Shown here: piece after piece, positions 1-64,000 of the stretch
How positions within the stretch are numbered: position 1 is the first letter of the stretch
Layout: each line of letters starts with the position of its first letter
Assembly (NCBI GenBank): GCA_965243315.1
Contig: CBDEUP010000007.1
Coordinates: forward strand, 21,064 to 85,063
DNA: 64,000 nt
Direction of reading: 5' to 3'
From: Alphaproteobacteria bacterium
Lineage (GTDB): Bacteria > Pseudomonadota > Alphaproteobacteria > UBA828
Position numbers and translations under genes: made by a program
Notes under the pieces: model-generated
Told to the model about the DNA's origin: nothing
Database searches by the model: none
The model's input: the letters and a program-made list of their open reading frames with translations, nothing else

Positions 1-676
1 ACCAGTGCGTTCGCTGCCGCTCACACCGATCCGCTCGCGCTACTCGCTCCCACCCTCGGCGCTGTCGGCGATCATGATCGCCGACTTGATCGCCACGGCG
101 GACACCGCGACGGGACTCGCGATCGCCCGTCCTGTCGGTCGCCTCCGCACCATGCTTCGCATAGCGCGTCGGCTAATGCGCCGATCATCGTGCACGACAC
201 GATGCACGGCGCTGGTGACCGTGGTCGCGGTCGTCATCGCGATCATCGCGCGCGTCGCCGTTGCCGGCCTCCACAGAACCCGATGCAGGTGCGACCGGCA
301 TCGGGCGGGTTCCACCATCGGCGCCTCCGTCACCTCGCCGGGCGCGACCGTCCCGGTTCGTGACGGCACGCCCCGCCGCTCAGCGCCGCGGCGGCTTCAC
401 CCTGCCGGGTTCTCCGGCGTCCATTCCCCCTTGGAAAATTCAGCAGATTCATGGCCTCTGACCCGCCGGGGCGGGCTTTGGAACCACACCGGACGCACCG
501 ATGGTGCCAATCCTGCCTCCGCCCGCCATCGCATGAATAGCCGGAAAACCCTGCAATAGCAGGGCCTTACGGTTCCACCGGTCCCGCACCGCCTCGCGGC
601 ATCCCCGACGAAACGCCGCCGCGGCTGCTTCCTTGACTACCGGTCAGCCGCGCGGTCCGAACCGGGAGCCGCGACC

Positions 677-1867
677 ATGACCGACCGACCCAAATCCACC
701 TTCGCCCGGCGCGTCCGCGCCGCAAAGCCAAGAACTGCCAAATACGAAGTCCGCGACGACGTGGTGAGCGGACTGGCGCTGACCATCCAGCCCACCGGGA
801 TCCGGACCTTCTTCCTCGCCCGCATGGTGCGCGGGCGCAGGCGCTACGCCACCATCGGCAGCGCCGACGCCATGACGATACCCGAGGCGCGGCGCGAGGC
901 CCGCAAGCTGGTCGCCAGCTACATCGAACCCGCGAAGCAGGACAAAGGCCCGAGAACGCCGGGACACCCGATGGACGCCTTCGCAGAGGAGTTTCTCGAC
1001 CGCTACGCCCGGCACTGGAAGCCCTCGACACTGACGGCCAGCACCTATGTCGTCCGCAACCATATCCTTCCCGCCTTCGGGCATATGACGGTGGACGCCA
1101 TCGCCGTCGAGCAGGTCCGGGACTGGTTCGCGTCCATGGCCGACAGGCCCGGCAACGCCAACCGCGCCATGCCCACCCTGTCGGTCATGATGCGCATGGC
1201 CGAGCTTTGGGGATACCGCCGCCACAACACCAATCCGTGCAAGAACACGCGGCGCTACAAAACGCAAGCCAAGGAGCGGTTCCTGACGGCGGAGGAAATG
1301 GCCCGGCTCAATGCCGTGCTGACCCGCGACGAGTTCCGGTGCCCCGATGTCGTCGCCATCGTCCGCCTGCTGATGCTGACCGGCTGCCGCTTCGGCGAGA
1401 TCGCGTCACTCCAATGGGACTGGATCAGGGGCCGGCGCATCTTCCTGCCCGATTCGAAATCCGGGCCGCGCACGGTCTGGCTATCGAGCGCCGCGCGCGC
1501 CGTCATCGACTCAATCCCGCACTACGGCCCCGATTGCCCGTATCTCTTTCCCGCCCGTCCGCCGACGCGGCCCGTCGACAACATCGCCTTCCAGTGGGAC
1601 CGCATCCGCGCCGAGGCGGGCTTGCCCGGCCTGCGGCTTCATGACCTCAGACATTCGTGGGCCTCGGTCGCCGCCATGAACGGCGTGGACATGGTGAGCA
1701 TCGCGAAGCTGTTGGGTCACGCGCTGGTCGAGACGACCGAGCGATACGTCCACCTGTCCGACCGCTCGGTTGCCGAGGCCGCCGACCGGGTGTCCGGGCG
1801 CATCGGGGCGGCTCTGGCCGGTAGCGGTGCGGTGAATGAGGGAGGGTGCGATCATGCCGACGGTTGA
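677..1867 (+). CDS. Tyrosine recombinase/integrase with N-terminal arm-binding domain (integrase 1)
   Basis: Full catalytic set TGCR, DSK, HDLRH, LGH, ERY; N-terminus has the arm-binding-domain pattern (GLALTIQPTGIRTF...TIG). Confidence 0.92.
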   Translation: MTDRPKSTFARRVRAAKPRTAKYEVRDDVVSGLALTIQPTGIRTFFLARMVRGRRRYATIGSADAMTIPEARREARKLVASYIEPAKQDKGPRTPGHPMDAFAEEFLDRYARHWKPSTLTASTYVVRNHILPAFGHMTVDAIAVEQVRDWFASMADRPGNANRAMPTLSVMMRMAELWGYRRHNTNPCKNTRRYKTQAKERFLTAEEMARLNAVLTRDEFRCPDVVAIVRLLMLTGCRFGEIASLQWDWIRGRRIFLPDSKSGPRTVWLSSAARAVIDSIPHYGPDCPYLFPARPPTRPVDNIAFQWDRIRAEAGLPGLRLHDLRHSWASVAAMNGVDMVSIAKLLGHALVETTERYVHLSDRSVAEAADRVSGRIGAALAGSGAVNEGGCDHADG

Positions 1868-3068
1868 CCTCACCGCCAAGCTGGCCCGCAAGACCGAACC
1901 CGACGACCGGGACGTGTTCCTGTTCGACCGGGCGCTGCCCGGCTTCGGGTTGCGCGTCCACCGGTCCGGTGCGAAGGCGTGGATCGTGCAGACCCGCATC
2001 GAGGGGAAGTCCCGGCGCATCGTCATCGCCCGTTACGGGGAGATGGACCTGGCGCATGCCCGCCGCCGCGCCCGCGATATCCTCGCGCGCATCCAGGCGG
2101 GCGACAATCCCGCCGACGACATCCGCAAGGAGAAGACGGCCCCGACCGTGGCCATGCTGGCCGATGAGTATCTCCGGCGCTGCGATCCCTACTGGAAGCC
2201 GTCGGGACGCAAGACCATCCGCATCTATCTCAAGGCCCGCATCCTGCCTGCCTTCGGCAAGATGCCGGTGGAGCGCGTCGGCCCGGAGGATGTGGCCGCG
2301 TGGTTCGACGAAGCGAGCCGGGACCGGCCCGGCGCGGCCAACCGCGCCTTCGAGATACTGCGCTCCATGATGTTCCGGGCCGAGGAATACGGCTTCCGCG
2401 AGCCGGGCACCAATCCCTGTCTCGGCATCAGGAAGAACCCGAGGCGCAACATCGCCCGGTTCCTCGACACCGACGAACTCGCCCGGCTCGGGCGGGCGCT
2501 CGACGCCCGCGAGGACAAACGACCCGAGGCTGTCGCCGCCATCCGCCTGCTGGCGCTCACCGGCTGCCGCCGGGGCGAAGTGCTTAATCTCCGCTGGCGC
2601 CACATCGGAGAGAACGCCATCGCCTTGCGCGATAGCAAGACTGGACCGCGCAGCGTGCCGCTCGGCGAAGCCGCGCGGGCGGTCATCGCGGCACTGCCCG
2701 GCCCACGCGACCCCGATGCGTTCCTGTTTCCGAGCCTCGCCGGGGGCAGACACGCACACCGGGTCGTGAACTTCTGGCACGCGGTCTGCCACGACGCCAA
2801 TCTCGGCAAGGTCCGATTGCACGATTTGCGGCACACGGCGGCGAGCCACGCCGTCATGTCGGGCGAGAACCTGCCGCTCGTGGGCAAGCTGCTTGGTCAT
2901 CGTCGCCACGAGACCACGGCGAGCTATGCTCATCTTGCCGATGGTCATCTGGTCGAGACGGCGGAGAAGGTCGGGAGCCTGATCGCCGAGGCGATGAACT
3001 TCCGGGACGCGCCGCCACCGTCGCCTTCCGCCTCCCGCGCCCTGCGCATGCGCGGGCGCTGGTTTTGA
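1854..3068 (+). CDS. Tyrosine recombinase/integrase with arm-binding domain (integrase 2)
   Basis: ATG at 1854 after GGAGG, overlapping integrase 1 by 14 nt; GFGLRVHRSGAKAW; TGCR, DSK, HDLRH, LGH, SYAH. Confidence 0.92.
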   Translation: MPTVDLTAKLARKTEPDDRDVFLFDRALPGFGLRVHRSGAKAWIVQTRIEGKSRRIVIARYGEMDLAHARRRARDILARIQAGDNPADDIRKEKTAPTVAMLADEYLRRCDPYWKPSGRKTIRIYLKARILPAFGKMPVERVGPEDVAAWFDEASRDRPGAANRAFEILRSMMFRAEEYGFREPGTNPCLGIRKNPRRNIARFLDTDELARLGRALDAREDKRPEAVAAIRLLALTGCRRGEVLNLRWRHIGENAIALRDSKTGPRSVPLGEAARAVIAALPGPRDPDAFLFPSLAGGRHAHRVVNFWHAVCHDANLGKVRLHDLRHTAASHAVMSGENLPLVGKLLGHRRHETTASYAHLADGHLVETAEKVGSLIAEAMNFRDAPPPSPSASRALRMRGRWF

Positions 3069-3187
3069 AGTCAGTTCCGATCCTACTCCCGCACAGAGTC
3101 CGGTCGATTTTCGACGCCGTCGCGATCCAGTCCTGCGCTTGCGCCGCCATATGGACTCACGCGCCACCATGCGCCAGACTTCGCCTC

Positions 3188-3327
3188 GCTAGCACTTTTC
3201 GGGTTCCCCGCTCTGTCGGGTCGCCCGCTGAATACAACAGCCTGATCCGGCAAGGGGTAGCTCCCCGATGCTTGGCGAATAGGCGGGGAACATTTCCCAT
3301 ACCGGAAAGTGTTAGCAACGGCCCGGC
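3188..3327 (+). ncRNA. Unrecognised conserved structured RNA motif, copy 1 (leader of lipoprotein gene)
   Basis: 15-bp closing stem 3188-3202/3302-3316; inner stem 3203-3211/3283-3291; 28-nt core identical to 30512-30539; compensatory changes versus copy 2. Confidence 0.7.
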
Positions 3328-3368
3328 TCCCGGCCGCATCGGGAGCGATGATCGTGAGGAGAACATCG

Positions 3369-5084
3369 ATGCACACCGTTTTCGCCATCGCCGCCGCCCT
3401 GTTCCTGCTTGTCGCCTGCGGAGGCGGTGGAGGCGGAGGCAAGCCCGACCCGATGACGCAACAGCCGAACCAGCCTGTTGTTGACACGGACGGCGATGGG
3501 GTAGCGGATGCTCAGGACGCCTTCCCGCGCGATGCTTCCGAGACGATGGACAGCGACGGAGACGGCGTGGGCGACAACGCGGACGCGTTCCCGCAGGACG
3601 CTTCGGAGACGATGGACACGGACGGAGACGGCGTGGGCGACAACGCGGACGCGTTCCCGCAGGACCCCTCAAAGACGGTAGAAGTTGATCGGCTACCCTT
3701 TCCATTCGCGTATGTCGATGATCCGAATACCGAGACGCTATTCGCGCGGCACTACAGCGCCCGAAACCTTCCGACCGTCCTTTCTTCGGACGTGAAGAAT
3801 TCGCCTATCTACACGGATGAAATTCTCGCCAGTGAAGCAGGGCCGACTCCTTTCGGCCAAGGAGGATACACGCCGAAGATTTTTGTAGGCGTAGACCAGG
3901 GTGATATCGGCCGATTGCCCGTGACCGGCACTCGTGGAGATTCGGAAATTCGCTTCGGCCAACTGAATGAAGGAGCAGGGCGCAGCCAATTGGTGGCCTA
4001 TTTGCAAGAGGCGTTTTCGGGTCCGGGTGTGGCTCGGTGGCCGCAAGCTCCGACAGTGCGGATTGTTGGCCAAGCATCGAGCCTTGACCAAAATATTGTT
4101 GCGGCCACGATTCAGCTAATCAATACTGCCCTTCCAGAAGGCTACAAAATCACTATGGGTAACTCATTGCCGGAAGATGCCGGGGAAACAGCCAATACCA
4201 TCCGAGTAAAATTCGTCCCTGTAAGTCCTAGAGGCGCTGGAGCAACAACATACAATCGGATTAGCACAAGTGCAGATGGTTACAAAGTGGTAGCGGATTC
4301 CCTAATCGAATTCTACAGGGATACCAACGTGTACGCGAATGCCACCGGGACGGCAGACGCGGGAATCGCCAGTATCCGGCCATCCGTGATCCTACTCGCC
4401 CATGAAATGATGCACGCTCTAGGAGTCGATGATCATCCATCGGCAGGCTACGCTACCATTCTGGAGGGAACCGCCGACATTTACGCCTTGGAACAGAACG
4501 GGAAGCAGCAACCTTTATCGCTTCTGTACCCGATAGACCGGGAATCATTGCGGGCGCTTTACAGCCTTGAACCGGGAACTGATCCGTCGTCCCTTGGCCC
4601 CTGGGCAAGCACTTCAAGGCACATTCACGGCAACGGCTCCCATGCCGGTTTCGGGGTTGCACTGCGCAACGGTTATGCCGAGCCGTGGGCTTACGGCTAT
4701 ACGCCGGACAGCGACCTTGCCGACAATCGGAGCCTGTCCGGTTCAGCGGTTTGGAACGGCGAATTGCTGGGCCTGACCCCGGACGCGGCGGCCGTCGCGG
4801 GCGATGCCGCGATCAGCGTCAGTCTGGCGTCCATGACGGGCCGGGCGGATTTCACCAATCTTGAGACATGGGGCGCGAACGCCGCGCCCGGCGCTGCCGG
4901 GAGCGGGGCGACATGGCTCGATGGCGATCTCGGCTATGGCATCGCGGTTCGCGGCAACACCTTCCGGGAGACCAGCGGCGACGACGGGCGCTTGACGGGC
5001 ATATTCACCGGGCGATCGCATGAAGGCGCGGCAGGCACGCTGGAACGGACGGACCTTACGGCGGCTTTCGGAGCATCACGCTAG
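3369..5084 (+). CDS. Surface lipoprotein: thrombospondin type-3-like Ca-binding repeats, zinc metalloprotease motif, C-terminal TbpB-like beta-barrel
   Basis: Lipobox LVAC then poly-Gly; three DxDGDGVxDxxDAFP repeats; HEMMHALGVDDH; C-terminus GIFTGRSHEGAAGTLERTDLTAAFGASR. Confidence 0.8.
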   Translation: MHTVFAIAAALFLLVACGGGGGGGKPDPMTQQPNQPVVDTDGDGVADAQDAFPRDASETMDSDGDGVGDNADAFPQDASETMDTDGDGVGDNADAFPQDPSKTVEVDRLPFPFAYVDDPNTETLFARHYSARNLPTVLSSDVKNSPIYTDEILASEAGPTPFGQGGYTPKIFVGVDQGDIGRLPVTGTRGDSEIRFGQLNEGAGRSQLVAYLQEAFSGPGVARWPQAPTVRIVGQASSLDQNIVAATIQLINTALPEGYKITMGNSLPEDAGETANTIRVKFVPVSPRGAGATTYNRISTSADGYKVVADSLIEFYRDTNVYANATGTADAGIASIRPSVILLAHEMMHALGVDDHPSAGYATILEGTADIYALEQNGKQQPLSLLYPIDRESLRALYSLEPGTDPSSLGPWASTSRHIHGNGSHAGFGVALRNGYAEPWAYGYTPDSDLADNRSLSGSAVWNGELLGLTPDAAAVAGDAAISVSLASMTGRADFTNLETWGANAAPGAAGSGATWLDGDLGYGIAVRGNTFRETSGDDGRLTGIFTGRSHEGAAGTLERTDLTAAFGASR

Positions 5085-5183
5085 CAGCAGGCTTTGTGCG
5101 GCGGGCGGCCCTAGCCCATCGCAAGGGCGGCGAACGGGGCGGGTGCAGAAAGCTGCATTTGCCGCTCCCGGCTTGCCATCTCG

Positions 5184-5325
5184 AAGAACCCGAAGCGCAA
5201 CATCGCCCGGTTCCTCGACACCGACGAACTCGCCCGGCTCAGACGCGCGCTCGACGCCCGCGAGACCAAATTGCCCGAGGTCGTCGCGGCCATCCGGCTG
5301 CTGGCGCTGGTTTTGAAGTGAGTTC
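5184..5325 (+). pseudogene. Internally deleted relic of integrase 2
   Basis: Near-copy of 2433-2557 fused directly to the integrase 2 3' end (ggcgctggttttgaagt.agttc, about 3055-3077). Confidence 0.85.
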
Positions 5326-5368
5326 AGACGTTATTCGCAGTGTAACTCCATGGCAGCATGGCGCGTGC

Positions 5369-6067
5369 TCAGCAGTCCAAATACCCACGTTTTTCAAGGT
5401 ATTCTTCAAAACTAGAATAGTTCTTTATGCCATGAGATTTTTGTACTCTTCCATGTTTCGTCTTGTCAATTCTCGATTGAATATACGCTACAAGATTCTC
5501 AAATCTCTCCAAAGGCACCATTTTCCAATTTGCCCCAAATTTCCTTTTTATTTGTTGATAAAATACTGGGTATTTCATCGCGTCCTTGCCAACTTCGATT
5601 CTCTTGAATTCATGATATCTGTCAATCAAGTGCTTCGTGTAGTTCATATGGCACAGACTTGAAACTATCGAACCTTGTGGGGCCGCAACCTTCACCGTTC
5701 TCCGTGTCGTCTTTATTTCCACGTTTTGTATTGAATTTGCAACTACTCCCAAGTTTGCTCCTTTGGTGAAATCTGCATGGATAACATTACTCGCGGTCTC
5801 ACCCTTGAAGAACGGATGTTTGTCTTCTCCAAGCAGCTTTTTCACCCTTTTCACGTCGCTTTTGGGAATCTGGCCTTGCGTTATCTTTGAGTGGCAGTTT
5901 GCACAGACATAGATCAAATTCTCAAACAAATCCGTACCGCCTTCCGATATCGGTGTGATGTGATGAAGTTCTGCCGTCGAAACATCATCCTCGCCACAGA
6001 AAGGACATGTTGACTGACTTTCTTGAGTAACCTGCTTCCTGATGATCGACGGAATAGACTTTCTCAT
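5369..6067 (-). CDS. HNH endonuclease domain protein
   Basis: CPFC...ELHHI...GG...NLIYVCANCH; visibly AT-rich relative to flanks. Confidence 0.85.
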   Translation of the reverse strand: MRKSIPSIIRKQVTQESQSTCPFCGEDDVSTAELHHITPISEGGTDLFENLIYVCANCHSKITQGQIPKSDVKRVKKLLGEDKHPFFKGETASNVIHADFTKGANLGVVANSIQNVEIKTTRRTVKVAAPQGSIVSSLCHMNYTKHLIDRYHEFKRIEVGKDAMKYPVFYQQIKRKFGANWKMVPLERFENLVAYIQSRIDKTKHGRVQKSHGIKNYSSFEEYLEKRGYLDC

Positions 6068-6223
6068 TTCCTATTCTCCATCGGCGATTGAACCGCAGAC
6101 ATCGCCTGACTCGGCCAGCTTGATCACCAGACAGCGTTGATTGCAGCACCAATTTTATATTGTGGCCGGACTGCTATACGCCGACAGGTGGAGTTTCGGA
6201 ACGTCAACCGTTTTGTCGCCAGC

Positions 6224-6568
6224 TCAGGCCCATCCGCCCTCGTTCAGACCCCAGCGCTTGATCCAGTCCCAAGCCTTGCGCTCGCCCAACAGCGCCTCAA
6301 GCGCCGCCATTTCGGCGCTGTAACCCAGCGAGCGGCTGTTTTCCTCGTTGTGGCCCTCGCCAGCGGCGCGGATGCGCTCGGCCTTGCCGACAGCACGCGC
6401 ATGATCCTGTGCCCTCTTGAGCACGTCCATCGCGCCTGCCATGACGGCATGGCGGATTTCTCCGGCTTGCGAGCGAGCGGGCGGCTTCTCCCGATCAAGA
6501 AGCGCCTCGATGCGATTGATTTCCCGCGCCAGATCGCAGGTGCGGTCGTCGAGCGTCGGCTTTGGCAT
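6224..6568 (-). CDS. Hypothetical protein
   Basis: 114-aa helical-looking ORF co-oriented with its neighbours; no family recognised. Confidence 0.5.
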   Translation of the reverse strand: MPKPTLDDRTCDLAREINRIEALLDREKPPARSQAGEIRHAVMAGAMDVLKRAQDHARAVGKAERIRAAGEGHNEENSRSLGYSAEMAALEALLGERKAWDWIKRWGLNEGGWA

Positions 6569-6582
6569 GGTGTGGTCTCAAT

Positions 6583-6602
6583 AATGGAGCAAATGCTCCA
6601 TT
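6583..6602. promoter_or_regulatory. Perfect palindrome, putative operator
   Basis: AATGGAGCA-aa-TGCTCCATT, 14 nt upstream of the 6568 start. Confidence 0.45.
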
Positions 6603-6658
6603 TAGAGTAGGCATGCTCCGGTGCCATGTCAAGGCCGGCAAATCGAGGTACGAGTCTG

Positions 6659-7117
6659 TTACTTCCCTTCCGCGACGTTCAGCGCGAGTAGCTCCCGGAG
6701 CGCATCGTCTTCCGAAATCGCCGCGTCCCACCCGTAGGCCGCCGCGACGGCAGCATCGAGCGCGGCGTGCGCATCGGCGAGCCATTGCGGGCGGGCATTG
6801 TAGAGGGTCGTCAGCGTGCGGGCCTTGAGTTCCTTCGCCGCCGGCTCGTCGCGTGGGACTGGGCGCTTCGGATAGCCCGGCATCGGTTCGTCCACCCATT
6901 CCACCCAATCGGGCGGGTTGAGCCAGCGGTCGCGGAGTTCGGCCAGCCGCCGCGCGGCTTCGCCGATGGCGACGGCGGGCGGGTCGTCCGCATAGTCGGC
7001 GGCAGGAATGTCCGGCGAGAGGCCGTCCGGAAAGGGGAAGGTCTCGAAGGTGGTGGTCGGCGTGTAGCGCGGACCGTTGCCCTTGCCGAGCCACGTTCCG
7101 AGCCGGAGCGACCAAGC
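6659..7117 (-). pseudogene. C-terminal part of IS-interrupted MmeI-like RM enzyme
   Basis: Removing the IS and one TSD copy restores the in-frame ...HSRFHE|AWSLRLGTWLGKGNGPRYTPTTTFETFPFP...TLTTLYN. Confidence 0.9.
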
Positions 7118-7122
7118 CTCGT

Positions 7123-9084
7123 GAGGCGTGTGCGCTGTCACGCATCCCTTGGTGATCAAGGGCTCCAGCTGATCCGAGATTTTTCTTACCCCGGCGGCTT
7201 CGCAGACATCTGCGGCCCTGAGATCGGCGGATAGGGCGGATCGAGGATTTCCACCCCATAGCCGACGACGCTCCCAGGCTCACTTCCGGCCCCGTCGCGT
7301 CGTCCCGCCCGAATCGGATAGAAGGTGTCGCCATCGGGCCAGAGGCCCTCGTTCCATCCACCAGCCCTGGTAGGGAGAACGTGATGGCGACAACGGAGAA
7401 GCTACCCTTTTCCTGGCAGGCTGTCGAAGGCCTGCCGGACCTGGATCGCCTGCGTCTGGTGCTCGACACCCTGCCCGACGAGGAGATCGTGGCTGCGCTT
7501 GAGGCCGGGCGAGGTCGCGGGCGCAACGACTACCCGGTGCGGTCGATGTGGCGTGCGCTGATCGCGGGCGTGGTGTTCCAGCACGCCTCGATCCAGTCGC
7601 TGCTGCGGGAGATGGGCCGCAACCCGGCGCTCCTGGAACTCTGCGGGTTCGACCCGCTGCCTTTCCAGAGCGCGCCCGTGTTGGAGCTTCGCGCAGGCAC
7701 GAAGGAGCCACCATGCGCGGTGGCGCATCCGGCGCAGGTCCGCTCGACGGTGCCCAGCCACTGGAACTTCTCGCGCTTCCTGCGGCGCGTCGTGCTGCTT
7801 GAGAACGAGTGCGGCCTGGTGTCCGCAATGGTCGAGAGCCTGCGCGCGTCGCTCTTCGAAGAGCTGCCCGACTTCGGCCGCCATCTCGGCTACGACGGCA
7901 AGGCGATCGAGAGCCACTCGACGGGCCGGGTTGCCGAGGACAAGGGGAAGACCTCCGACCCCGACGCCGACTGGGGCAAGCATGAGACGAGCGGGGTGAA
8001 CGCCAAGACCGGCGCGATCTGGAAGAAGGTGAAATCATGGTTCGGCTACGGCCTCCACCTGATCGCCGACACCCACTACGAGGTCCCGGTGGCCTTCGAG
8101 GTGACGCGGGCGTCGGACTCGGAGGTCAAGATGCTCCCCAAGATGCTGGAGAACCTGTTCGCAAGAGCGCCGGAAATGGTGGAGCGCTGCGACGACTTCA
8201 GCGCCGACCGCGGTCTCGACAACGCTCCCCAGAAGAAGTTGCTCTGGGATAAGTGGGCCATTCGGCCGCTGGTCGACACGCGCTTGATGTGGAAGGCCGA
8301 GAAGGAGGAGCCGGGCTATGATCCGACGAAGCCGATCACGCGGGCGCTGTTCCCCAACCGCGCCGACGTCGTCGTCCACGACGAGCGCGGCCGCGTGTCC
8401 TGCATCTGCCCCCAGACCGGCGAGGTCCGCGCCATGGCCTTCCAGGGCTTCGAGGCCGAGCGCGGCCTCTGCGGCACGCTGAAATACCGCTGCCCGGCGG
8501 CGGCCTTCGGCTTCGACTGTGCAGGCAGCAAGGCGTGCCACCGGGCGGGCGGGGTGGAGCCCGGCGAGTACGGCCGCATCGTGCGCATCGATCTCGACAA
8601 GAACGACCGGCGCATCTTCACCCCGACGCCCTGGGGCAGCCCGTCGTGGCGGCGCGGCTACAACCGGCGCTCTGCGATAGAGAGGATCAACAGCCGCCTC
8701 GACAACAGCTTCAACTTCGAGACCCACTACATCCGCGGGCTCGCTAAGATGAAGACCCGTGTCGGGCTGGCGCTGGTGGTGATGATGGCGCTGGCCCTTG
8801 CGCAGGTGCGGGCCGGCCACGCGGAGCGGATGCGCTCGCTGGTCGGCGCGGTGCCGTACCTCGACACCGGCTGACCGGTTGTCCCACCTCCGACATCGCC
8901 GCTCGACCAAGCCGCCTGCCGGCGGATGGCAGACCGCGGCCATCCATGTCACGATGTTCCCGTAGCGTTCCGATCTCGCGTCTAATCGCTGCATTCTGCT
9001 CACCCGGCGGGGATCAGGCAGTCGATATCCGGCCGCCAAAGATCAGCGTCACGATGTCGAAATACGCCACAGCGCACATTCCTC
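7123..9084 (+). mobile_element. Insertion sequence, 1962 bp (IS1182/IS5-like DDE)
   Basis: IRs GAGGcgTGTGCGCTGT / ACAGCGCACAttCCTC; 5-bp TSD CTCGT at 7118-7122 and 9085-9089. Confidence 0.9.
7384..8874 (+). CDS. DDE transposase
   Basis: YDGKAI, SWFGYGLHL, SADRGLD, YNRRSAIERINSRL; family assignment is approximate. Confidence 0.9.
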   Translation: MATTEKLPFSWQAVEGLPDLDRLRLVLDTLPDEEIVAALEAGRGRGRNDYPVRSMWRALIAGVVFQHASIQSLLREMGRNPALLELCGFDPLPFQSAPVLELRAGTKEPPCAVAHPAQVRSTVPSHWNFSRFLRRVVLLENECGLVSAMVESLRASLFEELPDFGRHLGYDGKAIESHSTGRVAEDKGKTSDPDADWGKHETSGVNAKTGAIWKKVKSWFGYGLHLIADTHYEVPVAFEVTRASDSEVKMLPKMLENLFARAPEMVERCDDFSADRGLDNAPQKKLLWDKWAIRPLVDTRLMWKAEKEEPGYDPTKPITRALFPNRADVVVHDERGRVSCICPQTGEVRAMAFQGFEAERGLCGTLKYRCPAAAFGFDCAGSKACHRAGGVEPGEYGRIVRIDLDKNDRRIFTPTPWGSPSWRRGYNRRSAIERINSRLDNSFNFETHYIRGLAKMKTRVGLALVVMMALALAQVRAGHAERMRSLVGAVPYLDTG

Positions 9085-11487
9085 CTCGTGAAACCGGCTG
9101 TGCAGGATGCCGAATATCGTGTCGTCGTCGCGGGTGATGACGATCAACTGGTGATCGGGACACACGCCCGCATCGAGCCAGACGAACAGCCGATGCTTGG
9201 AAACCGTCGGGGTCGCGATGAAGCGAGGCAGACCATCGAGCGCCCGCCACATGCCCTGTCTCGGCTCGACATGCCGCCACCAGTTCAGGCGATACGCTTC
9301 CCGGCGGTTCCGCTGCCGCATCGGCCAAACATGTTCCCTTACGTGCGCGAAGGGTGCCTCGAAGAGCGCGGCATCCGCCTCCGTCATTTCCCAACCGAAA
9401 TCGACGATCCACTTGCCCGCCGGGCGGCGGGTCAGGTCCATGCCGTTGACCCAGGGCTTGAGCACATCGGCGTTTGTCCGCCCGTTCGGATTGGCCGGCA
9501 GGCGGAGCCACTCCCGAGCGAGATCGCCGGGAACGTCGAACGGCCCGCCCTTGGTGTCGCCCATAAAGGCGACCCCGATATTCCTCGGAATGCGCTTCGC
9601 CCCGATAAGGTCAATCCCGGCTCCGCCGCGACTGGCCGTAAGGTCGGAATGGATTTCGTCGGCGGGCTCACCATCCATGCGCGTCTCCGGCTTGTACGCG
9701 TCGTCCGGACCGGAGAAGCAGACCAGCGACACCCGCACCGCCGCACCGTCAATCACCCACGGCTCATCCGGCCAGGCATCGAAGATCGGGCGTCCGTCGG
9801 TCGCCGCCTGCAAGGCCCTGCGGTTCGCGCCGCCGCGTATGGAATTCGTGGCGACCAGCCCGACACGCTGCGTCGCGCCCGCCGCGACTTGCTCGCCCGC
9901 TTTCACGAACCAGTAGCAGACGAGATCGGCCTCGCGAGGTATGCGGCCCTGCCACGCCGCGAACATCCGCGAAACGTAGTCCTCGCCCAGCCCGCCGATC
10001 AGCAGCTTGCCGCCGAGAAACGGCGGGTTGCCAATCACGACATCGGCTTGCGGCCAGTCCGGTTGCCCAGCATCGGGCGAAAGGATCGCGTCCCGGCATT
10101 CGATGGTGTCGAGCGGGTCGAGAATCGGGTTGGTCGAATTGCTGAACCCGTTGCGACGCATCCACTGGATTTCACCGATCCACACCGACACGCGGGCAAG
10201 CTCGGCGGCGTAGGCGTTGATCTCGATGCCTGTGACGTTCGCAGGGCCGACGGCAGGAAACCCGCGCGCAAGGCCCAGCGTTTCCGCTTCGAGCTGAACC
10301 CGGTGCTCGATGTCCTTGAGCGCGTGCAGCGCGAGATAGAGGAAGTTCCCCGAGCCGCAAGCCGGATCGAGCACGGTGAATTTGCGCAGCCGTTCGAGGA
10401 AGGCGCGCAGCGCCCGGTCCGCCTGCCGCCGTAGCCGCGTCTGCGCCGCAGGCGAGCCCGCTGCATCGGCGCGCTCGACCATGGCCGCGAGCCCGGCCTT
10501 CGCCGCCTCCCATTCCGCGAGCAGCGGGCGGACGATCACCGGATCGACGATCCGCATGATCTTGTCGCGGTCGGTGTAATGCGCTCCAAGCTGCGAGCGC
10601 TTGTCCGGGTCGAGGCCGCGCTCGAACAGTGTGCCGAGAATCGACGGGTCGATCTCCGACCAGTCAAGCGCCGCCGCCTTGAGCGCCGTCTCGATCCCCT
10701 CCCGGTCGAGCGGCAACGCCGTTTCGTCGTCGAACAGCCCGCCGTTGAACCACGCCACCGGCTCGAACCCGACATCGCCGCCCGTCGCCATCGCGCCGAA
10801 CAGCCGTGAAGCGTAGTCCGCGAACTTCTCGGGGTCGCCTCGCGTGCGTTCCAACATCCGGGTGAACATGTTGCCGGGCAGCAGGCCCACATCCTCGGCG
10901 AACATGCAGAACACCAGACGGTTGACGAAGTGCGCGACCGTCTGCGGATCGTGGCCTCTGTCCCGCAAGCCTTGGGCAAGCTCCGCGAATGTCGCCGCCG
11001 CGCGCTCCGTCACCGTCTGCCGCGTCTCGCCGGGCCGCAGCCGCTCCGGGTCCGACATCGCCCACTTGAGCTTGTCGCGGGTCGCGCCGTCGGCGAGATC
11101 GTCGAGCGTGAACTCGTGCGTCACGCTCACGCTGTTCGTCCAGTTGGTGCGGATGCGGAACCGCGCCATGTCGGAGACGATCAGCAGCGGCGGGTTCTCC
11201 AGCGCGAGCGCGTACTGCCGCAACTGGTTGAACGCCGCGTCGAGGTCGGCGCGGCGGCCCTTGTACTCCCACGCGAAGCAGCCGCGCTTCCACACGTCGG
11301 CCCAGCCGTCGCCGCCGGTGTCCTTGCGCGCGCCGCGCTCGAAGCAGTACCGCTCGCCCGCCGGGTCGGCTTCCGCCGGCGTCGGTTCGCCGAGCAGCCG
11401 GCACAGGTCGATGAAGTGTTCCTGCGACGCCGAGCGTTCCTTCAGCTCCGATGCCCGCCACTTGGCGATGAACGCGCCCGGAGTCAT
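9085..11487 (-). pseudogene. N-terminal part of MmeI-like (type IIL/IIG) restriction-methyltransferase
   Basis: N-terminal ADV...EYK nuclease motif; GAHYT, LDPACGSGNFL, GNPPF (N6-adenine MTase); 953 aa when rejoined with 6659-7117. Confidence 0.9.
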
Positions 11488-12086
11488 TGTGCCGTCCGCG
11501 ACGACGAACTCACCGGTCGGCAGTGCCGACCGGTCGCGCGTTCGTATGGCGCGGCATCGTTCATCAACGCATGTCTCCTCGCACGCCTCCCGTTCCCGTC
11601 ACCATGCGGTCGCCCCGTGCGACGCGCAAGCTCGACTGCGGCGGCTTGGGCGCGGGCGACCGTTGAGCATTGAAGCGCGACGATGATCGCATGGCCGCAC
11701 CGATAGCCGCACGCGGTTCGCCGCACAATGCGAGAAGGGACCGACGGTCGGATGCCGCAGCGGGCACGACTTCGCGCCGGGCATCGTGCGCGCCGTCGCC
11801 GACAGCGCAGGCCGCACGAATGACCCGGCCAGTGCGCGGGTCGGTTTGCAATTGCTTCGCCGTCTCGTGCTTCCTACACTACCGGTCGGATGCCGCGCGG
11901 CGGTTCGTAGACCGTTCTCTCTCATGCGCGGCGGGCGCTGCCGCTCAAGCGCCGCTCGGGCTAAATGCCGGTTGCAAAACGGCTTTCATGTCCCGAGTGC
12001 TTGGGCGTCAAGGAAGCAGGATCGGGACGCCTTTCGGCGCGTCGGTCTCACACCCGACGCAGCCCGCTGCAAGACCCGCCAGCACC

Positions 12087-12108
12087 TACCCTTGAGTACC
12101 CTGGAGTG
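12087..12108 (+). promoter_or_regulatory. Tandem 10-bp motif (TACCCTTGAG-TACCCTGGAG), putative protein-binding site
   Basis: 20/22 identical to the reverse complement of 20012-20033; partial copy at 21590-21603. Confidence 0.55.
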
Positions 12109-12531
12109 CGCTCCAGCACCCCTGACGACGACAATGGCGGACAGCAGGAACGCGGAACGAGTGTATTCTCCGGCGCGATGCGCGGTTTTTCGTATCCCTG
12201 TCGTCCCCAAGGCATCTCCAGGGGCCTCCTGTCCATCACCGGTACACGTTCGCCTATCGCCCGATTGCCCCGCGCATGGCGATGCAATACGCTGGAAACA
12301 CGGATTGTGTGCGCCGGAATCCGCCGGATCGCCCCGCCGCGAGGACCGTCCGGGCGCGGTCTCCACCGTCGCCCGAGGGCTCGGCGATACCGTCGGCCGG
12401 GAGGCGGCGGAGAGCCGCGACGGCTGCGACAGGTGCGCTGATCCCCGGCCGGAAGCGTGGCAGGCGGAGCGGGATTCGGGTGTGGTCCTGGCCCGCGCCG
12501 GTCCCCGGCGAGGCCGAAAAGGAGCAGCGAA

Positions 12532-12918
12532 ATGGCACGAAGCGCTCGAAAAGCCGACGGAGAGTCGAACGAATCCGGCGAGCGCGCGGGCGATTTCCGC
12601 CGCTCGCGCACGATCCGGTTCTCCGATTCGGAGTGGCAACTGGTCGAGGACGCGGCCCTGCGCCACGGCATTCCGGCCAGCCAGCTCGTCCGCGCCGCGA
12701 CCCTCGCCGCCGCCGAGGAGCGTCTCGACCGGCCCGCCGGGACCGCGCTCTCGCCCGGTTATCTCGCGCTGATCGAGGACATCTACCGCGGCGTCTACCT
12801 GCTGACCACGCTTCGCCAGGAGGAACTGCTTGGCGAAAAGCGCAAGAAGCAGCTCGACAGCATCCTCAACGATGGGCGCCTGGCGATGGCGGACGCCCTC
12901 GGAGAGGGGCCAGCGTGA
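12532..12918 (+). CDS. Ribbon-helix-helix relaxosome accessory protein (MobC/TrwA-like)
   Basis: AGGAG RBS; RTIRFSDSEWQLVEDAALRHGIPASQLVR RHH pattern; same element as the relaxase. Confidence 0.65.
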   Translation: MARSARKADGESNESGERAGDFRRSRTIRFSDSEWQLVEDAALRHGIPASQLVRAATLAAAEERLDRPAGTALSPGYLALIEDIYRGVYLLTTLRQEELLGEKRKKQLDSILNDGRLAMADALGEGPA

Positions 12919-12941
12919 GGGAATTCGGGTCTTGTACGCCT

Positions 12942-13793
12942 TTATCCGGGAGCGACTTCGACCAGCAGCCGGCAATGGTCGCTCGATCCCCATTCGTCGA
13001 TTTCGTTCAGAGCACGCACCGAGATCCTTTCGTCGAAGCCGCGAGAAGCGAAGACGTAGTCGAGCTGACGGTTAGCCTCCTCCGGAGATTGCCTTGCGGT
13101 GCGGTAGGTCGGGACGTTCCGCGTATCCGCGGGAACATCGGGTTGAGGCGACGCCGCCGGCCGCCCGTTCGGCGTCTGCGGCCCGAGGAACGCCAAGCCG
13201 AGCGCTTCGAAGCGGTCCCAGACCGTGCGCTCCCGTTCAACCCACGATAGCCTCCGGCCAGTCGCCCCGTGGAACATGTTGAGATCGCCCGCGGCGAGTA
13301 TACGGTGTCGCGACGGGTCTTCGTAATCGATGAAGGTCGACAGGTCCGAGAGGATGCGGTGCGCCGAAACATCGGAAACAATCCCGGGGTTTTTTCCGGT
13401 GTAAGGATTGGCCTTGATCCAAGCAGCGTACATGGACACCGCCACGAACGCCTCCTGCGGTCGGCCGCGTGGCGCTACTCTCGCGGCAGCCATGGTGCCG
13501 ATGCCGCTCACTCCGACCTCGCGCACCCCGAAGCCTCCGGCCTTTGGAGGTACTTGCCGGAGCCATTCGACTTCGACCCGCTCGGACAAACGCACGACCA
13601 GCGGCCACCGGTCGCACAAGCTCCGGTCCCAGCCGATGTCATTCTCGTAGCGGAACAGGTGCGCGAGATCGCCAGGCGAGTTTCCGGCCTCCTGCAAAAG
13701 CGCCACATCAGCCTCTCCCCGCCGAGCCATCTCCGCCAGCTCGCGCCACGGTTCGCTTCGCTTGGCGATGTTCCAGCTCACGACCCTGATCAT
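12942..13793 (-). CDS. Endonuclease/exonuclease/phosphatase (EEP) family protein
   Basis: VVSWNI, LLQE, AGDLN, QLDYVF, SSDH motifs. Confidence 0.88.
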   Translation of the reverse strand: MIRVVSWNIAKRSEPWRELAEMARRGEADVALLQEAGNSPGDLAHLFRYENDIGWDRSLCDRWPLVVRLSERVEVEWLRQVPPKAGGFGVREVGVSGIGTMAAARVAPRGRPQEAFVAVSMYAAWIKANPYTGKNPGIVSDVSAHRILSDLSTFIDYEDPSRHRILAAGDLNMFHGATGRRLSWVERERTVWDRFEALGLAFLGPQTPNGRPAASPQPDVPADTRNVPTYRTARQSPEEANRQLDYVFASRGFDERISVRALNEIDEWGSSDHCRLLVEVAPG

Positions 13794-13993
13794 CCGTTGG
13801 CTCCCTCTTCGATTCCAAGGCACGCGCGGCGCGGTGCGACACGACGACATGAGCGTGTTCGGTACTTGCGTATCTGCACACCGCACGGAGAAAGCAGCCA
13901 CCGCAGACCGAACTTTCTCTCTCACCATATAGGGAGTCATTGCACAAAGACGTCTGGACGTCTAACATGGCCGCTTTCTCGGAGGACGATGGA

Positions 13994-15175
13994 GTGCCGA
14001 ATTTGAAACGCTCACCCGGCACCGTGCGAGACGCGATTGTCTCTTGTCTCGGATCGACTCGCGGCGACGCGAGTGTTTCGGACATCAGACGGTCGGTCGA
14101 GGAAAGGATAGGGGACGTGCCCGCGTCATCCGTGCGCTCGTATCTCAGGCTCCGCCCGGACATGTTCGAGCGGACGCGGCATGGCCGGTATCGGCTCAAA
14201 CGGGAACGAGACTTACCTACGACCGCCCCCCAGGGCAACCCGAGCGGGAGTATCGAACCGGTGCTGCGTCACGGCAAAGCGACGCTGTATCGAGCCGACT
14301 GCTTCGACTGGCTGGAACAACGGGAGGAAAACAGCATCCATGCGGTGATCACCGACCCTCCCTACGGCCTTGTCGAATACACGGAAGTCGAGCAGCGCAA
14401 GCTCCGGGCAGGCAAAGGGGGGGTATGGCGCATCCCCCCGTCCTTCGACGGCCATCGCCGGTCTCCGCTACCGCGTTTCACGACTCTGGGCCCGGCTGAT
14501 CTCGAATACATGCGCGAATTCTTCATGCGCTTCGGGAGATCGATATCCCGGGTCCTCGTTCCCGGAGCCCATCTATTCGTCGCCTCGAATCCGCTCGTAA
14601 CGCACATCGTCGCCTCGGCACTCGCGGACACCGGTCTCGAGAGCCGGGGAATGATCTTCCGCCTGGTCATGACCATGCGCGGCGGCGATCGCCCCAAGAA
14701 CGCGCACGAAGAATTTTCCGATATCACCGTCATGCCGCGCTCGATGGCCGAGCCTTGGCTCCTGTTCCGCAATCCGATCGAAGGGCGCGTGCAGGACAAC
14801 CTGCGGAAATGGGGCACCGGTGGGCTGCGGAGGAAATCGGAACGCCAACCGTTCGGAGACGTGATCGAGTCTCATCCCACACGGCCAGCGGAACGGCGGC
14901 TGGCGCCACATCCCTCACTGAAGCCGCAGGCATTTCTGCGGCAACTGGTGCGCGCTGCGTTGCCGCTCCAGAAAGGCGTGATCCTCGACCCCTTCGCCGG
15001 CTCCGGGTCCACCCTCGCGGCGGCGAATCACCTTGACCGACACAGCATCGGCGTGGAGCTGTCGTCGGACTACATCGAAATAGCGACCGCCGCGATCCCG
15101 AAGCTGGAGGCCATCAGGTGTCCAGATACACCCAGCTCCGGCGGAGCTTCCGAATGCCATGTCTGTCGAGGGTAG
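13994..15175 (+). CDS. DNA amino-methyltransferase (beta class, N4C/N6A) with N-terminal HTH-like extension
   Basis: TDPPY precedes HPSLKP and LDPFAGSGST; GTG start after GGAGG (ATG at 13967 is an alternative). Confidence 0.88.
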   Translation: MPNLKRSPGTVRDAIVSCLGSTRGDASVSDIRRSVEERIGDVPASSVRSYLRLRPDMFERTRHGRYRLKRERDLPTTAPQGNPSGSIEPVLRHGKATLYRADCFDWLEQREENSIHAVITDPPYGLVEYTEVEQRKLRAGKGGVWRIPPSFDGHRRSPLPRFTTLGPADLEYMREFFMRFGRSISRVLVPGAHLFVASNPLVTHIVASALADTGLESRGMIFRLVMTMRGGDRPKNAHEEFSDITVMPRSMAEPWLLFRNPIEGRVQDNLRKWGTGGLRRKSERQPFGDVIESHPTRPAERRLAPHPSLKPQAFLRQLVRAALPLQKGVILDPFAGSGSTLAAANHLDRHSIGVELSSDYIEIATAAIPKLEAIRCPDTPSSGGASECHVCRG

Positions 15176-15716
15176 CGGTTCGCGTTCCCAGTTCGCTCCG
15201 GGAATTCCTGCGGAAGTCCTCGATCGCGACATGGCCGAGATATACCTCGGTGAATATCATCGGCGCGCGCTCGGCGGCAGGCTCGGATTCGTTGTCCACC
15301 TTGTAGACGAAGACGCACATCCATTGCTCCCGCGCCCCGTGCGTATCGACGGCCCCGCCCGCTTTTCGGGTGCTCTTGATCTCGACGCCTTCCTCCCCGG
15401 CCTTCACCGCGTCGTTCGCATAAAGGCCATTTACGATGAGATCCGGATGCCCGTTGTGGTACCTGTTCTCAACCAGCACGCGCGAGTGCCGCGCCATGCT
15501 CGCCGTGATCATGTCGGAGATGAGCCCTGACATCGCCGCGGGCCTCAGCATGTCGTCCAGCCGATTCAATCCCCTGTCCACGAGGTGCCTGTTCACATCG
15601 AAGAAGAAGTCGTAGACGTCCTGCATCACCAGCCCGAAATCTTCCCGCCGAAGCATGTAGGGAAGTTCCGCATCCGGGTTGAATTTGCTGGGGTCGGGAG
15701 CTTGACGTTCAGGCAT
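15114..15716 (-). CDS. Putative type II restriction endonuclease (PD-(D/E)XK)
   Basis: HPDL...VEIKST; convergent with the MTase and overlapping it by 62 nt. Confidence 0.7.
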   Translation of the reverse strand: MPERQAPDPSKFNPDAELPYMLRREDFGLVMQDVYDFFFDVNRHLVDRGLNRLDDMLRPAAMSGLISDMITASMARHSRVLVENRYHNGHPDLIVNGLYANDAVKAGEEGVEIKSTRKAGGAVDTHGAREQWMCVFVYKVDNESEPAAERAPMIFTEVYLGHVAIEDFRRNSRSELGTRTATLDRHGIRKLRRSWVYLDT

Positions 15717-16097
15717 CGACGAGACAACCGGGTTAACCATCTGGTGGCATGCGCTGCTCACCGATCTTCGGGCACCCCGCCGCGCCGATAGCGACGGTCA
15801 GTCTGACGAAGACCGATCCTGGAATTGACGCACATAGCGGTCCTCCGGGCAAGATCCATCGCCGGGTCACTCACATCCGACCATCTTGGACTCCGGCGTC
15901 GAAGCCCGTCAGCTTCGGTCACGAGCCGACAACCGCGCTCCGGCGGACGCTTTACGTACGCATCCGCCGCCGCACCCAAGCCGTCGCGGCGGTCGCGCGT
16001 CCAGCCGGCGGAGCCGTTGGCATTGTCGCCACCGCGATCCACATCCTGCTTTCTCTCACCAGCTCCAGGCGGCCGGGAGATATGCGGGCGGCGGCGT

Positions 16098-19000
16098 CTA
16101 CAGCCCGAGATCCATCTCGCGCACCTTCGTCTTCGCCGGCGGCTCGGGCTCGGGCGCCTTGCGCTGCGGCGCCTCGCGGCCGATTTCGCGGTCCGGAGCA
16201 GCGGGCGCGGCCCTGTCGCGAACCGGCCCTGCCTTCTCTCGGGCGGCCTTGTCGTCGCGCTCGCGGACCACTTCGACCTGCCGGATCGCGGAGTCCTCGG
16301 CCCGGTCGCGGGCGCGTTCCCTGCCGTCCGATCCGGCTTCCCGGCCCGCCTCGCGTCGCGTGCGCACATCCTCGCCGATGCCTTCGAGGGCCGAGATGCG
16401 CTCGCCGGTGACCGCTTCGAGCCGTTCCTTGAGCGCGGCCGCATCGTCGGTCACCAGCTCCGCCCGGTCGCGGGCGCGGCTGATTTCGACGTAGAGGTAT
16501 TTCTGCGTGGTCAGCGCCGGATGGTTCGCTTCCATCGCGGCAATGACATTATCGACGGTGCGGCCCTGGAACGCATGCACGGTCGAGCACCAGGCGCGAT
16601 CCAGATGGCGAAGCTGCGGGTCGCCCGGCATCAGCGTGAGCCTGCGCCCGTCCTCCAGACGGAACGTCACCCGCCCGTTGCGGATGCCCATCACCTCGGC
16701 CGCGCCGCTGTTGACCAGCCCGAGGCCCTTGTCGTTTCGCGTCCAGCGGATGCGGTCGCCCGCGCGGAGCTCGATGCACTCGCGGCGGTAGACCTCCGTT
16801 CCGCCCTTGCGCCCGCCGATTTCGGACGGCTTCCAGGCGACAATCCCGCCGCCCGGCGCTTCCAGAAGCACGGTGCGCTCCCTGCGGTCGACGCCGGCGA
16901 CGCGGCGTTCCTCGCCCTTGGCGACGCCGATCCGCTTGTAGGAACGGTGGAACGCGACCACGTCGCCCGGTGCGTAGTTGGCCGCGAGCGACTTCTCCGC
17001 GTTGGTGTAGCCTTTGGAGACCAGCCGCGCGGTCTCCATGGCGGGACCCGCGATGCGGCCCTCGCGCACCAGGCGCTCGCGGATATGGCCGTTGATCCCC
17101 TCGCGCAGCGCGTGGCTCGGCGCCATGACGCCGGTGCGCTCGCGTTCTTCATGGGAGAGTTTCAGCCAGCGCGCGGCAACCGCGCCGGCAATGTTGTCGG
17201 CCTTCACTTCCGCAACATTGGAGCCGAGCTTCTCGAACGCCTTGCCGATTTCGCCCGCGAGGCTCGCCTCGACGGCGGCCTTCAGGTCGGGGTCGCGCTG
17301 GCGCAGGATCTCGTCCATCGCCGCGGTCTTCATGCCGGCGGCCTGGAGCTGGGCGAAGGGCTTGCCGGCATCCACCGCGTCGAGCTGCTTCGCATCGCCC
17401 ACCAGCACCAGCTTCGGGACGCGCAACGCGCCCGCGATCCGCAGCAGGTCGCGCGCCTGGACGGTCGAGGCCAGCGAGCCCTCGTCCACCACCAGCACGG
17501 TCTTGGCGAACGCCGCGCGCATTTCCTTCGCGCCCGTCTTCGTCAGCCGGCCCTCGGCGACGCCCGTGTTGCGGGCGAGGAAGCGTTGCAGGGTTTCGCT
17601 CTCGATGCCGGATTCGGCGTTGAGCGTGTTCGCCGCCGAGGCCGAGGGCGCGAGCCCCACCATGCGCCAGCCCTTCTTCTCGGCGAGCGTTCTCGCGCGC
17701 GCGAGCATCTTCGTCTTGCCCGTGCCCGCGTAGCCCTGGACACCCACCGTTCTGTCCTTCTCGCACAGGATGAGCTTGACCGCCTGTTTCTGCCCGGCGG
17801 TGAGCGGCCCCTTGCGCAGGTGCCGCTCGACCATCCAGCCCCGCATCGGCGCCTTGCCGCGCCGTTCGCCGCCGCGCATCAGCGCGACCGTCTCGCGCTC
17901 CTCCGCCAGCGCCTTGTCGGTGGTGAGACCGCCGCCGCCTTCGAGGGCCGGCGCATCGTGAAGCCGGCCCTCGCGCTTGAGGCCGGCCACGGCCCGCTCG
18001 ATATCGCCGATGGACGCCGCGCCGGGCTCGAAGGCCAGCGCGGCCGCCAGCAGATCGGTATTCGAGAACACCGCGTCGCGCTCCGAGAGATGGGCCAGCG
18101 CCCAGTCCGCCGCCGCGCGCGCGGGGTCCGCCTTCGCGGCATGCTCGAACAGGTCCGGCTGGCGCGGCGCAGCGGTAGGGCTGTTCTTTCCCGGTTGGGT
18201 TTCACGCGCCTTGTCCGCCCCATGGCGTTCCATCGCCGCGGCGACCAGCCCCCTGGCGTCGAAGCCGAGGGCGGCGGCCTGCTTCTCCCACGTCTCGCGC
18301 AGCGCGTCGCGGTCGACCTCGCGCTTGGCCGCGCGGGTCATCAGCGCCGCCCGCCGGGCGAGATGCGGGTTCTCCGCCGTCGTGCCGAGGCCCCGCCCTT
18401 CCATCGCCGCCTCGATTTCCGCGCGCCTTGTCGAAAATGCCTCCACGGTCTCGCACGAGACACCGGCAATCTCGAACCGCCCGTCGGCATGGGTCTTATC
18501 TATGGAGTAGCCGAGCCGCGCCAGCTCGCCGGCCAGCGCGTTGCGGTAGAGCGCCCCCAGCGCCATCTTCGAGGCGTAGAGTCGCTCGTTGGCCATGGTG
18601 CGCCATTTGCCGTCCGGGCCGAGCAGCATGTTGGCGATCACCGAGTGCGTGTGCAGCGCGGGATCGAGGTTCCGGGAGGTGTCATGCCGGAAGGTGGCGA
18701 TCACCGTCTTCTGATCGCCGGCCCGCACCATGCGCCCGCCTGCCCGGGCCTGGCCCGGACCCGATCCGGGCTCCTGCATCCGGGTCTCGGCGGCGTTCCT
18801 CTCGAACCAGTCGAGCGCGCCCGCCACCGCGCGGTCGTGGGCGTCCACGATCCGCTCGTCACCGCCGACCAGCGCGGCCAGGGACACGCTCTTGGGCGCG
18901 CTGAAGGTCAGGTCGCGGCCGGGGCGGTGATGGATCTCGCCCTCCTTGCCGCGCTTGCCGAGCCGTTTGCCGGAGCCGTCCGGAACCTCGCCCTCCAGCA

Positions 19001-19175
19001 CCGCCCGGAAGGTATCCGGGTCCACCGGGCCTTCGAGCCCGAGCGCGGCCGCGCCCCTGCCGGCCCAGGCGCTCGCCGCCCTGTGCTCGTCGGAATCCTT
19101 CGCGTAGTAGGAGTCCTTCTCGTAGTAGCTCACCCCCTGCGCGGGCGAGGCCACCGCGCCGATCGAGGCGACCAT
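16098..19175 (-). CDS. trwC: MOBF conjugative relaxase-helicase (TrwC/TraI-like)
   Basis: YY-X4-YY, DLTFSAPKSVS, HDTSRNLDPALHTH, helicase GYAGTGKT, VVDE, STVHAFQG. Confidence 0.92.
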   Translation of the reverse strand: MVASIGAVASPAQGVSYYEKDSYYAKDSDEHRAASAWAGRGAAALGLEGPVDPDTFRAVLEGEVPDGSGKRLGKRGKEGEIHHRPGRDLTFSAPKSVSLAALVGGDERIVDAHDRAVAGALDWFERNAAETRMQEPGSGPGQARAGGRMVRAGDQKTVIATFRHDTSRNLDPALHTHSVIANMLLGPDGKWRTMANERLYASKMALGALYRNALAGELARLGYSIDKTHADGRFEIAGVSCETVEAFSTRRAEIEAAMEGRGLGTTAENPHLARRAALMTRAAKREVDRDALRETWEKQAAALGFDARGLVAAAMERHGADKARETQPGKNSPTAAPRQPDLFEHAAKADPARAAADWALAHLSERDAVFSNTDLLAAALAFEPGAASIGDIERAVAGLKREGRLHDAPALEGGGGLTTDKALAEERETVALMRGGERRGKAPMRGWMVERHLRKGPLTAGQKQAVKLILCEKDRTVGVQGYAGTGKTKMLARARTLAEKKGWRMVGLAPSASAANTLNAESGIESETLQRFLARNTGVAEGRLTKTGAKEMRAAFAKTVLVVDEGSLASTVQARDLLRIAGALRVPKLVLVGDAKQLDAVDAGKPFAQLQAAGMKTAAMDEILRQRDPDLKAAVEASLAGEIGKAFEKLGSNVAEVKADNIAGAVAARWLKLSHEERERTGVMAPSHALREGINGHIRERLVREGRIAGPAMETARLVSKGYTNAEKSLAANYAPGDVVAFHRSYKRIGVAKGEERRVAGVDRRERTVLLEAPGGGIVAWKPSEIGGRKGGTEVYRRECIELRAGDRIRWTRNDKGLGLVNSGAAEVMGIRNGRVTFRLEDGRRLTLMPGDPQLRHLDRAWCSTVHAFQGRTVDNVIAAMEANHPALTTQKYLYVEISRARDRAELVTDDAAALKERLEAVTGERISALEGIGEDVRTRREAGREAGSDGRERARDRAEDSAIRQVEVVRERDDKAAREKAGPVRDRAAPAAPDREIGREAPQRKAPEPEPPAKTKVREMDLGL

Positions 19176-19831
19176 CAGAACCAGCGTCCGCGCGGACGGG
19201 CAGGCGGCTCATACGCCTCTTCGGGCTCCGCGTCGGCGGGCGGTTCGGGCGAGGGGACGGAACCGTTCGGGCGGGACCCGCGATCGGGCGGAACGGTCGA
19301 AACGGCACGTCCCGGTTCCGGGGCGAGCGCCGCCGGGGCGGCTCTCGCCGGCACACGGTTCGGTTCGTGCGCCGCATACGGCGGAACGCCCTCGATAAAG
19401 CCGGGCCGGCGCTCCGCGGCCAGAGACCGCCGCGCAGCCGCCCCCGATACCCCCGCCGCTTCGTGCCGCGCCAGGTTCAGCAGGCCCGACAGCGTGAACA
19501 CCGCCACGAATCCCGCGATGGCGCCGAGCAGGATGTTGTCGCCGATGACGGCGAGGATGAGGCTCCGCGACTCCCGCGCCGCCGGATAGGTCGCCACGCC
19601 GTCGCGGAGCCACGTCACGGTCCTGCCGTCCGCCAGCCGGTATTTCGTCGATGCGCGCTCGTCGAAGCCGACGGCGATCAGCGCCTGCGCCACGCTCACC
19701 TTGCGCGCGGCATACCAGTCGTGGGCATCCGTGTAGCGCATCAGCGCCAGCGAAGGCAGCAGCAGCGCCGTCGCGGCCGCCCCCAGCGCCCCCAGCACCA
19801 GCGCCCGGCGCAGCCGGTCGAGGTCGATCAT
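19175..19831 (-). CDS. Two-TM membrane protein coupled to the relaxase (possible coupling-protein N-terminal remnant)
   Basis: TGATG stop/start overlap with the relaxase; two hydrophobic segments; no ATPase motifs. Confidence 0.55.
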   Translation of the reverse strand: MIDLDRLRRALVLGALGAAATALLLPSLALMRYTDAHDWYAARKVSVAQALIAVGFDERASTKYRLADGRTVTWLRDGVATYPAARESRSLILAVIGDNILLGAIAGFVAVFTLSGLLNLARHEAAGVSGAAARRSLAAERRPGFIEGVPPYAAHEPNRVPARAAPAALAPEPGRAVSTVPPDRGSRPNGSVPSPEPPADAEPEEAYEPPARPRGRWF

Positions 19832-20011
19832 CGGCCCCGGCCCCGGAGCCGCCGGCAAGCGTCCGGTCGTGCGCGGCGGAGCGCGAACATCCCGTCAGCA
19901 TCGGTGTCCGAGCCGTCGCGATGGAGGGTATCGAGCGCGGCCATGGACACAAGGATAGGACCGCCACGAAGCCCCGCAAGCCCTCGCCTGTAGGCGGTTT
20001 ACCGCGAATCA

Positions 20012-20033
20012 TACTCCAGGGTACTCAGGGGTA
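20012..20033 (-). promoter_or_regulatory. Second copy of the tandem 10-bp motif, upstream of the relaxase operon
   Basis: Reverse complement TACCCCTGAGTACCCTGGAGTA matches 12087-12108. Confidence 0.55.
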
Positions 20034-20189
20034 CGTCTGGCGTCGAAAGTCCCCGAAAAAAATTTTCGCCCGATTCGCGCGGCGCGTCCGAAATCGGCGG
20101 CCTGGCCGAATTCGGGGGCGAAATCGGTGCGCCGCCACCGCCCTCGGCTGCCGGCCGGCACGTCTAGCCAACCGGCGAAACGGCCCCGG

Positions 20190-21374
20190 TCAGGCCGAGG
20201 AAGTCTCCGCCGTGGCCGGCATCTTCAAAATGTCATCGCCGATGCTGTCAGCCACTCTCGCGGACGACGCCTTGATCGAATCCCGCGCCAGATGCGCATA
20301 GCGCTGCGTCGTCTCGATCTTGTTGTGACCCAACAGCTTGCCGATCATCGACAGGCTCTCCCCGAGCGCCAGAGCCCTGGACGCAAATGAGTGCCTGAGA
20401 TCGTGAAGCCGCACGTCGGCGAGATCGGCCTCCGCCCGCACCCGGTCCCAGTAGTGGTTGAGATCGGCAAGGTGTTTGCCGGGCTTGGTGCCCGGGATCA
20501 CCCACGGGTTGCCCGCGACGCGCGGCAGCTCCGCCAGCACCCGCGCCGCAGCCGGCGACAGCGGCACCAGCCGCGCGCCGGTCTTCGAATCGGCGAGCTT
20601 CAACTCGCCCGCATCCAGGTCCACGTGCTTCCACTCAAGCGCGACGATCTCGTTGCGCCGGCACCCGGTCAGCATCAGCAGACGGATCGCCGCCGCCGGA
20701 TAGACCGGCAGCCGGCCCCCGGCCTCCATCTCGTTCAGCACCGCGCCAAGGTGGCGGAACTCCGCCTCGGTCAGGAACCGCTCGCGCTTCGTCTCCTGAT
20801 ACTTGCGCACGTACCTGCACGGGTCGCCCCCGCTGCGCAGCTTCCACTCCTCGGCGAAGTTGAACAGGCTGGTCCCGATCTCCAGCGCCCGGTTGGCCTG
20901 GTAGGGAATGTGGTGCAGATCGCGGTGCAGCTTGTCGATGTGCTCGCGCTCCACATCCTCGACCGCCACGTCGCCGTAGGACGGCACGATGAAGCGCTCG
21001 ACCGCCCTGCGGTACGCCTTCCGCGTGCTCTCCTTGCAGCGCATGTCGACATGCTCCGCCAGATACCGCGCGGCGAGCTCGGCCACCGTCACCGAGCCCC
21101 GGCCCACCGGGTCCTCGCCGCTCCTCATGCGGTTGAGGGTCTCGGCCGCCTTCTTGCGCGCCTGATCCGCGGTGATGACCCCGTGGCGCCCGAGCGTCAC
21201 GCGGCGCGACTTCCCCTTGTGCCGGGTCTGGACGACATACATCTTCGACCCGGACGGATAGACCCTGACCCCGAAGCCGGGGATGCGGTCGTCCCAGAAG
21301 ACCTCATCGCGGTCCTCGACGACAAGCGCGTCGACGGTGCGCTTGGAGATGGTGCGAAACTTCAGCTTGGCCAT
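20190..21374 (-). CDS. Tyrosine recombinase/integrase with arm-binding domain (integrase 3)
   Basis: WDDRIPGFGVRVYPSG; TGCR, DSK, HDLRH, LGH, QRY; lies at the island edge. Confidence 0.93.
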   Translation of the reverse strand: MAKLKFRTISKRTVDALVVEDRDEVFWDDRIPGFGVRVYPSGSKMYVVQTRHKGKSRRVTLGRHGVITADQARKKAAETLNRMRSGEDPVGRGSVTVAELAARYLAEHVDMRCKESTRKAYRRAVERFIVPSYGDVAVEDVEREHIDKLHRDLHHIPYQANRALEIGTSLFNFAEEWKLRSGGDPCRYVRKYQETKRERFLTEAEFRHLGAVLNEMEAGGRLPVYPAAAIRLLMLTGCRRNEIVALEWKHVDLDAGELKLADSKTGARLVPLSPAAARVLAELPRVAGNPWVIPGTKPGKHLADLNHYWDRVRAEADLADVRLHDLRHSFASRALALGESLSMIGKLLGHNKIETTQRYAHLARDSIKASSARVADSIGDDILKMPATAETSSA

Positions 21375-21852
21375 GCGATACCCCTTCTTGAGAATGGCTC
21401 TCAGCGTTCCCGGTCGGCCGCCGATTCGCTATTCGTCGTAAGCGTAAGATGGGCGTAAGCGACCGGAGTCGTTCTCCAGGGTCTTGTAGCGTAGCAGAAC
21501 GAGGGTTTCAAGAGGCGTCGATGTGGGTGCAAGCCTTTGTGCTATAGGGAATAATCATAGAAATGTCGTCTCCTGCGTTCTAGAGGCATCTCAAGGGTAC
21601 TCATGTCCAGATATCCGAAAATCGGTGTCAATTTAAGTGCCGCCGACATCGACGCCGATCAGCTTCATGGGCCGTCCGCTCGCTGTTGCGGCCCGGCGGC
21701 CGCACGTGTGTGTTGCGCGTTTGCCGCCGAGCGCTCTCGACGGCGGGGCAGTGTCTTACCCGCGCCGGAGCGGGTCAAGCAAGCCAACCCGACGGCCCAT
21801 GCACGGCGCGCACACCCCGCCTATACTGCGCGCCGTCACGACGGGGATGAGA

Positions 21853-23229
21853 ATGGCGAACGAACGCCAACCCCGCTGGAAGCGGCGGGCCTACAACATC
21901 GCGACGCTTCGGGAGGAGTCCCGGCGCGTGCTGCCGCGCCCGGTCTTCGACTTCGTCGATGGCGGGGCAGGCGATGAGCACACGCTGCGCCGGAACGTCT
22001 CCGCCTTTGACGACGTCGACCTCTATCCGCGCCCGATCGGCGGCACATCGAGCCGCGATCTCTCGACCACGCTGTTGGGACGGCATCTTTCCATGCCGCT
22101 CATCGTCCCGCCAACGGGGCTGGCCGGTCTGTTGTGGCCGAACGGCGAGGCCGCCTCGGCGCGGGCGGCGACCAAGGCTGGCTCCATCTACTGCCTCAGC
22201 CACGGCTCGGTCTGCAGCTTGGAAGAGCTGGCGAAGACCGGCATCGAGCCCCTCTGGTTCCAGACCTACATCTACAAGGACCGCGGGCTCACCCACGAGA
22301 TGGCGGCGCGCGCTCAGGCAGCGGGGTACGAGGCGCTGATCGTGACCGTCGACACCCAGCTCCTCGGCAATCGCGAGCGCGACATCCGCAACGGCTTCGT
22401 CATTCCGCCCACGATGTCCGCCCGCGAGATCGCCAACATGGCGACCAAGCTGCGCTGGCTGTTCCGGATGCGCAGCACGATCCCTAAGATCACCTTCGGC
22501 AACTACCGCAGGCCGGACGGCGGCGAGGACCTCACCGCCCTCGCCCAGCGCATGGTGGGGCTGCCCGACCCCGGCATTCAGTGGCGCGACATCGCCGACC
22601 TGCGCGCCGTCTGGAAGGGGCCACTGCTGCTCAAGGGCATCCTGCACCCGGCGGATGCGGTCGAGGCGGTGGCGAACGGTGTGGATGGGATGTTCGTTTC
22701 CAACCACGGGGGCCGGCAGCTCGACGGCGTGGCCGGCGCCGTGGACGCGCTGCCGGCGGTGGCAGACGCGGTGGCGGGCCGCGCCGCGCTGATCCTCGAC
22801 GGCGGCATCAGGCGGGGCGCCCACATCGTGAAGGCGCTGGCGCTGGGCGCGGACTGCTGCTCTATCGGCAGGCCGCAGTTCTGGGGCCTATCGGCCGCCG
22901 GCGAGGCGGGCGTGGCGCACGTCTTCGACATCTTCCGCCGCGAGCTCGACCTCACCATGGGGCTCTGCGGGCTCCCCAACATCGCCTCCATCGGGCCGGA
23001 CGTGCTGGCGCGCGGCACGGCGACCGAGACGGCCCGGCTTACCGCCGCGAGCGAGGCGGTCGCAGCGGCGGCCGTGGCGGTGGCGGAGTCGGGGACTGCC
23101 GCGAACAACGGAGACGGTGACGGCGCCGAAGAGCGTGTCGAACCCGTGCCCGAAGTGGGCGGCCCGGCGGGGCCGGAACCGACGCGCTACGGCGACTGGG
23201 AGCGCAAGGGCCGCGCTATAGACTTCTGA
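21853..23229 (+). CDS. FMN-dependent alpha-hydroxy acid oxidase/dehydrogenase (LldD-like) fused to C-terminal DUF1674 (SDHAF4-like) domain
   Basis: VSNHGGRQLDG, LKGI, DGGIRRG; then an Ala-rich linker and EVGGPAGPEPTRYGDWERKGRAIDF with no intervening stop. Confidence 0.88.
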   Translation: MANERQPRWKRRAYNIATLREESRRVLPRPVFDFVDGGAGDEHTLRRNVSAFDDVDLYPRPIGGTSSRDLSTTLLGRHLSMPLIVPPTGLAGLLWPNGEAASARAATKAGSIYCLSHGSVCSLEELAKTGIEPLWFQTYIYKDRGLTHEMAARAQAAGYEALIVTVDTQLLGNRERDIRNGFVIPPTMSAREIANMATKLRWLFRMRSTIPKITFGNYRRPDGGEDLTALAQRMVGLPDPGIQWRDIADLRAVWKGPLLLKGILHPADAVEAVANGVDGMFVSNHGGRQLDGVAGAVDALPAVADAVAGRAALILDGGIRRGAHIVKALALGADCCSIGRPQFWGLSAAGEAGVAHVFDIFRRELDLTMGLCGLPNIASIGPDVLARGTATETARLTAASEAVAAAAVAVAESGTAANNGDGDGAEERVEPVPEVGGPAGPEPTRYGDWERKGRAIDF

Positions 23230-23230
23230 C

Positions 23231-23253
23231 CGTTTCCGTCTCCGACGGAAACG
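23231..23253. terminator. Hairpin between convergent genes
   Basis: CGTTTCCGTC-tcc-GACGGAAACG, 10-bp stem right after the stop. Confidence 0.55.
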
Positions 23254-23399
23254 CTTCAGCCATTTATCGCTCACGGCAGCCGGCCTCTCGCTGATTCCGC
23301 GCGCCTCCCGGCGCGACGGCCGGCGCCTGCGCGGGCGCGCCGCAGGAGCGGCGGGCCGCGGTCGCGGCCTGTTGCGAGCCCGTCAAGGACGGATTCGCT

Positions 23400-24038
23400 C
23401 TACGCTCCGTGGCGGGCGGACCAGCCTTTGGGGTCGGCGAGGAAGGCACGGACTTCGCCGAGTCCCTGCTCGTCGATGCGCCCGCGGGCGAACGCCACTG
23501 CCAGCAGCGTGTCGAGATCGCAGATGGCGGTGAGCGCGAGGCCGGCCTCAGCCAACGCTTGTTGCGCAGACGCGCCGGCGCGCGAGAACAGCACGCTCAC
23601 CCTGTCGACCTCCGCGCCTGCGTCGCGCAGCGCCTGCGCGAAGGCGAGGATGCTGCCGGCGGTCGAGATCAGGTCCTCGATCAGATGGACGCACTCGCCG
23701 GCGACATCGCCGCCCTCGATGCGCCCTGCGGTGCCGTGCGCCTTGGCCTCGGTGCGGACGTAGACCATGGGCAGCGCCAGCCGGTTCGCGACCAGGGTGG
23801 CGAAGGGGACGCCTGCGGTAACGCCGCCAGCGATGACCGTGGCGCCCGGCTGCGGCACGGTGGCCGCCAGCGCCGCCGCCGCCCGCGTGCGGCCTTCGGG
23901 CCGCGACAGGATCAGCCGGCAGTTCACGTAAAAGGGCGCAAGGAGTCCTGAAGTAAGACGGAACGGCGCCTCGGGCCGCACCAGGAAGGCGCCGGTATCG
24001 AGCAGGACCGCCGCGATCTCCTCCGCCGCCCGGCTCAT
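23400..24038 (-). CDS. pyrE: Orotate phosphoribosyltransferase
   Basis: FRLTSG...YVNCR; PRPP-binding LIEDLISTAGS; pyr cluster context. Confidence 0.9.
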   Translation of the reverse strand: MSRAAEEIAAVLLDTGAFLVRPEAPFRLTSGLLAPFYVNCRLILSRPEGRTRAAAALAATVPQPGATVIAGGVTAGVPFATLVANRLALPMVYVRTEAKAHGTAGRIEGGDVAGECVHLIEDLISTAGSILAFAQALRDAGAEVDRVSVLFSRAGASAQQALAEAGLALTAICDLDTLLAVAFARGRIDEQGLGEVRAFLADPKGWSARHGA

Positions 24039-24112
24039 CCGTGCCCCCTGCCCTCCCGTTCTCCGGTCGTCCCGCGCCTTGCGCGAAGGTAAGCTATTCG
24101 GGCCAGGATTGG

Positions 24113-24844
24113 ATGCTGATGCCGAACGTCTCTCTCTATTGCGCCCTCGATGCGCGCGACCGGGCCACGGTCGAGCGGTTGGCGGGCCTGCTCGCGCCGG
24201 CGGTGGGCGGTCTCAAGCTTGGGCTTGAATACTTCTGCGCGCACGGACCGGAGGGCGTGAGCGCGGTGCGGGCCGCCGGCCGGCCGCTCTTCCTCGACCT
24301 CAAGCTGCACGACATCCCGAACACCGTGGCCGGTGCCGTGCGCGGCGTGGTGGCGCTGGAGCCGCACTATCTCACCATCCACGCGGCGGGCGGCGTCGCC
24401 ATGATGCAGGCGGCGCGCGAGACTGCGGAAGAGGAAGCCGCGCGGCAAGGCGTCGCCCCGCCCAACTTGCTCGGCGTGACCGTGCTGACCAGCCTCGACG
24501 CCGACGCGCTGGCGCGCCAAGGCATCGCGGGCTCCGCACGCGATCAGGTGCTGCGCCTCGCGGCGCTGGCCCACGAAGCCGGGTTGGCGGGCGTGATTGC
24601 GAGCCCGCACGAGGTGGCAACGCTGCGCGCGGCGCACGGACCGGACTTCCACATCGTCGTCCCCGGCATTCGCCCGGCGAGCGGCGCCAGTAGCGGCAAG
24701 GGCGATCAAGCGCGGGTCGCGACGCCGGCCGATGCGGCGCGCGCCGGCGCGACGGCGCTGGTCGTCGGCCGCCCGATCACGCGGGCGTCCGATCCGCTCG
24801 CAGCCGCCCGCGCCATCGCGGAGGAAATCGCCTCCGCTTCGTGA
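24113..24844 (+). CDS. pyrF: Orotidine-5'-phosphate decarboxylase
   Basis: FLDLKLHDIPNTV, VTVLTS, VPGIRP, VVGRPIT. Confidence 0.95.
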   Translation: MLMPNVSLYCALDARDRATVERLAGLLAPAVGGLKLGLEYFCAHGPEGVSAVRAAGRPLFLDLKLHDIPNTVAGAVRGVVALEPHYLTIHAAGGVAMMQAARETAEEEAARQGVAPPNLLGVTVLTSLDADALARQGIAGSARDQVLRLAALAHEAGLAGVIASPHEVATLRAAHGPDFHIVVPGIRPASGASSGKGDQARVATPADAARAGATALVVGRPITRASDPLAAARAIAEEIASAS

Positions 24845-25920
24845 TCGCGCGCTGGCGGAGCGCGGTGGTCGGCGCCGACGGCGTCGGCCAGCGAGGCGAA
24901 GCCATCGGCCGCGAGCAGCCGCGCGAGCCCTTGCGTGATCTCGTGGACGAGGCGCGGGCCCCGATAGACCAGCGCGGTGTAGAGCTGCACGAGGCTCGCG
25001 CCCGCGCGGATGCGCGCATAGGCGGCTTCGGCCGAATCGATCCCGCCCACCCCGATCAGCGGCAGGCGGCCGTTGGTCAAGGCATAGGCGCTTCGCAGCA
25101 CCTCCAGCGCGCGCGGCGCCAGCGGCGGGCCGCTCAGGCCGCCCTCCTCCGCCCGGTAGCGCGAGCGCAAGCCAGGCGGGCGCGCGGTCGTCGTGTTGGT
25201 GAGGATCAGGCCGGCGATCGGCGCACCCTCGATGGCCTCCAACAGCGCCGCCAGGGACTCCTCATCGATCTCCGGCGCGAGCTTGAGCAGGATGGGCGGC
25301 GCGCGGTCGAGACGGGCGTGCGCGTCCGCCAGCGCGGCCAGCAGGCGGTGGAGTGCGTCGCCCGCCTGCCACGCCCGCAGCCCCGGCGTGTTGGGTGAGG
25401 AGACGTTGACCGCCACGTAGTCGGCGAGCGGGGCCACGCGGGTGAGGCCGGCGGCATAGTCCCGCGCGGGATCGGCGCTCTCCTTGTTCACGCCAACGTT
25501 GATGCCGAGCGGGCACGGGTAAGCGCCATTCGCCCCGCGCCATCGCTCCAGCCGTGCTGCGACGACCTCCAGGCCGGCGCTGTTGAAACCGTAGCGGTTG
25601 ATCAGCGCGCGCTCCCGACGCAGGCGGAAGAGCCTGGGCCGGGGATTGCCCGGCTGCGGCTCGGGCGTCACCGTGCCCGCCTCGCCGAAGCCGAGGCCGA
25701 GCCGCGCGGCTGCATCCGGGCAGCGGAGATCCTTGTCGAAGCCGGCGGCGAGTCCCACGGGTGTCGGAAAGCGCAGCCCCCATAGGGTCACCGCGAGCGC
25801 CGGGTCGGGCGGCGAAGGCGCCGGCGGGCGGCCCAGCCTGAGCAGGGTGAGAGCGGCGCCGTGCGCCATCTCCGGCGGCAGGCACCGCAGGCCGGCAGTG
25901 GCGATGTCGGCGTAGGACAC
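24706..25920 (-). CDS. pyrD: Quinone-dependent dihydroorotate dehydrogenase
   Basis: GLAAGFDK, NRYGFNS, NVSSPNTPG, GGLSG, VQLYT; tail overlaps pyrF by 139 nt. Confidence 0.93.
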   Translation of the reverse strand: MSYADIATAGLRCLPPEMAHGAALTLLRLGRPPAPSPPDPALAVTLWGLRFPTPVGLAAGFDKDLRCPDAAARLGLGFGEAGTVTPEPQPGNPRPRLFRLRRERALINRYGFNSAGLEVVAARLERWRGANGAYPCPLGINVGVNKESADPARDYAAGLTRVAPLADYVAVNVSSPNTPGLRAWQAGDALHRLLAALADAHARLDRAPPILLKLAPEIDEESLAALLEAIEGAPIAGLILTNTTTARPPGLRSRYRAEEGGLSGPPLAPRALEVLRSAYALTNGRLPLIGVGGIDSAEAAYARIRAGASLVQLYTALVYRGPRLVHEITQGLARLLAADGFASLADAVGADHRAPPARDHEAEAISSAMARAAASGSDARVIGRPTTSAVAPARAASAGVATRA

Positions 25921-25937
25921 GGCGCGCCGCTCCGCTG

Positions 25938-27239
<1,302 letters not shown>

Positions 27240-27254
27240 GTGTCGCGCTCCCGT

Positions 27255-28217
27255 TCAGAAAACCGGCGCCGGGCCGAGGTTTCGGCTCAGCGCGTCGAGG
27301 CAGCCCTGGCGCACGGCGACGCCGAGCTCGACCTGGTCGAGGATGGCGCTCCGCGTGATGTCGTCGGCGACCTCGCTGTCGATCTCGACGCCCCGGTTCA
27401 TGGGCCCCGGATGGAGGATCAGCGCGTTCTCCCGCGCTTGGGCGAGCTTAGCCCGGTCGAGGCCGTAGAAGCGGAAGTACTCGCGGACCGACGGCACGAA
27501 GGTGCCCTGCATGCGCTCCTGCTGCAGGCGCAGCATCATGATGACGTCGCAGCCCGCGAGGCCTGCCCGCATGTCGTGGAAGACCTCCACGCCCATGCGC
27601 TCGATCGCCGCCGGCACCAGCGTGGGCGGCGCGATGATGCGCACGTGCGCGCCCATGGTGTTGAGCAGCAGGATGTTGGAGCGGGCGACCCGGCTGTGCA
27701 TCACGTCGCCGCAGATGGCGACCCGGAGTCCCTCGATCCGGCCGAAGCGGTGGCGGATGGTGAGCGCATCCAGCAGCGCCTGGGTGGGATGCTCGTGGCT
27801 GCCGTCGCCCGCGTTGATGACGCCGCACTCGACGTGATTGGAGAGCAGCAGGGCGGCGCCGGCATCGGGGTGGCGCATGATCAGCATGTCGGGGTGCATG
27901 GCGTTCAGCGTCATCGCCGTGTCGATGAGCGTCTCGCCCTTCTTGATCGCCGAGCTTGCCACCGCGATGTTGATGACATCGGCGCCGAGCCGCTTGCCCG
28001 CGAGCTCGAACGAGGTGCGCGTGCGGGTCGAGGTCTCGAAGAAGAGCAGGACGACAGTGCGCCCGCCGAGCAGGCTCTTGCGCTTCTGCACCTCGCGGTT
28101 GAGCGCGACGTAGCCTTCGGAGAGATCGAGCAGGTGGGTGATGGCGCCGGCGGAAAGCCCCTCGATCCCCAGCAGATGCCGGTCGCTGAAGATCGAAGGC
28201 AGGAGCGCAGGCTGCAT
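27255..28217 (-). CDS. pyrB: Aspartate carbamoyltransferase catalytic subunit
   Basis: [28 protein letters not shown]. Confidence 0.96.
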
Positions 28218-28326
28218 CGCTAGACCTTGTAGGTGCACGGGCGCCGATATGCAAGGGTTAGCGGTCTGCGGATGCGCCGGCAAGTCGCCGGGGCGCTATG
28301 GCGGCCGCGCCCCTACACCCCCACCC

Positions 28327-28482
28327 CGTCATGCGCGGGCATGTCCGGACTCGTTTCGGGCATCTCCAGCGACCGTGTTTTCCCTCGTACCGTCATGCGC
28401 GGACTTGATCCGCGCATCCATATCAGCCAAGCCCGCCATGCGCCGGCCAAACACGTGGATGGCCGGACAAACCCGACCACGA
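28327..28482. repeat. Alphaproteobacterial REP-like palindromic repeats
   Basis: CGTCATGCGCGGACTTGATCCGCGCATCCA...GTGGATGGCCGGACAAACCCGACCACGA; related units near 28327 and 28747-28794. Confidence 0.65.
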
Positions 28483-28553
28483 GAGCGCGGGAGCATGGGG
28501 GGCCGAAAGAGCACCCCATCACGAAAGTGGGATTCGGAGGAGCGTTAGTCTCA

Positions 28554-28622
28554 TGCGGGATTCGCCGGGATTAGGTGGGATTCGCCGGGACAAAGTGGGA
28601 TTAAGTGAGATAAGCGGGATTC
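28554..28622. repeat. Degenerate tandem array, seven ~10-bp units with GGGATT core
   Basis: tgcgggattc gccgggatta ggtgggattc gccgggacaa agtgggatta agtgagataa gcgggattc. Confidence 0.75.
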
Positions 28623-29196
28623 TACGGCAGCGTTTTCTGCCCGAGAGTCGCCCAAGAGCCCGCCCGACGGTCCCGTCATCGCCCACCCAGCGCGCGCGGA
28701 CATTGCGTCGCGCCCCGCAACATCCGCCGCACGCGATGCCCCATCTCGTCACGCGCGGACCTGCCCGGACTCGTTCCGGGTATCCGCGCATCCATATGGC
28801 AACCCCACCGGCTACGACCCATTCGCTCGCGCACATCATGGCGCGATCCTGGCACGGCTCGCGAGCAACAGGCACCGCACCATGGTCCGATGAGACTAGC
28901 GAAGCGACAGAGGACAGGCCATCGCTCCCGCCCCCCTTTTTACTCCGACCCGCTCCACCGCGTTGGGCTCCGTCGTTAGAGCGCTGTCCTCAACGGTGAC
29001 CCAACTGCCCTTCTGCCTACGCACCGCACAGCACACGGTCTTCCGAACACGCAGATTGGAATGCGCCTTTCCACATCTCTGAGAACGCATCCCTTGGAAA
29101 TACCTTTTGCGATTGAGGTCATCTGCAAGGGTAGACCGCGATACATTCGATGGCCTAAAGTACCGAATAAGAATATTGTCGAGGAGAACTCAACTA

Positions 29197-30128
29197 GTGG
29201 CTGAGCATCAGACCTCCGCCAGCGAATGGCTTGCTGATTTGGCCAACCGCATGCAGAGCGACATTGAAGCAGGGGCTGCCCCCCAAGCCGAGAGACTTAC
29301 CGTACGGCAGTTTCTGAGCCGATTTGGATATTATCGACGAGGCCCCAACGTGGTCAGCACTATCCGAAGCGCTCTTGAGACGTGCAGTCTGCGTACTTCT
29401 CCCGACTTCGAATACGAATATGTCGACAACTATATCTCCGTTGAACTCGATCCAAACGTTGAAGAAATGGCCGCAGAAGAACAATTGATTGACCCTACTG
29501 TGCGTATTGGTATTTTGCCCGCTTCTCATAATGTACCCGTTTCAGTTACTCCTAATGATTCCTTAGTTAAGGCGATAACTCTCATGCGAATTGACGACTA
29601 CTCCCAACTTCCTGTCATGACAAATGAACGGGAAGTAAAGGGAGTAGTTAGTTGGCGTTCTATAGGCGAGGCGCAAGCAGACGCACGCAACCCTACAGTG
29701 GTTCGGGAGTGCATGGAGAACGCGCACGAAGTCGATACAAGAATGATGCTTGCGGACGCAACAGAGAGGATCTGCAGTCATGGTTACGTCTTGATCCGGG
29801 GAGAGGACAGGAAAATTACAGGTATTGTAACAGCGGCAGATTTAGCGGATCAGTTTAAGCAGCGTGCACATCCTTTTTTGCTTATCGGTGAAATTGAGCA
29901 CCACTTACGGAATCTTGTTCGACGCAAGTTCACGAAGGATGAGTTCGTTGAGGCATCGGGCGGAGACGAGCACGTCAATGGCCCGGATGATCTTACGTTT
30001 GGTGGCTATTGTCGACTACTGCAAAATGAAGAGTCCTGGAGTAAATTGAAATTGAATGTTGACCGAAAAGAGCTGATAAAGCGCTTGAATACTATTCGAT
30101 TGATTCGAAATGAAATTATGCATTTTTC
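29197..30128 (+). pseudogene. CBS-pair + HEPN protein, 5' part (interrupted by transposon)
   Basis: CBS motifs YSQLPV...GVVSW and ITGIVTAADL; HEPN IEHHLR...RNEIMH; continues in frame at 35717-35815. Confidence 0.82.
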
Positions 30129-30159
30129 GGGGATTATGTAGGAGAGTGCCGAAAGCCGC

Positions 30160-30411
30160 TCACTCGGTGGGCTTCGGTCGGCGCACATAGCGGATGCTCA
30201 CAGGCTTGGTGAGGGCTTCCACCGCCTGATCGAACGTCGCGTCGACCCGCACATCTTCCTCAAGCTCCGCAGCGCTCGGCTGGTAGTCCGAGCTGACAAT
30301 CTCGACTTCGCGGGGCTTCGCTTTCGCCGACCGGTATCTGTGCAGCTTCGCGCGTGCCACAGGCTTCGCCGCAGGGGCCGGGCGGCCTTTGGCTGAAGCG
30401 TTGTCTGCCAT
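30160..30411 (-). CDS. Small hypothetical protein at transposon end
   Basis: 83 aa, YQPSAAELEEDVRVDATFDQAV; stop 5 nt from the IR. Confidence 0.6.
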   Translation of the reverse strand: MADNASAKGRPAPAAKPVARAKLHRYRSAKAKPREVEIVSSDYQPSAAELEEDVRVDATFDQAVEALTKPVSIRYVRRPKPTE

Positions 30412-30494
30412 GAGATGCGACCCGAGCCTCAATCGTTCCCCACAGCACACTTAGTCCATTGCGCCGCCCCGCGCAACCGCGCACACTCATTCTC

Positions 30495-30631
30495 GTAGAC
30501 ACTTCATGCGTCCCGCTCTGTCGGGTCGCCCGCTGAATAGAATAGCCCTAGACCCGACGTGACTGATCATCGCGTCCGGCGAATAGGCGGGGTCATCTCG
30601 CGTTCGCGTGAAGTGTCTACAACGGCCCGGC
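30495..30631 (+). ncRNA. Unrecognised conserved structured RNA motif, copy 2 (leader of lipoprotein gene)
   Basis: 16-bp closing stem 30495-30510/30605-30620; GTCGGGTC/GACCCGAC stem; three blocks identical to copy 1. Confidence 0.7.
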
Positions 30632-30666
30632 ACCAGCCGCCGCCGAGGCAACGCGGGAGAAGCCCC

Positions 30667-31539
30667 ATGAGATCGCCAATCTGTGTCGCGGCACTGACCG
30701 CGGCGGTTGCCCTGTTTTCCTTGCAAGCCTGTGGTGGAGGATTAGTTCATCATCTCCTGGATGGAAACGATGGGAATGACCAACCGGCAACGACAGAGCC
30801 ACCGGCGCCATCATCCCCCCAAATCAAGAGTGAGATCAGCGCCATCTTCGCGCGATCCAACACCCTCATCGAGGAGGAGGATCGTCACCCTCTGTTCGGC
30901 CCTCAGCGATATGCGGGCCAAATCCCGTCGAGGTTCAGCCTCAGAAGGGAACTTGAGGGGGAATACGAGTTTCTTGCCGAAGAGCAGGGCTTTTCTACTG
31001 CGGCTGCCGTCTGGACCACAACGGAGAGACAGAGATGGGTGACGGGCCACTTGAGCCTCGGGGGATGGATGGAGCACAGCTTCTTCCTGGTGAACCAGAC
31101 CGTCTCGGCTGACACTTATGGTGACTATGTGTCGGTCTACCTCGACATCTTTTCCATCGGTGCCGCGAGCGGTACGAACCCCTCTCCTCTTGGCGGCAGC
31201 GCTACCTGGGCCGGCATCATGGCCGGGGTAGACGAGAGCTTGGCAGGACCTGGCATCTCTCGCCTCGAGCATGAAGAGGACAATCTCTACCTCGGAGACG
31301 CCACGCTCACGATCGACGACTTCGCGATGCCGGAAGTGGATGTCCATTTCACCAACGTAACTAACGCAGACTCCGGCCGCCGGCTCAGGGATGTGAACTG
31401 GTTCGATCTGCCTGTGAATGCCGGCGGCTTCGAGGGACGCGGCATTCTCGGCCGCTTCTACGGCCCACAGCACCAAGAGGTAGGAGGGGTCTTCCAGTTC
31501 GGCACAATCAACGGTGCCTTCGGCGCCCTGCGCCATTGA
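30667..31539 (+). CDS. Lipoprotein with C-terminal TbpB-like beta-barrel
   Basis: Lipobox LQAC-GGG; GSATWAGIMAG...GRFYGPQHQEVGGVF...GAFGA, parallel to the C-terminus of 3369-5084. Confidence 0.8.
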   Translation: MRSPICVAALTAAVALFSLQACGGGLVHHLLDGNDGNDQPATTEPPAPSSPQIKSEISAIFARSNTLIEEEDRHPLFGPQRYAGQIPSRFSLRRELEGEYEFLAEEQGFSTAAAVWTTTERQRWVTGHLSLGGWMEHSFFLVNQTVSADTYGDYVSVYLDIFSIGAASGTNPSPLGGSATWAGIMAGVDESLAGPGISRLEHEEDNLYLGDATLTIDDFAMPEVDVHFTNVTNADSGRRLRDVNWFDLPVNAGGFEGRGILGRFYGPQHQEVGGVFQFGTINGAFGALRH

Positions 31540-31552
31540 CGGAGGGTGAATC

Positions 31553-31819
31553 ATGGATCAGTTCGCGGGCACCTTCTTCGCGATAGGCTGGTTCGTTCCC
31601 CCGCTCATTCTCCTAATCGCCTTGGCCTGCTGGCTCTGTCCTAAAGCCGAGAAAAGGGTATGGCCGTGGGTAATCGTGGCCTTCATCCCGATCGTCAATT
31701 TCTTCGCGCCGTATATCCTCCTTGCCCAGGCAGTAGGCGTTGCGCTGGATCGGACCGAATACGAGTGGGAGCCAGAGGACGAATGGGAACCGGAGGACCA
31801 AGACGCCCTGCGGGAGTGA
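31553..31819 (+). CDS. Small membrane protein with acidic tail
   Basis: GGAGG RBS; two hydrophobic segments; EWEPED twice. Confidence 0.65.
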   Translation: MDQFAGTFFAIGWFVPPLILLIALACWLCPKAEKRVWPWVIVAFIPIVNFFAPYILLAQAVGVALDRTEYEWEPEDEWEPEDQDALRE

Positions 31820-31851
31820 TTGACCCCGCTCCCGGTTTGTTCCACTAATAG

Positions 31852-32056
31852 TGAGCGGCCGCGACGCATCGCGGTGGCTCAGAAATGCCGAAGACTGGGG
31901 GGTCCGCCCGACTTCCCGGCCCTCGACAGAACTGAGTTGAACTGAAGTAGAGGGTGCCTCCGCTTAGAGGCGCTGTGTTCTGTGCTCGTGATTCCCCAAT
32001 CCCGAGCCCCGAATATAGCGACAAAAGCGGACTCCCGCAACGCAAGGAGTCTGCCC
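31852..32056 (+). ncRNA. Candidate structured leader RNA (five hairpins, last one hides the RBS)
   Basis: Stems at 31852-31881, 31887-31920, 31926-31983, 31984-32007, 32027-32054; single copy, no covariation available. Confidence 0.4.
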
Positions 32057-32335
32057 ATGCGGAACGAAGATGGTCGTGAATTTGACGTCAAACCCCGCGG
32101 GTCTACCTGGAGACCGGATCCAAGGCCCCCAACTCTCCGCATGAAGATATGGCTACAGGCTCAGGCCCATCGAGCTCGAGAAGAGATGGACCTCGACAGC
32201 TTCGATGACAGGTGGAACCTCACAGGCTTCGAGCGCGTAGCCGTTGGCCGTGAGCCCTTCTGGATTGGGAAGACTTCCGCCTTCGACGCGCCTACGAGCG
32301 ACGTCAGAACGCCCTCGCTCAAGCTCGTTGGCTGA
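32057..32335 (+). CDS. Hypothetical protein (92 aa)
   Basis: AGGAG at 32045-32049 then ATG; no family recognised. Confidence 0.45.
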   Translation: MRNEDGREFDVKPRGSTWRPDPRPPTLRMKIWLQAQAHRAREEMDLDSFDDRWNLTGFERVAVGREPFWIGKTSAFDAPTSDVRTPSLKLVG

Positions 32336-32371
32336 TCCGGGTCTGTGGCTTCAGGCTGTAGGAGAAGGCCG

Positions 32372-32779
32372 ATGAGGGTGCTGCCGGTTGCGACGCTTGC
32401 GGCCATCCTATTCGCAACGTATGTCGCGAAGGCGGAAGAGACAGAGCGGGTTGCGGCTCCTCTCCGCCTGTCTACACTGGAACGCAAGGCGGTAGAGGAG
32501 GGCGTCGCATCGATGTTCGAACTCCCAACTGCCCGCCGCACCACCGTTATCGTGCATGTCATGGCCGGGAAAATTCCCAGTGGCACGGAGTATGTCTGCG
32601 GCTACTTCGATTTTATCGGTGGAGATGGAAAATACATCGGAGAGAAGCCGTTTATGGGTGTCTTCATTCCCAGTACTGCGGCCTTCATCCGCAAGACCTT
32701 CGTTCCACTGTCTATCCCAAGGGAGAAGGAGATGGACCAGACACTCAAGTTCTGCCAGGGAATCGGCTTACCGATGTAG
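32372..32779 (+). CDS. Secreted/periplasmic hypothetical protein
   Basis: AGGAG RBS; signal peptide ending AKA; YVCGYF...GKYIGEKPF; two Cys. Confidence 0.65.
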   Translation: MRVLPVATLAAILFATYVAKAEETERVAAPLRLSTLERKAVEEGVASMFELPTARRTTVIVHVMAGKIPSGTEYVCGYFDFIGGDGKYIGEKPFMGVFIPSTAAFIRKTFVPLSIPREKEMDQTLKFCQGIGLPM

Positions 32780-32825
32780 GGCGTGCTCGACCTGTGACGC
32801 CGATTTCAAACTGAGACATTACCCA

Positions 32826-33680
32826 TTATTCAGTTATTTGTTGCTGATCATCGTCATCCTCCCCCTCTCCATCATCCTTGTAGACGAGCTGAAACGTATT
32901 TTCGAGGATTCCCAGCCAAAGCTTCCGTTCCTTGGCTGGCCATCGCTTCCCGGACTTGGGCAACCGACGAATCAGCCCCATGATGATGGGATCGATGTTG
33001 TCAGGAGGTATGTTGCCATCGCCACCCCCACCCCCACCCCCACCATCCTTGCCGCCCCCACCATCCTTCTTGGAAGGGTCGTCTGGTGGAGGTGTCTTGT
33101 TTGTCGAGGCAGACTCATCCCCTTCTGGAAACCCCGGCTTAATAAAGTTTCCTGTTTGCGAATCAATGAATTGTGCAACTTGGGCTGATTTCACGAACGT
33201 TTGTCGTGCGCGCTCGGCTTGCTTTGGTGCCACGCCCAAATCTTTTGCCATTCGCTCCAAAGCAGCGGCCGGCGGCAAAGGGAATCCCTGCTGCTGATCA
33301 TAAATCTTCCGAAACAGCGGAACGTTGAGAAAGGCCGTCGCCTTCGCCCGTGCTGCCCCCTGCGGACTGAGAACCTGTTGCCCCAGGTTGGTGAGCCGGA
33401 CGCTGTTGCCATGCTGAGAATCAATCAGTCCGAATATGCGTGCTGCCGAATAGCGGGAACGAAATGTGCCACCCGTCGCACTCATATTCATCCACGCGGC
33501 AAGTTGGGTGACCTGGCACTGGATGCCCGCCCTCTCGTTGATCACGCGCGCAAGATCAATCGCATTGCCGAGATCGCTGTATGGGAACGCGATGTCGGAC
33601 CTCTCACGCTTCTGCTCTGCGCCGTTGCTCGTGTCGGTAGCGGCTGTGGTTTCAGTCTGTTCGGTTGTCTCAGTGACCAT
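32826..33680 (-). CDS. Hypothetical protein, probable winged-helix DNA-binding
   Basis: 284 aa; FPYSDL...TFRSRYSAARIFGLI...VRLTNLG wHTH-like pattern; Gly-rich linker. Confidence 0.7.
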   Translation of the reverse strand: MVTETTEQTETTAATDTSNGAEQKRERSDIAFPYSDLGNAIDLARVINERAGIQCQVTQLAAWMNMSATGGTFRSRYSAARIFGLIDSQHGNSVRLTNLGQQVLSPQGAARAKATAFLNVPLFRKIYDQQQGFPLPPAAALERMAKDLGVAPKQAERARQTFVKSAQVAQFIDSQTGNFIKPGFPEGDESASTNKTPPPDDPSKKDGGGGKDGGGGGGGGDGNIPPDNIDPIIMGLIRRLPKSGKRWPAKERKLWLGILENTFQLVYKDDGEGEDDDDQQQITE

Positions 33681-33861
33681 TTGTAGGCTCCCGTTGCCTG
33701 GTCGCGGTCATGTGTTGGGGGCGTATATCATGGACGCGCGAGCGTGACAAGAAAAAATGCGTAAATCCGCGTTTCTCTCTACGGTTCGCTACGCGATGTC
33801 ATACCGCCGCTTGCGCGAGGTGGGCATTTATCGTATTAGAGGCGGCAGGAAGGAGGTGCGT

Positions 33862-33951
33862 ATGGCTAGAAGAGAGTGGAGCCCCCACCGGTATCGCCGA
33901 GCGCTGGCGGGGGCGAGGACAAACAGCAGGGGCCGCTGCGCAGTCCCCTAA
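33862..33951 (+). CDS. Putative 29-aa leader peptide upstream of suppressor tRNA, ending in TAA
   Basis: AGGAGGT RBS at 33851-33857; MARREWSPHRYRRALAGARTNSRGRCAVP; the TAA lies in the loop of an 11-bp stem (33929-33939/33959-33969). Confidence 0.5.
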   Translation: MARREWSPHRYRRALAGARTNSRGRCAVP

Positions 33952-33984
33952 GACACAAGCAGCGGCCCCGAATCGGCCCGTCTA

Positions 33985-34073
33985 GGAGGCGTGGCAGAGT
34001 GGTCGAATGCAGCGGTCTTTAAAACCGCCAGACCTCCCGGGTCTCGTGGGTTCGAATCCCACCGCCTCCGCCA
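33985..34073 (+). tRNA. tRNA with Ser body and UUA anticodon (ochre suppressor)
   Basis: Acceptor GGAGGCG/CGCCTCC, G73, CCA; anticodon arm GCGGT-CTTTAAA-ACCGC; long variable arm AGACCT/GGGTCT; T arm GTGGG-TTCGAAT-CCCAC. Confidence 0.92.
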
Positions 34074-34084
34074 GACCCCACTAA

Positions 34085-34121
34085 GGCCGACGTGTCCATA
34101 GCACGTCGGCCCATATTTTTT
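34085..34121 (+). terminator. Intrinsic terminator after tRNA
   Basis: GGCCGACGTG-tccatag-CACGTCGGCC followed by catatttttt. Confidence 0.75.
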
Positions 34122-34124
34122 AAA

Positions 34125-34200
34125 TCAATCCTTTGCCCAGCGCTTCGCAGCGGCCTTCCGCACGATCTCTCGCCGCCGTTCTGCCGAGAGGGCGAGTGTC
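34125..34200 (-). pseudogene. Decayed small basic protein gene downstream of the transposase
   Basis: Reads LSAERRREIVRKAAAKRWAKD* without a clear start; motif recalled from small ORFs of IS-associated regions. Confidence 0.4.
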
Positions 34201-34260
34201 TCTCGCGATGTGCCGAGCCGGGATGGGGTCCCGGCTCTCCTGCGTCGGCTCGGTAGGTTA

Positions 34261-35232
34261 CTACGACCTCGTGCCGCTCGATAGGCCGTTGTCTGCGATC
34301 AGCTCCCGGTAGCGCAGCCGCTTCCCGACCCCGCCATCGGCGACCGTGCCCATCATGTCGATGGTGTCGCGATCGCGCATGTTGTGCCGGGCTGCGAATT
34401 CCTGGACGTAGCGGTCCATGTGCTTCGGCGACAGCTTGTGGAACGTGCCGGTATGGCTCCGCTTCAACATGGACCAAAATGACTCGATTCCCTGCGTCCC
34501 CACGCCATCGTCCCGGACATACTCACCGGCCGAGTGATTCACGCTCTCGCGGTTCGGCAGGCCGCTATAGGCGCGCGCCTCGTCGGTGTAGATGGTGGCG
34601 CCTGGGGCCGCGTGGGTGCCGACAAAGGCGCTCAGGGTCTCTTTGTCCGCCGCCTCGATCGTCTGAGCGCGCACGGCACCGGTAGCCCTGTCGCGGGCAC
34701 CGGCGACGATGGTCTTGCCCAGGTCCGGCTTCTGGCGGGCCTCTCGGCGCTTCTTGCCGTGCATGTTCTTCATCTTGCCGCCGATGTAGGTCTCGTCCAC
34801 CTCAACCGGGCCAGAGAACACGCCGCCTTCGTTCGCCAGGGCAACCCGCAGCCGATGGGCGAGGAACCACGCGCTGCGCTGGTTGATGTTCAGGTCGCGA
34901 TGCAGCTTCATGGACGAAACGGACTTCAAGCTGGTGGTCATCAGGTAGGTGGCGATCATCCACACCTGGAAGCCGAGCTTGGAGCCCTCCATGACCGTGC
35001 CGGACTTCGCGCTGAAGCGCTTGGCACATTCCTTCTCGCGGCACCGGAAAGGCATCGTCTTGTGTTTCGCGCCGGTCTGCACGTTGACCGAACCGCAGTG
35101 CGGGCAGGTGATCCCGTCCGGCCAGCGACGCTCGATGAACCACGCCTCAGCGGTGGCGTCATCCGGGAACTTCCGCATGAGCTCGACCAGCGACATGCCT
35201 TCGCGGTGAGATTTTCCGGGTGCCTTCGCCAT
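34261..35232 (-). CDS. IS1595-family transposase
   Basis: Zn ribbon CPHC...CREKEC, HTH, VEVDETYIGG, IYTDE, IESFW, RLRYRELI. Confidence 0.95.
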   Translation of the reverse strand: MAKAPGKSHREGMSLVELMRKFPDDATAEAWFIERRWPDGITCPHCGSVNVQTGAKHKTMPFRCREKECAKRFSAKSGTVMEGSKLGFQVWMIATYLMTTSLKSVSSMKLHRDLNINQRSAWFLAHRLRVALANEGGVFSGPVEVDETYIGGKMKNMHGKKRREARQKPDLGKTIVAGARDRATGAVRAQTIEAADKETLSAFVGTHAAPGATIYTDEARAYSGLPNRESVNHSAGEYVRDDGVGTQGIESFWSMLKRSHTGTFHKLSPKHMDRYVQEFAARHNMRDRDTIDMMGTVADGGVGKRLRYRELIADNGLSSGTRS

Positions 35233-35473
35233 GGTGATCGCTTCTCTGAGAACACCATGATTTTACAGGAGAGTGCCGAAGACGTCAAGCCGGATATCAC
35301 GCTGGTTCTCTTGTTCACGGGTTAGACGTTAGGGTAGCCTGAAACGACATCGGGCCGGGATTATCCCGGCCCTCCGAAGGTGGCGATCGCCACGAGTGTC
35401 TGCCCGACGCTCGTGATCATGCCGCAGCCGCTGTGCATGGTCAATGACGATTTCCGCCAGGAAGGAAATCGTC

Positions 35474-35677
35474 ATGACCAAGAAGCACCCCATGGGTTTC
35501 GCCATCACCAGCACTAAGACGCGGCCACGCCAGTTATCACCGCATGAGAGACAGGTACTGTTCACCGCAGAGGCCGCCCGCTTCAGGGAGAATATGGACC
35601 CAGCCAGTCACGATGAAGGTTGGGAGCTTGCGCGACAAGAAGTAGAAGCCGGACTCTGGCCTGGCATTTCACACTGA
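35474..35677 (+). CDS. Small hypothetical protein
   Basis: 67 aa after AAGGA; divergent from the transposase. Confidence 0.35.
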   Translation: MTKKHPMGFAITSTKTRPRQLSPHERQVLFTAEAARFRENMDPASHDEGWELARQEVEAGLWPGISH

Positions 35678-35716
35678 GGCACTACCGGGATTTCGGCACT
35701 GTCCTACATAATCCCC

Positions 35717-35815
35717 CATTTTTCACCTGACGACCACGAGCCGACCGACATTGAAAAACTGGAGAGGGTGGCTCAATTTTTCCGTGGCCTTACGCGTTTA
35801 CAGCGAACAGATTGA
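35717..35815 (+). pseudogene. CBS-HEPN protein, separated 3' end
   Basis: HFSPDDHEPTDIEKLERVAQFFRGLTRLQRTD* continues RNEIMH across the TSD; 340 aa when rejoined. Confidence 0.85.
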
Positions 35816-36049
35816 CTATCCTGAGGTTCCGAATTTAATGAGACACACGCACACGAAAGCAAGTAGCTCAGCTCACGAGAATCCCAACGAGTAGGTGGAA
35901 CTCGATTTTCTACTTTAGGACCAAGTGTTGGCAGACGACCTAGTGCTTAGCCCAGCCTCCGCACATTGACAGTATGCAACTTCCGCTAACCTACACATGT
36001 CTATGCTATTCTCACCGTCCAGCCCACGAGAGAATTATCGAGAGCACGC

Positions 36050-37222
36050 ATGACCTCCAACCGAATGCCTGGCCTGGATTTCGGGCTCGGCGAGACAGCC
36101 GACATGATCCGCTCGTCGGTCGAGAGCTTCGCGCAGGCGGAGATCGCGCCGCGCGCGGAAGAGATCGACACGAGCAACGAGTTCCCGCGCGACCTCTGGC
36201 CCAGGCTCGGCGCGCTTGGCCTGCTCGGCATCACCGTGGAGGAGGAGGAAGGCGGCAGCGGCCTCGGCTACCTGGAGCATTGCGTCGCCATGGAGGAGGT
36301 GAGCCGGGCCTCCGCCTCGGTCGGCCTCAGCTACGGCGCGCATTCCAACCTCTGCGTCAACCAGATCAGGCTCAACGGCACGCCCGCCCAGCGCGCCCGC
36401 CACCTGCCCGAGCTGATCTCGGGCGAGCATGTCGGCGCGCTCGCCATGAGCGAGCCGGGCGCAGGCTCGGACGTCGTCGGCATGCGCACCCGCGCCGAAC
36501 GCCGGGGCGATCGCTACGTCCTCAACGGGTCCAAAATGTGGATCACCAACGGGCCGGACGCCGAGGTCCTCGTGGTCTACGCCAAGACCGACCCCGAAGC
36601 CGGTAGCCGGGGCATCACCGCCTTCCTGATCGAGCAGGGCATGGCCGGCTTTTCCACCGCCCAGAAGCTCGACAAGCTCGGCATGCGGGGCTCCAACACG
36701 TCCGAGCTGGTGTTCGAGGACTGCGAGGTGCCGGCGGAGAACGTGATCGGCGAGGTGGGCGGCGGCGTGGCCGTGCTGATGAGCGGGCTCGACTACGAAC
36801 GCGCGGTGCTCGCCGCCGGGCCCCTGGGCATCATGCGCGCCTGCATGGACATCGTGCTGCCTTACGTCCACCAGCGCCAGCAATTCGGCCGGCCTATCGG
36901 CACCTTCCAGCTCATGCAGGGCAAGATCGCGGACATGTACACGGCGATGAACGCGGCCCGCGCCTACGTCTACGCCGTGGCGCGCGCGTGCGACCGGGGC
37001 GAGACCAGCCGCAAGGACGCCGCCGGCGCCATCCTCTTCGCCGCCGAGAAGGCGACCTGGATGGCGCTCGAGGCGATCCAGGCGCTGGGCGGCAACGGCT
37101 ACGTCAACGAGTTCGCCACCGGGCGCCTCCTGCGCGACGCCAAGCTCTACGAGATCGGTGCCGGCACCAGCGAGATCCGCCGCATGCTCATCGGCCGCGA
37201 GCTCTTCGAGGAGACGGGGTAG
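36050..37222 (+). CDS. ivd: Isovaleryl-CoA dehydrogenase
   Basis: [49 protein letters not shown]. Confidence 0.92.
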
Positions 37223-37303
37223 GCTTTTTCGTTTCCCTCAGTCGCCGGGCGCTCGCTCCGTTCGATCGTGCGCTCCGCGCGCGTGGACGCGCGACGCTAC
37301 GCG

Positions 37304-39016
37304 CTAACGCGCGCGGCGCAGTCGCGCCGTCCGGGCCGCTTCGCGGCCCGGTCCGCTATTACCCAGCACCTCGGGCGTGTCGGAGCGTTCGACGAAGCTG
37401 AACCCCGCGTAGCCCTCCGCCACCACCTCGTCGCACTTCCGCACGTAGTCCGGGAAGCCGATGTAGGGCATGAAGACGGGCGCCTTCCCCGGAATGTTCG
37501 AGCCGATGTACCAGGACTTGGTCTTGGTATAGAGCGTGGCGTCGGCCACCTCGTTGACGTGGGCGACCCACGCGTCCTCCGCCTCGACGGTCGCCTCGAC
37601 GCAGGCGAACCCGTTCTCGCGCATGTAGCCGATGCAGTCCGCGATCCACTCGACGTTCTGCTCGATGGACTGGACCATATTGCTCAGCACCGACGGGCTG
37701 CCCGGCCCGGCGATGATGTGGAGGTTGGGGAAACCCGCCGTCGCGACGCCGAGCAGGGATCGCGGCCCCTCTTTCCATTTCTCGGCCAGTGAGCGGCCGC
37801 CGATGCCGCGAATGTCGATGCGGGTCAGCGGGCCGGTCATGGCGTCGAACCCGGTGGCGAAGATCAGCGCGTCGAACGCGTAGTCGCGGTCGCCCACCTT
37901 GAGGCCGGCGCGGGTGATCTCCCCGATCGGCGTCTCGCTCACGTCGACGAGGGTGACGTTCGCCCGGTTGTAGGTCGCGTAATAGTCGGTGTCGACGCAG
38001 GTTCGCTTGCAGCCGATGTGGTAGTGGGGCGAGAGCAGCTCCGCCACCGCCGGGTCGTGCACCGTCGCGCGAATCTTGGCGCGGACGAACTCGGCCGCCG
38101 TGTCGTTGGCCTCCGCGGTCGCGAAGAGATCTGAGAACGCGCCCAGGAAGCCAATGCCGCAGGTCAGCCAGCGCTCTTCGTAGACGGCGTCGCGCTCCTC
38201 CGCGCCTACGTCGAACACGCCGCTCTCGCCCACGGCGAAATCGATGCCAGAGCGGTTCTGTCGCGCCCGCGCCCGAAGGCCCGCGTAATCCGCCTTGACC
38301 GCCTTCTGCACCTCGGGGTCGAGCGGCGCGTTGAAGGCGGGAATGCTGTAGTTCGGCGTGCGCTGGAAGACGTAGAGATGCGCCGCCTGCTCGGCGATGA
38401 GCGGGATGCACTGGATGGCCGAGGAGCCGGTGCCGATGATGCCCACCCGCCGGCCCGAAAAGTCGATCTCTTCCTCGGGCCAGTCTCCGGTGTGGTAGGT
38501 CGCGCCGGCGAAGGAGCCGATGCCCTCGAAGTCCGGGATATTGCGCGCGGAGAGGCAGCCGCTCGCCATGATGCAGTGGGTCGCGGTCACGCGCGCGCCG
38601 TCGTCGGTCTCCACCGTCCAGCGCCCGGCCGCCTCGTCGAAGGTCGCGGCGGTCACGCGGGTGTCGAAGCGGATGTCGCGGCGGAGGTCGAAGCGGTCGG
38701 CGACGTGGTTGAGGTAGCGCAGGATTTCCGGCTGGGTGGCGTAGCGCTCCGTCCACTCCCACTCCTGCTGCAGCGCGTCGTCGAACTGGTAGGAATACTC
38801 CATGCTCTCGACGTCGCACCGCGCGCCGGGATAGCGGTTCCAGAACCAAGTGCCGCCGACGCCGCTCCCGATCTCGAAGACCCGCGCGCTCAGCCCCATG
38901 CTCCGAAGCCGGTGGAGCGAGTAGAGCCCGGCGAAACCGGCGCCGACGATCACGGCATCGAAATCGCAGACCGGCGCGTGGGTCCCGCCCGGCCGTTCCG
39001 CTTGCGGGTCAGGCAC
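37304..39016 (-). CDS. Baeyer-Villiger monooxygenase (CHMO/PAMO/steroid MO family)
   Basis: GAGFAG, GGTWFWNRYPG, fingerprint FAGATYHTGDW, GTGSS, ATGFD. Confidence 0.93.
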   Translation of the reverse strand: MPDPQAERPGGTHAPVCDFDAVIVGAGFAGLYSLHRLRSMGLSARVFEIGSGVGGTWFWNRYPGARCDVESMEYSYQFDDALQQEWEWTERYATQPEILRYLNHVADRFDLRRDIRFDTRVTAATFDEAAGRWTVETDDGARVTATHCIMASGCLSARNIPDFEGIGSFAGATYHTGDWPEEEIDFSGRRVGIIGTGSSAIQCIPLIAEQAAHLYVFQRTPNYSIPAFNAPLDPEVQKAVKADYAGLRARARQNRSGIDFAVGESGVFDVGAEERDAVYEERWLTCGIGFLGAFSDLFATAEANDTAAEFVRAKIRATVHDPAVAELLSPHYHIGCKRTCVDTDYYATYNRANVTLVDVSETPIGEITRAGLKVGDRDYAFDALIFATGFDAMTGPLTRIDIRGIGGRSLAEKWKEGPRSLLGVATAGFPNLHIIAGPGSPSVLSNMVQSIEQNVEWIADCIGYMRENGFACVEATVEAEDAWVAHVNEVADATLYTKTKSWYIGSNIPGKAPVFMPYIGFPDYVRKCDEVVAEGYAGFSFVERSDTPEVLGNSGPGREAARTARLRRAR

Positions 39017-39097
39017 GAAAGCCCCCGTCCGCTATGGCGCCGGGCGAAGAGTCCGACGCCGCATTCGCCGATGTCAAGCGGCCGCGGGGACGAGACA

Positions 39098-40192
39098 CTA
39101 ACCGCCTCTTCGCCACCGCTTCCAATACCGGTCCAACACTTCGTCCAGCTCCAGGCCGCCCATCAGCCCGTCCGAGCGCAGGCACATCACCAGCACGATG
39201 ATGACGCCCAGCATGAGGCTGCCGAGCCCGAACAGGTCGGGCAGCTGCGCGCCCAGGATGACCGGCCCGCTCTCCAGGTGGCGGATCAGCTCCATGGCGA
39301 CCGAAATCAGCACCACGCCCACCACCGCGCCGGTCACCGAGCGCATGCCGCCGAGGATGTGCATGGCAAGCGTGAGGAACGCGGCGTGAAAGTAGAAGGC
39401 GCGGGCGTTCACCGTGCCCAGGTAGTAGGCATAGAGCGCACCGGCGATGCCGCACACCACGCCGCCCAGCACCCAGGCGATCAGCCGGAGCGCCCGGATG
39501 TTCACGCCCATCGATTCGGCCGCGAGCATATTGGTGGCGCTGGCGCGAAGCTGCACACCGATGCGCGAGTCCTTGAACAGTCGCGCGACCAGGATGACGA
39601 GGGCGGTCGCGACCATCATGGTCTCGATCCCCGCCACTTTCGGTATGCCGTAAAACGCCTGGGTGCCCCGGAACAGGTCGACCCAGTGCACGAAGACGCC
39701 GTGGATGATGACGAGGATGGCGAGCGTCAGGATCGTCGCCGCGATTCCCGAAAGCCGGACCAGAAAGAGCCCGGTCAGGGCCGCGATGATCCCGGTGATC
39801 GACACCGCGGCGACGAACGAGGAGACGATGCCGAGTTGAACCTCGCCGAGACCGAACGGCGCATTGGGAATCAGCGTCTTCTTGATCACCAGCGGCACCG
39901 CGAAGATCGACGTGAGATAGGCGCCGAGACCCATGAAGCCAGGGTGGGCCAGGTTGGCCACGTTGGCGTTGCCCATGAAGATTTGCAGGCCGAGCACCAG
40001 GATCAGGTTGATGTAGGCGGCGACGGCGAGGCGCACCTGGTAGGGCTCGCCGAACAGCATGATGAGCAGGCCGATGCCCACCGCGAAGGCTGCGATGATC
40101 GTGGCGCCCCGCACCGATCTGAGCGTCCGCGCCCCCTCCACGTGCCAGAGGCGCCGGCGCGGACGGCTGCTATCCACGGTCGGCGCGCTCAA
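39098..40192 (-). CDS. Branched-chain amino acid-type ABC permease (LivM-like)
   Basis: Polytopic membrane protein, LAHPGFMGLGAY, LGGMRS; operon context. Confidence 0.88.
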   Translation of the reverse strand: MSAPTVDSSRPRRRLWHVEGARTLRSVRGATIIAAFAVGIGLLIMLFGEPYQVRLAVAAYINLILVLGLQIFMGNANVANLAHPGFMGLGAYLTSIFAVPLVIKKTLIPNAPFGLGEVQLGIVSSFVAAVSITGIIAALTGLFLVRLSGIAATILTLAILVIIHGVFVHWVDLFRGTQAFYGIPKVAGIETMMVATALVILVARLFKDSRIGVQLRASATNMLAAESMGVNIRALRLIAWVLGGVVCGIAGALYAYYLGTVNARAFYFHAAFLTLAMHILGGMRSVTGAVVGVVLISVAMELIRHLESGPVILGAQLPDLFGLGSLMLGVIIVLVMCLRSDGLMGGLELDEVLDRYWKRWRRGG

Positions 40193-41088
40193 GCGGTCTT
40201 GTCTCCCAGCTCGGCCTTCTTGCCCAGGATGCCCTGCGGCCGCCCGACCAGGATGGCGCCGATGATGAAGAACACCGCGGCGTCGCGAAGCCCTGCGAGG
40301 AAGTCGGGCAGCAGGATGATCAGGACCACCTCGAGAATGCCCAGCACGAGCCCGCCGACCACGGCCCCCGGCAGGCTGCCGAAGCCGCCCAATACGCAGG
40401 CGACGAAGGCCTTGAGCACCGGCAGCAGGCCCATGAAGGGGTCGATCGCGCCGCGCCGCGCGATGAAGAAGATGGCGGCGAGACCAGCGAGGAAGCCCGA
40501 GATCGCGAACGCCGTCGCGATGACCCGGTTGGCCCGCACGCCCATCAGCCTGACCGTGGTGAAGTCGTGGGCGGCGGCGCGCATGGCCAGCCCCAGCTTG
40601 GTCCGCCGCATGAAGATGACCAGCAGCACGATCGCGATGGCGGTCACCCCCGCCTCGAGAAACTGAAGGATGGTGAAGGTGAAGCTGCCGATATCCACCG
40701 TCGTGTTGAGTACGGCGATGGCGGGCACGGCCTTGGGCCGCGGCGAGACCCCCATCAGGAACACGTTTTGGAGGATGATCGCGACCCCGAAGGCGGTAAG
40801 CAGCCCCGTTGTCGCCGGCGCTCGTCGAACCGGTCTGAAGGCGACGCGCTCCAGGAGCACGGCGGTAATCACCACCGTGAGCAAACAGACCGGCAGGATC
40901 ATCCAGATGTCGCCGGCGCCGAACAGCGCCATGGCGTACATGATGTAGCCGCCGACGCCGAGGAACTCGCCGTGGGCGAAGTTCACCAGCCCCATGACCG
41001 AGAACACGATGGCGAGCCCCAACGCCAGCAACGAGTACTCGGCGCCGATGCTGAGCGCGTTGAGTGCCTGTTCGGCCACGTATTGCAT
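40189..41088 (-). CDS. ABC permease (LivH-like)
   Basis: GLVNFAHGE, TKLGLAMRA, VLGGFGS. Confidence 0.9.
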   Translation of the reverse strand: MQYVAEQALNALSIGAEYSLLALGLAIVFSVMGLVNFAHGEFLGVGGYIMYAMALFGAGDIWMILPVCLLTVVITAVLLERVAFRPVRRAPATTGLLTAFGVAIILQNVFLMGVSPRPKAVPAIAVLNTTVDIGSFTFTILQFLEAGVTAIAIVLLVIFMRRTKLGLAMRAAAHDFTTVRLMGVRANRVIATAFAISGFLAGLAAIFFIARRGAIDPFMGLLPVLKAFVACVLGGFGSLPGAVVGGLVLGILEVVLIILLPDFLAGLRDAAVFFIIGAILVGRPQGILGKKAELGDKTA

Positions 41089-41104
41089 GGTCCGTCCCGC
41101 CCCC

Positions 41105-41818
41105 CTACGAGACGCCTTCGCCGATGTAGGCCTTCATCAGATCCGCCGAGGTGCGCAGCTCCTCCGCGGTGCCGGCGAACTCGAGGTTCCCACTGCTCAG
41201 GATGTAGGCGCGGTCCGCGAACTTGAGCGCTTCCTGCGCGTTCTGCTCGACAACGAGCAGGGTGAGCCCGTGGTCTCGCAGGCCCGAAATCAGCTTGAAG
41301 ATCTGGTCGACGATCTGCGGCGCCAGGCCCAGCGAGGGCTCATCCAGCATCAAGAGCTTCGGTCCCGACATCAGCGCCCGGACCACCGCCAGCATCTGCT
41401 GCTCGCCGCCGGAGAGCGAGCCGCCGCTCTGCTTGAAGCGCTCGCGCAGGATGGGAAACATGTCGAGGTATGTCTCAAGGTCCCGGGCGACGCCGTCCGC
41501 ATCCCGCCGGATCGCCGCGCCCAGGATCAGGTTCTCCTCCACCGTCAGGTTGGCGAAGACGTGCCGCCCCTCCGGCGTGACGGTGATGCCGCGCGCGACC
41601 CGGCTTTCCGTGTCCAGCCGGTTGATGTTCTGGCCCTGGAACGACACCGTGCCCTCCGCGACGGGCACGAGCCCGATGATCGCAGACAGCATGCTCGTCT
41701 TGCCCGCCCCGTTGGGCCCCAGCAACGTCACGATCTCGCCCTCGTTGACGGAGAGCGAGACCGAATGCACGGCGCGCACCGCGCCGTAGTTCACCGAGAC
41801 GTTATCGACTTCGAGCAT
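41105..41818 (-). CDS. ABC ATP-binding protein (LivF-like)
   Basis: [25 protein letters not shown]. Confidence 0.92.
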   Translation of the reverse strand: MLEVDNVSVNYGAVRAVHSVSLSVNEGEIVTLLGPNGAGKTSMLSAIIGLVPVAEGTVSFQGQNINRLDTESRVARGITVTPEGRHVFANLTVEENLILGAAIRRDADGVARDLETYLDMFPILRERFKQSGGSLSGGEQQMLAVVRALMSGPKLLMLDEPSLGLAPQIVDQIFKLISGLRDHGLTLLVVEQNAQEALKFADRAYILSSGNLEFAGTAEELRTSADLMKAYIGEGVS

Positions 41819-41968
41819 CGGCTCTTGCCGTTATGCACCGTCGGCGCGCGGCCGGCCCCGCCGGACCCGTCAGGGAAGGCAGCGCCCGCAGCGAGTGCTC
41901 CTTCCCTGACGATGTCCGGTTCATCCGGCTCGTGGGGGCCGGCGGCCGGGCTTGCTCGACTGCTCGCC

Positions 41969-43153
41969 CTACTCCTCGTAGTGGGGCGAGTGTGTGGGCA
42001 CTAAGGCCGCGTGCAGGTACGGCTGGCCGTCCTTGAACCCGAGCACCGAGACCTCCTTGCTCGGGTAGTGCCACTTGTTGGTGAAGTCGATGGAGGGCGC
42101 GGACGTCGCCGCGATCGGTCCCGCCGTGGTCAGAGCGTCGAGAACGGCGCGGGACTCGGTCGAGCCCGCAAGCTCCACACCCTTGGCAAGGATTTGCGCG
42201 ACATCGCCGCCCAGCCCGAAGAACGAGCCGTTGATCTCGTAGCCCCGGCTGATGCACTCGTTCTGGAACATCTCGAGCGCGTTGCCGCCCGTGGCGAAAC
42301 CGTGGGTAGCGAAGAACACGGTCCCGTCGACGCTCGGCGAACCACCGGCCACTTCCGGCAACGTCGGGTCGTCAAACCCGTCCGAGCCGAACACGTAGAT
42401 ATCGAGCCCCGCCGCACGTATCTGACGGATCAGCACGCCCACATCGGGGTTGATCGACGAGATGTGGATCGAGTCCGGCATCGGGTCCATCGCCTTCAAG
42501 TCGGTGATGAAGGGCGACCAGTCGGTGATGCCGAAGCCCGGATATTCCATCCGGCCGACGACCTCGCCGCCGAAGCGCCCGAACACGTCGCCGAACCACT
42601 CGGGCAGGTTTCGCGTCCAGGTCCCGTACACGTCCGAGAGGAACAGCACCACCCGGCGCGCACCCAGCTCGTAGGCAACTTCGGCGGTCGCCGAGGCGTT
42701 GAACGGATCGGGCACGGCCATGGTGATGTAGTTGTCCAGCCCGACCTCGAACATCTCGATCTGGGTGTTGACGGCCGAGAAAGTGATCGTGTCGTACTCC
42801 GCAGCGAGCTGTGAGACGGGGATCAGCGAATCCGACGCGATCGCGGCCTCGCCTACGGCGGTCACGCCGTCGTCCAGCATCTCCTGGGCCTGGGCGATGG
42901 CGATTGCCGGATCACTCTTGTTGTCCTGCACGCTGAGCTCGATGGGCACGCCGTTGACGCCGCCCTGCTCGTTCATGAGCTCCGTCATGCAGCGCAGGCC
43001 GTGGGCCCCGGTGTAGGGCGCCCATTCGCCAGAGATCGAGGCCGAGATACCGATCTTGAGCGGATCGCCGGCGGATGCCGGCGCGTTCGCGATGACCAGG
43101 GCCAGCGCCCCGGCTGCAACGGCAGTCGTGGCCAGAAGTTTCTTCGTAAGCAT
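41969..43153 (-). CDS. ABC substrate-binding protein (Liv-type)
   Basis: Signal peptide; NEQGGVNG...DNKSDP; operon context. Confidence 0.88.
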   Translation of the reverse strand: MLTKKLLATTAVAAGALALVIANAPASAGDPLKIGISASISGEWAPYTGAHGLRCMTELMNEQGGVNGVPIELSVQDNKSDPAIAIAQAQEMLDDGVTAVGEAAIASDSLIPVSQLAAEYDTITFSAVNTQIEMFEVGLDNYITMAVPDPFNASATAEVAYELGARRVVLFLSDVYGTWTRNLPEWFGDVFGRFGGEVVGRMEYPGFGITDWSPFITDLKAMDPMPDSIHISSINPDVGVLIRQIRAAGLDIYVFGSDGFDDPTLPEVAGGSPSVDGTVFFATHGFATGGNALEMFQNECISRGYEINGSFFGLGGDVAQILAKGVELAGSTESRAVLDALTTAGPIAATSAPSIDFTNKWHYPSKEVSVLGFKDGQPYLHAALVPTHSPHYEE

Positions 43154-43187
43154 TGGCTTAGCCTCCCTTGATTATTCGACACACCCC

Positions 43188-43985
<798 letters not shown>

Positions 43986-44277
43986 TGCTCAAGCCGCAAG
44001 GGGGTGGCTGCGCGGCCCGGTACTGGCGGACGCGCGTCCGACCGACGCGGCGATCTCTCGCTCGGGCCGCCGCCCCATGGGTCGGAAACGTTCGTTCACC
44101 GACACTCTCCCTGAGGCGTTCTTATTCTTGTCTGGTCAGTTTCGATCATGGGCGGCAGGTTGACAACCCTGCCCCCGCGGCGCGCGTATCCGCGCGACAT
44201 GCTTCCGCGCGCGTTTCCGCGCGACGCCGCTTGCCGGTTGTTGCCGGGCTTCCTATCGTGTGGTTCAGCGTCCCCCG

Positions 44278-44365
44278 GCCCGCGTGGCGGAATTTGGTAG
44301 ACGCAACGGACTTAAAATCCGTTTCCCGACAGGGAGTCCCGGTTCGAGTCCGGGCGCGGGCACCA
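44278..44365 (+). tRNA. tRNA-Leu (anticodon UAA)
   Basis: GCCCGCG/CGCGGGC, A73, CCA; ACGGA-CTTAAAA-TCCGT; long variable arm. Confidence 0.95.
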
Positions 44366-44713
44366 CGGTCCCTTCCGGGGACTTCCAACGCCTTCCTGGA
44401 AAAGGTGGAGTGGGCCGGGCAAAGGACAAGGCGTCATGCCGCCGTCCCGGACACGGTCGCCTCTCGCCGGGCCGTTGCCCGGCTCCTTGTCACGCAAGAT
44501 TTCTTGTTGGTAAATTTGCTAGGCGCTCATTGACGGAGGGATCGGCGTTGACCGACCAAGCCTCGCGTTGCGAGGAAGGCCCCGCAACGAGCCGACTTCG
44601 CCTCCACTCGGGGCTCGATCGGATACGCGTCTTGATGCAGCCGGTTCGACGTGCCGGGCAGCGTCCGGTCGGACTCTCGGCGGCTCCCACTTGAAACGCA
44701 GGAGATCAAGCTC

Positions 44714-45805
44714 ATGAAGCTCGGAACGTTCATGATGCCGAACCATCCGCCGCACCGGAGCTTCGCCGAAGGGCACGACCACGATCTGAACTATCTGGCA
44801 TATCTCGACCATATCGGCTTCGATGAAGCCTGGATCGGCGAGCATTACACGCTTCCGAGAGAGCCGTGCCCGGCGCCGGATCTGCTCGTCGCCCAAGGCC
44901 TGGTCGTCACCAAGCGCATACGTATCTCTCCCGGCGGCTACATGCTGCCCTTTCACCATCCGGCGGAACTCGCCCATCGCATCGCCTGGCTCGACCACAT
45001 CTCGCGCGGCCGCTGCTATGCCGGTGTGGGATCGAGCGGGATTATTACGGACTGGGAGATGTTCGACGTCGACGGGGCGGCGGGCGAAAACCGACGCATG
45101 ATGGAAGAATCTCTCGAGATCATGCTGCGATTCTGGACCAGCGACGGACCCTTCGAATACAAGGGAAAATACTGGACCGCGCGGCGCCCGGACCAGGGCT
45201 TCGACGAAAACTTCGTCTACCACATAACGCCATACACCAAGCCGCACCCGCAGGTCGGCATTGCCGGGTTCAGCCCGAAATCGCCCACGCTCAATCTCTG
45301 CGGGCGCAAGGGCTTCATCCCGCTAAGCTTCGGCTTCAGCAATCGTTTTCTGCCGAGCCATTGGGACTCGGTCGTGGAGGGCGCGAGCGAAACAGGCATC
45401 GAAGCCAACCGCAGTCTTTGGCGCATCGGACGCGACGTCTACGTGGCGGACACCGACAGGGAGGCGCGCGAGAAGGTCGTCGGCGGAGCGGTGGGCGAGC
45501 ACTACCGCAAGTTCTGGATGCCGAATCTGAAGCATCTCAACATGCTGAACGCCGTGAAGCATGATCCCGAGGTACCCGATTCCGACATCGATTTGGACTA
45601 CATCATCGACCGCTGCATGTTCGTCGGCAATCCCAAAACGGTGGAGCAAAGAATTGCGGACATGGTCGGGGAAACCGGCGGCTTCGGATGTCTACTGGTC
45701 AATACCGTCGATCATATCGACGACTGGCAGGGCTGGCGTGCTTCGGTCGGCATGCTGTGCAAGGACATCATGCCGAAGTTTGCCGATGTCGGGCGCGCGG
45801 AGTAG
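44714..45805 (+). CDS. LLM-class flavin-dependent monooxygenase
   Basis: GFDEAWIGEH, HHPAELAHRIAWLDH, GRCYAGVG. Confidence 0.88.
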   Translation: MKLGTFMMPNHPPHRSFAEGHDHDLNYLAYLDHIGFDEAWIGEHYTLPREPCPAPDLLVAQGLVVTKRIRISPGGYMLPFHHPAELAHRIAWLDHISRGRCYAGVGSSGIITDWEMFDVDGAAGENRRMMEESLEIMLRFWTSDGPFEYKGKYWTARRPDQGFDENFVYHITPYTKPHPQVGIAGFSPKSPTLNLCGRKGFIPLSFGFSNRFLPSHWDSVVEGASETGIEANRSLWRIGRDVYVADTDREAREKVVGGAVGEHYRKFWMPNLKHLNMLNAVKHDPEVPDSDIDLDYIIDRCMFVGNPKTVEQRIADMVGETGGFGCLLVNTVDHIDDWQGWRASVGMLCKDIMPKFADVGRAE

Positions 45806-45817
45806 GCGCTCTTCGTC

Positions 45818-46033
45818 CTAGTGTCCCGTCCGGTTGGCCGCATCGCGGTCCGCGGCGGCGGCTTCGGCGAGCGCTGCTTCGCCGCTGGTCTCGACGATTG
45901 CGTTGATCGCTCCGTTGTGCGCGGCGATCCGCTCCAGATGAACCTCGACGAGCTCGCGCCGGGTCATCTCGCCCTGACCCACGAGACGCACCATTTCCGT
46001 GACCGTCATCGAGCACAGTTTTGGTCCGGTCAC
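45818..46033 (-). pseudogene. Amidase N-terminal fragment
   Basis: ELVEVHLERIAAHNGAINAIV...ALAEAAAAD, stopping before the catalytic signature. Confidence 0.75.
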
Positions 46034-46055
46034 GGTCCCGTTCGCCCGCTTCTCG

Positions 46056-46772
46056 TCAGAGGCCCAGGTAACTGGTTGCCACGCGCTTGTCGCTTCGGAG
46101 CTCCTCGGCCGTGCCGTGACCCACGATCCGCCCGTTTTCCAATAGATAGGCGCGTTGCGCGATTTTCAGGCTGCGGCGTGCGTTTTGCTCGACCAGGAGG
46201 ACGCTGACGTCGGTCGACCCGATGGTCTGAATCGTCGAGAACAGTTCCTTGCACAATATGGGGCTGAGACCGAGCGACGGTTCGTCGAGCAGCAGCAGCT
46301 TCGGGTCGGACATCAGGGCGCGGGCGATGGCCAGCATCTGCTGCTCGCCGCCACTCAGCGTTCGCGCGATCTGGTTGCGTCTCTCGGCCAGGCGCGGGAA
46401 CAGGGCCAGTACCGTCTTGAGATTGGCGTCATGGTTTCGTTGCGCCCGTCGTGCAAAGGCACCGAGCTTGAGGTTCTCCTTGACCGACAGAGCGCCGAAG
46501 ACACGCCGGCCCTCGGGCACCAGGGATATGCCGTGCTCGACGATCCTGTGTGGCGTGACGTTGGTGATTTCTTGGGTCAGGAACGTGATACGGCTTCGGG
46601 CCTTCGGCCGCAGCAATCCGGCGACGGTGTTCATGAGTGTCGTCTTGCCTGCACCGTTGGCCCCGAGGATCGTGACGGTCTCACCCGCTCCTACGGTCAG
46701 CGACACGTCGTCCAGGGCCTGATGGCCGCCATAGGAGACGCTGAGGGAGTCGACCTCAAGCATCGTCGTCAT
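46056..46772 (-). CDS. ABC ATP-binding protein (LivF-like)
   Basis: GANGAGKT, LSGGEQQML, LDEPSLGL. Confidence 0.92.
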   Translation of the reverse strand: MTTMLEVDSLSVSYGGHQALDDVSLTVGAGETVTILGANGAGKTTLMNTVAGLLRPKARSRITFLTQEITNVTPHRIVEHGISLVPEGRRVFGALSVKENLKLGAFARRAQRNHDANLKTVLALFPRLAERRNQIARTLSGGEQQMLAIARALMSDPKLLLLDEPSLGLSPILCKELFSTIQTIGSTDVSVLLVEQNARRSLKIAQRAYLLENGRIVGHGTAEELRSDKRVATSYLGL

Positions 46773-47511
46773 CGTCTTCGCCCAGATAGGCTGTCACGAC
46801 ATCGGGATTGGCCAGCACGTCTGCCGGCAGGCCCTCGGCCAGCAACCGGCCCGCATTCATGACGACTACGCGATCGCACAGCGTCCGTATCGCATCCATG
46901 ACATGCTCGACCACGATCATGGTAACGCCGCGCTCCCGTATGCGCCGGACCAGTTCGATTCCCTCCTGCAGCTCGGTCTGATTCAGCCCCGCCAGCCATT
47001 CATCAAGGAGCAGCAACGCCGGATCGGTCGCGAGAGCGCGGGCCAGTTCAACGCGCTTTTGATCGACGTAGGTCAGCTTCCCTGCCGGGCGGGCGGCCTG
47101 ATCTGCCAGGCCGACATAGTCGAGCAGTTCGTCTACACGTCCCGCGCTGGCGCGAAGGGCCGTGCGTTTGCTGCCGAACGCGCTGCCAACCAGCACGTTC
47201 TCGCGCGCGGTCATGCCGGGAAAGACGCGCACCAGTTGGAAGGTCCGGCTGACTCGCCGGCGGCAAATCCGATGAGGCGCGAGGCCGACGAGGTTGCGGC
47301 CCGACAGGCGCACGCGGCCGGCATCCGGCCGTATGTCACCGGTGATGAGGTTGAGAACCGTGGTCTTGCCCGATCCGTTCGGCCCGATCAGTCCCAGAAT
47401 CTCGCCCTCGTCGACGGCGAACGTAAGCTCATTGACGGCAACCAGCCCGCCGAACGCCTTGTGCAGGCCGGAAATCGCGAGCAACGGTTCGCGGCCCCCA
47501 TGCTCGCTCAT
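46756..47511 (-). CDS. ABC ATP-binding protein (LivG-like)
   Basis: GPNGSGKT, RTFQ, LLDE. Confidence 0.9.
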   Translation of the reverse strand: MSEHGGREPLLAISGLHKAFGGLVAVNELTFAVDEGEILGLIGPNGSGKTTVLNLITGDIRPDAGRVRLSGRNLVGLAPHRICRRRVSRTFQLVRVFPGMTARENVLVGSAFGSKRTALRASAGRVDELLDYVGLADQAARPAGKLTYVDQKRVELARALATDPALLLLDEWLAGLNQTELQEGIELVRRIRERGVTMIVVEHVMDAIRTLCDRVVVMNAGRLLAEGLPADVLANPDVVTAYLGEDDDDDA

Positions 47512-48452
47512 GACGGCCCTCCCGCCGCACGCCATGCGCGCAATCTGGCGACCAGGCTCTCGATACCGCCGACGACGCCCGCCGGCAGGAAGAAAACGAT
47601 GATGACGAAGCAGGCGCCGAGGACGATGTTGAACTGATGCGGGAAGGTCGCGGACAACACCTCGAACAGCAGGACCATCGGAACGGCGCCCAGGGCGGGG
47701 CCGTAAAGGCGGCCCCCGCCGCCCAGCAACGCCATGATGAGGACCAGGAAGGAGAGGAGCGGATTGAACGCGATGTTGGGATCGACGTAAGTCCAGCGCG
47801 GCGTGAGAAGGGCACCCGTCGCGGAGATCAGAGCAGCAGAAACCCCGAAGACCAGAACCTTGGTGAACGTCGTGTTGACCCCGGTATGGTTGGCGACCGC
47901 CTCGTCCTCGCCAATGGCCCGCAACGCAAGGCCAAGCTTGGAGCGCTGTATCAGGTAGCCGATGCCGAAGGTGACCACACAGAGGACGAGCAGGTGGTAG
48001 TACAGGTCCTCCGCCCAGACATCCACGTAGATGTGCCGCACCATTGTGCGGGTCTGATTGATCTCATACCAGATCATCAGCTGACGAATGAGCTCGGAAA
48101 GGCCGAATGTGAAAACGACGAAATAGATGCCTGAGAGGCGCAGCGTCGCCAAGCCGACAACAACGGCAACGACGAACCCGGCCGCGGCGCCAATCAGCGC
48201 GATGATCGGCAGCGACAGGTCCTCGCCATAATAGGCGAAGGCATAGGCGCCGATGCCGAAGAAGGCGGCCGAAGCGAGCGAGACGTAGCGCGTGCTTCCG
48301 GAAAAGATCGACCACGCGGTCGCCATGATCACGTAGGCGAGAACGCTCAGCATCAGGGAGACCGTGTACGGGGCTGCGAAGCTCGGCAGCACCGCGAGCA
48401 CCGCGAGCAGCGCGGCGATAGCAAGCGGCCAGGCGAGGCGTTGCGGCGTCAC
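47508..48452 (-). CDS. ABC permease (LivM-like)
   Basis: AFFGIGAY, LRLSGIYF, SKLGLALRAIGEDE. Confidence 0.88.
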   Translation of the reverse strand: MTPQRLAWPLAIAALLAVLAVLPSFAAPYTVSLMLSVLAYVIMATAWSIFSGSTRYVSLASAAFFGIGAYAFAYYGEDLSLPIIALIGAAAGFVVAVVVGLATLRLSGIYFVVFTFGLSELIRQLMIWYEINQTRTMVRHIYVDVWAEDLYYHLLVLCVVTFGIGYLIQRSKLGLALRAIGEDEAVANHTGVNTTFTKVLVFGVSAALISATGALLTPRWTYVDPNIAFNPLLSFLVLIMALLGGGGRLYGPALGAVPMVLLFEVLSATFPHQFNIVLGACFVIIVFFLPAGVVGGIESLVARLRAWRAAGGPS

Positions 48453-48453
48453 G

Positions 48454-49323
48454 TCATCGCCTCCCGAATATGCCGGTGGGCCTGACCAGCAGAATGATGA
48501 GAAACAGTCCGAAATTGACCGCGAGCGTGAGCCCCGGATCGAGCAGATAGGCCGTGACGTTCTCGGCGACGCCGAGGACCACGCCGGCGACAAGCGCCCC
48601 CATCATGTGTCCGACCCCGCCGAGGATGACGACGATCAGCGCCTTGAGGGTGAACTCGATTCCCGTGTACGGGCTCACGCTCCAGAACATGCTGATCAAT
48701 GCGCCGGAGGCAGCCACCATGGCGCCGCCGATGGCGAAGGCGAGCCCGCTGTAACGGCGCACGTCGATCGCCACGAGCTGAGCGGCGACGGGATCGACCG
48801 ACACCGCACGCATGGCGGTGCCAATCCGCGTGTAGCGCAGAAACAGCCAGGCCCCGACGCCCATAAGGCAGGCCAGGGCGAGGGCCAGGAGCCGATTCAG
48901 AACGAACGTAACGTCGGAGAAACCCACGGATTCTGAGAGGTACAGATAGCCTCGCGGCTGACTGCCCCAGCCCCACAACGCGCCGCCCTGGACCACGAAC
49001 AGCAGACCGAAGGTCACGAGAATGCTGTCGCGCTCGAGCATGTCGCGGCTCAACGCGCGCTTCACCATGGGCTGCATGAAGATCAGGAAAATCAGCCAGC
49101 TCGCCACGAACGCGACTGGGATGACGACGAGAACACTCAGGAGCGGACTGAATTGGTAAATCGTGTACAGCCAGAATGTGGAGAAGGCCGCCAGCATCAA
49201 GCCTTCGCCGTAGGACAGGTTCATGATGCGCGCGATTCCGTACTGAAAATTCAGCCCGATCGCGACAAGGGCGTACAGGCCGCCCAGCACAACTCCGTTC
49301 AGCAATACATCAAGGGCGACCAC
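48454..49323 (-). CDS. ABC permease (LivH-like)
   Basis: GGLYALVAIG, TRIGTAMRA, ILGGVG. Confidence 0.9.
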   Translation of the reverse strand: MVALDVLLNGVVLGGLYALVAIGLNFQYGIARIMNLSYGEGLMLAAFSTFWLYTIYQFSPLLSVLVVIPVAFVASWLIFLIFMQPMVKRALSRDMLERDSILVTFGLLFVVQGGALWGWGSQPRGYLYLSESVGFSDVTFVLNRLLALALACLMGVGAWLFLRYTRIGTAMRAVSVDPVAAQLVAIDVRRYSGLAFAIGGAMVAASGALISMFWSVSPYTGIEFTLKALIVVILGGVGHMMGALVAGVVLGVAENVTAYLLDPGLTLAVNFGLFLIILLVRPTGIFGRR

Positions 49324-49499
49324 GGTTCATCCAACCCGCGGGGGCAGCGCCGATACGGCTCGGCCGCATTGTTTCGTGCTCAGCCTAACCCGCATTTTTC
49401 ACCGGGGCCAAGGCCGTTGCCTGGAAAGAAAATCGGCCGTGCACCCGGGTGGGGCCGGGCGCACGGCCGACGACTTCGAATGTCAGAGCGATGTATCGC

Positions 49500-50732
49500 T
49501 CACCATGTGGGCTTGGGGAACAGAACGGGTCGCGCGCCGTCCCTGCCGCTGGGCTCCAACCCGACCCATTCACCGCCCTGCCATTGGCCGAGCCGCCAAT
49601 AGCCGACAAGCATTTGATTCTTGATCTCCAAGTTGCCGGCGACCGTATCGAAGCTGGTGTCGCGGAGGGCCGCCAGCACCTTCTCACGGTCCAGCTCTCC
49701 CACGCTCTCGATCGCCTGCTGAAGCATTTCCAAGCTTCCATAGACGACTGGGCCGCCCGTGAGGTCGGGCTCCTCGCCGATCACCGCGCGATAACGCGCG
49801 ACGTAGTCCTGAATGCTCTGCAGCCCCGGGTCGATGCCTCCGATGCCCGTGAGACCGTCGATCTTGTCGGCGCCGAACTTGCCGACGAAATAGGGATGGG
49901 GCGGCCCCACTGCCGAGTAGAAGAACTTCGGATTGAAGTCGAGCACCATTGATTGCTCGACGAACATCATCGCATCGAGGGGATAGCTGAAACCGAGGAA
50001 GGTGTCGGGCTCGAGTCCCTTCATCTCCTTGACCTGCTGCGACAGGTCCGATGCGGTGGGCGGATAGCTCTTGTTGTAGACGATGTCGTAGCCCGCTTCG
50101 GTGAACAGGTCGGTGGCCGCTGTCGCCATCTCGACGCCCAGTTGATCGGTCATGTAGGCGATCGCCACCTTGTCGTTGACCCTGCCTTCGGCCCTCAGGG
50201 CATCGATCGAGTCCTTGATGGCGCCTACGAGATGACTGGGCGGCGAGAGCAGCCAGAAGACGTTCTTCCACCGCGTGGAAAGATCGATGCTCCGCTCGAC
50301 CGTGCACGTGAAGGCGAGCAGGGGATAGCCGTGCCTCTCGTACAACCGGCCGACGGCCATGTGCGTTGCCGTTCCCCAAGGCGGAAGGACGAAATCCACC
50401 TTGTCCTCCAGCATCAGCCGCTCGGTAAGACGAACGGCCTCTTCGAGCTGGCTGCGATCGTCATACACGATGAATTCGACCGGCACCCTCTTGTCGTACT
50501 TGGACAGGTAGATGCCGCCGGCTTCGTTTACGTCGTGCAGCCATAGGTCGTAGTTACCGACGGTGGTCGTGGCCGCCCCCGGCGCATAGGGCCCCGACAG
50601 CGATACCGCATAACCCATGCGTATCGTCTCGGGCGCTTCGTCGGCGAGCGCGCCGTCGGGGGCTCCCGACAGCAGCCCTGACGCCATCGCCATCGCGGCA
50701 ACGGCGGCCAATAGTGTTCTCCCTCTTCGCAT
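49500..50732 (-). CDS. ABC substrate-binding protein (Liv-type)
   Basis: Signal peptide; SLSGPYA, NEAGGI, YDDRS. Confidence 0.88.
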   Translation of the reverse strand: MRRGRTLLAAVAAMAMASGLLSGAPDGALADEAPETIRMGYAVSLSGPYAPGAATTTVGNYDLWLHDVNEAGGIYLSKYDKRVPVEFIVYDDRSQLEEAVRLTERLMLEDKVDFVLPPWGTATHMAVGRLYERHGYPLLAFTCTVERSIDLSTRWKNVFWLLSPPSHLVGAIKDSIDALRAEGRVNDKVAIAYMTDQLGVEMATAATDLFTEAGYDIVYNKSYPPTASDLSQQVKEMKGLEPDTFLGFSYPLDAMMFVEQSMVLDFNPKFFYSAVGPPHPYFVGKFGADKIDGLTGIGGIDPGLQSIQDYVARYRAVIGEEPDLTGGPVVYGSLEMLQQAIESVGELDREKVLAALRDTSFDTVAGNLEIKNQMLVGYWRLGQWQGGEWVGLEPSGRDGARPVLFPKPTW

Positions 50733-51145
50733 GATGTCCTCCCGGTTATTGCCCGGACGCTCCAAGTAGCCGAGCGCCTCGCGGCCTGCGGCATTCGTGA
50801 CCGCTTCTGTCTGTCGTTGAATGCGTCGTCTTTTGTTCCGGGGCGTCCGTTTGCCCTTTATTCGAAGGGCCTCCTGCAAACAGCTGAGGCGGGCGGCTTT
50901 TCCGCCCGGGTGGAGGCCCTTACGGTGGGGCCGGTCCACCCTCCTGCGTATCATGGGCTGTCAGCAAAACCCCGCATGATGCCCAGAGAGGAGTGGGGCC
51001 GTATCCCTGCGCGAAATACTATCGGACTATCGGTACGCGTTTCAACAGGCGCCGCTCCCGAGGCTCGAAGGCGAGCCAGGCCCGACGGGCGAGCGCTACG
51101 CGCTTTTCGTCGCGGTTCTGGAACCGGTGCGGGTCGAGACGGAGC

Positions 51146-51922
51146 TTAGCTAGCGGCTCCAAAGAAAGCGGATACCGTCGCGACCGCCTCCGGTTTCTCA
51201 TCCAGAACCAGGTGCCCGGCGTCGGGCACGATGTGCACCTTGGCGTCCGGAATCGCTTTGGCCCAAGTCGCGGCCTGACCGACGGGAATAATCCTGTCCT
51301 TGTCGCCCCAAAGAATCATGGTCGGCACGGTTATGCGGTGCAGATAGCGTGTCAGCTTCGGGTCGTGAAGACGCTCCCAGGCGACCCGCGCAGTCGAGCT
51401 CATTTCCCGATATCTATCGACGATAAAGTCGACGTCGTGCCCTTCGGGCAGGTGCGGGCGCAAGACCTCAAAATTATGAGCGAGCCGCTCGACGATTTCA
51501 TCGGGTTTGAGCTTGAAGATGTCGACGGTGGGATTCTCCGGGTCACGCAATCCCGCCGGCGCGACAAGAACGAGCCGTCGTATTCGATGGCCGAACTCCG
51601 TGCAAAGCCGCGCCGCCATCCACCCGCCGAGCGAGAACCCGACGAGATTCACCTGTTCAAGCTCCAGCTGATCGAACAGCTCCATGTAGTGCATCACGTA
51701 GTCGTGCATGTCGGTGATGCGATCGTCGTCGGCAGATTCGCCGAAGCCGGGATGGAAGGGAACGTGCACCCGATAGTTCTCGGTCCAGGGTTCGGCAAAT
51801 GCGAAACCATGGAATGTGCCTGCGCCGTGGAAGAAGACCAGGGGCTCTCCACTGCCGCCGGTGAGAAACGTGACGGACGTTCCGTCGACGGTGATCGTCT
51901 CGCGCACCAGAGCCGTCATCAT
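51146..51922 (-). CDS. Alpha/beta hydrolase
   Basis: HG, PGFG, GFSLGG, WGDKD, AGH. Confidence 0.9.
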   Translation of the reverse strand: MMTALVRETITVDGTSVTFLTGGSGEPLVFFHGAGTFHGFAFAEPWTENYRVHVPFHPGFGESADDDRITDMHDYVMHYMELFDQLELEQVNLVGFSLGGWMAARLCTEFGHRIRRLVLVAPAGLRDPENPTVDIFKLKPDEIVERLAHNFEVLRPHLPEGHDVDFIVDRYREMSSTARVAWERLHDPKLTRYLHRITVPTMILWGDKDRIIPVGQAATWAKAIPDAKVHIVPDAGHLVLDEKPEAVATVSAFFGAAS

Positions 51923-53103
51923 TCGGCCGCCCCGCGCATGAGGTTGGCCGATTGCTGAGACAGCAGCTCGCGGACCCTCGGTATGACGCCTTCAGCGAAG
52001 AGCGTCGTGCTCTTTACCGTCTTCCAATGCGGCATGTCGCCCAAGTGCAAGTGGCAGGTGACCCGCGTGCTGTTCGCCTCCGTCACCCATTGCGCGACCG
52101 CCTGGGCCACGCGCTCGGGCGTGCCGGCGACGACACGGAATTGCTCGGTCATGGCATCGAAATCGAATTCGCCGTGCAGGGCCGGGCGCATGACACGCTC
52201 GCGGAATTGCTCGGTCGACAAGTAGCCCGGCGGAAAGAGAAAGCTCGGCGTCACCCGCAAGCAATCTTCGAAAAAGAACTTGATGTGCGGGAGGAACTCC
52301 CGCTCCGCTTCTTCGTCGGTCGGTGCGACGTAAGCGAAGACGTTGATCAGCGGCTTATCCGGCCCCCACTCGTGACCGTAAGCGGCCGATTTCTCGGCGA
52401 GCAGCTCGAAGGTCTGGAGCTGCTTCTTGGTCGGCACGAACACGGAGGCATAGCCGAAGCCGTACTCAGCTGCGAACTCGACGGTTTCAGGGCTTCCGGT
52501 CCCGACGACATAAATCTTGGGATACGGCTTTTGTAGCGGTTTGGGCCAAACGTTCAAATAGCGATAATCGTAGAAGTCGCCATGGTATTCCGTGGGACCG
52601 TCCTCGGTCCACGCCTTCAGCATGATCTCGACCGTTTCTCGGAAACGGGCCCGCGACGTTGCCGGATTTATCGGATGCACCCAGTATTCCATACCGGTGC
52701 CCAAGGGGAGCGCGATCTCCAATCGTCCTCCAGAGAGCACGTCGAGCATGCCGTACTCTTCGGCTACTCTGCTGGGATATTCAAGGTTCACCGGCGTTCC
52801 GAACACGCAGATTTTAGCACGCATCGTCTGCGGAATGAGCGCCGCCGCCATCAGGGCGCATGTCGGCATCATGCTGTAGGAGGTGGCGTGATGTTCGTTG
52901 ACGCAGATGCCATCGAAGCCGAGGCGGTCCGCCAGGACCATCTCGCTCATGTAGCGTTGGTAGAGCTGATGTCCGATTTCGGGATCGTAGATCGTGTTCG
53001 GAAAGTTGACCCAGGTGGCTTCGTATTTCTTGTGATCTTCGGGGTAATGAGCATAAGGCATGAAATGAAAGTAATAGAATTGAACGTCGTTCCCATCGAT
53101 CAT
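51919..53103 (-). CDS. LLM-class flavin-dependent monooxygenase
   Basis: GFDGICVNEHH, PSRVAEEYGMLDVLSGGRL, WPKPLQKPYP. Confidence 0.88.
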   Translation of the reverse strand: MIDGNDVQFYYFHFMPYAHYPEDHKKYEATWVNFPNTIYDPEIGHQLYQRYMSEMVLADRLGFDGICVNEHHATSYSMMPTCALMAAALIPQTMRAKICVFGTPVNLEYPSRVAEEYGMLDVLSGGRLEIALPLGTGMEYWVHPINPATSRARFRETVEIMLKAWTEDGPTEYHGDFYDYRYLNVWPKPLQKPYPKIYVVGTGSPETVEFAAEYGFGYASVFVPTKKQLQTFELLAEKSAAYGHEWGPDKPLINVFAYVAPTDEEAEREFLPHIKFFFEDCLRVTPSFLFPPGYLSTEQFRERVMRPALHGEFDFDAMTEQFRVVAGTPERVAQAVAQWVTEANSTRVTCHLHLGDMPHWKTVKSTTLFAEGVIPRVRELLSQQSANLMRGAAE

Positions 53104-53522
53104 GAAAATTATCCTCCGACTAAACTCTTGCCTAGACTGGATCAGTCATGCTCTTGAACCGGCACTTTTCCACCCCAGCTTCTTCGTGTTCTCGCCCCAA
53201 TATTAGGGAAAAATCCTCTTCTATTGGTACGAGTTGAATGAATGGTATGGGCGAGGCTAGGGGGAGTCAAGGCTCGGAAGTGGCGGATTATTGAGCGGAG
53301 CGAGTTGCGCAAGAGAAAGCGAACTCAGGGCTGTTGTCGTCGCGTTTCGCCAGGCCGAGTCCCCGGTGCAGTGCCAATGTCTGGCCGCGTGCGAAATCGC
53401 CCGCGCCCTCATCGCGTCGCCTCGAGCAGCGCTTGGCCCGCGCGAGCGGTTCCGGATAGTGTCGAGGGCACGAGGCGTTTTCTCGCGATTTTCAGCCGCT
53501 CCGCGCAGAGAGAGGGAGGGCG

Positions 53523-54767
53523 ATGCGCGTTCTCATCGCCGGCGGTGGAATCGGCGGCCTGACGGCGGCGCTCTGCCTGCATGACGCAGGCATCGAGGCC
53601 GTCGTCTACGAGTCGGCGCCTGCGCTGAGAGAACTCGGCGTCGGCATCAATCTCCTGCCGCACGCCGTGCGCGAATTGAGCGCGCTGGGTGTGCAGCCCG
53701 CGCTCGCGTCCACGGCGATCGAGACGGGCGCGCTGGCCTACTACACGAGGTACGGCCAACGGATCCAGAGCGAGCCGCGCGGCCTGAAAGCCGGCTACCA
53801 GTGGCCGCAATTCTCGATCCACCGCGGCCGCTTGCTGATGATCCTGGCCCGCGCCGTGGAAGCACGGTTGGGCTCGTCTTCCATTCGGACCGGACATCGC
53901 TTCGCGCGTTTCGAGCAGGACGACGATGGCGTGACGGCGCACTTCGTCGATCCGGCGACCGGTGCGCCTGTCGGCAGGGATCGCGGCGACGCGTTGATCG
54001 GGGCGGACGGCATTCACTCGTCGGTCCGTGAGATGTTGTACCCTGACGAGGGTACGCCCAAGTTTTCCGGCATCACGATGTGGCGCGGCGTGACTGAGCA
54101 GGAACCCTTCCTCGACGGCCGGACGATGGTCATCGCCGGCAACTGGCACATCAGGGTGGTGGTCTATCCGATCTCGCGGGAGGCGGCAGAGCGCGGCTCC
54201 TCCCTGATCAATTGGGTGGCCGAGATCCGCGACGAGAGCAAGACGGACTGGCGCTGGGAGGACTGGGACCGGCAGGGCAGAAAGGCCGATTTCGTTCCGG
54301 CATTCGGGGACTGGCGCTTCGGCTGGCTGGACGTGCCCCGTCTGTTTCACGGGAGCGAAACCGTGTTCGAGTTTCCAATGGCCGATCGCGATCCGATCGC
54401 ACGCTGGAGCTTCGGCCGAGTGACACTGCTGGGCGATGCCGCACATCCGATGTATCCGAGCGGCTCGAACGGCGCAGCCCAGGCGATTCTGGACGCAAGG
54501 GTCCTGACACGCGCCATCGCAACCCGGCCGGGCATCCTGAACGCTCTCCACACCTACGAGGCGGAGCGCCTCGAGCCAACGGCGGAGGTCGTTCTGCAAA
54601 ACCGCGAGTTTGCGGCGGAGCGCGTCCTGCGTCTGGTCGACGAGCGCTGCCCGCCCGATTGCGACAACATTTTCGATTACGTCGCGCGGGAAGAGATGGA
54701 GGCGATTTCCCGTCGCTACCAACGGATCGCCGGCTTCGACAGAGGCGCGGTCAACAACCCTCTTTAG
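53523..54767 (+). CDS. FAD-dependent aromatic monooxygenase (group A)
   Basis: GGGIGG, GADGIHS, LLGDAAHPM. Confidence 0.9.
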   Translation: MRVLIAGGGIGGLTAALCLHDAGIEAVVYESAPALRELGVGINLLPHAVRELSALGVQPALASTAIETGALAYYTRYGQRIQSEPRGLKAGYQWPQFSIHRGRLLMILARAVEARLGSSSIRTGHRFARFEQDDDGVTAHFVDPATGAPVGRDRGDALIGADGIHSSVREMLYPDEGTPKFSGITMWRGVTEQEPFLDGRTMVIAGNWHIRVVVYPISREAAERGSSLINWVAEIRDESKTDWRWEDWDRQGRKADFVPAFGDWRFGWLDVPRLFHGSETVFEFPMADRDPIARWSFGRVTLLGDAAHPMYPSGSNGAAQAILDARVLTRAIATRPGILNALHTYEAERLEPTAEVVLQNREFAAERVLRLVDERCPPDCDNIFDYVAREEMEAISRRYQRIAGFDRGAVNNPL

Positions 54768-54812
54768 CCCCGATACTGTTGCTTTGAGGAGCGTCCGTCT
54801 TTGACGGACGCG

Positions 54813-55691
54813 TCAGGTCGCGATCTTGTCCAACACCGCCAACAGGGCCTCCGGCTGTGCGAAGAATGGCGAATGGCTGCCGGTCATCCGGTGCACGGTG
54901 GTCGTGCCGCCAATGCCCGACGCATCGACCAGCTCGACCATCCGGTCCTGCGCGCCCGCGGGGATCGCCTTGTCGTCCGCCAGGCGGATGTAGTGCCGCG
55001 CGACCGTGCCGTATCGCTCCGCGCTTATCGCCATCGGCACACCGGCCGTCGAAGCCACCTCGTCGCAGTTCAGCAGGCTGGCGATCGCCGCGAAATAATC
55101 GTCCGAAACGTCGTGGTAGAAGGCCTTTTTCGCCTGGGCGACATAGTCTGGGTCCTGCGAGCGCGGATCGATGCGGAGCCCGCCGGTCTCGGCGGGATCG
55201 GCCATGAACAGCGGCCCGAGCTGCGCGGGCTCGAAGCTGGGATCGCCCAGAATGGCTCCGCCCGTCATGCCGTCGGGCAGCAGGAAGGCGGTCAGGTAGA
55301 CCAGCGCCCGCAGCTTTTCCGGCACCGCTTCCGCGACGTGGGAGATCGTCAGCCCACCCCATGAGTGGCCCACGAGCACCACCTTGCCGTTTCCCAGGCC
55401 GGCCGCGTGGTCGACGGCATCGATCGCCGCCTTTGTCCGGTCTTCCTGCGTGACGCCGGCGACCGGCGACGTCTCGGTCGCGAACGCCGCCTTGTCGAGA
55501 GGCCGCCTCAGAAAGGATTGCGGAATCCGCGCGCGCGTGCCCGCGCCCGGAAGATCGATGGCGATCGAAGCATAGCCTGCCTTGGCGAGCAGGGGCGTCA
55601 TCTCGCTCCACGTCCAGGCGCCGTGCCACGATCCGTGGATCAAGACAAACGCGGGGCGGTCACTGCCCCCGGCCAAATCGCCGCGTGTCAT
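54813..55691 (-). CDS. Alpha/beta hydrolase (methylesterase-like)
   Basis: HGSWHGAW, DLPG, GHSWGG, SHSPF. Confidence 0.88.
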   Translation of the reverse strand: MTRGDLAGGSDRPAFVLIHGSWHGAWTWSEMTPLLAKAGYASIAIDLPGAGTRARIPQSFLRRPLDKAAFATETSPVAGVTQEDRTKAAIDAVDHAAGLGNGKVVLVGHSWGGLTISHVAEAVPEKLRALVYLTAFLLPDGMTGGAILGDPSFEPAQLGPLFMADPAETGGLRIDPRSQDPDYVAQAKKAFYHDVSDDYFAAIASLLNCDEVASTAGVPMAISAERYGTVARHYIRLADDKAIPAGAQDRMVELVDASGIGGTTTVHRMTGSHSPFFAQPEALLAVLDKIAT

Positions 55692-55864
55692 GATTGCCTC
55701 CCCCTCCGTTCGCCCCGCCGTCCTGCGATCCCGTCGGCGGCGGGTCTCTCCCTGCACATGCACGATTGTTGCATACAACGACCCGAAGCCGGTGGCCAGA
55801 TTCGCGGATTGCCGGATGTCCAAGAGAGCACCAGATCTGGCCTGCAAATCGCCGGGCTCGGGAA

Positions 55865-55960
55865 ATGGCTGAGCCGGTCGACCCTCACTGGGATACGTCC
55901 CGCTTCCGAGTGGACGAACGGTTCTCATATTTCGTCGAGGGCATCTGTCGTGCCTTCACC
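55865..55960 (+). pseudogene. AraC-family regulator N-terminal fragment
   Basis: WDTSRFRVDERFSYFVEGICRAF resembles a FeaR-type ligand-domain start; cut by the IS3 remnant. Confidence 0.45.
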
Positions 55961-56155
55961 CACGACCACAACTGTATCCGGCCGCACTCGGCGCCGAACG
56001 GAGACGCGCCCACAGATGCGCGCCGAGCGCTTGAGCGAGTTGAGGGCTTTGCGCCCGGCGCGCGTGCCAACCCATCGACAATGCGCTATGCAGAACCAGG
56101 ACTCTTCTGAACCAGGACTCTCCTTATGAGTGAGGGAGCGAAGGGGCTCTGGCCA
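55961..56155 (+). mobile_element. IS3-family 3' end remnant
   Basis: HDHNCIRPHSA...ARRALE...APGA matches the IS3 OrfB C-terminus; ends in IR-like tgagtgagggagcgaaggggctctggcca; 13-bp duplication gaaccaggactct. Confidence 0.65.
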
Positions 56156-56521
56156 CTTCAGTTGTCTTTGTGAGCCAAGTTCGTGGGTGGTAGAATAACC
56201 GTTGATTAGACGGCTATGTGCCAATGAGCAAGTGTGGCCAAACGCAGCGGTAGCGATCGCTGTCAACTGGTTTTCTGGCGTGTTGCCTGTACGCACTAAG
56301 TGACTGAGCGGAAAGGTGGATCACTCTGAACACTTTCTCGTCGCTTCCTTCCGGCATCGCGCGGAAACCGGACCGGTTGCCACTATGCCGACACTGAGCA
56401 ATAAGCAGAATTTCACGCGAACAAGTCTTGCACCAGCGCCGATTCCGCCGCGAAACTCTGCAAAGAGCCTATCTGACCTGCATTTCCGCGCAACCAACTG
56501 GATCAATTGCCGAGTGAACAC

Positions 56522-58540
56522 ATGGACATTGCAATAGACATGGGCGGAACATTTACGGACGCCATCACCCGGCGGGCCGATGGTTCCTGGTTTGTTGGGA
56601 AATCTGCCACCACGCCAGGAAGGCTGGAAGCAGGCTTCTTGGCCGCGCTGGCCACCGTCTGTGAGGATCCGACCGAAATTTCGGCGTTAAGGCACGGTAC
56701 GACGGTCGTCGTGAATGCACTTCTAACTTCGGATCATCCCGATTGTCTCCTGATCACGACCGACGGTTTCAGAGATGTTTTGGAGATCATGCGTGGGGAC
56801 CGAAAAGATCTGTTCAATCTCGCGCAAAAGAAGCCGGAACCGCTGATCAAGCGAAAGCAGCGATTGGAAGTGCGTGAACGAATTGCCGCGGACGGAAGTG
56901 TCGTTGAGCCGCTTCAAGCGGATGAGATCAAGCGCGTTGTCGATGAGATCGAGGCTTCGGGTGTGCGAAGCGTCGCGGTCTGCCTGTTGTTCTCGTTTCG
57001 AAATCCAGCACACGAGCTCTTGCTGGGAAAATCGATCTCGGAACGCCTGGGCGACAGAGTGTTTGTCTCTCTTTCCCACGAGGTTTTGCCTCACTATCGC
57101 GAGTTTGAAAGGACAAGCACCACCTGCATCAATGCCATTGCCCGTCCCATCATGAGCAACTATCTGGAGGGCTTGGAACGGTCGCTTCCCCATTCCTTGA
57201 CGGAAGACGGATTCCGGATCATGGAGTCTTCCGGCGGCCTTGCAGATCCGCTTCAAACGCGTCGCGTGCCGGTGAAGTCCCTGCTCTCCGGTCCCGCTGG
57301 CGGGGTGATTTTAGCACTTGAGATCGCCAAGGCGCTCGGGCGAAGCAATGTGATCAGTTTCGACATGGGGGGCACGAGCACCGACGTGGCGGCGGTCACG
57401 AACGGAGAACCGGATCGAAATACCTACATCGAGCTCGTGGGATATCCGATCCAAATTCCTTGCCTCGACATCGTCAGTGTCGGCGCTGGTGGTGGCAGCA
57501 TCGCTTGGGTTGATCAAGGCGGGACCATTCTCGTTGGCCCTCGTTCCGCCGGCGCGGTTCCCGGCCCTGCCTGCTATAGGAAGGGTGGTGTGGAGCCGAC
57601 CGTGACTGACGCGGCGATCGCTCTCGGCCGCTACAATCCCCGTTTGTCCATCGGCGGCGGGCTCCGCCTCGACCGGGAACGAGCGTGGAAATCCATTGAG
57701 GCGCTGGCGGCACGACTGGGACTCAGCCGCGAAGAGACGGCGTGGGGCATCTTGCGCATCGTCAACAGCAATATGGCGGATGCAATCCGGTCAATCTCCA
57801 TCGAACGCTCCCGCGACCCGCGCGACTATACCCTGGTTGCATTTGGTGGTGGTGGGGGCGCTCACGGCCTGGAGGTTGCGGCGGAACTGGAGATGTCTTC
57901 CGTGGTCGTTCCCGCCTACCCAGGCGTCGCATCCGCTCAAGGTATGTTACTTGCCGATGGGCGCCGCGAGCGCCTGAAGACGATCTTTACGCCGTTGGCG
58001 GATCTCGAAGCAATGGCGCTCCACGACATGTTCACACAGATGAGCGAGGAAACGCTTGCCGAGCTTCACGACGACGCTAACAACGGCAATGTGGTTGTTT
58101 CCGCTGCACTGGATCTCAGGTACGCCGGACAAACGCACGAGATCACCATTCCAGTCGAGTTAGGGCAGATCGATACCGACAAGGCGGCGGAGAGCTTTCA
58201 CTGCTCTCATGAGGCGCGTTACGGGCATTCGCTTCGTGAAAGCTCAGTCGAAGCCGTGAACATTCGTGTCGCTGCTGTGAGTGTCGCCGAGAACAAGGAG
58301 TTCGGCGCTCCTCGTTGGCCAGAGCTGGAGGTTGGCGATCAACGCCGAGAAGTCTACTGGGGACCCGAACAGGGCTGGCTCGAGACGCAGATTCTCACGC
58401 GTAAAGATGTCGAGACGATAGAGCCGACACTTGGGCCTGCCGTCATCGAACAGTCCGACGCAACCATCGTCGTTCCACCAGACGCCAGCTGCTCGGCGGC
58501 GAAGCCGGGCTTCCTCGAACTGAAGTGGCTTAGACAATGA
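56522..58540 (+). CDS. Hydantoinase A / 5-oxoprolinase ATP-dependent subunit
   Basis: DMGGTFTD, HGTT, SGPAGG, DMGGTSTD, GAGGGS, PTVTDA. Confidence 0.92.
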   Translation: MDIAIDMGGTFTDAITRRADGSWFVGKSATTPGRLEAGFLAALATVCEDPTEISALRHGTTVVVNALLTSDHPDCLLITTDGFRDVLEIMRGDRKDLFNLAQKKPEPLIKRKQRLEVRERIAADGSVVEPLQADEIKRVVDEIEASGVRSVAVCLLFSFRNPAHELLLGKSISERLGDRVFVSLSHEVLPHYREFERTSTTCINAIARPIMSNYLEGLERSLPHSLTEDGFRIMESSGGLADPLQTRRVPVKSLLSGPAGGVILALEIAKALGRSNVISFDMGGTSTDVAAVTNGEPDRNTYIELVGYPIQIPCLDIVSVGAGGGSIAWVDQGGTILVGPRSAGAVPGPACYRKGGVEPTVTDAAIALGRYNPRLSIGGGLRLDRERAWKSIEALAARLGLSREETAWGILRIVNSNMADAIRSISIERSRDPRDYTLVAFGGGGGAHGLEVAAELEMSSVVVPAYPGVASAQGMLLADGRRERLKTIFTPLADLEAMALHDMFTQMSEETLAELHDDANNGNVVVSAALDLRYAGQTHEITIPVELGQIDTDKAAESFHCSHEARYGHSLRESSVEAVNIRVAAVSVAENKEFGAPRWPELEVGDQRREVYWGPEQGWLETQILTRKDVETIEPTLGPAVIEQSDATIVVPPDASCSAAKPGFLELKWLRQ

Positions 58541-60258
58541 CCGACACGAGCGCCGTCGATAGAGATTTCGATCCGATCCAGTTCAGTGTCATCAGAAGTT
58601 CGCTAGTCGCAGTCTCCCGCGAGATGGGGGTTACGCTTCGGCAAACCGCCTATTCGGATATCTTTAATGAGGGCAACGACTTTTCCTGCGGATTGTTTGA
58701 TGCGAAGGCGCGGCTGACAGCGCAGGGTGAGTTCTTGCCCATCCACCTTGGGGCCTTGCAGTACGCTGTGCGTCAGGCGATCGAGGAGCTCGCTCCCCTG
58801 CAGGAATTCAAACCCGGTGACGCCATCATTTCGAACGATCCCTATCGCGGCGGGACCCATCTTCCGGACCTCACGATGGTCAGCCCAATCTTTTACGACG
58901 GCGAACTGGTCGCCTTCGCTGCAAACCGGGCCCATCATGCCGACGTCGGAGGCGCCGTTCCGGGCAGCTTTTACTCTCGGGCGAAAGACAACTTCATGGA
59001 AGGGCTGCGCATCCCCCCAGTCTGGCTATACCGCGCAGGCGAGCGACAGCGTGACGTTTACGAGTTCATTCTCAACAACGTCCGCGTGCCAGCAAACATG
59101 AAGGGAGATCTCGCGGCGCAGGTATCCGCGAACCGCAGTGCCGCTCTGCGATATCAAGCCCTGTGCAAGCGGTATGGCCGGGCCACTATTGCATCCGCGG
59201 AGGAACGATCGCGCGCGGATTCTGAAGCTCGAATGCGCGCGGTGATTAGGTCTTGGCCCGATGGAGAGTACTTCGGCGAAGATATCATGGACAACGACGG
59301 CATTACCGACGAGCCGATTGCGATCCGAGTCAAGGTCGTCGTCAACGGCGACGCTTTGGTGATCGACTACAGCGACACCGATCCGCAGGCAAGTGGACCG
59401 ATCAATTCCGTTCCTTACATGACCGCATCGGCAACCTACCTTTGCCTGCAAGCCGCCACCGATCCAGAAATAGCTCCCAACCATGGTTGCTATCGGCCGA
59501 TCAAGATCGTGTCTCGTGAAGGCACGCTTGTGCACCCAATCTTTCCGGCCCCCTGCACAGCCGGCAACGAGACGTCGCATCGGATTGTCAACGCCTTGAT
59601 GGCGGCGCTTTCGACCATGCCCAACGGTCCACATGTCATTGCTGGCGACCAAGGGTCGTCCAACAACATGCTGCTGACCTGCTACGGCAAGGCTGGAATG
59701 AAAATTCTCTACCAGTATCCCGAAGGTGCGTGGGGGGCGACGCCGGAGAAGGATGGCGAAAGCGCCCTGTTCTCAATCGTCGGGAATTGCCTCAACATGC
59801 CTGCAGAGGCTCTGGAGCTAAAGTTCCCGATCAGGCTACAGCGGTACGAACTGCGGGCGGATTCTGGAGGTGACGGGAAATTCCGAGGCGGGCTCGGAAC
59901 AAGGCGAGATTACGAGATTCTATCCGATGTCGCGGAACTCAGCTTCGTGGCTGACCGCTGTAAGTTCGGGGCCATGGGATTCAATGGCGGCGGCGAAGGC
60001 GCGCCCGGCGCCTATTTGATCGACCGCGGCGACGGCTTCCAACCTGCATCGCCAAATTTCGCATCCAAGGGTGCCGAGATACCTCTAAGAAAGGGGGATG
60101 TAGTAAGCCAGCAGACGGCCGGCGGCGGCGGATGGGGCGACCCTGCAGAACGTTGCGAACTGCGTCGAAACCAGGACCTCGAAGCCGGCTATGTCACGCA
60201 CCCCAAGTCACACGACAATCTCATCGAGGCCAAACCTATCACCTCACACAATAAATGA
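58537..60258 (+). CDS. Hydantoinase B / oxoprolinase subunit
   Basis: NDPYRGGTHLPD, HHADVGG, EGLRIPP, GGGGWGDP; ATGA overlap with subunit A. Confidence 0.92.
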   Translation: MTDTSAVDRDFDPIQFSVIRSSLVAVSREMGVTLRQTAYSDIFNEGNDFSCGLFDAKARLTAQGEFLPIHLGALQYAVRQAIEELAPLQEFKPGDAIISNDPYRGGTHLPDLTMVSPIFYDGELVAFAANRAHHADVGGAVPGSFYSRAKDNFMEGLRIPPVWLYRAGERQRDVYEFILNNVRVPANMKGDLAAQVSANRSAALRYQALCKRYGRATIASAEERSRADSEARMRAVIRSWPDGEYFGEDIMDNDGITDEPIAIRVKVVVNGDALVIDYSDTDPQASGPINSVPYMTASATYLCLQAATDPEIAPNHGCYRPIKIVSREGTLVHPIFPAPCTAGNETSHRIVNALMAALSTMPNGPHVIAGDQGSSNNMLLTCYGKAGMKILYQYPEGAWGATPEKDGESALFSIVGNCLNMPAEALELKFPIRLQRYELRADSGGDGKFRGGLGTRRDYEILSDVAELSFVADRCKFGAMGFNGGGEGAPGAYLIDRGDGFQPASPNFASKGAEIPLRKGDVVSQQTAGGGGWGDPAERCELRRNQDLEAGYVTHPKSHDNLIEAKPITSHNK

Positions 60259-60464
60259 GCGCGCGGAGATTCGAGCAGGTGAAACAGTTTGAGACGTGAT
60301 GTTTGAAGGGCTATGCGCCTCATGGCCACTGGCGCACCATGCGACCTTTCCCCGTCTTCGGGGCTAGGCGGTTTGAGAGTTTTCGGTTTCGATCACAGGG
60401 CTCAAGGGCAGCGGAGCGGCAGTCCGCTGGCGTCGCGCGTCCACGCGCGCGGAGCGCACGATGA

Positions 60465-60925
60465 CCACGGTGTGGATCTTCGTCGTCAGCCGGCTTTGGG
60501 AACGACCCATGCAACGATCCGGACCCCCCTTTTTGAGCCCGCTGCGTGCTGGTGAACCCGGACGCTGGAGCTGTCGATCATCTGAATGTCGCCGTCGTAA
60601 GCCTCGACGATGGCGTCCATAAGCTGATCCCAGACCCCGTTCTTGCGCCAGCGATTGAAGCGGTTGTAGCAGGTGGTATAGGGCCCGTAGCGCTCCGGCA
60701 GGTCTCGCCAGGCGGCGCCGGAGCGGAGCACCCACATGATGCCGTTGAGCACGCGCCGGTCATCCACTCGCGGGACACCGCGCGGCTTGTTCGGCAGCAG
60801 CGGTTCGATCACGCTCCACTCGAAGTCGGTCAGGTCGTAGCGGTTCATCGTCGGACTCCCACAATTTGGGAGCTTGAATCATGCTTCGCTGTCGTCGACA
60901 ACTATCTTATGAGTACAAGGCTTAG
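60465..60925 (-). mobile_element. Truncated IS5-family (IS427-type) element
   Basis: OrfA 60486-60848 (RYDLTDFEW, WRDLPERYG, IDSS); slippery A5G6; OrfB stops after RCMGRSQSRLTTKIH. Confidence 0.85.
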
Positions 60926-61329
60926 CGTGCAGCGGGTGAGAGTTGCTACGTTGATCAACGATGGGCGGTGAACCACGTTAGAGGCTGACAACTGGGCATC
61001 CGCACGCAAGGGAGCGAAGTGGCAACGCAGGCTATTGTGAATTCTTATGGCAGCTATGAGCAGGCTGTCTTGGACGCTATACCATCAATTTGCATAGATT
61101 CTACTTTCTCTGATTCGCACCGGCCGATCAGCACCACAGGTTCACCCAAGATGGTGGTACAGGCAGGAAGAATTCAAGGTATGTGGGAGCGCGAACGGGC
61201 GTGGACTCGCTCCGCCGCAGGTGACTTTGTGATGTCGGCCGGCGAGCACGCAACCTCGTCGGCAAGGCATCTCGGGCATCCCGCGGATTGGGACCGGCCC
61301 CGCGCTCCGCCTGACGGAAGTCAGCATTG

Positions 61330-62490
61330 ATGACTTCTGGACCGAGTATACCGGCAGGCTCTTCGATGCCACCCGTATTCGTTACCGGTTCGGCCGGGCA
61401 TGTCGGCGCCAACCTCGTGCGCCGGCTGCTTGACGAAGGCGTGCGGGTCCGGGTGTTGCTGAGACACGGAGACAACAACGAGGGGCTGGAAGGTCTCGAG
61501 GTCGAACGCGTATTCGGCGACATTCGCGATCTGGATGACACCAGGCGGGCGCTTGCGGGGTGTCGGGGCGTCTATCACTGCGCGGCCTACATCTCGACCA
61601 TCGAAGGCAACCGCGCCCATCGCCGCGACGTGTTCGAGTGCAACGTTCTCGGTACTCGCAACGTGCTGCAGGCGGCGCGGGAGGCGGAGGCCGGCCGGGT
61701 GGTCGTGACGGGCTCGTTCAGCGCGGTCGGATACGACCTGGACGATCCGTCCGCCCCCAGCAACGAGACCATGCAGTTTTATCCCATGGAGCGCACGATG
61801 CCCTACGAGCGCAGCAAGTCGCTGGTCGAGCAGGAGTGCTGGCGCGCGGCGGCATCGGGCCAGGACGTGGTGGTCGCTACCTGCTGCGCGGTGGTGGGGG
61901 GCGCCGACTTTCTCCCCTCAAGACTGGGAAGAACCTTGTGCGACTACACCAACGGCAAGCTCCGTGCCTATGTCGATGGCGGTTTCGAGTTCGTCGCGGC
62001 CCGCGACATCGTCGAAGGGCACCTGCTTTGCATGCGCCACGGCCGTTCGGGCGAAAAGTACATCTTCAGCACCGAGTACAAGACCATCTCCGATATCCTG
62101 GATCTCTACGAGGAGGTCTCGGGCATCCCGCGGCCGCGCCGGCGAATTCCAACCCGCCTCATGCTCGTCTTTGCCGAAGTCGCAAGCTTCTATCTGAGCC
62201 GGGTTCACCCGGGCTTTCCCCAGCGCTTCACCCCCGGTGCCATACGCCTGTTGCGAAAGTGCCGCCACGCCGACATCTCCAAGGCAAAACGGGAGCTCGG
62301 CTATCGGCCGACCGGCATCCGCGCCGCGGTTCATGAGGCCTACGCGTTCCACTACGGCCGCAACAAGATCGCGAACCCGCACGCGAAGCGCCCGCGCGAG
62401 GATGCCGCGAATCACCGTGTCGCGCGAGAGGAGGGCGATCCCGCACCGGACCAGGGCATGCGGATGATGGCGGGCGGGAGCGCGACATGA
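61330..62490 (+). CDS. NAD(P)-dependent extended SDR (3-beta-HSD/HpnA-like; candidate sterol demethylase SdmB-type)
   Basis: VTGSAGHVG, HCAA, YERSK; coupled to Rieske and ERG24-like genes. Confidence 0.8.
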   Translation: MTSGPSIPAGSSMPPVFVTGSAGHVGANLVRRLLDEGVRVRVLLRHGDNNEGLEGLEVERVFGDIRDLDDTRRALAGCRGVYHCAAYISTIEGNRAHRRDVFECNVLGTRNVLQAAREAEAGRVVVTGSFSAVGYDLDDPSAPSNETMQFYPMERTMPYERSKSLVEQECWRAAASGQDVVVATCCAVVGGADFLPSRLGRTLCDYTNGKLRAYVDGGFEFVAARDIVEGHLLCMRHGRSGEKYIFSTEYKTISDILDLYEEVSGIPRPRRRIPTRLMLVFAEVASFYLSRVHPGFPQRFTPGAIRLLRKCRHADISKAKRELGYRPTGIRAAVHEAYAFHYGRNKIANPHAKRPREDAANHRVAREEGDPAPDQGMRMMAGGSAT

Positions 62491-63587
62491 AGGCGGCGGC
62501 CTCCTCGACACCGCCCGGCTTCGAGGACGCCGGCAACCTGCGCCAGCAGGCGCGCGCCGCAGGCATGGACCCGAATTACTGGTATCCGGTCGAGGAGGTG
62601 CGCCGGATCAAGCGGGAGACGGTGGTCGAGGTCGTTTTCTGGAAGCGTTCCATCGCGCTCTTTCGCGGAAAGGACGGGACCTACCAAGCGGTCGAGGATC
62701 GCTGCGCGCATCGCCAGCTCAAGCTCTCCCTCGGCGACGTGCAGGGATGCCGGCTGGTCTGCGCCTACCACGGCTGGGAGTACGGCGGGAAGGGGCGTCC
62801 CGCCGGGGTGCCGCATGACGGCCAGGGGCGGAGCTTTCCGAATCTTGCGCTCAGGACCTATCCGGTGAAGGTCCGTTACGGCCTGATCTGGCTCTTCCCG
62901 GGAGATCCGGCGCTGGCGGAGGAGCGCCGGATCCCGGACATTCCCGAGCTCGAGGGGCCCGGCCGCTGGGCCTGCGTGCCGCTATGCTTCACCTGGTCGG
63001 CACACCACTCGATGGTGATCGACAATGTGAGCGACTTCACCCACGCACACTTGCACCGCCGCTACCGGCCCTTCGACGGGGCCACCCTCACCCGCTGCGA
63101 GACCCTCGGCGACAACGTGCATCTCGCCTACGACACGCACGTCGGTCGCGGCCCTATCTCGGGCCTCTTCGTCGATCATCGGCGGCTCAACACCAATCGC
63201 ATGGAGCTTTGCTACGAGTATCCCTACCAGTGGTCCAACACCGATGACGCGATCAAGCACTGGCTCTTCGTGCTGCCGGTCGATGAGCGCACCAGCCGGG
63301 TGTTCTTCCTGTTCTACTTCAGGTCTCTGAAGATTCCGTTGCTGCCCGTGCGCATACCCCGTTTCGCCATGACCGCGGTCATGAAGGTCTCCAACCGCCT
63401 GCTCATCGCGCCCCTGCTCACCCAGGACCAATTCGCGCTGGAGGCGGAGCAGGAGGGCTACGAACGACACTGGGGCGCCCGTCCCATCGAGTTCAATCCG
63501 GTGGTCCGGGCCTTTCAGAAGGTGACCGTGCGCAAGTGGCAGGAGCATCTGGCGCGCGAGGCGGAAGACGGCGATGCCGCCGCCTGA
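62487..63587 (+). CDS. Rieske non-heme iron oxygenase (candidate sterol demethylase SdmA-type)
   Basis: CAHR...CAYHGW; DNVSDFTHAHLH mononuclear Fe motif; ATGA overlap. Confidence 0.85.
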   Translation: MKAAASSTPPGFEDAGNLRQQARAAGMDPNYWYPVEEVRRIKRETVVEVVFWKRSIALFRGKDGTYQAVEDRCAHRQLKLSLGDVQGCRLVCAYHGWEYGGKGRPAGVPHDGQGRSFPNLALRTYPVKVRYGLIWLFPGDPALAEERRIPDIPELEGPGRWACVPLCFTWSAHHSMVIDNVSDFTHAHLHRRYRPFDGATLTRCETLGDNVHLAYDTHVGRGPISGLFVDHRRLNTNRMELCYEYPYQWSNTDDAIKHWLFVLPVDERTSRVFFLFYFRSLKIPLLPVRIPRFAMTAVMKVSNRLLIAPLLTQDQFALEAEQEGYERHWGARPIEFNPVVRAFQKVTVRKWQEHLAREAEDGDAAA

Positions 63588-64000
63588 AGCGCTCGACCTC
63601 TCAGTGGTGCTTTCGGGCGGGACCCTGCTCGAGGCGGCGGCCATGGTGCTGGGGTTCATCGCCCTCCTCTTCGTGATATCGCTGGTCCTGCCGGGTCGCC
63701 GCGTCACGGGCCCGGATGCCGACGGAAACGAGCGCGTCTACAAGCTCAACGGCCTCGCGCTCTTCCTGATCGCCCTGATCGTGGCAGGCCTCGCCCAGGG
63801 CTTCGGCTGGTTCTCCCTTTCGGTGCTGCATACCCATCTGCTTGCCCTGTTCGTCGTGGCGAACGGATTCGCGTTCGCTTTCTCCGGCTGGCTCTACCTG
63901 CGCGGGGTGCGCGGGCCTCATGCATCGCCCGGATCCTGGCGGAGTTTCTTCTTTGGTGTGGATGCCGCTCCGGCTTGGTTCGGGCTCGATCTGAAGCTCT
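63574..64000 (+). CDS. ERG4/ERG24-family sterol reductase, N-terminal part (runs off window; not in ORF track)
   Basis: Manual translation: ...LVLPGRRVTG...VYKLNGLALF...FFFGVDAAPAWFGLDLKL, matching YxxNGL and FxGxxxxP...DLK of sterol reductases. Confidence 0.72.
   Translation, partial: MPPPEALDLSVVLSGGTLLEAAAMVLGFIALLFVISLVLPGRRVTGPDADGNERVYKLNGLALFLIALIVAGLAQGFGWFSLSVLHTHLLALFVVANGFAFAFSGWLYLRGVRGPHASPGSWRSFFFGVDAAPAWFGLDLKL

What the first reader, a model, noticed from the sequence alone, without database searches (positions are those of the whole stretch)
3188..3327. Unrecognised covarying structured RNA, present twice on unrelated mobile elements, each time leading a TbpB-like lipoprotein gene
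Seen: 3188-3327 and 30495-30631 share identical blocks CCCGCTCTGTCGGGTCGCCCGCTGAATA (28 nt), GGCGAATAGGCGGGG and AACGGCCCGGC. Stems change sequence but keep pairing: GCTAGCACTTTTCGG/CCGGAAAGTGTTAGC versus GTAGACACTTCATGCG/CGCGTGAAGTGTCTAC; TGTCGGGTC/GATCCGGCA versus GTCGGGTC/GACCCGAC; GCTG/CAGC versus GCTG/TAGC. TCGCC/GGCGA could form a pseudoknot or alternative fold. G-U wobbles work only on the + strand, favouring RNA. Both copies end 35-41 nt before the lipoprotein start. Inference: a new riboswitch, ribozyme or leader class tied to surface-protein cassettes; I do not recognise it as a known family.
Basis: partly seen in the sequence, partly recalled or inferred. Interest (0 to 1): 0.85.

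Follow-up and report, generated by a model that had tools for sequence, protein, structure and literature searches.

The report
Structured leader RNA before envelope genes
A roughly 135-base folded RNA sits at the start of many messenger RNAs for surface and envelope proteins in sponge-associated bacteria of several phyla; it is a larger, undescribed relative of the known small RNA sRNA-Xcc1 and probably controls translation of the gene behind it.

Summary
Window 3188-3327 and 30495-30631 are two of nine copies in this genome. Copies occur in 18 of 20 sampled genomes of the genus and in sponge and marine symbiont MAGs of several phyla.

On 90 distinct sequences, covariation supports five helices:
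- a 15-17 bp outer stem, P1;
- a helix between GYCGGGYCG and the invariant 3' tail CGGCCCGGC, called Pa;
- the helices Pb, Ph1 and P4.

A TTGAC box lies at a fixed distance upstream, which places the transcript start at P1. An ORF with a Shine-Dalgarno site starts 20-60 nt after the tail in 139 of 154 loci. Most of these ORFs encode lipoproteins, secreted or outer-membrane proteins, or LPS enzymes.

No Rfam family reaches its threshold. sRNA-Xcc1 (RF02221) matches below threshold in both directions.

The 3' strands of P1 and Pa also have partners in the downstream leader. This fits a translational switch whose trigger is unknown.

The element is not tied to mobile elements. I rate it a new variant of a known kind.

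The parts
3152..3180 (+). Copy A: putative promoter. -35-like TGGACT at 3152-3157, 17-nt spacer, -10-like CAGACT at 3175-3180, then 7 pyrimidine-rich nt before P1.
   Evidence: Position inferred from the family. An exact TTGAC starts 35-37 nt before P1 nt 1 in 82 of 156 loci, and only 4 occurrences lie outside 34-40 nt. This copy is a poor match, and the generic scan found no promoter here.
3188..3202 (+). Copy A: P1 5' strand (GCTAGCACTTTTCGG), the probable 5' end of the transcript.
   Evidence: 15 of 15 P1 pairs are compensatory across the family. The first nt is G in 142 of 158 elements.
3215..3223 (+). Copy A: Pa 5' strand GTCGGGTCG. It pairs with the 3' tail at 3319-3327.
Evidence: Pa is 96.3% paired with compensatory changes at two pairs.
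3224..3229 (+). Copy A: Pb 5' strand CCCGCT. It pairs with GGCGGG at 3282-3287.
   Evidence: 98.7% paired, and 4 of 6 pairs are compensatory, e.g. CCUGC/GCAGG. The competing stem from the minimum-energy fold is rejected.
3230..3281 (+). Copy A: conserved internal loop (GAATACAACA at 3230-3239 facing GAATA at 3277-3281). It encloses Ph1 (3240-3242 with 3274-3276) and the inserted arm with hairpin P4 GGGGTAGCTCCCC (3254-3266).
   Evidence: Ph1 is 97.2% paired (3 of 3 pairs compensatory) and P4 is 96.4% paired (4 of 4). The loop letters also align to the sRNA-Xcc1 consensus.
3302..3316 (+). Copy A: P1 3' strand CCGGAAAGTGTTAGC.
   Evidence: Across the family this strand is also complementary to its own downstream leader. 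No clear match of that kind is seen for this copy.
3319..3327 (+). Copy A: invariant tail CGGCCCGGC, which is the Pa 3' strand.
3326..3371 (+). Copy A: rest of the leader. Hairpin GCTCCCG/CGGGAGC at 3326-3346, SD GAGGAG at 3356-3361, ATG at 3369-3371 of a lipoprotein gene (3369-5084).
   Evidence: Read; the protein has a lipobox-type N-terminus and no Pfam family above cut-off.
30459..30487 (+). Copy B: putative promoter. -35-like TTGCGC at 30459-30464 and -10-like CACACT at 30482-30487.
   Evidence: Same spacing as the family. The generic scan found none.
30495..30631 (+). Copy B: whole element. P1 30495-30510 with 30605-30620; Pa 30520-30528 with 30623-30631; Pb 30529-30534 with 30586-30591; Ph1 30545-30547 with 30578-30580. 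The inserted arm has a different hairpin sequence (30559-30577).
   Evidence: 120.6 bits with model R2.
30627..30669 (+). Copy B: leader. Short hairpin of the tail with GCCG (loop ACCA), GGCAACGCG at 30647-30655 (resembles the P1 5' strand), SD GGGAG at 30655-30659, ATG at 30667-30669 of a lipoprotein gene (30667-31539) with a weak TbpB_B_D match.
   Evidence: Read..

Best explanation
The element is the promoter-proximal, structured 5' leader of an mRNA. It belongs to the same broad kind as sRNA-Xcc1 and acts in cis on the gene 20-60 nt downstream.

Shown: the RNA folds as a three-arm junction.
- Pa joins GYCGGGYCG to the invariant tail.
- Pb, a conserved GAAUA/GAAUA internal loop, Ph1 and P4 form the second arm.
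- P1 is the third arm. Unlike in sRNA-Xcc1, it is made between the very 5' end of the transcript and the stretch just before the tail.

Inferred: the 3' strands of P1 and Pa have a second set of partners in the downstream leader. These are a near-copy of the Pa 5' strand right after the tail and, in about a third of loci, a degenerate copy of the P1 5' strand that ends in or at the Shine-Dalgarno site. The RNA can therefore take one of two forms. Either the junction fold forms and the ribosome site is free, or a long downstream hairpin forms and the ribosome site is masked.

What tips the balance is unknown. It could be a small ligand, a protein, or loss of the 5' strand. The genes served suggest control of the cell surface.
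For: Structure:
- 95.5% of 3494 cells are paired against 77.0% in shuffles (0 of 500 shuffles reach it). The covariation score is 0.52 against 0.17.

Position:
- An exact TTGAC starts 35-37 nt before P1 in 82 of 156 loci, and G is the first nt in 142 of 158.
- An ORF starts 20-60 nt after the tail in 139 of 154 loci, 136 of them with an SD.
- No intrinsic terminator lies between element and gene in either window copy.

Second partners:
- The tail pairs with the sequence 3-7 nt downstream over at least 5 bp in 107 of 158 loci, against 4 of 158 in a shifted control. In 28 loci the pairing is 9 bp.
- The P1 3' strand is more complementary to its own leader (+10 to +50) than to other loci's leaders: 17 of 61 dereplicated loci rank in the top tenth, p = 0.0009. 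The P1 5' strand control gives p = 0.95 and the coding-region control p = 0.3.
- In-silico removal of the P1 5' strand lowers the unpaired probability of the ribosome site from 0.455 to 0.348. 30 of 88 loci fall by more than 0.15 and 2 rise by more than 0.15.

Relatives:
- In true sRNA-Xcc1 loci the same region is complementary to its own ribosome site: 11 of 20 rank in the top tenth, p = 0.0024.

Genes:
- Of 85 distinct downstream proteins, 35 have a lipobox and 24 a signal peptide or membrane helix.
- Pfam on 72 of them found TbpB_B_D 7, Glyco_transf_25 5, OMP_b-brl 3, Opacity 3, plus CsgG and Wzy_C.
Against: - Complementarity between the P1 3' strand and its own leader is clear in only about a third of loci, and I saw none for window copy A.
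- An ungapped-helix measure showed almost no excess (8.28 against 8.03).
- Most of the modelled loss of ribosome-site access is unspecific. With the P1 3' strand also reversed, the value is 0.385 against 0.348.
- P1 and Pa are both supported by covariation and might coexist in one pseudoknot-like fold, in which case no switch is needed.
- No ligand, binding protein, transcript start or transcript end has been measured.
- The only RNA data are contigs from one metatranscriptome run, which may contain DNA.
- The generic promoter scan found nothing at either window copy.
- 26 of 85 downstream proteins scored as neither lipoprotein nor signal-peptide or membrane protein by my heuristic. By eye several still have signal peptides; the rest include GT25 enzymes, HTH proteins and probable ORF miscalls.
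Confidence: 0.5

Rival explanations
1. A constitutive leader with no switch. The paired 5' end and compact fold protect the mRNA from 5'-end-dependent decay and/or help ribosome loading, as 5' stem-loops do for some outer-membrane protein mRNAs (recalled knowledge).
For: - The transcript probably begins inside a 15-17 bp helix.
- P1 and Pa are both well paired, so a single fold is possible.
- The downstream genes are diverse.
- The P1 3' strand matches its own leader in only about a third of loci.
Against: - A stabiliser does not need a nearly invariant 28-nt core, a conserved internal loop, or a tail with a conserved second partner.
- The own-leader complementarity is statistically above its controls.
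Confidence: 0.22
2. Chiefly a gene for a stable small RNA that acts in trans, as sRNA-Xcc1 is annotated. On this view the closeness to the next gene is secondary.
For: - sRNA-Xcc1 was seen as a discrete RNA of about 100 nt on Northern blots, with mapped ends giving 88 nt (passages of PMC2996969).
- Homologues were detected as transcripts in Xylella (passages of PMC12189769).
- Contigs of an RNA library hold copies of the element.
Against: - No terminator follows the tail in the window copies.
- 139 of 154 loci have a co-directional ORF start within 20-60 nt.
- P1 differs at every locus and pairs within the same RNA.
- A processed leader fragment could account for a discrete band.
Confidence: 0.15
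3. A DNA-level mobile or recombination element, such as a MITE, an integron attC-like site or a transposon end.
For: - The element is multi-copy, patchy and found across phyla.
- Copy A follows two integrases.
- IS1595 transposases neighbour 9 of 97 loci.
- sRNA-Xcc1 is reported in integron cassettes (passages of 10.1101/2025.06.18.660453).
Against: - Spacing to a -35 box upstream and to an SD and ATG downstream is fixed, and orientation is always with the gene.
- G-U pairs work on one strand only.
- The outer stem differs at every copy, unlike transposon ends.
- 84 of 97 upstream neighbours are not mobile-element genes.
- No match in the plasmid collection.
Confidence: 0.04
4. A self-cleaving ribozyme.
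For: None, beyond a junction fold with conserved loops.
Against: No match to any ribozyme family in Rfam, even at E up to 10. No conserved site stands out as a cleavage point.
Confidence: 0.03

Closest known systems
sRNA-Xcc1 (Rfam RF02221), reported as an integron-encoded trans-acting sRNA of Xanthomonas campestris
   Same: - An outer helix of about 9 bp, xCCGGGxG with its complement. In this family it is Pa.
- An inner helix, Pb, directly following Pa.
- An internal loop reading GAAUAcAA on one side and GAAUA on the other.
- An apical hairpin and an NCC(A/C) stretch after the helix (alignments).
- Multi-copy, with a patchy spread (over the cut-off in 24 of 151 genomes of the phylum sample).
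- A region before the 3' strand of the outer helix that is complementary to the ribosome site of the next gene.
   Different: - This family scores 26-30 bits against a gathering score of 53.
- It has a 5' extension of about 27 nt whose first 15-17 nt form P1 with the stretch that is 'hairpin 2' in sRNA-Xcc1.
- Most members carry a 30-40 nt insertion (the P4 arm) in the apical hairpin.
- The Pa sequence is nearly invariant.
- Downstream genes are envelope genes, not the small cytoplasmic proteins seen at sRNA-Xcc1 loci.
- Model R2 of this family finds no sRNA-Xcc1 with default filters.
Translational riboswitches that mask the Shine-Dalgarno site (for example the thiM/thiB TPP class; recalled knowledge)
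   Same: - The 3' strand of the closing helix of a conserved fold has an alternative partner at the ribosome site.
- Conserved core with variable stems.
- Located in the 5' UTR.
   Different: - No ligand is known.
- The served genes share a location (the envelope), not a pathway.
- The alternative pairing is detectable in only part of the loci.
c-di-GMP-I (GEMM) riboswitch, as an analogy in gene association only (recalled knowledge)
   Same: It sits before varied genes for surface, secreted and membrane proteins rather than one metabolic pathway.
   Different: No sequence or structure match. The only c-di-GMP family hit was noise at E 8.6, outside the element.

Membership tests
sRNA-Xcc1 (RF02221) | Reaches the Rfam gathering score (53 bits). 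| tested here: not met
   26.3 bits at window 3215-3335. 26.8-29.7 bits for four reduced variants. 28.2 and 26.3 bits are the best two hits in the own genome.
sRNA-Xcc1 (RF02221) | Outer helix enclosing an inner helix, a GAAUAcAA / GAAUA internal loop and an apical hairpin. | tested here: met
   End-to-end alignments to the model. Pa, Pb and Ph1 are 96-99% paired with compensatory changes. In the reverse direction, model R3's best hit lies on the RF02221 site in 19 of 20 loci, 4 of them at E < 0.01.
sRNA-Xcc1 (RF02221) | A self-contained second hairpin between the inner helix and the 3' strand of the outer helix. | tested here: not met
   That stretch is the P1 3' strand. It pairs with a 5' extension that sRNA-Xcc1 lacks.
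sRNA-Xcc1 (RF02221) | Acts in trans as an sRNA. | not testable with these tools
   Only the title of the 2011 paper and citing passages were seen. The paper itself is not held.
Riboswitch (generic) | Conserved, covarying fold in a 5' UTR. | tested here: met
Riboswitch (generic) | Expression platform with mutually exclusive pairings that reach the ribosome site or a terminator. | tested here: inconclusive
   The tail has a second partner in 107 of 158 loci. The P1 3' strand matches its own leader in 17 of 61 loci (top tenth), p = 0.0009. The specific effect in folding models is small.
Riboswitch (generic) | Binds a small ligand. | not testable with these tools
Known self-cleaving ribozymes and other Rfam 15 families | Match to the family model. 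| tested here: not met
   At gathering scores the whole window gave only two tRNAs. At E up to 10, the only match spanning the element is sRNA-Xcc1; a 12-nt DUF805b match (E 8.6) on the opposite strand also touches it.
MITE / integron attC-type DNA element | Terminal repeats of shared sequence, no fixed relation to promoter and start codon, either orientation. | tested here: not met
   The outer stem differs at every copy. Spacing to TTGAC and to SD/ATG is fixed and orientation is with the gene.

The most novel reading that the evidence does not exclude
This is a new riboswitch-type sensor for an unknown signal, plausibly a signalling molecule rather than a metabolite. It sets which surface lipoproteins, outer-membrane proteins and LPS-modifying enzymes a sponge symbiont displays, and it has spread with its promoter among bacteria of several phyla that share that habitat. 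As a corollary, the widespread sRNA-Xcc1 would itself be a cis-acting leader of the same superfamily rather than, or as well as, a trans-acting sRNA.
Probability: 0.3. Interest if true: 0.9.

Novelty: new variant of a known kind. Interest (0 to 1): 0.77.

Why it matters
- **A large unfiled RNA family.** It is well-covarying (158 distinct members in hand) and no Rfam model reaches its threshold on it. It is present at 1-13 copies per genome in symbionts of sponges and other marine hosts.
- **A shared control point for the bacterial surface.** It marks genes for surface lipoproteins, porin-like proteins, LPS glycosyltransferases and an O-antigen ligase. A host cell meets this surface first.
- **Spread across phyla.** Nearly the same core occurs in Alpha- and Gammaproteobacteria, Chloroflexi, Acidobacteriota and Gemmatimonadetes MAGs. 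This makes it a marker, and perhaps a vehicle, of gene exchange inside one habitat.
- **A testable re-reading of a known family.** It suggests that sRNA-Xcc1, found over the cut-off in 24 of 151 sampled genomes of the phylum, is a cis-acting leader.
- **A defined experiment.** If the trigger is a ligand, the family is an orphan riboswitch candidate with clear helices and clear mutants to make.

Tried and rejected
**Structures rejected or weak**
- The minimum-energy fold (first CCCGC paired with GCGGG) was rejected. It is 79.5% paired against 79.6% in shuffles, and 346 of 500 shuffles reach it. My first test of it (helix 2) was one base out of register and is void.
- A local hairpin of the first block with CGGG is 90.2% paired against 89.5% in shuffles, which is uninformative.
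- MAFFT alignments of whole elements misplace P1. I therefore built a first model from one sequence given twice and realigned with Infernal.

**Tests that gave little**
- The ungapped-helix test of the P1 3' strand against its leader showed no clear excess.
- Model R2 against true sRNA-Xcc1 loci with default filters found nothing.
- The plasmid collection gave no match.
- The generic promoter and terminator scans found nothing at either window copy.

**RNA evidence**
- Only one RNA run held part of the stretch. Its contigs show relatives of the element and a piece of the lipoprotein gene, but they cannot show starts, ends or strand, and the library may contain DNA. Parts without cover there mean nothing.

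**Literature**
- The search for 'sRNA-Xcc1' found 24 papers, of which 20 were listed. I read passages of three.
- Two broader searches gave nothing relevant in their listings. I therefore cannot say that a cis role of sRNA-Xcc1, or this long form, is not in print.
- The 2011 sRNA-Xcc1 paper is not held. Supplements were not consulted.

**Ideas considered and dropped for lack of any test**
- A tRNA-like acceptor end (a helix followed by ACCA).
- A kink-turn or loop-E reading of the internal loop.
- An RfaH ops-like reading of GGGGTAGCT.

Full report
**1. The observation**

The 28-nt block is identical in both copies. Each element ends 41 or 35 nt before an ATG that opens a protein with a lipobox-type N-terminus.

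As RNA the + strands fold with z = -4.09 and -3.23. The opposite strands give -1.74 and -1.28.

**2. How many copies, and where**

- A pattern search found six copies in the window's genome and none for the reversed control.
- A covariance model built from copy A found nine, with E from 3e-37 to 0.018.
- A model of all nine (R2) found the element in 18 of 20 other genomes of the genus, at 1-13 matches each. It found it in 1 of 5 genomes of a sister family and in 0 of 11 other families sampled at that stage.
- In an even sample of the class it found the element in 5 of 150 other families.
All listed records are MAGs. Most are Alphaproteobacteria; others are labelled Gammaproteobacteria, Chloroflexi, Gemmatimonadetes, Acidobacteriota/Bryobacterales and Solirubrobacterales.
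- R2 confirmed 82 matches in the 80 loci returned.
- Whole-genome searches gave 4 copies in the Acidobacteriota MAG, 6 on one gammaproteobacterial chromosome, 5 in the Chloroflexi MAG, 5 in another gammaproteobacterium and none in the Solirubrobacterales MAG. Binning error therefore cannot explain all of the cross-phylum spread.
- The window region itself is held by sponge-metagenome runs from several studies.

**3. Structure**

I used an alignment of 95 model-found hits from the genus and class samples (90 distinct). It is not biased by the search pattern. Results:

| Helix | Pairs with | Cells paired | Pairs with changes on both sides |
|---|---|---|---|
| P1 | 5' end with the stretch before the tail | 96.7% | 15 of 15 |
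| Pa | GYCGGGYCG with tail CGGCCCGGC | 96.3% | 2 of 9; 4 more vary on one side only |
| Pb | second CCCGCU with GGCGGG | 98.7% | 4 of 6 |
| Ph1 | GCC with GGC | 97.2% | 3 of 3 |
| P4 | hairpin in the inserted arm | 96.4% | 4 of 4 |
| P4 extension | | 77.5% | 2 of 3 |

- For Pa, the compensatory changes include G-C to U-A and A-U at the innermost pair and C-G to U-A at the next.
- For Pb, an example is CCUGC/GCAGG, seen in at least nine loci.
- Overall 95.5% of cells are paired against 77.0% in shuffles, and 0 of 500 shuffles reach the observed values.
- The stem that minimum-energy folding prefers (first CCCGC with GCGGG) shows no covariation and is rejected.
His GCUG/CAGC and TCGCC/GGCGA pairings are 83% and 89% paired, with little compensation.
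- In P1, G-U pairs (105 cells, summed) outnumber non-pairs (44). This fits RNA of the + strand.

Pa, Pb/Ph1 and P1 meet at one junction. P1's 5' strand comes from outside Pa, so the topology is pseudoknot-like. Whether P1 and Pa coexist or alternate cannot be told from sequence.

**4. Setting**

- An exact TTGAC begins 35-37 nt before P1's first base in 82 of 156 loci. Only four occurrences lie outside 34-40 nt in the 70 nt examined.
- The hexamer 8-13 nt before P1 often reads TACGCT, TAGCCT or similar.
- The last 7 nt before P1 are 79% pyrimidine.
- P1 begins with G in 142 of 158 elements.

I infer that transcription starts at P1. The two window copies have poorer boxes, and the generic scan reports no promoter and no terminator there.

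Downstream, 139 of 154 loci have an ORF start 20-60 nt after the tail (median 38), 136 of them with an SD.

**5. The genes served**

- Of 85 distinct downstream proteins, 35 have a lipobox and 24 a signal peptide or membrane helix by a simple heuristic. Several of the remaining 26 also look exported.
- Pfam on 72 of them (those of at least 80 aa) found TbpB_B_D 7, Glyco_transf_25 5, OMP_b-brl 3, Opacity 3, Rhodanese 3, HTH_3 3 and SNase 2. It also found single CsgG, Wzy_C, Peptidase_S8 and GH113 hits.
- In this genome, eight of nine downstream genes encode exported proteins and one a family-25 glycosyltransferase.
- Copy B's protein has a weak TbpB_B_D match, and most of its more distant homologues carry that domain. 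Copy A's protein does not show it.

**6. Mobile elements**

- Copy A follows two tandem integrases. It precedes an HNH gene and an MmeI-type restriction gene split by an insertion sequence.
- Copy B lies between ordinary genes, with a tRNA and an IS1595 transposase 3-4 kb away.
- Of 97 upstream neighbours across the family, 9 are IS1595 transposases, 3 integrases and 1 a relaxase. The other 84 matched no mobile-element family; in all, 103 Pfam families were hit.

The element is therefore not part of one mobile element.

**7. Relation to sRNA-Xcc1**

- At permissive thresholds RF02221 aligns end to end with the core: 26.3 bits for copy A and 26.8-29.7 bits for the reduced 113-116 nt variants, against a cut-off of 53.
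- Its two best hits in the whole own genome are two of the nine elements.
- In the reverse direction, a core model of this family (R3, with Pa and without P1) run with filters off put a hit on the RF02221 site in 19 of 20 true sRNA-Xcc1 loci. The 11 best of its 37 hits are all at those sites, and four have E < 0.01.
- R2, which includes P1, found none with default filters.
- True sRNA-Xcc1 is common: it is over the cut-off in 24 of 151 genomes of the phylum sample.
- Its members lack the 5' extension. They carry a small hairpin where this family has the P1 3' strand, and they precede small cytoplasmic proteins.

**8. Mechanism**

In true sRNA-Xcc1 loci, the hairpin-2 region is complementary to the stretch around the SD of the next gene. 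It forms two helices that flank the GGAG. 11 of 20 loci rank in the top tenth against other loci's leaders, p = 0.0024.

In this family the evidence is as follows.
- The tail can pair with the sequence 3-7 nt downstream over at least 5 bp in 107 of 158 loci, against 4 of 158 in a shifted control. 43 of these contain G-U pairs, and 28 reach 9 bp, which amounts to a copy of the Pa 5' strand.
- The P1 3' strand is more complementary to its own leader than to other loci's leaders: 17 of 61 rank in the top tenth, p = 0.0009. The P1 5' strand and coding-region controls are null.
- Examples are seen in own-genome copies at C6:637.9k and C6:607.5k.
- Folding models lose ribosome-site accessibility when the P1 5' strand is removed (0.455 to 0.348), but most of that loss is unspecific (0.385 with the P1 3' strand reversed).
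- An ungapped measure showed no excess.

I therefore propose, at about even odds, a cis-acting translational switch whose trigger is unknown. The rivals are a constitutive stabilising leader, a trans-acting sRNA, a DNA element and a ribozyme.

**9. RNA evidence**

One sponge metatranscriptome run holds contigs with relatives of the element and an exact 227-nt piece of copy A's gene. Contigs cannot show ends or strand, and DNA may be present in the library.

**10. Novelty**

No Rfam family reaches its threshold. The nearest family is matched only below threshold, and the architecture, taxa and genes served all differ. In the literature I could search I saw no description of this long form or of a cis role for sRNA-Xcc1. 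The key 2011 paper was not available. I rate it a new variant of a known kind.

Noticed in passing
L148-L167 (true sRNA-Xcc1 loci in other genomes): In bona fide RF02221 members, the loop of the second hairpin and the UUUUCGG after it are complementary to the sequences on either side of the SD of the gene about 25-40 nt downstream. Examples are CUUACGUC with GACGUAAG and UUUUCGG with CCGAAAA. This suggests the 'trans-acting sRNA' is also, or instead, a cis leader.
   Followed up: partly
window 677-3068: Two tandem, slightly overlapping tyrosine integrase genes (677-1867 and 1836-3068) lie directly upstream of copy A. In a sponge DNA run this stretch has far higher summed contig depth than the 270 nt that follow, so it is repeated or widely shared.
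   Followed up: no
window 6659-11487: An MmeI-type restriction-modification gene appears to be split by an insertion sequence. The C-terminal piece is at 6659-7159 (-), the DDE transposase at 7381-8874 (+), and the main part at 9049-11487 (-).
   Followed up: no
window 33985-35232 and 9 of 97 family loci: IS1595-type transposases are the commonest single neighbour upstream of the element (9 of 97). One lies at window 34261-35232 beside an 86-nt tRNA at 33985-34070.
   Followed up: no
L015 (own genome C7:233407-233522), L130-L133, L142, L146: Reduced variants of 107-116 nt lack the inserted P4 arm and the first CCCGC block but keep P1, Pa and Pb. They look intermediate between this family and sRNA-Xcc1. 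Four of them have a C opposite an A at one Pa position where others have U-G.
   Followed up: partly
L065, L082, L084, L106; L064, L093: Not all served genes are envelope genes. One MAG carries several copies before paralogous HTH proteins (N-terminus ...RWLWKWIA...). Two loci precede small zinc-ribbon membrane proteins.
   Followed up: no
window 3369-5084: Copy A's lipoprotein starts with a glycine run after the lipobox cysteine, followed by aspartate-rich repeats that weakly match thrombospondin type 3 repeats (E 0.009, below cut-off).
   Followed up: no

Follow-up and report, generated by a model that had tools for sequence, protein, structure and literature searches.

Nonsense suppressor tRNAs are known from Escherichia coli, where they include the serine amber suppressor supD and ochre suppressors with the anticodon UUA. 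Control by a leader peptide is known from the trp- and his-type attenuators and from tnaC, and release factor 2 is autoregulated through an in-frame UGA in its gene, prfB. To our knowledge, natural, conserved tRNAs that read stop codons are rare outside phages; the predicted stop-reading tRNA that we describe here is carried by transposons of free-living alphaproteobacteria with the standard code.

Three other kinds of system come close, and we describe them as they are presented in the portions of the sources cited here. Phage suppressor tRNAs can be flanked by HDV-like theta ribozymes, which serve tRNA 3'-end processing (PMC10879173). Transporter insertion sequences of the IS1595 and IS1 families carry passenger genes (Siguier, Gagnevin and Chandler 2009, as cited in PMC3129680). 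A synthetic RNase P riboswitch lets RNase P cleave a pre-tRNA or not, depending on whether the 5' flank of that pre-tRNA is paired (PMC7897497).

Our locus lies in a window of 64,000 nucleotides (the whole stretch of DNA analyzed, to which all coordinates refer), and consists of a serine-type tRNA gene with the anticodon UUA behind a structured leader that contains a short open reading frame (ORF). Like the E. coli suppressors, the tRNA has a normal body with a one-base anticodon change, and the anticodon is not needed for serine identity; unlike them, it is no laboratory mutant of a host gene but is conserved across genomes, borne by a transposon and preceded by a long structured leader. The arrangement resembles the attenuators and tnaC in that a short ORF, here predicted to be translated, overlaps hairpins 5' of the gene that would be regulated, but there is no terminator/antiterminator pair and no run of cognate codons, and it is a tRNA that would be under control. 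The logic of prfB matches the idea that a suppressor might regulate itself through a stop codon in its own leader, but this leader family has not kept stop and reader matched.

As in the phage tRNAs with theta ribozymes, a suppressor tRNA of a mobile element is joined to a conserved structured RNA, which is thought to act in maturation or regulation, but here the RNA is 5' of the tRNA, has no Rfam ribozyme match, contains an ORF and lies in a transposon (compared with the portion of PMC10879173 cited above). With the transporter insertion sequences it shares inverted repeats, an 8-bp duplication, a DDE transposase and passengers, while the passengers here are a stop-reading tRNA, a structured leader and two genes that we call Y and X (compared with the portion of PMC3129680 cited above). 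The synthetic riboswitch relies on the step that we infer for a pseudoknot in our leader, in which pairing of the 5' flank decides the RNase P cut, but the riboswitch is man-made and driven by a ligand, whereas the trigger here would be a translating ribosome (compared with the portion of PMC7897497 cited above). In a literature survey of limited depth we found no description of an insertion sequence with a tRNA as cargo or of a leader ORF ahead of a tRNA, and the leader RNA motif is apparently undescribed.

The transposon and its predicted suppressor tRNA

The tRNA gene and its leader are passengers of an IS1595-type transposon, in which we identified the following features outside the leader:

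30129..35716, no strand assigned: IS1595-type transposon with passenger genes, 5,588 bp (from inverted repeats and target duplication)
32826..33680, minus strand: gene Y, 284 aa, divergent from the leader, of no known family
33985..34073, plus strand: class II serine-type tRNA, anticodon UUA, G73, encoded CCA (ARAGORN, Rfam)
34085..34121, plus strand: intrinsic terminator, an 11-pair stem (34085-34111) followed by a T run (terminator scan)
34125..34190, minus strand: remnant of gene X, the last 21 codons and the stop (translation)
34261..35232, minus strand: IS1595-family transposase, 323 aa (Pfam DDE_Tnp_IS1595, E 3.6e-39; NCBIfam transpos_IS1595, 179 bits, cutoff 75)

The terminal inverted repeats (30129-30157 and 35688-35716) are 29 nt long and 93% complementary, and they are bracketed by a perfect 8-bp target duplication, CATTTTTC, at 30121-30128 and 35717-35724. 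The element therefore has what characterizes transporter insertion sequences of the IS1595 family, namely a DDE transposase, inverted repeats and an 8-bp duplication around passenger genes. It splits a CBS-domain anti-phage gene (NCBIfam DS11, E 1.9e-94, profile positions 1-286 of 305), the last 29 codons of which resume after the right-hand duplication. The tRNA unit sits in a low-GC island, and the window itself is GC-rich. PADLOC gave no match among 21 proteins of the island and the cassette.

The protein encoded by gene Y had no match in Pfam, NCBIfam, PHROG or PADLOC and no relative in the PDB by sequence at E values up to 1, and a Pfam search with 30 members of the Y family returned stray sub-threshold matches only. 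The family comprises 90 clusters, every one of them named hypothetical. Y of the window shares 58% identity with its counterpart in L141 and 26% (E 8e-6) with the one in L101 (relatives are cited by our own labels, beginning with L or G). We found Y in 8 of the 401 sampled genomes of the class, and viral contigs held no relative of it. Based on synteny determined with tblastn, Y always adjoins the leader and is divergently transcribed from it. A structure model of a Y relative, built from 30 sequences (pLDDT 85.5), has a predicted N-terminal tandem winged-helix part. The model most resembles BrxA (Z 7.8, rmsd 3.9 over 141 aligned residues) and, next, the recognition domain of FokI (Z 7.3). These scores are middling; a Z under 8 may reflect just a common arrangement. 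Foldseek with the same model gave no match at E 0.001 or better. The sole RNA run that we compared gave a contig over 33377-33543 only, inside Y, and short pieces common to ordinary tRNAs.

The unit is also present in two genomes of the same genus. In G017 it is 91% identical, with the identity restricted to 33852-34192, and in G001 the contig begins inside the leader. Records titled Parvibaculum and Hyphomicrobium, like the metagenome contigs, start the cassette with Z, an IS1-like transposase gene on the minus strand; Y on the minus strand comes next, followed by the leader and tRNA on the plus strand and by X on the minus strand. The L038 cassette has perfect 17-bp inverted repeats at its ends, which makes it a 2.4-kb transposon. 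X in the complete cassettes is a small basic protein whose gene converges on the tRNA; it is 85-96 aa at full length in L038 and L101, and its automatic Atlas label is 'histone H1 family'.

The tRNA gene matches Rfam model RF00005 over its full length with 61.8 bits (gathering score 29), and ARAGORN also calls it, with the anticodon TTA at 34019-34021. The anticodon loop, CUUUAAA (34017-34023), has 7 nt, U33 and a purine at 37, as an ochre suppressor should. The serine identity set, which we take to be a long variable arm, G73, G1-C72, G2-C71 and A3-U70, is present in the window tRNA, as seen in an alignment with three host tRNA-Ser genes. The tRNA-Ser(UGA) of the host is only 80% identical to it, so we regard the window tRNA as an imported serine-type ochre suppressor.

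To find its relatives, we scanned one genome per species from about 186,000 species with a 22-nt word from the D-arm and anticodon stem, which gave 114 matching stretches. Ordinary tRNA-Ser(UGA) genes account for 64 of the first 80 of these, and in the scanned stretch they differ from the window tRNA by one anticodon-loop base. The acceptor stem of the window tRNA is common to 8/114 matches, five of which have the UUA anticodon (L038, L089, L095, L101 and L138), while the other three have CUA (L120), an 8-nt loop (L033) and UAA (L036). A scan of metagenomes with the tRNA word gave 7 matches, 6 of them further UUA copies. Viral contigs had 0 matches to the tRNA pattern, and matches in plasmids were of tRNA length only, with the leader absent.

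Among 8 distinct cassettes the tRNA body and the loop CUUUAAA are identical, and the leaders of these cassettes have strongly diverged. Compensatory changes occur in the T-stem in L101 and in the anticodon stem of a CUA variant. Judged by its conserved body and by these compensatory changes, the tRNA is under selection, and we regard it as a conserved, working-looking stop-codon reader whose decoding we predict from the sequence.

The leader RNA and its short ORF

The leader is about 135 nt long and is made up of two GC-rich hairpins, H1 and H2, and a pseudoknot helix, which are conserved and covary. The following features belong to it:

33811..33839, plus strand: weak promoter-like site, TTGCGC-17 nt-TATTAG (by eye)
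33851-33857, plus strand: Shine-Dalgarno sequence AGGAGGT (read in the sequence)
33862..33951, plus strand: short ORF of 29 codons (M-A-R-R-E-W-S-P...), ATG at 33862, TAA at 33949-33951
33882..33913, plus strand: hairpin H1, arms 33882-33891 and 33904-33913, loop 33892-33903 (minimum-energy folds)
33896..33977, plus strand: pseudoknot helix, H1 loop 33896-33900 (GCCGA) with spacer 33973-33977 (TCGGC)
33929..33969, plus strand: hairpin H2, perfect 11-bp stem 33929-33939 and 33959-33969, with a 19-nt loop that holds the TAA

The promoter-like site was not called a promoter at 33811..33839 by a consensus scan, and by eye there are better promoter-like sites at the equivalent place in relatives. 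The terminator is kept in the window-type relatives. As part of the explanation that we prefer, and with the same modest confidence, we consider the 260-bp stretch from the start of the short ORF to the end of the terminator to be within a single transcription unit in the transposon, made up of the leader, the UAA-reading serine-type tRNA and the terminator.

We aligned nine distinct leaders (alignment A2), and RNAalifold returned H2 as well as long-range pairing of the H1 loop with the pre-tRNA spacer; a run on 12 leaders gave an agreeing structure. For the 14 pairs of H2 and the pseudoknot helix, 98.4% of the cells pair, compared with 25-56% when the partners are slid, and half of the pairs (7/14) have compensatory changes on both sides; 0 of 500 shuffles reached the observed values. 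In the pseudoknot helix, all cells of the 5 pairs are paired (100%) and 2 pairs have compensatory changes. Metagenome relatives provide further compensatory pairs, A33900G with T33973C in the pseudoknot and C33939T with G33959A in H2. Both hairpins are in the minimum-energy fold of 9/9 A2 leaders (-58 to -65 kcal/mol), the sequences of their arms differing, and H1 is predicted in further relatives too, with arm sequences that vary between lineages.

At the gathering score, Rfam has nothing for 33847-33984, self-cleaving ribozymes included, and at E values up to 10 the leader has a single 15-bit match at chance level and no T-box. With a covariance model built from 12 leaders, we found one copy only in the genome of the window, and copies in 4/150 relatives, this genome counted. 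The model also picked up L147, L149 and L150, each with a weaker leader copy next to a Y homologue. A strongly conserved motif of the leader, GGGGCGAGGACAAA, falls into a different reading frame in L152, which indicates that the leader is conserved mainly at the RNA level.

Four other ways in which the leader could interact or act were considered and set aside. A T-box leader has against it the lack of a T-box match in Rfam and a loop triplet that is independent of the anticodon. For a transcription attenuator, the sequence GAATCGGCCC follows H2 without a U run, and the terminator scan finds no terminator between H2 and the tRNA. A helix between the Shine-Dalgarno region and the spacer (the 14 nt directly 5' of the tRNA) pairs no more stably than shuffled sequences do, the proportion of shuffles with an energy as low as the observed one or lower being 0.04-0.61. 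Kissing between the H2 loop and the anticodon loop is weak and inconsistent against shuffles (fraction 0.02-0.81), and the CUA variant has no matching change.

We examined the short ORF in a model-guided alignment of 16 leaders. An in-frame ATG is located 0, 3 or 6 nt before an Arg-Arg codon pair in 16/16 of them, and GGAG-like purine runs precede the ATG in the other leaders as well. The codon pair itself varies (AGA-AGA, AGG-AGG, CGG-AAA and, in one leader, TTG-AGG), and the leader peptides start M-(x)-R-R-[V/D/E]. A Shine-Dalgarno sequence with an ATG and an ORF of at least 24 codons ending within the leader arises in 1.2% of 5000 leader shuffles, and this arrangement recurs in relatives. 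From these sequence features, the short ORF is probably translated.

In the window the same frame is open upstream to an ATG at 33757, which would give 64 aa. We rejected this extended form and consider the 29-codon form to be the conserved one because DNA homology with the nearest relative, G017, begins only at 33852. In the family the ORF is 15-43 codons long and mostly ends in the H2 loop. However, its stop lies after H1 in L147, within the linker in L150, and past H2 in L151 and L149 (in L149 we counted by eye from the ATG; the script gave an in-frame GTG four codons later), so a stop in the H2 loop is not a rule of the family.

Possible roles of the leader

The best explanation in our view, which we hold with modest confidence and which draws on sequence comparison, is that a structured, ribosome-translated leader acts in cis on the RNA downstream and couples the release of the tRNA to translation. 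The pseudoknot helix would tie the H1 loop to nucleotides located 8-12 nt 5' of the RNase P site. A ribosome on the short ORF would have to melt H1 and the pseudoknot, which would leave the 5' flank of the tRNA free for RNase P. Because the ribosome must open H1 and a helix just upstream of the RNase P site, translation could gate the maturation of the tRNA. Release of the suppressor would in this way be coupled to translation of the leader, whichever stop codon ends it, and the host enzyme would load the tRNA with serine, which the tRNA would insert at UAA and, by wobble, at UAG. We read the leader as a generic, probably translated cis-leader of a mobile tRNA module, and its mechanism is the part that we infer. 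Counting against this explanation are the variable length and end point of the ORF, the relative in which the T of the TAA is lost, the frame change of GGGGCGAGGACAAA in L152, the leaders that have no tRNA behind them, and the two unsupported contacts, of the Shine-Dalgarno region with the spacer and of the H2 loop with the anticodon loop. The same explanation, held no more firmly, takes the mobile module to be Y, the leader, a tRNA or tRNA-like gene and either X or an IS1-like transposase, with the leader as a trait of the family. Should the leader indeed gate how the tRNA matures, it would be the equivalent in nature of the engineered RNase P riboswitch, and a mobile element could use it to dose a potentially toxic suppressor.

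It is possible, although we think it rather unlikely, that the leader is instead a stand-alone structured RNA that acts with the winged-helix protein Y in the life of the transposon, the tRNA being cargo or a 3' processing handle and the ORF a by-product. Y and the leader are always divergent neighbours, and conservation in the leader centre is independent of the reading frame. The resemblance of the modelled tandem winged-helix part of Y to BrxA and to the FokI recognition domain, at the middling scores given above, would fit such a role. In addition, in L147 and L150 the leader is directly followed by a terminator and there is no tRNA; because leaders exist without any tRNA, the primary role of the leader may not concern the tRNA. 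On the other hand, a pure RNA motif poorly explains why all 16 leaders have a Shine-Dalgarno-like sequence and an in-frame ATG at 0, 3 or 6 nt from the codon pair. The tRNA body and anticodon are also more conserved than the leader, which argues that the tRNA is not a mere handle.

A more far-reaching version of the cis-acting leader, about which we are doubtful, is that Y, the translated pseudoknotted leader and the tRNA make up an undescribed recoding module borne by transposons, in which release of the tRNA is gated by ribosome traffic and perhaps by binding of Y. The family of IS1- and IS1595-type elements would then include ochre and amber suppressors, tRNAs whose anticodon loop has 8 nt, and one that combines a serine body with a leucine anticodon. 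If this were true, the element could toggle the reading of stop codons in its host depending on the translational state, either to its own advantage or in conflicts with phages.

We consider it improbable that the Arg-rich micropeptide is the product that matters, with the RNA structure and the tRNA needed only to express or stabilize it. The peptides keep the N-terminus M-(x)-R-R-[V/D/E] despite the varied arginine codons, and those of the window and of L158 have 29 residues each and share about half of the positions (counted by eye). However, there is no conservation past the first few residues while the length runs from 15 to 43 codons, and the codon differences among the window-type leaders are mostly nonsynonymous, with several of them explained by pairing in the stems.

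The leader stop codon and the suppressor anticodon

In the window, the leader ORF ends in a stop codon that the downstream tRNA is predicted to read. The earlier note had pointed out the ribosome-binding site, the 29-codon ORF, the TAA in the loop of the 11-bp stem, the 33 nt from this TAA to the start of the UUA tRNA, and the frame that stays open after it for 49 codons, through the tRNA, to a TAG (34099-34101) in the loop region of the terminator, and we found all of these where it had placed them. From them it had proposed a feedback loop, in which the suppressor reads the leader TAA, ribosomes then cross the pre-tRNA, and maturation or termination falls. The TAA is also retained in 5 window-type sequences, although in one metagenome relative the T of this codon is lost.

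The wider family does not show the link that such a loop would need. A UUA anticodon cannot read TGA. Among 8 distinct cassettes with a UUA tRNA, the leader stop is TAA in 4 (the window, L141, L142 and L101) and TGA in 4 (L038, L089, L095 and L146), and TGA is the leader stop in 2/4 deep UUA lineages. Conversely, the stop is still TAA in G001, where the tRNA is a CUA (amber) variant, and in G017, where the tRNA has an 8-nt anticodon loop and a damaged T-loop. Before UAC-type or otherwise odd tRNA-like genes, including those with an 8-nt loop, it is TAA (L154), TGA (L152 and L151) or TAG (L158), and where no tRNA is downstream it is TAG (L147) or TAA (L150). In the relatives, therefore, the leader stop and the anticodon are not linked, and the TAA/UUA match in the window is best read as a coincidence. 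What is kept in prfB-like regulation, a regulatory stop that the regulated product reads and that relatives retain, was not found here.

The read-through frame is no better conserved. The next in-frame stop past the leader stop lies beyond the tRNA in the window, L142 and L101, but in the anticodon loop in L033 and the L038 group, and 2 nt before the tRNA in L141 and L146. The earlier note had allowed that the open frame could be due to chance, and our controls agree: an open run of 49 codons starts at 48% of plus-strand positions in the window and at 34% in 33000-35000, and occurs in 28% of shuffles of the latter. Given these proportions, and given that 2/3 frames are open across the whole tRNA, the open read-through frame is not beyond chance.

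With the stop/anticodon match and the read-through frame both unconserved in relatives, feedback by a suppressor that reads its own leader stop is very improbable, even though the TAA, the UUA anticodon and the open frame coincide in the window. The tRNA of the window could physically read the stop of its own leader, but nothing points to this being a selected function. Of the autoregulated mobile recoding cassette that the earlier note envisaged, the mobility stands, on the evidence of the inverted repeats and the target duplication, and the tuning of the leader stop to the suppressor falls. Similarly, comparison with homologous cassettes bears out the conservation of the ribosome-binding site and the short ORF but not of the TAA. 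A TAA stop just before a UAA-reading tRNA is a striking coincidence in a single sequence, and it dissolves on comparing relatives.

We also looked at stop codons outside the leader. Programmed read-through of cassette genes was rejected as a candidate role of the tRNA: reading TAA and TAG as serine in the ORFs of 28000-36200 gave no convincing longer gene. The long open frames of the genome end in TGA (58%), TAG (30%) and TAA (12%), which is a rough proxy in which spurious frames are included, and which suggests that TAA is the rarest stop in this genome. In the 15 whole Y, Z and X genes that we found by motifs, the stop is TGA in 10, TAG in 4 and TAA in 1.

Insertion site and repeats inside the transposon

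The 5.6-kb transposon interrupts a CBS-domain anti-phage gene, with the break point 29 codons from the gene's end, and the C-terminus resumes in frame directly past the right-hand target duplication. The gene and the repeats within the element are located in the window as follows:

29107-30128 and 35725-35815: CBS-domain anti-phage gene, in two pieces (NCBIfam DS11, E 1.9e-94)
32807-32823 and 35670-35686, on the minus strand: one near-copy each, with 1 and 2 mismatches, of the IS1-type repeat that ends the 2.4-kb L038 transposon, an element with an IS1-like transposase
35259-35280: IS1595-type terminal repeat, a third copy that lies inside the element directly upstream of the transposase start
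35444-35677: 77-codon ORF

The two IS1-type near-copies have the same orientation and enclose Y (the gene of no known family beside the leader), the tRNA unit, and the IS1595 transposase. Two matches to the L038 repeat were reached in 0 of 100 shuffles. The arrangement suggests that the IS1595-type element may house a nested, decayed IS1-like element carrying Y and the tRNA. The internal IS1595-type repeat and the transposon's right end bound a unit of ~460 bp, and it is within this unit that the 77-codon ORF is found.

Possible sibling element and a second tRNA call

Elsewhere in the window's own genome, a stretch of contig C2 (about 285238-287416) is similar to both the left end of the transposon (30141-30320, 78%) and the 3' end of its transposase (34261-34321, 82%), with ~2 kb less between the two matching parts than in the window's transposon. 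ARAGORN found no tRNA in this stretch, which may be a sibling of the transposon that lacks the tRNA cassette. In the window itself, ARAGORN also called an 82-nt tRNA-Glu(CTC) at 57493-57574 that was not reported by the Rfam tRNA model at the gathering score; the call may be spurious or reflect a degenerate tRNA.

Related tRNA and tRNA-like genes

Two related loci have tRNA-like genes with 8-nt anticodon loops behind the leader:

L033:1992-2082 (G017, a genome of the same genus): loop CCUUAAAA
L158:1415-1490 (genome G003): loop CCUUACAA

The G017 copy additionally has T-loop changes and a change at position 10. The two genes may be copies in decay, or they may decode four-base codons.

In a record labelled as a Rhodobacteraceae MAG, a tRNA (L036:691-784) shares the serine-type acceptor stem and D-arm of the window's tRNA but has the anticodon UAA, which reads the leucine codons UUA and UUG; such a tRNA would insert serine in place of leucine. 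The leader was not found in front of it.

Four further loci (L151, L152, L154, and L159) form a second subfamily, in which the leader is followed by a class I tRNA-like gene whose anticodon is of the UAC type and, directly downstream on the same strand, by an IS1-like transposase; a conserved hairpin and a AATATATAGC-like motif are located between the tRNA-like gene and the transposase.

What the first reader, a model, noticed from the sequence alone, without database searches (positions are those of the whole stretch)
33985..34073. Transposon-borne ochre-suppressor tRNA (Ser body, UUA anticodon)
Seen: a fully paired cloverleaf with encoded CCA and its own terminator; anticodon loop CU-UUA-AA, one base from tRNA-Ser(UGA). 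Known: SerRS recognises the long variable arm, not the anticodon, and ochre suppressors read UAA and UAG. Host genes here often end in TAG (pyrE, pyrC, ivd), so expression should be costly and regulated; the transposase ends TAG-TAA. Inference: a mobile element that inserts Ser at stops, perhaps to switch on stop-interrupted genes, disturb AT-rich UAA-ending phage genes, or supply a tRNA resistant to anticodon nucleases.
Basis: partly seen in the sequence, partly recalled or inferred. Interest (0 to 1): 0.9.

Follow-up and report, generated by a model that had tools for sequence, protein, structure and literature searches.

The report
Ochre-suppressor tRNA carried by a transposon
A well-formed serine-type tRNA whose anticodon reads the stop codon UAA sits, next to a regulator-like gene, inside a 5.6-kb jumping gene, and its relatives ride on similar jumping genes in other bacteria, suggesting that mobile DNA spreads controlled stop-codon read-through.

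Summary
Window 33985-34073(+) is a canonical 7/5 cloverleaf tRNA with a Ser-type body, G73, encoded CCA, anticodon UUA and its own terminator. Contigs from two studies confirm the anticodon.

It is transposon-borne. It lies in a 5,588-bp IS1595-family transposon (30129-35716) with 25-bp inverted ends and a perfect 8-bp target duplication. The transposon split the 3' end of a DS-11 anti-phage gene.

Inside it, the tRNA belongs to a conserved module: a divergent winged-helix gene (D), a structured leader with a short ORF, the tRNA, and a remnant of a small basic gene (B). In other genomes the same module, with a Ser-type or a Leu-type UUA tRNA, is enclosed by the ends of IS1-family or IS1595-family transposons. 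The cloverleaf and the leader hairpins both covary.

Not shown: expression, charging, suppression, or what the element gains. No module gene needs read-through. Copies in sister species are degraded or carry CUA.

My literature searches found no description. The nearest precedent is the allo-tRNAs. Verdict: real, probably functional and regulated; a new variant of a known kind.

The parts
29197..30141 (+). DS-11 (CBS-domain) anti-phage gene, cut at its 3' end by the transposon. It now stops at a TAG inside the left inverted repeat.
   Evidence: NCBIfam NF053863 316 bits, cut-off 260. The source-called protein P0122 has 314 aa against 334-345 aa in homologues. It aligns to P0123 only up to residue 311.
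30121..30128 (.). Left copy of the 8-bp target-site duplication CATTTTTC.
   Evidence: Read directly. The same architecture in G008 has ATTTTTTT and in G014 CAATTTTG.
30129..30153 (+). Left terminal inverted repeat (25 bp) of the IS1595-family transposon.
   Evidence: A 22-nt core occurs 3 times in the window with 0 expected by chance; extended by eye.
30559..32779 (+). Other cargo of unknown function: a 326-aa ORF (30559-31539) and small ORFs up to 32779.
   Evidence: No Pfam, NCBIfam, PHROGs or PADLOC match. Parts are homologous to the G014 and G008 copies of the transposon.
32808..32823 (-). IS1-type end sequence GGTAATGTCTCAGTTT, 3 nt after the stop codon of D. It is in direct orientation to the copy at 35671.
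   Evidence: One mismatch to the end consensus of the complete IS1-family elements.
32826..33680 (-). Gene D: 284-aa winged-helix protein, divergent from the tRNA; a probable regulator.
   Evidence: Family of at least 341 proteins; all members with a source name are 'hypothetical'. AlphaFold pLDDT 78. Weak DtxR/MarR-like fold matches, best E 0.015. Found next to UUA tRNAs in L002, L003, L018, L004. Homologous to E. Two exact RNA-library contigs lie inside it.
33862..33951 (+). Leader mini-ORF of 29 codons behind a strong Shine-Dalgarno. It starts ATG-GCT-AGA-AGA and its TAA stop lies in the loop of hairpin 2.
   Evidence: AGA is about 1.7% of Arg codons in this genome.
33881..33977 (+). Structured leader RNA: hairpin 1 (~33881-33913), hairpin 2 (33929-33939 / 33959-33969) and the invariant AATCGGC motif (33971-33977).
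   Evidence: 11 of 15 predicted pairs keep pairing through changes on both sides in 14 sequences. No Rfam family matches.
33985..34073 (+). tRNA with a Ser-type body and anticodon UUA (34019-34021), G73 and encoded CCA.
   Evidence: Family covariation: 14 of 25 pairs have compensatory changes.
34085..34120 (+). Intrinsic terminator: 11-bp stem followed by a T-run.
34131..34190 (-). Remnant (last ~20 codons) of the small basic gene B.
   Evidence: tblastn 75% over 20 aa, E 7e-5. B family alignment.
34261..35232 (-). IS1595-family transposase, 323 aa, apparently intact; ends TAG-TAA.
   Evidence: Pfam PF12762 134.7 bits and PF12760 29 bits. NCBIfam 179 bits, cut-off 75. Stop codons.
35259..35280 (-). 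Third, internal copy of the IS1595-type repeat, just upstream of the transposase start.
   Evidence: G008 and G014 have the same layout.
35671..35686 (-). Second IS1-type end sequence, GGTAGTGCCTCAGTGT.
35692..35716 (-). Right terminal inverted repeat of the transposon.
35717..35815 (+). Right copy of the duplication (35717-35724) followed by the displaced last ~29 codons and stop of the DS-11 gene.
   Evidence: The translation is 69% identical (22 of 32) to residues 309-340 of homologue P0123.

Best explanation
The feature is a genuine tRNA gene, probably functional, that would be charged with serine and would read the ochre stop codon UAA (and, through U34 wobble, probably UAG). It is cargo of mobile DNA. 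In this genome it lies in an apparently intact 5.6-kb IS1595-family transposon that jumped into the 3' end of a DS-11 defence gene. Within that transposon it belongs to an older conserved module: winged-helix gene D, then divergently a promoter, a translated and structured leader and the tRNA with its terminator, then the small basic gene B. In other bacteria this module is the cargo of IS1-family transposons. Shown here: the gene's anatomy, its family, covariation in the tRNA and the leader, the transposon ends and the insertion event. Inferred: D represses the divergent tRNA promoter, and the leader couples tRNA output to translation, so that a costly suppressor is kept low or conditional. 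Its product then causes low-level or triggered read-through of host or invader stop codons. What the element gains is not known.
For: The anticodon is confirmed in contigs from two studies and retained in a diverged relative. A whole-collection pattern scan found 39 species-genome loci and 3 viral loci; 41 of the 42 contain an ARAGORN tRNA(tta). Nine of them are 84-92% identical to ours. The cloverleaf is maintained, with compensatory changes at 14 of 25 pairs in 14 sequences. Homologous gene sets (A, B, D) accompany either a Ser-type or a Leu-type body, both with UUA, so the stop-reading anticodon is the shared feature. Of 42 UUA tRNAs including ours, 27 have these neighbours, whereas only 1 of this genome's 55 tRNAs lies within 2 kb of such a transposase. 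Terminal repeats enclose the transposase and the tRNA in L001 (17 of 17 nt), L003 and L018, with both ends also present in L014 and L040. The same holds for IS1595-type elements in L033, L036, L022 and L005. The window transposon has 25-bp ends, an 8-bp duplication and a split DS-11 gene, and two congeners show independent insertions of the same transposon type with different duplications. Leader hairpins covary at 11 of 15 pairs. D has a winged-helix fold. From established knowledge (recalled, not tested here): SerRS and LeuRS do not read the anticodon, G73 and the long variable arm mark bacterial tRNA-Ser, and A36-A37-A38 is the MiaA motif of tRNAs that read U-starting codons.
Against: There is no evidence of expression, aminoacylation or suppression; the one RNA run was uninformative over the tRNA. 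The strict sigma-70 scan found no promoter. UAA plus UAG end about 41% of long ORFs here, so an active suppressor should be costly. Copies in sister species look inactivated or altered: G017 has an 8-nt anticodon loop and a mutated T-loop, and G001 has CUA, A73 and no CCA. The pattern that found most relatives required UUA, which is an ascertainment bias. Ascertained through protein D instead, the slot held UUA in only 1 of 48 loci, a Glu/Gln-like tRNA with UAC or an 8-nt loop in 15, and no ARAGORN tRNA in 32, several of which are degraded tRNA-like remnants. That leaves room for a non-decoding role. The window copy has lost the IS1-like transposase and most of B. Fold matches for D are weak: none reaches E 0.001.
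Confidence: 0.6

Rival explanations
1. It is a tRNA-shaped RNA whose job is not decoding. It could be a processing, stability or regulatory element for transposon transcripts, or a cofactor or decoy bound by D, B or the transposase. The anticodon loop would then be a protein-recognition feature.
For: The slot next to D holds many non-standard tRNA-like genes: 8-nt loops that ARAGORN reports as ambiguous 'Stop|Val', one copy without an anticodon arm, and a T-loop insertion. In several loci the tRNA lies directly upstream of the transposase on the same strand. A conserved structured leader precedes it. Mukai et al. [quoted passage not shown]
Against: The Ser-type family keeps every feature needed for decoding: a 7/5 cloverleaf, G18G19, the TTCGAAT T-loop, G73, CCA, a 7-nt loop with U33 and A37, and its own terminator. 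Two different aminoacylatable bodies converge on the same stop anticodon.
Confidence: 0.15
2. It is a decaying hitchhiker: a tRNA-Ser(UGA) gene picked up by an insertion sequence acquired a G35U change, and it is silent or on its way to loss, with no selected function.
For: It is one base away from a UGA anticodon. A viral-contig tRNA-Ser(UGA), L154, shares its D-arm, anticodon stem and T-arm. Congeners' copies are degraded. Here the module has lost its transposase and most of B.
Against: UUA is kept in nine loci that are 84-92% identical, from Parvibaculum, Hyphomicrobium, Stellaceae, Arenicellales and a viral contig, while the stems change in a compensatory way. It is also kept in L056, which was found through protein D, and in the X6 relative. 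No close family member found here through D, E or DNA homology rather than the UUA pattern has a sense Ser anticodon: they have UUA, CUA or a broken loop.
Confidence: 0.12
3. It is a helper for a recoded partner: the tRNA supplies UAA decoding to some other mobile element or phage in the same cells whose genes carry in-frame UAA codons.
For: Phages are known to use suppressor tRNAs to switch genetic code (abstract start of PMC10879173 as listed). Four UUA tRNAs were found on contigs classed as viral (L040-L042; L145).
Against: No in-frame TAA or TAG occurs in any module or transposase gene examined. The leader motif was absent from the viral collection: 72 of 72 hits were chance matches. The phage and plasmid collections matched only the tRNA body. 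I did not look for a recoded partner in the rest of the genome.
Confidence: 0.05
4. It is an assembly or sequencing error in a normal tRNA-Ser(UGA) gene.
For: The anticodon is a single base away from UGA.
Against: The host's own tRNA-Ser(UGA) is a different gene, 78% identical. Contigs from two studies agree on TTA, a diverged relative also has TTA, and dozens of independent genomes carry the same anticodon.
Confidence: 0.01

Closest known systems
Allo-tRNAs and irregular tRNAs of soil bacteria (Mukai et al. 2017, PMC5389517; review PMC7609411)
   Same: They are natural bacterial tRNAs whose anticodon does not match their amino-acid identity. Some have anticodons for the UAA stop codon, they are charged with Ser or Ala, they are toxic when expressed in E. 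coli, and they are found near toxin-antitoxin genes, with one pseudogene overlapping a transposon-related ORF (passages read).
   Different: Allo-tRNAs are defined by an 8/4 or 9/3 acceptor/T-stem structure, whereas this tRNA is a canonical 7/5 cloverleaf. The passages I read describe no enclosing transposon ends, winged-helix partner or leader. Their supplementary figures were not available to me.
Laboratory nonsense suppressors (E. coli supC/supG ochre, supD Ser amber; yeast Ser ochre suppressor): recalled, not from a call
   Same: A one-base anticodon change turns a normal tRNA into a stop reader. Ser and Leu tRNAs tolerate this because their synthetases ignore the anticodon.
   Different: Those are mutant alleles of chromosomal genes selected in the laboratory. 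This one is an extra, diverged, horizontally spread gene family with its own regulatory surroundings.
Phage-encoded suppressor tRNAs used for stop-codon recoding
   Same: A mobile genetic entity carries a stop-reading tRNA (abstract starts of PMC10879173 and PMC12386605 as listed).
   Different: Those phages reassign UAG or UGA and have many in-frame stops in their own genes. Here the codon is UAA, the vehicle is an insertion-sequence-type transposon, and its own genes have no in-frame stops.
IS1595-family and IS1-family insertion sequences with passenger genes (ISfinder subgroups such as ISNwi1+, ISNha5, ISMhu11): recalled
   Same: A DDE transposase with a zinc ribbon, short terminal inverted repeats, an 8-bp target duplication and extra non-transposition genes between the ends.
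   Different: My searches found no paper naming a tRNA, let alone a suppressor tRNA, as the passenger.
Deliberate-mistranslation tRNA modules of Streptomyces (tRNAProX with ProRSx): recalled
   Same: An accessory, horizontally spread tRNA that miscodes and is presumed to act conditionally.
   Different: That system brings its own synthetase and miscodes sense codons. Here no synthetase is linked and the target is a stop codon.

Membership tests
tRNA (Rfam RF00005) | Score above the gathering threshold, with a complete cloverleaf | tested here: met
   61.8 bits against 29, model positions 1-71 of 71. ARAGORN agrees.
Bacterial tRNA-Ser (identity for SerRS) | Long variable arm, G73, G1-C72/G2-C71, a 3-bp D-stem with C11-G24 (the feature list is recalled) | tested here: met
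   All are present in the sequence. Among the host's 54 other tRNAs the nearest is tRNA-Ser(UGA), at 0.81 identity.
Bacterial tRNA-Ser (identity for SerRS) | Actually aminoacylated with serine | not testable with these tools
   Needs an acid-gel or periodate assay, or mass spectrometry of a reporter.
Ochre (UAA) suppressor tRNA | Anticodon 5'-UUA-3' in a standard 7-nt loop with U33 and a purine at 37 | tested here: met
   The loop is CUUUAAA at 34017-34023. The base is confirmed in contigs from two studies.
Ochre (UAA) suppressor tRNA | Read-through of UAA in vivo | not testable with these tools
   No reporter or proteome data. The RNA run was uninformative.
Allo-tRNA | A 12-bp acceptor branch split 8/4 or 9/3 | tested here: not met
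   7-bp acceptor stem and 5-bp T-stem. The definition comes from PMC5389517 (abstract listed; passages read).
tRNA-Sec (selC) | UCA anticodon and an 8/5 structure | tested here: not met
   The anticodon is UUA and the structure is 7/5.
IS1595-family transposon | DDE_Tnp_IS1595 domain plus an N-terminal zinc ribbon | tested here: met
   PF12762 at 134.7 bits, PF12760 at 29.0 bits, NF033547 at 179 bits against a cut-off of 75.
IS1595-family transposon | Terminal inverted repeats and an 8-bp target-site duplication enclosing the cargo | tested here: met
   25-bp ends at 30129-30153 and 35692-35716, CATTTTTC on both sides, and a split DS-11 gene.
IS1595-family transposon | Transposition activity today | not testable with these tools
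   The transposase ORF looks intact. Three congeneric genomes have copies at different sites.
IS1-family cargo transposon (A + D/E + tRNA + B) | An IS1-like transposase between inverted GGTAGTG..TCAGTTT ends | tested here: not met
   In the window, no IS1-like transposase was found and the two end-like sequences are in direct orientation. The feature is met in L001, L003 and L018. Pfam DDE_Tnp_IS1 is above its cut-off in 2 of the 4 A proteins scanned, and NCBIfam is below its cut-off in all 4.
DS-11 anti-phage system | The tRNA module being part of the defence system | tested here: not met
   The transposon interrupts the DS-11 gene. DS-11 is found in 1 of 21 genomes of the genus, and it was not among the neighbour clusters shared by the other tRNA loci.

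The most novel reading that the evidence does not exclude
IS1- and IS1595-family cargo transposons spread a previously unrecognised class of 'miscoding tRNA' modules. Each module would have a winged-helix repressor and a translated, structured leader that hold a toxic tRNA silent until a trigger releases it. The tRNA may be a Ser- or Leu-charged ochre suppressor, or a Glu/Gln-like tRNA with a one-base-shifted anticodon. On release, a burst of proteome-wide read-through or miscoding would act as abortive infection against phages, as host manipulation, or as a stress-evolvability switch. The trigger could be phage infection, translation stress sensed at the tandem rare AGA codons, or transposon loss. 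This would be the first natural, mobile, regulated UAA-suppression system in bacteria.
Probability: 0.15. Interest if true: 0.92.

Novelty: new variant of a known kind. Interest (0 to 1): 0.8.

Why it matters
As far as I recall, UAA is the one stop codon never reassigned in bacteria, and efficient ochre suppressors are regarded as harmful. Here a structurally intact UAA-reading tRNA family has been kept through divergence, placed on two different tRNA bodies, and moved between Alphaproteobacteria, Gammaproteobacteria and other phyla on two families of small transposons. That would mean stop-codon read-through can be a transferable, probably regulated trait. It gives a concrete system (regulator gene, leader, tRNA) in which to ask how cells tolerate or exploit a suppressor. 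It adds tRNAs to the known cargo of insertion sequences. It may also supply compact natural UAA-suppressor cassettes for genetic-code engineering. The local detail, a jump into an anti-phage gene, shows the element has been active in this lineage.

Tried and rejected
(1) The element needs its own suppressor: rejected. No recurrent in-frame TAA or TAG occurs in A, B, D, E or the IS1595 transposases of the loci examined. Reading the window's other cargo ORFs, I saw only one in-frame stop between adjacent ORFs, a TGA.

(2) A UAA-sensing leader as the general mechanism: not supported. In the 12 Ser-type loci the leader ORF stops are TAA in 6, TAG in 1 and TGA in 5. In the wider family the ORF length ranges from 5 to more than 60 codons. 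Only the start, ATG-x-AGR-AGR, is conserved.

(3) 'All IS1595 transposases beside UUA tRNAs end in TAG/TAA' (9 of 9) as a signal: rejected by the control. Five of 7 tRNA-less copies in this genome do the same.

(4) The first repeat searches found no ends enclosing the tRNA. The ends were found later by motif and by k-mer search. For L031, L012, L038 and L032 no ends were found.

(5) PHROGs and PADLOC gave nothing for 10 island ORFs.

(6) The leader motif in viral contigs gave 72 hits, none with the hairpin or a tRNA, so all are chance matches. The family D-arm pattern mostly found ordinary phage tRNA-Ser genes.

(7) The plasmid and phage collections matched only the tRNA body, never the leader.

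(8) RNA evidence: run X7 covers none of the leader or tRNA informatively; it has two exact contigs in D only, and DNA carry-over cannot be excluded.

(9) Protein E was found in 2 of 401 genomes sampled from the class, and ARAGORN found no tRNA in either locus. D-like genes in G004, G008 and G012 have no tRNA.

(10) The minimum-energy fold pairs the 3' strand of leader hairpin 1 with the tRNA's 3' acceptor strand. By eye this is less good in L003 and absent in L065, so I did not pursue it.

(11) Literature: eight searches found no paper describing a suppressor tRNA as cargo of an insertion sequence. One search was badly posed and swamped by the term 'transposase'.

(13) Not used: the search of protein representatives, complex prediction, the second structure job and the covariance-model tools.
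Full report
THE OBSERVATION

Window 33985-34073(+) is called tRNA-Stop with anticodon tta by ARAGORN. It matches Rfam's tRNA model end to end at 61.8 bits, against a gathering score of 29. Read directly, it has a 7-bp acceptor stem GGAGGCG/CGCCTCC, G73, an encoded CCA, a 7-nt anticodon loop CUUUAAA, a long variable arm and a standard T-loop. An 11-bp terminator hairpin with a T-run follows at 34085-34111.

The genome is 5.22 Mb, 67% GC, in 7 contigs. Its permuted tmRNA suggests an alphaproteobacterium; that link is recalled, not tested. It already has the four usual tRNA-Ser genes among 55 tRNAs, so this gene is an extra. Its closest host tRNA is tRNA-Ser(UGA), at 78% identity in one alignment and 0.81 in another, and the stem differences are compensatory. 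Leu and Tyr tRNAs are more distant.

Contigs from two separate studies show no difference at the anticodon. A ~90%-identical relative in a third study differs in the variable arm but not in the anticodon.

A FAMILY OF UUA tRNAs

I scanned one genome for each of 185,579 species with the UUA anticodon stem-loop plus T-loop pattern. This returned 39 loci, and the viral collection gave 3 more. ARAGORN finds a tRNA(tta) in 41 of the 42. About half have Ser-type bodies and half Leu-type bodies with A73.

Nine loci are 84-92% identical to ours. They come from Parvibaculum, Hyphomicrobium, Stellaceae, unnamed alphaproteobacterial MAGs, Arenicellales and one viral contig. Across 13 Ser-type UUA tRNAs plus the closest sense relative, 14 of 25 cloverleaf pairs keep pairing through changes on both sides. 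That closest sense relative is a viral-contig tRNA-Ser(UGA), L154, with the same D-arm, anticodon stem and T-arm.

The pattern required UUA, so these loci cannot by themselves show that the anticodon is conserved. Relatives found by other routes give a partial answer:
- L056, found through protein D, has UUA.
- The X6 relative, found by DNA similarity, has UUA.
- Congener G001 has CUA, an amber anticodon, with A73 and no CCA.
- Congener G017 has an 8-nt loop and a damaged T-loop.

None of these four has a sense Ser anticodon.

THE MODULE

Clustering all neighbouring ORFs shows recurrent partners:
- A, a distant IS1-family transposase. Pfam DDE_Tnp_IS1 is above its cut-off in 2 of 4 members scanned; NCBIfam is below its cut-off in all 4.
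- D or E, proteins of about 270 aa with no family match. They are homologous to each other (hhalign probability 89.8%).
- B, a basic protein of about 80 aa with a conserved C-terminus. Its nearest atlas clusters carry the automatic name 'histone H1', which is only a lead.
- IS1595-family transposases.

Of 42 UUA tRNAs including ours, 27 have at least one of these neighbours, and 6 of the remaining 15 sit within 600 nt of the edge of the stored locus. In contrast, only 1 of this genome's 55 tRNAs lies within 2 kb of such a transposase, and it is this one.

The close Ser-type family has a fixed order: A and D/E on one strand, about 280 nt of spacer, then the tRNA on the other strand, then B converging on it. 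Leu-type UUA tRNAs occur with the same genes (L018, L016, L014, L040).

D is predicted with confidence over residues 30-180 as a winged-helix domain plus a helical domain. Its best PDB matches are DtxR/MarR-type repressors, but weakly: best E 0.015, none at or below 0.001. The family has at least 341 members, and every member that carries a source name is called 'hypothetical'.

THE LEADER

About 120 nt upstream of the tRNA are conserved. In order, they hold:
- a CGTATTA(T/G) box that looks like a -10 element (the strict promoter scan found none);
- a Shine-Dalgarno sequence;
- an ATG followed by one codon and then two AGA/AGG codons (AGA is about 1.7% of Arg codons here);
- two hairpins;
- an invariant AATCGGC motif.

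In 14 sequences, 11 of 15 predicted pairs show compensatory changes. No Rfam family matches.

In the window the 29-codon ORF (33862-33951) ends at a TAA in the loop of hairpin 2. That suggested the suppressor might sense its own level through read-through. The idea does not generalise: stop codons in the 12 Ser-type loci are TAA in 6, TAG in 1 and TGA in 5, and ORF length varies widely in the larger family. I therefore infer only that translation of the leader is coupled in some way to tRNA output.

THE VEHICLES

In complete elements, inverted ends of the form GGTAGTG..TCAGTTT enclose A, D/E, the tRNA and B. L001 has a 17 of 17 match and the element is 2,386 bp. L003 is 2,753 bp. L018 has 48-nt arms. 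L014 and L040 also have both ends. From memory, these ends resemble IS1 ends.

For IS1595-linked Leu-type tRNAs, terminal repeats enclose the transposase and the tRNA in 4 of 8 loci: L033 (a perfect 21 nt), L036, L022 and L005. So two DDE insertion-sequence families carry UUA tRNAs as cargo.

THE WINDOW'S ELEMENT

A 22-nt motif occurs three times in the window, with none expected by chance. The outer, inverted pair extends to 25 bp (30129-30153 and 35692-35716, one mismatch). It is flanked by a perfect 8-bp direct repeat, CATTTTTC.

The DS-11 (CBS-domain) anti-phage gene passes NCBIfam's cut-off (316 bits against 260). It runs into the left repeat and stops there. Its closest homologue aligns with it up to residue 311. 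The homologue's last 32 residues then align, at 69% identity, with the translation of the DNA just beyond the right repeat. So a 5,588-bp IS1595-family transposon inserted into the 3' end of that gene.

Two congeners, G008 and G014, carry the same type of transposon at other sites. Theirs have different duplications (ATTTTTTT, CAATTTTG) and different cargo, and no D or tRNA.

The flanks of the whole region are syntenic across the genus, and the segment between them varies: about 2.1 kb in G006 against about 7.7 kb here. The transposon is 60% GC against 67% for the genome.

Inside the transposon, the D-leader-tRNA unit is bounded by two IS1-type end sequences in direct orientation (32808-32823 and 35671-35686). 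B is reduced to its last ~20 codons, next to the end of the IS1595 transposase gene. No IS1-like transposase remains. I read this as a rearranged remnant of an IS1-type cargo element nested in an IS1595-type transposon. The order of these events was not resolved.

WHAT IS IN THE SLOT WHEN THE SEARCH STARTS FROM D

I fetched 80 metagenome loci through a D profile. Of these, 48 had at least 520 nt upstream of D. ARAGORN found the following in the divergent slot:

| ARAGORN call in the slot | Loci (of 48) |
|---|---|
| tRNA-Val(tac) | 14 |
| tRNA(tta) | 1 |
| ambiguous loop ('ta') | 1 |
| no tRNA | 32 |

The 'Val' tRNAs are not Val-like. Their nearest host tRNAs are Glu or Gln, at 0.70-0.75 identity. 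Several have 8-nt loops that ARAGORN marks 'Stop|Val'. At least four of the 'empty' slots hold the leader followed by a degraded tRNA-like sequence.

D is often paired with A or with an IS1595 transposase: at least 25 of the 80 loci, many of which are only 1-2 kb long. D is present in 5 of 21 genomes of the genus, and three of those copies have no tRNA.

So D looks like a common accessory gene of these transposons, and the leader-tRNA unit is an optional cargo that comes in several non-standard kinds. The Ser-type and Leu-type forms are each one base away, at position 35, from a normal anticodon, and the Glu/Gln-like form appears to be as well. I take that as a hint that miscoding, not codon supply, is the common theme. 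This is inference.

MECHANISM, AND WHAT IS NOT SHOWN

The best-supported reading is a regulated, serine-inserting ochre suppressor. SerRS ignores the anticodon, and A36-A37-A38 fits the modification motif of tRNAs that read U-starting codons (both points are recalled). The gene has its own terminator, a divergent winged-helix gene and a translated structured leader.

The cost would be real. TAA plus TAG end about 41% of long ORFs. Consistent with that cost, the copies in sister species look inactivated.

None of the module's genes needs read-through, so any benefit must act in trans. It could fall on host genes, on invading DNA, or on the element's persistence. I could not distinguish these. 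A non-decoding role for the tRNA-shaped RNA remains possible, given the odd relatives.

I obtained no evidence on expression of the tRNA. An RNA library held two exact contigs inside D, which is a weak hint that D is transcribed.

COMPARISON WITH WHAT IS KNOWN

Eight literature searches found no description of a suppressor tRNA as insertion-sequence cargo. The nearest precedent is the allo-tRNA work (PMC5389517, passages read; review PMC7609411). That work describes structurally unusual tRNAs, some with anticodons for UAA, found near toxin-antitoxin genes and possibly linked to transposable elements.

Our tRNA fails the defining 8/4 or 9/3 structure, so it is not a member of that family, but it may work in a similar way. 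Phage suppressor tRNAs differ in codon, in vehicle, and in having recoded genes of their own. I rate the finding a new variant of a known kind.

Noticed in passing
window 29197-30141 and 35717-35815: A DS-11 (CBS-domain) anti-phage gene is split by the transposon. Its last ~29 codons lie 5.6 kb downstream. The gene is found in only 1 of 21 genomes of the genus. Whether the truncated protein still works is unknown.
   Followed up: yes
G000 contig C6:637022-639826 (outside the window): A second IS1-family cargo element with inverted GGCAGTGCTGCATTTT ends. It holds an IS1-like transposase (638934-639800), a B-like fragment, a 188-aa ORF and about 1 kb of low-GC DNA without a long ORF. ARAGORN finds no tRNA there.
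   Followed up: partly
L018 2311-2388, L026 3378-3452, L022 3499-3588: In three loci the UUA tRNA is immediately preceded or followed by another short or odd tRNA: Ser(gct)-like of 75-78 nt, or a 90-nt Pro(tgg). These look like small polycistrons of irregular tRNAs, reminiscent of those in PMC5389517.
   Followed up: no
L069 ~2230-2300 and 1661-1758: Next to a D gene, the leader is followed by a tRNA-like sequence that lacks the whole anticodon arm. A bacterial SRP RNA lies about 700 nt upstream of D.
   Followed up: no
window 57493-57574; G000 C7:112080, 124022, 2017850, 2103708; C6:313461; C1:5634 and 11382: ARAGORN reports several odd tRNAs in this genome: an 82-nt Glu(ctc) with its anticodon at position 38 that Rfam did not score, one with a 2-base anticodon, tRNAs of 90-98 nt, and two 84-nt Gln(ctg) genes on a 14-kb contig. 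They may be false positives, intron-bearing genes or further irregular tRNAs.
   Followed up: no
window 28390-28890: Short REP-like repeats, present in dozens of copies on several contigs, mark the left part of the variable region.
   Followed up: no
window 33903-33914 and 34063-34074: The 3' strand of leader hairpin 1 is complementary (12 pairs, one of them G-U) to the tRNA's 3' acceptor strand plus CCA, and the minimum-energy fold uses this pairing. It could be an alternative, inactive precursor fold. By eye, conservation in relatives looked poor.
   Followed up: partly
window 35476-35646: A small ORF behind a palindromic ATGACGATTTCC...GGAAATCGTCAT motif lies between the internal and the outer IS1595-type repeats. 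Its function is unknown, and the equivalent segments in G008 and G014 are unrelated in sequence.
   Followed up: no
window 44278-44365: The genome's only tRNA-Leu(UAA) lies 10 kb from the suppressor. TTA is this genome's rarest sense codon, at 0.5 per thousand. I saw no sign that this tRNA is mobile.
   Followed up: no
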